In this document: piece by piece, positions 1 to 5,114 of the stretch
How positions within the stretch are numbered: position 1 is the first letter of the stretch
Layout of the letters: each line of letters starts with the position of its first letter
Source of the DNA: a virus
Lineage: Duplodnaviria; Heunggongvirae; Uroviricota; Caudoviricetes
Length of the DNA stretch: 5,114 bases
IMG/VR virus record: IMGVR_UViG_2690316227_000010
Span: 1 to 5,114 of that record
Reading direction: 5' to 3' (one strand)
The notes under the pieces: model-generated
What the model was told of the DNA's origin: nothing
Seen by the model: the letters and a program-made list of their open reading frames with translations, nothing else
Databases searched by the model: none
Program-made: the position numbers and the translations under genes

Positions 1-1332
1 CTGGCCCTGTCCAGACTGAAAGGGGAAGAAAAAGAGCGTGCCCGGCTGGGGTATGCGGCGGATGACCTTGGTTTTGTGGGGGATTCGTATCAGGAGGCGA
101 GACAGCGTTATATCAGTAATGCTCTGGAAGCCTGGCGTAATAACGAGGCGAACAAACCTAAATCCCGGGGTGGAAAATCAGAGACGGAAAAAGCGGAAGA
201 CAGTTTTTCCCGGCTACTGAAGCAGCAGAAAGAGCAACTGGCACTGGCGGGTCAGAATACAGAGCTGGCGAAGCTGAAGTACCAGACTGCGCAGGGCGAA
301 CTGAAAACCCTGACGGAGATGCAGAAGCAGGAACTGCTGCGTAACGCGGCCCTGATTGACCAGCAAAAAATCCGGGAACAGTTGCGATCCCGGGAAGAGA
401 CCCTGAAGAATGATAATGTGGCTGCGCGTGCATCAAATGAAGCCGAACTGCTGGGGTACGGGCAGGGAGAACGAGCCAGGGAACGCATGCGGGAGTTGCA
501 GCAGATCCGCGACAGCTTCCGCCAGAAGGATGCGGACCTTCAGTCTCAGTATCAGACCGGGGATATCAGTGAGGATTTTTACAGACAGGCACGGGCACAG
601 AACGCGCAGTATCTGAGCGAACGCCTTAAGGACCAGGCAGCCTTTTATGCCGAATCGGATGCGCAGCGTGCGGACTGGCAGAAAGGCTTGCAGGAGGGGC
701 TCAGTAACTGGTTGGATAATGCGTCCGATTACGCCTCACAGGCAGCACAGCTTGCGACGGAGGGTATCTCAGGGATGGTGAATAACATCACGGAGATGCT
801 GAACGGAAATAAAGTGGAATGGCGCAGCTGGGCCTCATCAGTGCTGCAGGAAATATCAAAAGTTCTTATGAATGCCGCGATTGTCAACGGAATTAAGACG
901 GCGGCAAACGGTATGTCCGGTGCGGGAGGATTTCTCGGCAGCATTGGTGACTGGCTGGGCGGGGCGGTGGCCAATGCAAAAGGCGGCGTGTATACCTCGG
1001 CAAACCTGAGTGCGTACAGCAACAGTATTGTGGATACGCCCACGTACTTTGCCTTTGCAAAAGGGGCCGGGCTGATGGGGGAGGCCGGACCTGAAGCCAT
1101 TATGCCCCTGACGCGGGCGGCGGATGGCTCGCTGGGTGTGCGCGCGGTGGGTAGTATGTACGGCAGTGCGGGCCTGGTGTATTCCCCGGTCTACCATATC
1201 GCCATTCAGAATGACGGGACTAATGGCCAGATAGGGCCGGAGGCGGCAGGCAGTCTTGTGCAGCTGATTGACCAGCGGGTGCAGGCGGTGATGCTGTCCA
1301 TGCGACGTGACGGAGGAATGCTGAGTGGCTGA
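1..1332 (+). CDS. H: Tail tape measure protein, C-terminal portion (5' partial; ORF enters from upstream of window)
   Basis: Frame 1 is open from base 1 to TGA at 1330-1332, so the GTG at 76 in the ORF track is not the true start. Translation is Q/E/R/K/A/L-rich and coiled-coil-like (e.g. LKQQKEQLALAGQNTELAKLKYQTAQGELKTL), followed by a Gly/Ala-rich hydrophobic C-terminal segment, typical of tape measure proteins. It sits immediately upstream of M-L-K-I-J homologues. Confidence 0.9.
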   Translation: MALSRLKGEEKERARLGYAADDLGFVGDSYQEARQRYISNALEAWRNNEANKPKSRGGKSETEKAEDSFSRLLKQQKEQLALAGQNTELAKLKYQTAQGELKTLTEMQKQELLRNAALIDQQKIREQLRSREETLKNDNVAARASNEAELLGYGQGERARERMRELQQIRDSFRQKDADLQSQYQTGDISEDFYRQARAQNAQYLSERLKDQAAFYAESDAQRADWQKGLQEGLSNWLDNASDYASQAAQLATEGISGMVNNITEMLNGNKVEWRSWASSVLQEISKVLMNAAIVNGIKTAANGMSGAGGFLGSIGDWLGGAVANAKGGVYTSANLSAYSNSIVDTPTYFAFAKGAGLMGEAGPEAIMPLTRAADGSLGVRAVGSMYGSAGLVYSPVYHIAIQNDGTNGQIGPEAAGSLVQLIDQRVQAVMLSMRRDGGMLSG

Positions 1333-1666
1333 GATAAAAACGCTGCATCTGGTCCCGCGTGAAGGGATGCAGGTGAGTGAGAAGCCGTCGGTGGTGAGGG
1401 TGCGGTTTGGTGACGGTTATGAACAGCGCCGCCCCACAGGGCTGAATCCTCAACTGAAGACGTTTCAGGCGGTGTTCCGGGTGACGGATGAGTCAACCCG
1501 GCGCTGGCTGGAAGAGTTTTTATCGTGGCATGGTGGTTACCGTGCCTTTTTGTGGCGACCGCCGAAACATAACCGGACGGTGAGGGTTGTGTGCCGTGAG
1601 TGGAGTGTCACGGATAATGCCCGGTACAGTGATTTCAGTTGCACGATAGAGCAGGTGGTGAACTGA
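1325..1666 (+). CDS. M: Minor tail protein M (tail tip assembly)
   Basis: 113-aa ORF, size typical of lambda gpM-family proteins, with the internal motif VRFGDGYEQR and a C-terminal EQVVN. GTG start at 1325 is preceded by GGAGG (1312-1316, 8-nt spacing) and overlaps the H stop. Alternative in-frame ATG at 1367 lacks proper SD spacing. Confidence 0.85.
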   Translation: MAEIKTLHLVPREGMQVSEKPSVVRVRFGDGYEQRRPTGLNPQLKTFQAVFRVTDESTRRWLEEFLSWHGGYRAFLWRPPKHNRTVRVVCREWSVTDNARYSDFSCTIEQVVN

Positions 1667-2364
1667 TGCAGGATATTCACGAAGAAAGTCTGAACGAGTC
1701 GGTTAAATCAGAGCAGTCACCGCGGGTGGTGCTCTGGGAAATTGACCTGACGGTGCAGGGCGGTGAGCGGTATTTTTTCTGTAATGAGCTGAATGAAAAA
1801 GGGGAGCCGGTCACCTGGCAGGGGCGGCAATATCAGGCATACCCGATTGACGGCAGCGGTTTTGAGATGAACGGGAAGGGCAGCAGTGCCAGACCGTCGC
1901 TGACGGTGTCCAATCTGTTTGGTCTGGTCACCGGGATGGCGGAGGACCTGCAGAGCCTGGTGGGGGCCACGGTGGTCCGCCGCCGGGTGTATGCCCGTTT
2001 TCTGGATGCGGTGAATTTTGTGGCGGGCAATCCGGAAGCGGACCCGGAGCAGGAGCTGAGCGACCGCTGGGTGGTGGAGCAGATGTCAGAGCTGACGGCC
2101 ATGACAGCCTCGTTTGTGCTGGCAACACCGACGGAGACGGACGGAGCGCTGTTTCCCGGTCGTATCATGCTGGCGAACACCTGTATGTGGACCTACCGCT
2201 CTGATGAGTGTGGTTACACGGGCGGGGCTGTGGCGGATGAGTTCGATAAACCCACCACGGATATCCGTAAGGACAGATGCAGCAAGTGCATGCGCGGGTG
2301 TGAGATGCGCGGCATGGTGGCTAATTTTGGCGGTTTCCTTTCCATCAATAAACTTTCGCAGTAA
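1666..2364 (+). CDS. L: Minor tail protein L (tail tip, Fe-S cluster-binding family)
   Basis: 232-aa ORF from ATG 1666 (MQDIHEESLNE...), which overlaps the M stop as TGATG. AGGTGG SD at 1653-1658. C-terminal cysteine cluster (C..DEC..DRCSKCMRGC) characteristic of gpL-family proteins. Ends FLSINKLSQ, TAA at 2362-2364. The ORF-track start at 1639 lies inside M and is rejected. Confidence 0.9.
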   Translation: MQDIHEESLNESVKSEQSPRVVLWEIDLTVQGGERYFFCNELNEKGEPVTWQGRQYQAYPIDGSGFEMNGKGSSARPSLTVSNLFGLVTGMAEDLQSLVGATVVRRRVYARFLDAVNFVAGNPEADPEQELSDRWVVEQMSELTAMTASFVLATPTETDGALFPGRIMLANTCMWTYRSDECGYTGGAVADEFDKPTTDIRKDRCSKCMRGCEMRGMVANFGGFLSINKLSQ

Positions 2365-2374
2365 ATCCTGTTTT

Positions 2375-3118
2375 ATGACACAGACTGAATCAGCGATTCT
2401 GGCGCATGCCCGGCGGTGTGCGCCTGCGGAGTCGTGCGGCTTCGTGGTGAGAACGCCGGAGGGGGAGCGGTATATCCCTTGTGTGAATATCTCTGCAGAG
2501 CCGGAGGCGTATTTTCGTATTGCACCGGAAGACTGGCTGCGGGCAGAGATGCAGGGGGAGATTGTGGCACTGGTCCACAGTCATCCCGGTGGTCTGCCCT
2601 GGCTGAGCGAGGCCGACCGGCGGCTGCAGATAAAAAGTGCACTGTCCTGGTGGCTGGTCTGCCGGGGGGACATTCATAAATTCCGCTGTGTGCCGCACCT
2701 GACGGGACGGCGCTTTGCGCACGGGGTGACGGACTGTTACACGCTGTTCCGGGATGCCTACCATCTGGCGGGAATTGATATGCCGGATTTTGAGCGTGAG
2801 GATGACTGGTGGCGCAACGGCCAGAACCTGTACCTGGACAATATGGCGGTCACCGGCTTTTACCGGGTGCCCCTGTCCTCTGCACAGGCGGGCGATATTC
2901 TGCTGTGCTGCTTTGGCGCATCGGTGGCCAATCATGCCGCCATATACTGCGGCAACGGTGAACTGCTTCACCATCTGCCTGAACAACTGAGTAAACGGGA
3001 GAGGTATTCCGAAAAATGGCAACGACGAACGCATTCAGCCTGGCGTCACCGCCACTGGCACGCATCTGCCTTCACGGGGATTTGCAACGATTTGGCCGCC
3101 GCCTCAGCCTGTACGTGA
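2375..3118 (+). CDS. K: Tail assembly protein K (N-terminal JAB/MPN metalloprotease-like domain plus C-terminal NlpC/P60-like domain)
   Basis: 247 aa from ATG 2375, 10 nt after the L stop. Contains the JAMM motif HSHPGGLPWLSEAD (H-x-H-x7-S-x2-D) and, downstream, NlpC/P60-like catalytic residues (Cys in VTDCYTLF, His in ANHAAIY, HH in LLHHLP). No strong SD, so the start is probably translationally coupled to L. The open frame upstream to 2114 overlaps L and is not coding. Confidence 0.85.
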   Translation: MTQTESAILAHARRCAPAESCGFVVRTPEGERYIPCVNISAEPEAYFRIAPEDWLRAEMQGEIVALVHSHPGGLPWLSEADRRLQIKSALSWWLVCRGDIHKFRCVPHLTGRRFAHGVTDCYTLFRDAYHLAGIDMPDFEREDDWWRNGQNLYLDNMAVTGFYRVPLSSAQAGDILLCCFGASVANHAAIYCGNGELLHHLPEQLSKRERYSEKWQRRTHSAWRHRHWHASAFTGICNDLAAASACT

Positions 3119-3696
3119 ACACGGCAGCGGAAGCCATCCGTGCCCTGTCGATGCAGATGCCGGGCTTTCGCCGTCAGATGAACGAAGGCTGGTACCAGAT
3201 ACGTATTCGCGGTGAGGACACGGCACCGGAGGCGGTGTACGCCCGTCTTCACGAACCTCTGGGTGAGGGGGCGGTCATCCATATTGTGCCGCGACTGGTC
3301 GGAGCCGGAAAGGGCGGACTGCAGATTGTGCTGGGGGCGGCGGCCATCGTGGGGTCGTTCTTCACGGCCGGGGCATCAATGGCGTTATGGGGTTCAGCCC
3401 TGGCAGCCGGTGGTTTTTCTGCCACCACGATGCTGTTTTCACTGGGGGCTAGCATGATACTGGGCGGTGTGGCCCAGATGCTGGCACCGAAGGCAAAAAC
3501 ACCGGATTACCGCGCAACGGATAACGGTAAACAGAACACGTATTTTTCCTCACTGGACAATATGATTGCCCAGGGTAACCCGATGCCGGTGCCTTATGGT
3601 GAAATGCTGGTTGGTTCACGACGGATATCCCAGGACATCAGTACCCGTGATGAAGGCGGTGGCGGAAAGGTTGTGGTTATCGGGCGGCAGGGGTAA
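3016..3696 (+). CDS. I: Tail assembly protein I (N-terminal ubiquitin-like beta-grasp domain, Gly-rich hydrophobic C-terminal region)
   Basis: 226 aa from ATG 3016 with GGGAGAGG upstream (2997-3004). Starts 103 nt inside the 3' end of K in a different frame, the overlap architecture typical of lambda-like K/I pairs. N-terminus MATTNAFSLASPPLARICLHGDLQRFGRR..., then GxxxG-rich hydrophobic stretch (GAAAIVGSFFTAGASMALWGSALAAGG...). TAA at 3694-3696. Confidence 0.88.
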   Translation: MATTNAFSLASPPLARICLHGDLQRFGRRLSLYVNTAAEAIRALSMQMPGFRRQMNEGWYQIRIRGEDTAPEAVYARLHEPLGEGAVIHIVPRLVGAGKGGLQIVLGAAAIVGSFFTAGASMALWGSALAAGGFSATTMLFSLGASMILGGVAQMLAPKAKTPDYRATDNGKQNTYFSSLDNMIAQGNPMPVPYGEMLVGSRRISQDISTRDEGGGGKVVVIGRQG

Positions 3697-3728
3697 AAAG
3701 AATAAAACAATCCCGCAGAGTTGCGGGG
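3697..3728 (-). terminator. Candidate Rho-independent terminator oriented for the minus strand
   Basis: Hairpin CCCGCA (3712-3717) / TGCGGG (3722-3727), loop GAGT. On the minus strand it is followed by TTGTTTTATTCTTTTT (complement of 3695-3710). On the + strand the hairpin is followed by GACAGACAAAG (not U-rich), so it is minus-oriented. Abuts the I stop codon. Confidence 0.4.
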
Positions 3729-3739
3729 ACAGACAAAGA

Positions 3740-3749
3740 TTAACGTTAA
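3740..3749. repeat. Perfect 10-bp palindrome TTAACGTTAA; ATTAACG recurs at 3786-3792
   Basis: TTAACGTTAA equals its own reverse complement. Sits immediately before the AAGGAG at 3748-3753. Possible protein-binding site, or chance in AT-rich DNA. Confidence 0.15.
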
Positions 3750-3759
3750 GGAGTTATTT

Positions 3760-3864
3760 TTGTTTCTGGTGCTCGGGCAAAAAAACATTAACGCAGAGAA
3801 ATTATTAGCACCACAGTCAGTTTGTGAAAATGTGAAGATATTCAGAAGTTTTATTCCGTCATGA
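3760..3864 (+). CDS. Hypothetical small ORF (34 codons, TTG start) in the I-J spacer; speculative
   Basis: AAGGAG (3748-3753) lies 6 nt before TTG 3760. Frame is open to TGA 3862-3864 and would encode (M)FLVLGQKNINAEKLLAPQSVCENVKIFRSFIPS. Ends 2 nt before the + strand terminator hairpin. No homology assessable; TTG start and short length make this weak. Confidence 0.15.
   Translation: MFLVLGQKNINAEKLLAPQSVCENVKIFRSFIPS
3831..3846. promoter_or_regulatory. CRP-like motif TGTGA-N6-TCAGA (9/10 match to the TGTGA-N6-TCACA core)
   Basis: tgtgaagatattcaga at 3831-3846, flanked by AAAA on the left. An additional TGTGAA copy lies at 3823-3828. A single match in AT-rich DNA, so it could be chance. 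Confidence 0.2.
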
Positions 3865-3866
3865 TG

Positions 3867-3897
3867 CAGGCATCCTCCGGGATGCCTGTTGTTTTTG
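3867..3897 (+). terminator. Candidate Rho-independent terminator (+ strand): 9-bp stem, 4-nt loop, U-rich tail
   Basis: CAGGCATCC (3867-3875) pairs perfectly with GGATGCCTG (3880-3888), loop TCCG, followed by TTGTTTTTGTG (3889-3899). On the minus strand the downstream sequence is not U-rich, so the orientation is +. Lies 33 nt upstream of the J ATG. Confidence 0.55.
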
Positions 3898-3918
3898 TGC
3901 GTAACAGTTATCACAGTA

Positions 3919-3927
3919 AAGGGTGAG
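3919..3927 (+). promoter_or_regulatory. Shine-Dalgarno region for J
   Basis: AAGGGTGAG located 3-7 nt upstream of ATG 3931. Confidence 0.6.
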
Positions 3928-3930
3928 ACA

Positions 3931-5114
3931 ATGGGCAAAGGTGGCGGCAAGGCGCACACACCGCGCGAGGCGAAGGACAATCTCAAATCCACGCAGATGA
4001 TGAGTGTGATTGATGCGATTGGTGAGGGACCGATAGAAGGCCCGGTGAAGGGGCTGCAGAGTATCCTGGTGAACAAAACCCCGCTGACGGACACGGACGG
4101 CAATCCTGTGATACACGGTGTGACCGCGGTCTGGCGCGCCGGGGAGCAGGAGCAGACACCACCGGAAGGCTTTGAGTCCTCCGGAGCTGAAACCGGACTG
4201 GGCGTGGAAGTGACGAAGGCAAAGCCGGTAACGCGCACCATTACGTCCGCGAACATTGACCGCCTGCGGGTTACCTTCGGGGTGCAGTCACTGGTGGAGA
4301 CCACCTCAAAGGGTGACCGTAACCCGACGTCTGTCCGCCTGCTGATTCAGCTTGAGCGTGGTGGTAAATGGATGACGGAAAAGGATGTCACCATTAACGG
4401 CAAGACCACCTCACAGTACCTGGCGTCGGTGATTCTGGATAATCTGCCTCCCCGTCCTTTTAACATCCGGATGGTCCGGGAGACAGCGGACAGCACCACG
4501 GACCAGTTGCAGAATAAGACGCTCTGGTCGTCATACACCGAAATCATCGATGTGAAACAGTGCTACCCGAACACGGCGATTGTGGGGCTGCAGGTGGATG
4601 CGGAGCAGTTTGGCGGTCAGCAGATGACGGTGAACTACCATATCCGCGGTCGCATCATCCAGGTACCGTCAAACTATGACCCGGAAAAACGCACTTACAG
4701 CGGCATCTGGGACGGCAGCCTGAAACCGGCATACAGCAACAACCCTGCCTGGTGCCTGTGGGACATGCTGACTCACCCGCGCTACGGCATGGGAAAACGT
4801 CTGGGGGCGGCGGATGTGGACAAGTGGGCGCTGTATGCCATCGGGCAGTACTGCGACCAGATGGTGCCGGATGGCTTCGGGGGCACCGAGCCGCGGATGA
4901 CCTTCAATGCGTACCTGGCACAACAGCGTAAGGCGTGGGATGTTCTCAGTGATTTCTGCTCGGCGATGCGCTGTATGCCGGTATGGAACGGTCAGACGCT
5001 GACGTTCGTTCAGGACCGCCCGTCGGATGTGGTGTGGCCGTACACCAACAGCGATGTGGTGGTGGATGATAACGGCGTGGGGTTTCGCTACAGCTTCAGC
5101 GCCCTGAAGGACCG
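3931..5114 (+). CDS. J: Host specificity protein J / central tail fibre (tail tip), N-terminal ~394 aa; 3' partial, continues past window end
   Basis: Frame 1 is open from ATG 3931 to the window end with no stop, so it is missing from the ORF track. SD AAGGGTGAG at 3919-3927. N-terminus MGKGGGKAHTPREAKDNLKSTQMMSVIDAIGEGPIEGPV... and later ...TLWSSYTEIIDVKQCYPNTAIVGLQVD...AWCLWDMLTHPRYGMGKRLG... are characteristic of lambda-J-family proteins. Position directly after I agrees. Confidence 0.9.
   Translation, partial: MGKGGGKAHTPREAKDNLKSTQMMSVIDAIGEGPIEGPVKGLQSILVNKTPLTDTDGNPVIHGVTAVWRAGEQEQTPPEGFESSGAETGLGVEVTKAKPVTRTITSANIDRLRVTFGVQSLVETTSKGDRNPTSVRLLIQLERGGKWMTEKDVTINGKTTSQYLASVILDNLPPRPFNIRMVRETADSTTDQLQNKTLWSSYTEIIDVKQCYPNTAIVGLQVDAEQFGGQQMTVNYHIRGRIIQVPSNYDPEKRTYSGIWDGSLKPAYSNNPAWCLWDMLTHPRYGMGKRLGAADVDKWALYAIGQYCDQMVPDGFGGTEPRMTFNAYLAQQRKAWDVLSDFCSAMRCMPVWNGQTLTFVQDRPSDVVWPYTNSDVVVDDNGVGFRYSFSALKD

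Follow-up and report, generated by a model that had tools for sequence, protein, structure and literature searches.

The window, that is, the whole stretch of 5,114 nt that was analysed, holds a lambda-like tail module, with the end of gene H followed by M, L, K and I and by the start of J. The genes upstream of I are tightly packed: H overlaps M, the overlap of M and L is 1 nt, L and K are separated by 10 nt (2365-2374), and K runs 103 nt into I, as it does in lambda. Against these overlaps and the 10-nt separation, the gap between I and J measures 234 nt, a disparity that had been pointed out in an earlier note on this DNA and that our measurements bear out. The features that define the region are as follows:

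3016-3696, plus strand: tail assembly gene I
3697-3930: the I-J intergenic spacer, 234 nt, 40.2% GC
3697-3854, minus strand: the inserted cassette (a "reverse moron"), with terminator, predicted sRNA body, predicted promoter and conserved upstream block; edges within +/-20 nt
3866-3889, plus strand: hairpin with a T-run (to 3898), directly upstream of J
3931-5114, plus strand: 5' part of J, the tail-tip/host-specificity gene, with its ATG at 3931; it runs off the window

The base composition of the spacer also stands apart. Its GC content of 40.2%, falling to 36.1% in the cassette part (3697-3854), compares with 58.2% for the remainder of the window, and a GC check across the window identified the spacer as the lowest-GC stretch of 234 nt, in keeping with its earlier description as AT-rich.

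Inserted DNA at the I-J junction

We measured the I-J gap in 220 junctions (80 distinct sequences), drawn from loci picked solely for encoding a relative of protein I, together with loci found by a spacer motif. The gap is 59-60 nt in lambda and its close relatives (60 nt in lambda itself, in agreement with the earlier note, which gave about 60 bp) and 51 nt in N15. The lineage of the window has gaps of 233-260 nt, and longer forms of 295-344, 421-425, 714, 851, 914 and 1599 nt were also found. In the surveyed junctions, the presence of the cassette always went with a gap of at least 233 nt. A spacer of this length is not universal in lambda-like phages, as the short gaps of the lambda types attest. 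In lambda, a hairpin (ACCGCC...GGCGGT), a T-run and the J ribosome-binding site make up almost the entire spacer. The comparison with the spacers of lambda, HK97 and N15, which the earlier note had proposed, assigned the left ~155 nt of the window spacer to added DNA. Its right edge was set by relatives with a different J-proximal sequence, which diverge directly past TTTTAT (3849-3854); relatives that carry sodC part from the window sequence at about 3796.

The hairpin upstream of J is stable (dG -19.6 kcal/mol, z -4.2; none of 200 shuffles folded as well), and among relatives a T:A pair of its stem is replaced by C:G, a compensatory change. Equivalent hairpins precede J in lambda, in N15 (an annotated stem_loop) and in HK97 (an annotated terminator), and because of these equivalents we regard it as ancestral to the I-J junction and as lying outside the insert. 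The plus-oriented terminator formerly placed at the right edge of the insert is thus a genuine stable hairpin with a T-run, but it is not an insert boundary.

The data support the I-J spacer as a real insertion relative to the lambda-type junctions. Its architecture is that of a moron, because the added DNA differs from its flanks in base composition and has a predicted promoter and a terminator to itself. The hallmarks of phage morons found here are extra DNA between otherwise adjacent genes, own promoter and terminator, and a deviant GC content (36% vs 58%). Protein-coding cargo is the one hallmark that is missing, with no conserved reading frame on either strand. The earlier suggestion of a moron-like insertion therefore holds as to the insert, and small RNAs were among the cargoes it listed; three points needed correcting, in that the strand is minus, the cargo is RNA and not protein, and the right-hand hairpin is ancestral. 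In the annotation of HK97 (NC_002167), the junction of I and J likewise bears morons, one of them a "reverse moron", which makes this junction an established insertion point. It is a recurrent one as well, having received an RNA cargo, sodC, insertion sequences and the protein morons of HK97.

A predicted small RNA gene on the minus strand

A promoter scan revealed a sigma-70-type promoter on the minus strand, absent from the earlier note, that points toward the left-hand terminator. On the plus strand, neither the scan nor inspection found a promoter in the conserved block. The elements of the minus-strand unit, listed from the upstream end, are:

3831-3846, no strand assigned: CRP-like site TGTGA-N6-TCAGA, with invariant half-sites and six variable central nucleotides, centred at -44.5 from the predicted start
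3823-3828, minus strand: -35 hexamer TTCACA, followed by a 16-nt spacer
3801-3806, minus strand: -10 hexamer AATAAT (TATAAT in most relatives)
3704-3794, minus strand: predicted sRNA of ~91 nt, homologue of EcOnc22/23/24, its 5' end placed from the -10 box and its 3' end in the U-tract
3753-3767, minus strand: five consecutive A-R-N triplets (AGA AAC AAA AAU AAC), read from the sequence
3736-3761, minus strand: conserved core AAAAAUAACUCCUUAACGUUAAUCUU, the likely pairing region, which includes CUCCUU
3712-3727, minus strand: intrinsic terminator hairpin (CCCGCA/UGCGGG, loop ACUC)
3703-3711, minus strand: U-tract AUUGUUUUA, interrupted by a G (C3709 on the plus strand)

The position of the best minus-strand promoter match is shared by 55 of 57 distinct cassette sequences, 26 of which have the form TTCACA-16-TATAAT, which agrees with the consensus at 11 of 12 positions. 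From the position of the -10 box, transcription of the sRNA would start at G3794. The terminator had already been noticed at the left edge as a minus-oriented element; it runs from 3727 to 3712, is followed by a T-run, and folds with a dG of -10.9 kcal/mol (z -3.8; 0 of 200 shuffles fold as well). Thus, both hairpins of the spacer surpass all 200 of their shuffles and are stable on the energy calculation for which the note had called.

The predicted RNA is ordered as a U-rich 5' part, the (ARN)5 stretch, the core, and the 3' hairpin with its U tail. A-R-N is a motif type bound by Hfq (PMC4104026). Judged from its sequence, the predicted RNA resembles an Hfq-binding sRNA in build, the hairpin, UAAUCUUUGUCUGU upstream of it and (ARN)5 all being present, but its tail reads UUGUUUU. 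The interrupting G is unique to this copy among the surveyed spacers, nearly all others having at least six consecutive U. This interruption (UUGUUUU, not U7) may lower both termination and Hfq binding of the window copy. The minimum-energy fold of the window RNA shows a 5' helix; a conserved 5' stem was rejected, as RNAalifold supported the terminator only and the helix is not conserved. The family alignment gave no covariation support for RNA structure outside the terminator.

Two short motifs of the earlier note fall within the core region. The palindrome TTAACGTTAA is present at 3740-3749, but it belongs to this variant alone and is not a conserved feature. The AAGGAG is likewise present, at 3748-3753, but it is better taken as the complement of the CUCCUU of the RNA than as the Shine-Dalgarno sequence of a conserved gene.

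The CRP-like motif of the spacer adjoins the promoter, at the 3831-3846 location given above. Nine of its ten half-site bases match TGTGA-N6-TCACA. It is the sole match in the window at no more than one mismatch, although 0.18 such matches are expected by chance and the match is not significant alone. Among 47 distinct long spacers whose selection relied on protein I alone, 41 have these invariant half-sites, and the remaining six are sodC forms. Invariant half-sites around a variable centre suit a dimeric DNA-binding protein, such as CRP. The centre of the site lies at -44.5 from the predicted start and not at the canonical class II distance of -41.5, and for this reason we rate CRP control as a lead and not as a finding: the pattern suggests that the sRNA promoter may be subject to cAMP-CRP.

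Homologous RNAs in Sakai prophages and the extent of the family

In Tree et al. 2014 (PMC4104026, Table S2), EcOnc22/23/24 are assigned to the E. coli O157 Sakai prophages Sp15, Sp14 and Sp11. These RNAs are made in uninduced lysogens and crosslink to Hfq (PMC4104026), and EcOnc22, which gave a Northern band of ~85 nt, carries the entry "Destabilised" for the hfq deletion (PMC4104026). The homologues were also recovered in RNase E-CLASH chimeras (PMC5286369). The table in PMC4104026 uses the first genome version; a shift of +128 places the probes for EcOnc04, 07, 38 and 22 on their peaks. By their coordinates, EcOnc22, 23 and 24 each lie in the I-J gap of their prophage (Sp15, Sp14 and Sp11, respectively), opposite in strand to the late genes, and the spacers of these prophages align throughout with that of the window. 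Transferred to the window, the EcOnc22 Hfq-CRAC peak covers about 3722-3788 of the minus strand, within the predicted transcript (3794 to about 3704). The CLASH read GCCTGAAAAATAACTCCATAACGTTAATCTTCATCGTTCTCTCCCGCAGC (PMC5286369) is the reverse complement of the late-sense spacer, and such reads fix the strand as minus. One CLASH chimera (PMC5286369) carries ...ACTCTGCGGGATTTTTTT, which puts the 3' end at the U-tract. The core segment of EcOnc22/23 is the part that forms the CLASH chimeras.

The three Sakai RNAs resemble that of the window in their location in the I-J gap, in their antisense orientation and in the layout of promoter and terminator. Their central core of ~30 nt is almost identical to that of the window (AAAAAUAACUCC[A/U]UAACGUUAAUCUU). 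The window RNA differs in having 12 extra nt in its 5' part, a terminator loop of 4 nt in place of 11 nt, and the interrupted U-tract, which the other three lack. Over its length it is 68% identical to EcOnc22 (70 of 103 aligned columns), and its predicted 91 nt, with the start site inferred, compare with the ~85-nt Northern band of EcOnc22. The window copy is a member of the known, uncharacterised EcOnc22/23/24 family. Hfq-dependent expression in lysogens was demonstrated on the Sp15/14/11 form, and we infer it by analogy for the window copy.

Membership was also assessed with a covariance model built from 20 other members, with the window excluded. A full-length match to the model was obtained at minus-strand positions 3703-3794 (61.2 bits; E of about 8.5e-10), and the same model had no match in the regions of lambda, HK97 and N15 that were searched. 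The 47 distinct predicted RNAs share a GCGUUA start, a U-run, an A-R-N-rich stretch, CUCC[U/A]U and UUAAUCUU; their terminator stems (CCCGCAG/CUGCGGG) are invariant, the loops are variable, and a tail of at least six U is present in nearly all. One relative, L141, has a compensatory change in the stem (CCCACAG/CTGTGGG). The family is widespread. The spacer matched 1842 of 5426 complete E. coli genomes, with as many as 11 such places in a single genome, as well as 147 phage records, which are mostly of Stx-converting phages. The J-proximal spacer of Sakai prophage Sp9 is 98.7% identical to that of the window, and the Sp9 RNA equals the window RNA except for one base of the U-tract. The Sp9 copy is not among the Hfq peaks listed in Tree et al. 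2014 (PMC4104026). Reads of the Sp9/window type do not occur in the CLASH hybrid tables, which list hybrids only and hence are little informative on this point.

Other identities were considered for the RNA. HnrS (EcOnc10-12), a candidate because it too is multicopy and located among late genes, was rejected, as its copy in Sp9 (at 1779522) and the I-J gap are about 15 kb apart. No Rfam family reached its threshold anywhere in the window. The STnc100 model scored 20.2 bits on the plus strand (3817-3898) against a gathering threshold of 47 bits, mostly on the hairpin, and the weak Hrs1 score likewise came mainly from terminator hairpins; both were set aside. EcOnc22-24 have been known since 2014 merely as a table entry with a Northern band. 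Our literature search found no description of their I-J location, their promoter or their diversity. A text search for papers tying sRNAs to these tail genes returned nothing, and a search for EcOnc22-24 returned only a 2021 review, in which the target of these RNAs is listed as unknown.

Proposed action of the RNA and comparison with known systems

We interpret the cassette as a reverse-oriented gene for a small non-coding sRNA, inserted in the late tail operon of a lambdoid E. coli prophage, and assign this reading as a whole a probability of about 0.78. The minus-strand promoter (TTCACA, 16 nt, AATAAT) would start transcription near G3794, and the terminator with its U-tract would end it near 3704, to give the ~91-nt RNA. 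This copy is probably transcribed as EcOnc22/23/24 are, independently of late transcription. Its main action would be in trans, with the 5' and central region pairing with host or prophage mRNAs on Hfq, and differences in the pairing region, which comprises the conserved core as well as variable segments, would give the variants different sets of targets. As a secondary suggestion from the position of the cassette, the antisense RNA and a promoter opposed to late transcription may in addition affect the late mRNA during lytic growth.

The CLASH data offer a candidate for such a target. The Sp15/Sp14 variant and its CLASH partner, a segment inside yjbJ (codons 44-57), form a predicted duplex of -30.9 kcal/mol. 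Shuffled sRNAs gave -16.4 +/- 3.7 kcal/mol, and 1 in 500 of them reached the value of the native pair. With the window variant the duplex was weaker, at -23.4 kcal/mol, a value that 7% of the shuffles matched or exceeded. The stronger pairing of the Sp15/Sp14 variant thus fits variant-specific target sets. The yjbJ partner rests on two or three CLASH reads, which the authors of PMC5286369 do not discuss, and the CLASH hybrids of the family are few, with one or two reads each.

An action mainly in cis is unlikely. It is compatible with an sRNA gene and differs in the main target: the antisense RNA, or promoter collision, would tune cleavage or stability at the I-J junction and hence the I:J ratio or leaky expression of J, either in the prophage itself or in relatives that are co-resident or superinfect. 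Across the I-J junction, the RNA has perfect complementarity to a stretch of about 91 nt of the late mRNA. In the surveyed junctions the cassette was found always at this site and always in the same orientation, and up to 11 related copies occur in one genome, all of which would suit a role in cis. However, the homologues are plentiful in lysogens that have not been induced, which contain little late mRNA, and their dependence on Hfq is typical of trans-acting sRNAs. The paired region also falls short of the J ribosome-binding site, ending about 135 nt before it. The duplexes of the sRNAs with their own J initiation regions (-23.1, -27.0 and -23.1 kcal/mol) were no better than those of non-cognate or shuffled pairs, and pairing with the own J ribosome-binding region was rejected.

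A bolder form of the sRNA reading has the RNA as CRP-controlled and hypervariable, acting on the I-J mRNA of co-resident prophages or on host stress genes, of which yjbJ would be one. We consider it improbable in this full form. If true, variants with different pairing regions, present in up to 11 copies per genome, would amount to RNA-based competition between prophages, or to tuning of the host, from inside a structural operon.

It is very unlikely that the cassette is a decaying remnant with no function of its own, either the 3' leftover of a larger reverse moron, for example of sodC, or a recombination linker between tail modules. The sodC relatives, with gaps of 851 nt, share the left ~100 nt of the spacer (terminator and RNA body) and have sodC in place of the promoter; mosaic break points lie inside the spacer, and the U-tract of this copy is mutated. 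All three observations are as expected for a remnant. A remnant would not, however, be expected to keep a near-consensus promoter in place in 55 of 57 distinct variants, nor to keep the CRP-like half-sites invariant while the bases between them vary. The homologues yield a discrete, Hfq-dependent RNA, and the family is very widespread and multicopy, both of which argue for a functioning sRNA gene.

The plus strand contains one reading frame that merits scrutiny:

3760-3864, plus strand: frame of 34 codons from a TTG, behind AAGGAG at a 6-nt spacing; not conserved and judged non-coding

We examined this frame in 42 distinct spacers of the 233-260-nt class. Frame-shifting indels were found in 24 of them, and only 12 keep at least 30 codons to the same stop. 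The variability at codon positions 1, 2 and 3 was 0.44, 0.61 and 0.46, whereas a coding sequence is expected to peak at position 3. The predicted peptide had no Pfam match, and on these three grounds (frame conservation, codon periodicity and Pfam) the frame was rejected as a gene. A protein moron, or a type I toxin-antitoxin pair in which the minus-strand RNA would silence the 34-residue peptide as antitoxin, can thus be given almost no credence: AAGGAG, the 6-nt spacing, the TTG at 3760, the frame to 3864 and the hairpin at 3866-3889 are all in place, some relatives have an ATG frame of 39-41 codons to the same stop, and an antisense RNA over a ribosome-binding site is the type I layout, but the conservation data largely refute it, the peptide as read from its sequence has no membrane-spanning hydrophobic stretch, and the downstream hairpin is ancestral to the junction.

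The sRNA reading of the cassette can be placed beside several known systems. The gp22/gp23 morons of HK97 (NC_002167; Juhala et al. 2000) are likewise extra DNA at the I-J junction, and as in the window a reverse unit with its own terminator is followed by a plus-strand terminator-like hairpin before J. The annotation gives the HK97 units as protein-coding, and no similarity to the cassette could be detected in them, whereas the cargo in the window is an RNA of ~91 nt. The reverse moron of prophage sodC shares with the cassette both the insertion site and the orientation, and its spacers keep the terminator and RNA body of the cassette on the I-proximal side. It differs in carrying a gene for a 175-residue Cu/Zn superoxide dismutase with a terminator of its own, and in having no counterpart to the promoter block of the cassette.

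The genomes of EHEC hold many near-identical lambdoid prophages, and sRNAs are emerging as regulators both of virulence and of the prophages themselves. HnrS (EcOnc10-12), AgvB, AsxR and StxS resemble the window family in being short, multicopy, prophage-borne and Hfq-associated, and they too are located in or beside late genes and are expressed in lysogens. Their loci and sequences differ from those of the window family; AgvB and AsxR, for example, are located downstream of PR', unlike the I-J cassette. These EHEC sRNAs also have validated targets (hha, GcvB, FnrS), unlike the EcOnc22-24 family. What is new here is the placement of the family as a reverse I-J cassette, in which the promoter is conserved, the pairing region varies and a candidate CRP site is present. 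Another prophage sRNA will hardly surprise the specialist, but the spread and copy number of this family make it a reasonable target for follow-up. It is as widespread as AgvB, AsxR, StxS and HnrS, being present in about one-third of complete E. coli genomes, often in several copies, and enriched in Stx phages.

Genes and sequence acquired within the I-J gap

In some relatives the gap between the tail genes I and J holds sodC, the gene for a Cu/Zn superoxide dismutase, in reverse orientation and with its own terminator; its product matches Pfam Sod_Cu (E 3.9e-32). In the 851-nt forms of this gap, the body and terminator of the sRNA (a predicted homologue of EcOnc22/23/24 of E. coli O157 Sakai) are retained, adjoining gene I, and the sRNA promoter block is replaced by sodC. 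The break point relative to the sRNA cassette lies at approximately window 3796. In the common gap variants of 336-344 nt and 421-425 nt, the cassette is intact up to TTTTAT (window 3849-3854), and approximately 180-270 nt of unrelated sequence stands in place of the J-proximal hairpin region. A further GC-rich hairpin lies in this replacement segment; in the 336-nt form its sequence is AAAACCCCGGTATCTGCTGATACCGGGTTT. The altered gaps are listed by relative locus (L), with coordinates within each locus.

L050:137-987, sodC-bearing I-J gap, 851 nt
L071, L062, L083, L093 and L100, sodC-bearing I-J gaps, 851 nt
L031:2149-2862, sodC-bearing I-J gap, 714 nt, Citrobacter
L010:1130-1465, L209 and L136, examples of the 336-344-nt and 421-425-nt gaps

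An IS3-family insertion sequence was seen downstream of the sRNA cassette in L162, where the I-J gap measures 1599 nt; the element has an HTH_Tnp_1 orfA and a 248-residue orfB-like frame.

O157 and Sp15-type spacers

The spacer of one O157 prophage, found in both Sakai (Sp9) and EDL933, is 98.7% identical to that of the window.

L001:2110-2734, Sakai Sp9
L002:1110-1734, EDL933
L003:992-1075, minus strand, example of the CAGACAT repeat in the J-proximal part of an Sp15-type spacer

Genes K and I are absent from this prophage, a truncated L-like reading frame continues directly into the spacer, and J is annotated as frameshifted in EDL933. The sRNA cassette thus persists in a prophage whose tail module is defective.

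Sp15-type spacers carry, immediately 5' of the J ribosome-binding site, a 7-nt unit (CAGACAT) in tandem. As the copy number of this unit varies, the J-proximal segment is 85, 92 or 100 nt long. The spacer variant of the window is without this repeat.

Lambda-type junctions in assemblies of unrelated organisms

The 60-nt lambda-type I-J spacer was matched in contigs of many assemblies from unrelated organisms, some of these contigs being approximately 48.5 kb in length.

L013-L026, L028 and others, lambda-type junction contigs in Pseudomonas, Shewanella, Bradyrhizobium, Paenibacillus and others

These junctions look like lambda DNA contamination. E. coli prophage sequence is also present in L010 (labelled 'Streptomyces') and L050 (labelled 'Clostridiales MAG').

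Relation to described small RNAs

The Rfam family STnc100, which overlaps EcOnc27, a region lying downstream of stx2B, matched window 3817-3898 (+) weakly (20.2 bits against a gathering threshold of 47, E 0.036). Both ends of the model were aligned and 127 central positions were skipped; the match is probably mere hairpin similarity. One CLASH table in supplementary file 4 of PMC5286369 names the EcOnc22 interval (2902729-2902766) 'asxR2'. The interval has no sequence relationship to AsxR (EcOnc02), so the label looks provisional or mistaken. The EcOnc coordinates in Table S2 of PMC4104026 refer to the first version of the Sakai genome and fall 128 nt below those of NC_002695.2, at least from 1.79 to 3.31 Mb; if they were used uncorrected, EcOnc22-24 would be assigned to the wrong side of the spacer.

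Follow-up and report, generated by a model that had tools for sequence, protein, structure and literature searches.

A probable divergent member of the PasB/EcOnc22-24 small RNA family lying between the tail genes I and J in a lambdoid prophage

Introduction

PasB (pathogenicity-associated sRNA B, E2348CN_0006) was described in EPEC E2348/69 (Pearl Mizrahi et al., 2021; PMC8550237), where it was mapped to the minus strand of NC_011601.1 (1466343..1466261; 83 nt) within prophage PP6, in the gap between E2348C_1436 and E2348C_1437 (Table S6 of that paper). It was confirmed by Northern blotting with the probe AATCCCGCAGTGATCGCGGAGCT and was shown to depend on Hfq for its stability, with log2 fold changes in an hfq deletion of -6.8 in the activating and -2.4 in the non-activating condition, while its 5′ end was set from read coverage together with an approximate Northern size (PMC8550237). 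RIL-seq gave 37 interactions for PasB, with 30 of the partners in CDS or 5′UTR regions, and all Pas sRNAs were found to interact with core-genome and accessory-genome targets alike; the function of PasB was left for future work (PMC8550237). A seed was proposed in the AUCUU area of the RNA (Zhu, Shabalina and Storz, 2026; preprint 10.64898/2026.05.13.724894).

From EHEC Sakai, three homologous Hfq-CRAC peaks were reported as EcOnc22 (prophage Sp15), EcOnc23 (Sp14) and EcOnc24 (Sp11) (Tree et al., 2014; PMC4104026, Table S2). EcOnc22 gave a Northern band of ~85 nt and was destabilised in an hfq deletion (PMC4104026). Neither source paper contains a cross-reference between PasB and EcOnc22-24 (PMC8550237; PMC4104026), and the PasB row of Table S6 (PMC8550237) has no note of an EHEC homolog, unlike the rows of PasA and PasD.

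Here we analysed a stretch of 5,114 nucleotides from a tailed-phage record (Caudoviricetes; IMG/VR IMGVR_UViG_2690316227_000010, positions 1 to 5,114), referred to as the window. An initial annotation made from the letters of the sequence had proposed a minus-strand sRNA gene of the Hfq type in the gap between genes I and J, and this proposal is supported by homology to PasB and EcOnc22-24 and by the experiments on them. We estimate at roughly 80% the probability that the I-J gap of the window carries a member of this family, as a prophage 'moron' that would form a free-standing sRNA gene directed against the tail operon. The RNA is then not new, and the window would hold a divergent representative of an sRNA family already described.

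Materials and Methods

Spacers between I and J were gathered in two ways, by similarity of the spacer and by similarity of the I protein, the latter being blind to spacer content. The resulting sample of 41 distinct spacers is narrow, all of them belonging to close relatives (I protein ~95–98% identical). A contig scan with the I protein gave 13 loci.

The coordinates of Tree et al. (2014) refer to an older version of the Sakai genome, and the current Rfam matches to AsxR and STnc100 lie ~137–142 nt higher. This offset was calibrated on AsxR and STnc100, at 1.27 Mb only; we extended it by inference to 2.17–2.90 Mb because the three EcOnc peaks hold a constant position relative to J.

Results

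The window was shown to cover the tail-tip portion of a lambdoid (Stx-phage-like) late operon; the annotation of its close match in E. coli O121 RM8352 runs from tape measure through a tail protein, L and a C40 peptidase (K) to the tail assembly protein (I) and finally J. The gap between I and J is 234 bp long and non-coding, and is the sole sizeable non-coding gap of the window (Table 1). In lambda the corresponding gap is just 60 bp and does not contain the PasB module; therefore, most of the gap in the window is DNA extra to lambda. Of 5,426 complete E. coli genomes, 1,842 contain homologs of the I-J spacer, and a single genome has as many as 11 of them. Among distant I homologs (35–63% identity; Enterobacter, Rahnella, Pantoea, and E. 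ruysiae), the PasB hairpin and the CRP-like box were absent by pattern search.

The I-J gap acts as a slot with exchangeable contents: in some prophages a sodC gene takes the place of the PasB promoter. The plus-strand hairpin upstream of J is outside the sRNA and is part of a right-hand module that is separately exchangeable. In the sodC-carrying prophage group, homology to the window ends at 3792/3793, adjoining the predicted start of the sRNA.

Table 1. Coordinates of features in and around the I-J gap (positions of the window; RNA letters are given for transcribed elements).
Feature	Position	Strand	Remark
Tail assembly gene I	3115..3696	+	Stop codon 3694-3696
U-rich tail AUUGUUUUAUUCUUU	3697..3711	-	G in tract corresponds to plus-strand C at 3708
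Predicted PasB-family sRNA transcript	3700..3794	-	5′ end ~3794 by promoter geometry; 3′ end in U tract, ~3700-3705
Intrinsic terminator hairpin CCCGCA-ACUC-UGCGGG	3712..3727	-	6 bp, tetraloop, -9.4 kcal/mol
AUCUU within UUAAUCUU	3736..3740	-	Adjoins 5′ side of terminator; most conserved unpaired block in the conservation profile
CUCCUU, anti-Shine-Dalgarno-like	3748..3753	-	Complement of plus-strand AAGGAG that mimics a ribosome-binding site
A-rich AGAAACAAAAAUAAC	3753..3767	-	Five consecutive A-R-N triplets; candidate Hfq distal-face motif
U7 run near RNA 5′ end (A7 on plus strand)	3779..3785	-	Published PasB 5′ end maps to 3779
-10 hexamer AATAAT	3801..3806	-	Promoter scan
-35 hexamer TTCACA	3823..3828	-	16-bp spacer, 10/12 match
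CRP-like box AAATGTGA-AGATAT-TCAGAAGT	3828..3849	.	Core TGTGA-AGATAT-TCAGA 3831-3846, centre 3838.5
Neighbouring terminator-like hairpin GCAGGCATCC-TCCG-GGATGCCTGT, then TGTTTTTGTG	3866..3899	+	Upstream of J
Tail tip gene J, start	3931..5114	+	ATG 3931

In E2348/69, E2348C_1436 is the tail assembly protein I (ending at 1466255) and E2348C_1437 is J (starting at 1466496). PasB and the window element have in common their location, between I and J of a lambdoid prophage, and their antisense orientation. They also share the core of the terminator stem, the position of the -10, the CRP-like box, and two conserved blocks, AUCUU and CUCCUU. The window spacer showed 90% identity to the PP6 spacer, and the window RNA was identical to PasB at 77 of 108 alignment columns (71%), with three indels, one of them in the proposed seed area. 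The sequence of the published Northern probe is exactly that of the plus-strand hairpin in the E2348/69 spacer and in several aligned homologs. Compared with PasB, the window copy lacks 9 nt of the terminator loop, which shifts the stem, and a further 4 nt immediately 5′ of the terminator, within the seed area proposed by Zhu et al.; it has gained 6 nt near the 5′ end, reads AATAAT for TATAAT, and carries a G in its U tail. With the loss of 4 nt in the seed area and the changes in tail and hairpin, this copy may be weaker or altered in its target range.

In the current Sakai record, the coordinates of EcOnc22, EcOnc23 and EcOnc24 were found within I-J gaps, opposite in strand to both flanking genes, and after correction by about +137 to +142 the three Hfq peaks fall on the body and terminator of a PasB-like RNA. 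These loci resemble the window in their antisense position in the I-J gap and in the order of modules. In the Sakai type the variable 5′ region is shorter than in the window, the -35 is weak (TTCCGG/TTTCCG), and the stem is complete (7 bp) and followed by U7; its RNA showed 65% identity to that of the window. PasB (EPEC, 2021) and EcOnc22-24 (EHEC, 2014) appear to be the same family. In the homologs, the transcript has been shown to be 83–85 nt long, to be lost when Hfq is absent, to bind Hfq directly and to have many RNA partners; for the window copy we infer the start site, the seed and expression.

An Rfam scan of positions 3400–4200 at a permissive E-value gave no family at the gathering threshold. 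The best score, 20.2 bits for STnc100 compared to a threshold of 47, came from the plus-strand hairpin at 3866..3899, and the STnc100 and Hrs1 matches were both set aside as below-threshold look-alikes of terminator hairpins. Since the PasB and EcOnc22 loci also lacked a gathering-level match, Rfam 15 has no PasB model. Identity with the AgvB/AsxR anti-sRNAs was rejected, as these are located downstream of PR′ and not in the tail region, and their Rfam models do not match the window. HnrS, a multicopy prophage sRNA, was rejected as well, as it corresponds to EcOnc10-12 at other sites.

Scans of the whole window gave two overlapping promoter-like matches (2.3 ± 1.5 expected from shuffled sequence) and seven terminator-like matches (4.1 ± 2.1 expected). 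Neither count is above chance, and the motifs by themselves would not carry the claim of an sRNA. The case rests on the ordered, co-oriented arrangement within the gap, on conservation in the 41 spacers and on the experiments on homologs.

The element has its own predicted sigma-70 promoter, TTCACA-16-AATAAT, at a conserved position. The AATAAT hexamer had already been picked out by the initial annotation as the -10 element, and the aligned -10 was conserved in 40 of the 41 spacers (TATAAT 20, AATAAT 12, TATCAT 7, GATAAT 1, GATAAA 1). It had been paired there with a TTTTCA about 18 bp upstream; that hexamer is present and gives a 9/12 match, but the scan prefers TTCACA, which at a 16-bp spacing gives 10/12. 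TTCACA with the 16-bp spacer was found in 28 of 41 unique spacers, the -35 being weaker in the rest.

Promoter geometry places the start at the G at 3794 and predicts an RNA of ~92–98 nt depending on the termination point, whereas transfer of the published PasB 5′ end to the window gives 3779 and an RNA of only ~77–83 nt. For E2348/69 the promoter-based length is 98 nt, at odds with the reported 83 nt, and for the Sakai type it is 91 nt compared to ~85 nt on the Northern blot. No acceptable -10 was found ahead of 3779. We tentatively favour 3794 as the predicted 5′ end, possibly followed by 5′ processing. The predicted window RNA folds with an MFE of -19.9 kcal/mol (z -2.4). Its 3′ end (~3700–3705) is beyond the stop codon of I, and the RNA thus abuts I without overlapping it, contrary to the earlier description of it as antisense to the 3′ end of that gene.

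The family trait of a 3′ terminator abutting the I stop codon (CCCGCAG...CUGCGGG and U7) is present in the window in a reduced form. The annotated minus-strand hairpin at 3712–3727 with a U-rich tail was recovered; its 6 bp and tetraloop are the shortest form seen in the family, common to the window and the O121-type allele, and its stability of -9.4 kcal/mol compares with -10.5 to -14 for most of the 12 forms and -7.6 for one other. By its sequence it looks like a deletion derivative, between GCGG repeats, of the usual CCCGCAG-loop-CUGCGGG. The hairpin is followed by A-UUGUUUUAUUCUUUUU (3711..3695; tail also given as AUUGUUUUAUUCUUUUU). What had been called a long U-tail is indeed U-rich, but the tract is interrupted (UUGUUUU), leaving four uninterrupted U. 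This U-to-G change is private to the window, whose tail AUUGUUUUAU is unique among the 41 unique spacers, while 34 of them have the usual tail AUUUUUUUAU; compared with the O121 RM8352 allele, the tails read AUUGUUUU (window) and AUUUUUUU (O121). With its shortened terminator and altered tail, the window copy may terminate transcription and bind Hfq more weakly than its relatives.

These features raise the possibility that the window copy is a decaying PasB relic, in which the promoter may fire while weak termination and Hfq binding keep any stable sRNA from accumulating. The unique tail and the shortest hairpin form would fit such decay, as would the result that the 66-mer at 3680–3745 has no identical counterpart in the 5,426 complete E. 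coli genomes (best match 98.5%). However, the short hairpin is widespread in combination with an intact U7, being found in ~350–420 complete genomes at 95–99% identity, and the hairpin alone is therefore tolerated; in addition, the terminator scan still scores the site with its four remaining U, and the promoter and CRP-like box are intact. We consider a relic improbable, and a divergent family member remains the preferred reading.

Among 24 aligned variants, the outer stem of the terminator is nearly invariant (first pairs unchanged in 24/24; innermost G-C pair gone in the short form), while the loop is hypervariable, with 12 different loops differing by indels, a pattern that fits selection on the hairpin. 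The expectation that the element would be conserved in related prophages was borne out, the terminator stem, the -10 and the CRP-like box being kept across homologous spacers. The covariation that had been suggested as a further check did not appear (compensatory change in 0 of 7 stem pairs in the 24 variants), because the stem barely varies.

Within the RNA body, three unpaired blocks are best conserved: GCGUUA at the predicted 5′ end, the U run, and the AUCUU that directly precedes the terminator. Between the U run and CUCCUU the sequence is hypervariable and contains indels whose lengths are not multiples of three. The CUCCUU block is largely conserved in the spacer alignments and is a candidate seed. 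The A-rich stretch mentioned in the initial annotation corresponds to the complement of 3753–3767; A-R-N runs of 3–5 triplets were present in each of the 23 variants listed, with five in the window. Distal-face binding to Hfq would call for such a repeat together with a 3′ tail of at least about 6 U; the window has the repeat, and its U tract is interrupted. In folding models the A-rich stretch may also pair with the U run, as the 3′ arm of a weak hairpin at the 5′ end. As a regular feature, a 5′ hairpin between the U run and the A run was rejected, since it formed in 26 of 30 isolated 5′ parts yet in just 13 of 30 full-length MFE folds, at -1 to -6 kcal/mol.

The plus strand of the same region could in principle encode a small protein, either from TTG 3760 to TGA 3864 (34 aa) or as a 47-aa ORF (3721–3864), the minus-strand motifs being incidental. 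AAGGAG is located 6 nt ahead of the in-frame TTG, the ORF is listed among the open reading frames of the window, and one phage record (PhiR12_1) annotates a 32-aa hypothetical CDS in the spacer. That CDS, however, is in another frame and begins at an ATG absent in the window, and the window frame leaves just 9–14 codons in about half of the 41 unique spacers. Moreover, the TATAAT -10 of E2348/69 creates an in-frame TAA, and the upstream indels are not multiples of three. As the reading frame is not conserved across the 41 spacers, coding by the small plus-strand ORF was rejected as extremely improbable, and AAGGAG is better read as the complement of the CUCCUU block of the sRNA.

A different role for the RNA would be a mainly cis-acting one, in which pairing with the I-J part of the late mRNA, or convergent transcription, modulates J or the processing of the late transcript during lytic growth. 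The antisense position within the late operon is conserved in every spacer examined, the RNA is fully complementary to the I-J intercistronic part, and a cis role is compatible with action in trans too. On the other hand, the partners of PasB in RIL-seq, most of them in CDS or 5′UTR regions, and the reach of all Pas sRNAs into core and accessory genomes (PMC8550237) argue for targets elsewhere; PasB is expressed in lysogens, where read counts of I and J are very low, and the end of the RNA is ~120 nt from the ribosome-binding site of J. A mainly cis-acting RNA is thus very improbable compared to a trans-acting member of the PasB family.

The CRP-like motif noted at 3831–3846 stands above chance. 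No other site in the window fits TGTGA-N6-TCACA with one mismatch or fewer (0.18 expected by chance), or the 22-bp CRP consensus with three or fewer (0.01 expected; 1 of 200 shuffles). Its core is kept in 40 of 41 spacers, including variants with a diverged -35 and spacer, and the distance from its centre to the upstream edge of the -10 is 32.5 bp in 38 of 41 spacers and in the window. By sequence, it is the most conserved promoter-side element of the spacer. The class II spacing that had been proposed did not hold: relative to the predicted start at 3794 the centre is at -44.5, 3 bp beyond the -41.5 at which class II boxes are centred while overlapping or replacing the -35, and a separate -35 hexamer is present here. 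Relative to the coverage-based 5′ end at 3779, if that is a true start, the centre is at -59.5, the canonical class I position being -61.5 (or -71.5, -82.5). A plus-strand promoter using the box was rejected, as no acceptable -10 was found at a class I or II distance and the plus-strand terminator intervenes.

Activation of the promoter by cAMP-CRP, by which this prophage sRNA would respond to carbon status, is a secondary hypothesis that builds on the PasB-family reading, and one that we hold tentatively, somewhat short of an even chance. It would agree with the quality of the match, with the retention of the box at a fixed distance from the -10 even where -35 and spacer have diverged, and with the abundance of PasB, which is highest in stationary-phase LB: it exceeds in overnight static LB its level in exponential DMEM, whereas the CRP-repressed Spot 42 shows the reverse. 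However, growth phase differs between these conditions as well, the centre is at neither canonical position (-41.5 or -61.5) whichever 5′ end is used, and the near-consensus TTCACA-16-TATAAT of E2348/69 (11/12 match to sigma-70) should need no activator. CRP, cAMP or a promoter are not mentioned in either PasB paper (PMC8550237; preprint 10.64898/2026.05.13.724894), and no link between PasB and CRP was found in the papers searched.

Discussion

The features of the locus fit the following course of events. In a lysogen, with the late operon silent, sigma-70 RNA polymerase would start at TTCACA-16-AATAAT (predicted start ~3794), transcribe leftward for ~80–95 nt and stop at the CCCGCA/UGCGGG hairpin and U tract adjoining the I stop codon. 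The RNA would offer Hfq its 3′ U tail and the internal A-R-N run, and the exposed, conserved single-stranded CUCCUU and UUAAUCUU would be available for trans pairing with mRNAs. An input from cAMP-CRP is suggested by the conserved CRP-like box just upstream of the -35.

It is conceivable, though rather unlikely, that PasB, EcOnc22-24 and the window RNA form one broad multi-copy family with expression set by cAMP-CRP through an unusually placed box. If so, lambdoid prophages would couple a riboregulator of host targets to the carbon status of their lysogen, and the current PasB census would understate the size of the family. The conserved CRP-like box offers a direct and cheap test of the signal driving a prophage sRNA.

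Three points were not previously reported: that PasB and EcOnc22-24 appear to be equivalent, that a CRP-like box is conserved, and that the I-J gap is modular and exchangeable. From motifs alone, the initial annotation of the raw sequence recovered a real sRNA gene, experimentally validated in homologs; the understanding of sRNAs in general is unchanged, and the leads are modest and for specialists.

Besides PasB and EcOnc22-24, other Hfq-bound morons are present in the late regions of EHEC lambdoid prophages, namely AgvB/AsxR (EcOnc01/02) and HnrS (EcOnc10-12). Unlike the window RNA, these are found at other sites (HnrS elsewhere among late genes), have other sequences and are 51–66 nt long. 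In the E. coli core genome, CyaR and McaS are CRP-activated, Hfq-dependent sRNAs encoded by free-standing genes, with a CRP box by the promoter and a 3′ hairpin followed by a U tail. With no sequence relationship to them and with its box in a non-canonical position, the window locus shows a similar layout.

Variation in the I-J spacer

Of the 5,426 complete E. coli genomes, 1,842 contained homologs of the spacer between tail genes I and J. The number of such places per genome had a median of 2 and reached 11. The gene for PasB (the Hfq-dependent sRNA of the EPEC E2348/69 I-J gap), its promoter and the CRP-like box were all retained in ExPEC-type spacers, in which the right-hand module was exchanged for a block of approximately 150 nt containing AAAACCCCGGTATC...GATACCGGGGTTTC, a hairpin flanked on both sides by T/A runs. 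These spacers contained a different GC hairpin in place of the plus-strand hairpin of the window (see table). In phage lambda, the 60-bp I-J gap has a counterpart of the window hairpin, in which TTTTGTC comes after CCGCCTGCGGGCGG. One possible role of the plus-strand hairpin of the window is that of an insulator in the lysogen, with read-through when Q antitermination operates.

In a group of sodC-carrying prophages, homology to the window ended at the equivalent of 3792/3793, and in place of the block with the PasB promoter and CRP-like box these prophages had a Cu,Zn superoxide dismutase (sodC-like) gene on the minus strand, accompanied by a hairpin of its own. A PasB-like body and terminator were present on the same strand directly downstream of sodC, and they possibly represent a 3′UTR-type sRNA.

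Several variants contained tandem TCAGACA heptamers in variable copy number (about 1-4) directly before the ribosome-binding site of J, and the J leader of the window (CAGTTATCACAGTAAAGGGTGAGACA) had none.

Features of the I-J spacer and related loci (L-numbers are labels of individual retrieved loci; L112 is phage lambda)
Feature	Locus	Position	Strand	Remark
Terminator-like hairpin and T run	window	3866-3899	+	immediately 5′ of J, within late operon
Analogous hairpin	L112	about 768-790
sodC group	L038	1360-1760
sodC group	L028	327-1313	-
sodC group, further members	L043, L062, L063, L065-L067, L074, L082, L083, L089, L093, L098, L107
TCAGACA heptamers in J leader	L008, L007, L012/L014 and others	just upstream of J start
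ExPEC-type spacers	L009, L010, L020, L055, L072, L077, L095			length 336-343 nt
Sakai loci (NC_002695.2)	L014, L015, L017, L018
Contigs with unexpected taxon labels	L020, L021, L028, L024

Public records and earlier surveys

E. coli-type I genes (92-98% identity) were also found on short contigs with the taxon labels Streptomyces flavalbus, Parendozoicomonas haliclonae and Clostridiales MAG, two of which contained the PasB hairpin, and an Enterobacter-type I gene was found in a Geobacteraceae MAG. These I genes appear to result from contamination or from mis-binning of public assemblies.

Calibration on AsxR and STnc100 at 1.27 Mb showed that the positions given by Tree et al. (2014; PMC4104026) in their Table S2 lie approximately 137-142 nt below those of the current RefSeq record. 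Placing the EcOnc RNAs on the current Sakai record requires a shift of this size. In the census of a 2026 preprint (Zhu, Shabalina and Storz; 10.64898/2026.05.13.724894), PasB was mostly single-copy, with duplicates in 58 of 1,107 chromosomes; divergent members, such as the Sakai counterparts EcOnc22-24 and the window type, were probably left out of that census.

Follow-up and report, generated by a model that had tools for sequence, protein, structure and literature searches.

A terminator-like hairpin between tail genes I and J of a lambda-like prophage, next to a minus-strand sRNA gene and with counterparts at the same junction in other siphoviruses

The window (the whole 5,114-nt stretch of DNA analysed here) covers the tail region of a lambda-like prophage. 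Pfam domains give the gene order tape measure C-terminus, M, L, K, I and the start of J, and the corresponding locus of E. coli O121 RM8352, which is 98.7% identical, carries the same gene annotation in RefSeq. Genes I and J are separated by a spacer of 234 nt, with the J start codon (ATG) at 3931, not 3932. The features of the spacer and its borders, together with the position of the U-tract in a homologous prophage, are as follows.

3016..3696, plus strand: tail assembly gene I, which borders the spacer upstream (Pfam Lambda_tail_I; RefSeq annotation of the O121 locus)
3700..3794, minus strand: predicted PasB/EcOnc22-like sRNA gene (homology to PasB and to the Sakai Sp11/14/15 spacers; fold)
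3727..3712, minus strand: terminator stem of the sRNA, with a U-rich tail down to ~3700 (consensus scan)
3801..3828, minus strand: sigma-70 promoter-like site of the sRNA, TTCACA, 16 nt, AATAAT (consensus scan)
3831..3846, no strand assigned: CRP-like palindrome TGTGA-N6-TCAGA (TGTGA-AGATAT-TCAGA), between the sRNA promoter and the hairpin
3866..3889, plus strand: terminator-like hairpin, 9 Watson-Crick pairs plus G3866·U3889, loop TCCG (fold, scan)
3889..3899, plus strand: U-rich tail TTGTTTTTGTG, where unmodified RNA polymerase would be expected to release the transcript (sequence; T-run kept in relatives)
3900..3930, plus strand: J leader with the Shine-Dalgarno-like AAGGGTGAG (sequence; three diverged leader types in relatives)
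3931..5114, plus strand: 5' part of the tail tip/host specificity gene J, which runs off the window (Pfam FNIII-A_GpJ and Phage-tail_3; annotation)
~2,902,734 in NC_002695.2 (~2,902,599 in NC_002695.1), minus strand: equivalent of the U-tract in Sakai Sp15

Matches to lambda J or to the J of E. coli prophages, at 78-97% identity, also turn up in contigs of numerous assemblies from unrelated organisms (Streptomyces, Neobacillus, Shewanella, Bradyrhizobium, Chromatium and several MAGs). They almost certainly stem from lambda control DNA or from contamination with E. coli.

The stem of the hairpin consists of nine perfect Watson-Crick pairs on the plus strand (3867-3875 with 3880-3888), six of them G-C, and is closed additionally by G3866·U3889. 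The loop is TCCG (3876-3879), and the plus strand over 3866-3899 reads GCAGGCATCC TCCG GGATGCCTGT TGTTTTTGTG. In the tail, UUGUUUUUGUG, U occupies seven of the first eight positions after G3888, and the tract is broken by G at positions 3 and 9. The first-pass annotation had described a perfect 9-bp GC-rich stem with a 4-nt loop and a T-rich tail, 33 nt before J, and had proposed RNAfold scoring. The sequence bears out this description, with 31 nt (from 3899) or 33 nt (from 3897) between the tail and the ATG at 3931, and RNAfold gives -19.6 kcal/mol for 3855-3900, against -10.5 +/- 2.4 for shuffled sequences (z -3.86; 0 of 200 shuffles equal).

The occurrence of this structure in the window is not random. 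In a scan of both strands for at least 9 Watson-Crick pairs, at least 6 GC pairs, a loop of 3-8 nt and at least 6 T in 8, the hairpin at 3866-3899 was the only site to pass, and an equally good hairpin with T-run arose in 1 of 1000 dinucleotide shuffles of the whole window, both strands included. It lies on the plus strand, which is the strand of H-M-L-K-I-J, and the reverse strand has no U-tract after the stem. The GC-rich stem and the 4-nt loop, which fall within the usual ranges of ~5-14 bp and 3-8 nt, the adjacent U-tract and the orientation with the late operon are those of an intrinsic terminator. Neither strand of the window had a match to an Rfam covariance model up to E = 1. A second terminator-like hairpin, GGCATGGT-GGTT-ACCGTGCC followed by TTTTTGTGG (8 bp, 5 GC), is found at 1527-1556 of the plus strand within the coding sequence of gene M, and may be a chance occurrence.

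The spacer had at first been taken as empty. Homology indicates instead that its minus strand, at about 3794..3700, is a gene of the PasB/EcOnc22 sRNA family. Prophage PP6 of EPEC E2348/69 has an I-J spacer to which that of the window can be aligned from end to end. PasB, an 83-nt Hfq-dependent sRNA, is encoded there antisense to the tail genes, at NC_011601.1 1466343..1466261 (Pearl Mizrahi et al., PMC8550237, Table S6), and the probe used for its Northern blot, AATCCCGCAGTGATCGCGGAGCT (PMC8550237), corresponds to the plus strand of the sRNA terminator in the window. This terminator, CCCGCA-ACTC-TGCGGG followed by AUUGUUUUAUUC, lies ~75 nt downstream of the promoter-like site. Placing the 5' end from the position of the -10 element gives a predicted body of ~95 nt in the window; the -10 element of E2348/69 is a perfect TATAAT.

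Homology over the full length also extends to the I-J spacers of Sakai Sp11, Sp14 and Sp15. EcOnc22/23/24 are Hfq-CRAC peaks in these Sakai spacers, run at ~85 nt on Northern blots and are destabilised without Hfq (Tree et al., PMC4104026, Table S2). Their published coordinates refer to NC_002695.1, and we determined the offset to NC_002695.2 as +142 at 1.27 Mb (from the StxS2 3' end and AsxR) and +135 at 2.93 Mb (from the StxS1 tR'). The corrected peaks fall on the PasB-like gene, at a distance of 22-82 nt from the stop codon of I; raw coordinates had put EcOnc22-24 over the hairpin on the antisense strand, a placement ruled out by this calibration. Published Sakai sRNA, Term-seq (Sy et al. 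2020, PMC7547250) and CRAC coordinates are all shifted versus the current RefSeq version. A link between PasB and EcOnc22-24 was not found in PMC8550237 or PMC4104026, and the note on EHEC homologues in Table S6 of PMC8550237 is blank for PasB. AgvB was considered and dropped, as Rfam gives nothing at the spacers of the window, E2348/69 or Sakai; its only matches were in a control Stx2 locus (AsxR, STnc100 and tRNAs). The hairpin at 3866-3889 lies outside the sRNA, ~70 nt away and upstream of its promoter, and is not part of PasB.

The palindrome at 3831..3846 matches the CRP consensus, TGTGA-N6-TCACA, at 9 of 10 positions. Its half-sites are constant in 33 of 34 spacer variants (one has TCATA) and the N6 varies. 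The distance to the -10 element of the sRNA, counted by hand in two variant types, is 24 nt, which puts the centre of the site near -44.5. The 'activating' and 'nonactivating' media of the PasB study reportedly differ in glucose content. A CRP-like site fits the higher PasB level in the 'nonactivating' than in the 'activating' condition (PMC8550237), and the PasB-like sRNA may be under CRP control, with this palindrome as the candidate site.

The hairpin might also terminate a short plus-strand RNA, as the first-pass annotation had suggested in its second explanation. Such an RNA (~50-90 nt) would be born in the spacer, for example divergently from the sRNA promoter region, and could bind Hfq. 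A hairpin with U-tail is the typical 3' module of Hfq-binding sRNAs, and the AT-rich promoter region of the minus-strand sRNA is 40-90 nt upstream. Against this, the consensus scan returned no promoter-like site on the plus strand of the window (by hand, hexamers match at 3-4 of 6 positions), the Sakai Hfq-CRAC peaks at these spacers are antisense only (EcOnc22-24, on the PasB-like gene), and EPEC RIL-seq names only PasB there among the entries listed, which is weak evidence. Moreover, the spacers of 18-40 nt before the hairpin in lambda, HK140, phiKO2 and others leave no room for a transcription unit. We therefore regard a plus-strand spacer RNA as improbable. Another candidate for a plus-strand RNA ending at the hairpin was HnrS (EcOnc10-12), a multicopy prophage sRNA of 66 nt; it was rejected, as it adjoins lysis genes and not the I-J junction.

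The spacer is present in 1308 of 5426 complete E. coli genomes and also in many Stx1a, Stx2a and Stx2c phages. From 120 related loci we obtained 16 distinct versions of the hairpin, of which 11 were aligned. The stem stays paired in the 16 variants, and in the 11 aligned ones 98.2% of cells are paired versus 34-48% for slid partners. One pair is compensatory (C-G / U-A); a U-G intermediate occurs at this position, as does one C·A mismatch. The covariation score was equalled by 44 of 500 shuffles, and recent shared ancestry may account for part of the conservation. All 16 variants retain the T-run, and the J leader beyond it splits into three diverged types. To the left of the hairpin, several Stx phages have unrelated sequences in place of the sRNA body. 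Since a block of ~70 nt that ends in the hairpin stays ~90% identical despite this replacement, the hairpin is part of the conserved J-side flank of a variable cassette.

The hairpin stands at a mosaic joint, with variable sRNA bodies on its left and three leader types on its right, and could also be an inert inverted repeat, either a remnant of insertion or recombination or a protein-bound DNA palindrome with no role in RNA. The weak covariation statistics within the family would agree with this. The U-G intermediate and the compensatory C-G / U-A pair, on the other hand, fit pairing in RNA and not a protein half-site, and unrelated hairpins recur at the slot with T-runs and in late-operon orientation in at least seven lineages (see below), so that we consider an inert repeat very improbable.

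Terminators at the I-J junction are not restricted to this prophage family. In lambda, the hairpin AAACCGCC-TGCG-GGCGGTTT-TGTCATTT lies 18 nt past the I stop codon, just before the J ribosome-binding site, and bears no annotation in the lambda RefSeq record. The HK97/HK022/HK140 lineage has GGCCACC-TTCG-GGTGGC-T6-8 in 80 of 80 sampled loci, and the hairpin is kept in HK022 and HK97, which have extra DNA between the I-like gene and the hairpin. In phiKO2 (AY374448) the sequence is GGCCACC-TTGC-GGTGGC-T7, annotated by the depositors as 'putative terminator'. Further versions occur in Serratia phage Bonzee and in Pseudomonas phage BR178a. The hairpin of Escherichia phage AHS24 (NC_024784; Drexlerviridae, T1-like), AACCCGC-CTAGT-GCGGGTT-T5, is labelled 'rho-independent terminator' in its record, from TransTermHP/WebGeSTer. 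Altogether, terminators of unrelated sequence were found in at least seven lineages, always with the T-run after the stem and always in late-operon orientation, and the distance from hairpin to J start ranges from 16 to 65 nt. The survey of distant lineages comprised one to a few genomes each, apart from two sets of 80 loci.

No terminator is present in phages whose I gene touches or overlaps J (Providencia PSTCR8lys, Mannheimia 587AP2, Klebsiella VLCpiS8a, Dhillonvirus TheodorHerzl and Burkholderia phi644-2). A scan with the J protein of Serratia phage Bonzee gave one relative only, which has an AT-rich upstream region and no hairpin. Literature searches found no description of an I-J terminator for this prophage family or for lambda, and nothing relevant on terminators internal to late operons. 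As an argument for a terminator, the recurrence at the slot is stronger than the covariation within the family.

Two further spacer classes were seen among the relatives. In EHEC prophages of the PPompW type, the window hairpin is swapped for a strong AAAACCCCGGTATC-TGCT-GATACCGGGGTTT, ~100 nt before J. The spacer of PPompW_EH2246 (L138 440-783; also L005-L010) is identical to the PasB type up to ...TTCAGAATTTTTA and then unrelated; its hairpin is different, stronger and looks two-way, and the recombination joint is just before the site of the window-type hairpin. In the other class (L031 650-1500, from IMG/VR; 14 similar loci), a PasB-like minus-strand terminator directly after I is followed by an insertion of ~850 nt with small ORFs and a strong minus-strand hairpin at 833..810. 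This class has no plus-strand terminator near J.

The hairpin of the window is most likely a real intrinsic terminator for transcription that reaches J from upstream, given its anatomy, the U-tract that relatives retain, its unchanging orientation and its repeated independent occurrence. The proposal that a terminator gates J can be retained as far as the full Rho-independent anatomy, the late-operon direction and the conserved U-tract are concerned. Our main reading, to which we assign a probability of roughly 55%, is that a genuine Rho-independent terminator faces J, is bypassed by Q-modified polymerase and constitutes the constant right-hand edge of a cargo slot. Polymerase without the antitermination modification would pause on the U-tract as the GC-rich hairpin of 9-10 bp forms, the transcript would be released at ~3895-3899, and J would be left untranscribed. 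Q-modified polymerase from the late promoter would ignore the terminator, so that J would be made in lytic growth. From the above we infer termination, read-through and a purpose of this kind, and the terminator would be one case of a punctuation that recurs in lambda-like siphoviruses and their relatives wherever the tail-assembly genes are set apart from J in this way.

In lambdoid phages, Q-modified polymerase reads through the terminators of the late operon. The window itself contains tail genes only; the homologous prophage Sakai Sp15 has an annotated antiterminator Q and tR'. Since relatives carry a Q antiterminator, Q-dependent read-through into J would be the natural expectation, and lytic transcription must pass the hairpin because J is essential for the virion. 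In RNA-seq of an EPEC lysogen, baseMean was 15 for J and 4.8 for I, values which are not length-normalised and are both near background. J reads were not lower than I reads, and we counted this against termination before J.

The purpose that had been suggested for the hairpin, insulation of J from upstream transcription in a lysogen, is not the whole story, as analogous I-J terminators are found in AHS24 and lambda. Drexlerviridae (T1-like) phages are known as virulent and are not known to have a Q-type system. The terminator in AHS24 shows that I-J terminators do not everywhere go together with antitermination bypass, and it weakens the case for insulation if this phage is strictly lytic. Insulation of the lysogen is then one option only, which fits temperate phages with cargo in the slot.

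The same observations bring up a role in lytic growth at the post-transcriptional level. The hairpin could be a 3'-end stabiliser of the tail-assembly message, a weak attenuator or a J leader element (for translation or stability), and would then tune J dosage against that of the upstream genes, in place of halting unmodified polymerase in the lysogen. AHS24 shares the architecture, and lysogen insulation would be useless there if the phage is strictly lytic; lambda shares the hairpin without known prophage-expressed cargo upstream; and at 16-65 nt from the J start the hairpins are close to the ribosome-binding site. A pure stabiliser, however, needs no U-tract, yet all variants and lineages examined retain the T-run directly behind the stem, and the MFE fold predicts that the hairpin and the Shine-Dalgarno region of J are unpaired with each other. 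We consider a lytic role of this kind a serious alternative, though on balance unlikely.

A more speculative idea, which we regard as quite improbable, is that the hairpin and the antisense sRNA gene make up a paired RNA switch. Late transcripts of an induced prophage that end at the hairpin, or are cut there by processing, would contain the full complement of the PasB-like sRNA together with a hairpin and U-tail for Hfq, and such an 'I 3'-UTR' RNA would sponge or destroy the prophage's own sRNA. Conversely, when a relative superinfects a lysogen, the sRNA of the lysogen would base-pair with the incoming I-J leader and reduce J expression. The model is STnc6030 of the Salmonella prophage BTP1, an antisense RNA that cuts expression of a superinfecting relative (PMC7067206). 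If this were true, the I-J terminator would be a functional part of a switch and not plain punctuation.

The main reading, a terminator facing J at the border of a cargo slot, can be compared with known systems. Like lambda tR' and the terminators downstream of it, the hairpin is a stem-loop with U-tract in sense direction within a long late operon; unlike tR', it is ~20 kb downstream of the late promoter and not adjacent to it. The annotated terminators of phiKO2 and AHS24 have the same I-J position, orientation and anatomy, and differ from the window in their unrelated sequence, their shorter spacers (65 and 80 nt) and the lack of an sRNA gene in the spacer. PasB and EcOnc22-24 share the intergenic spacer with the hairpin and differ in being on the opposite strand, ~70 nt off.

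Morons are cargo with its own promoter and terminator between conserved phage genes (Juhala et al. 2000; Cumby et al. 2012, PMC3594210). The I-J junction resembles them as a cargo slot: the window has a PasB-like sRNA there and Stx phages have other sRNA bodies, HK022 carries ~480 nt of extra DNA and a further class ~850 nt. Unlike a moron terminator, the window hairpin does not end the cargo, which is on the opposite strand and has its own terminator at 3727..3712, whereas the analogous hairpin of HK022/HK97 does follow the inserted DNA. A further difference is that the I-J hairpin persists in phages with an empty slot.

The hairpin is real but ordinary and opens no new mechanism. The picture of the I-J spacer is corrected, as a slot for an Hfq-dependent prophage sRNA of known type that is bounded on the J side by a terminator. 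With the modest sample available, only the generalisation is mildly new, namely that an I-J terminator is a fixed border of the cargo slot across distant siphoviruses. Its recurrence in lambda, HK97-like, N15-like, T1-like and Pseudomonas siphoviruses suggests a common punctuation between the tail-assembly block and the exchangeable tip/fibre block, which would be of use in prophage annotation and in predicting which cargo is insulated from the late genes.
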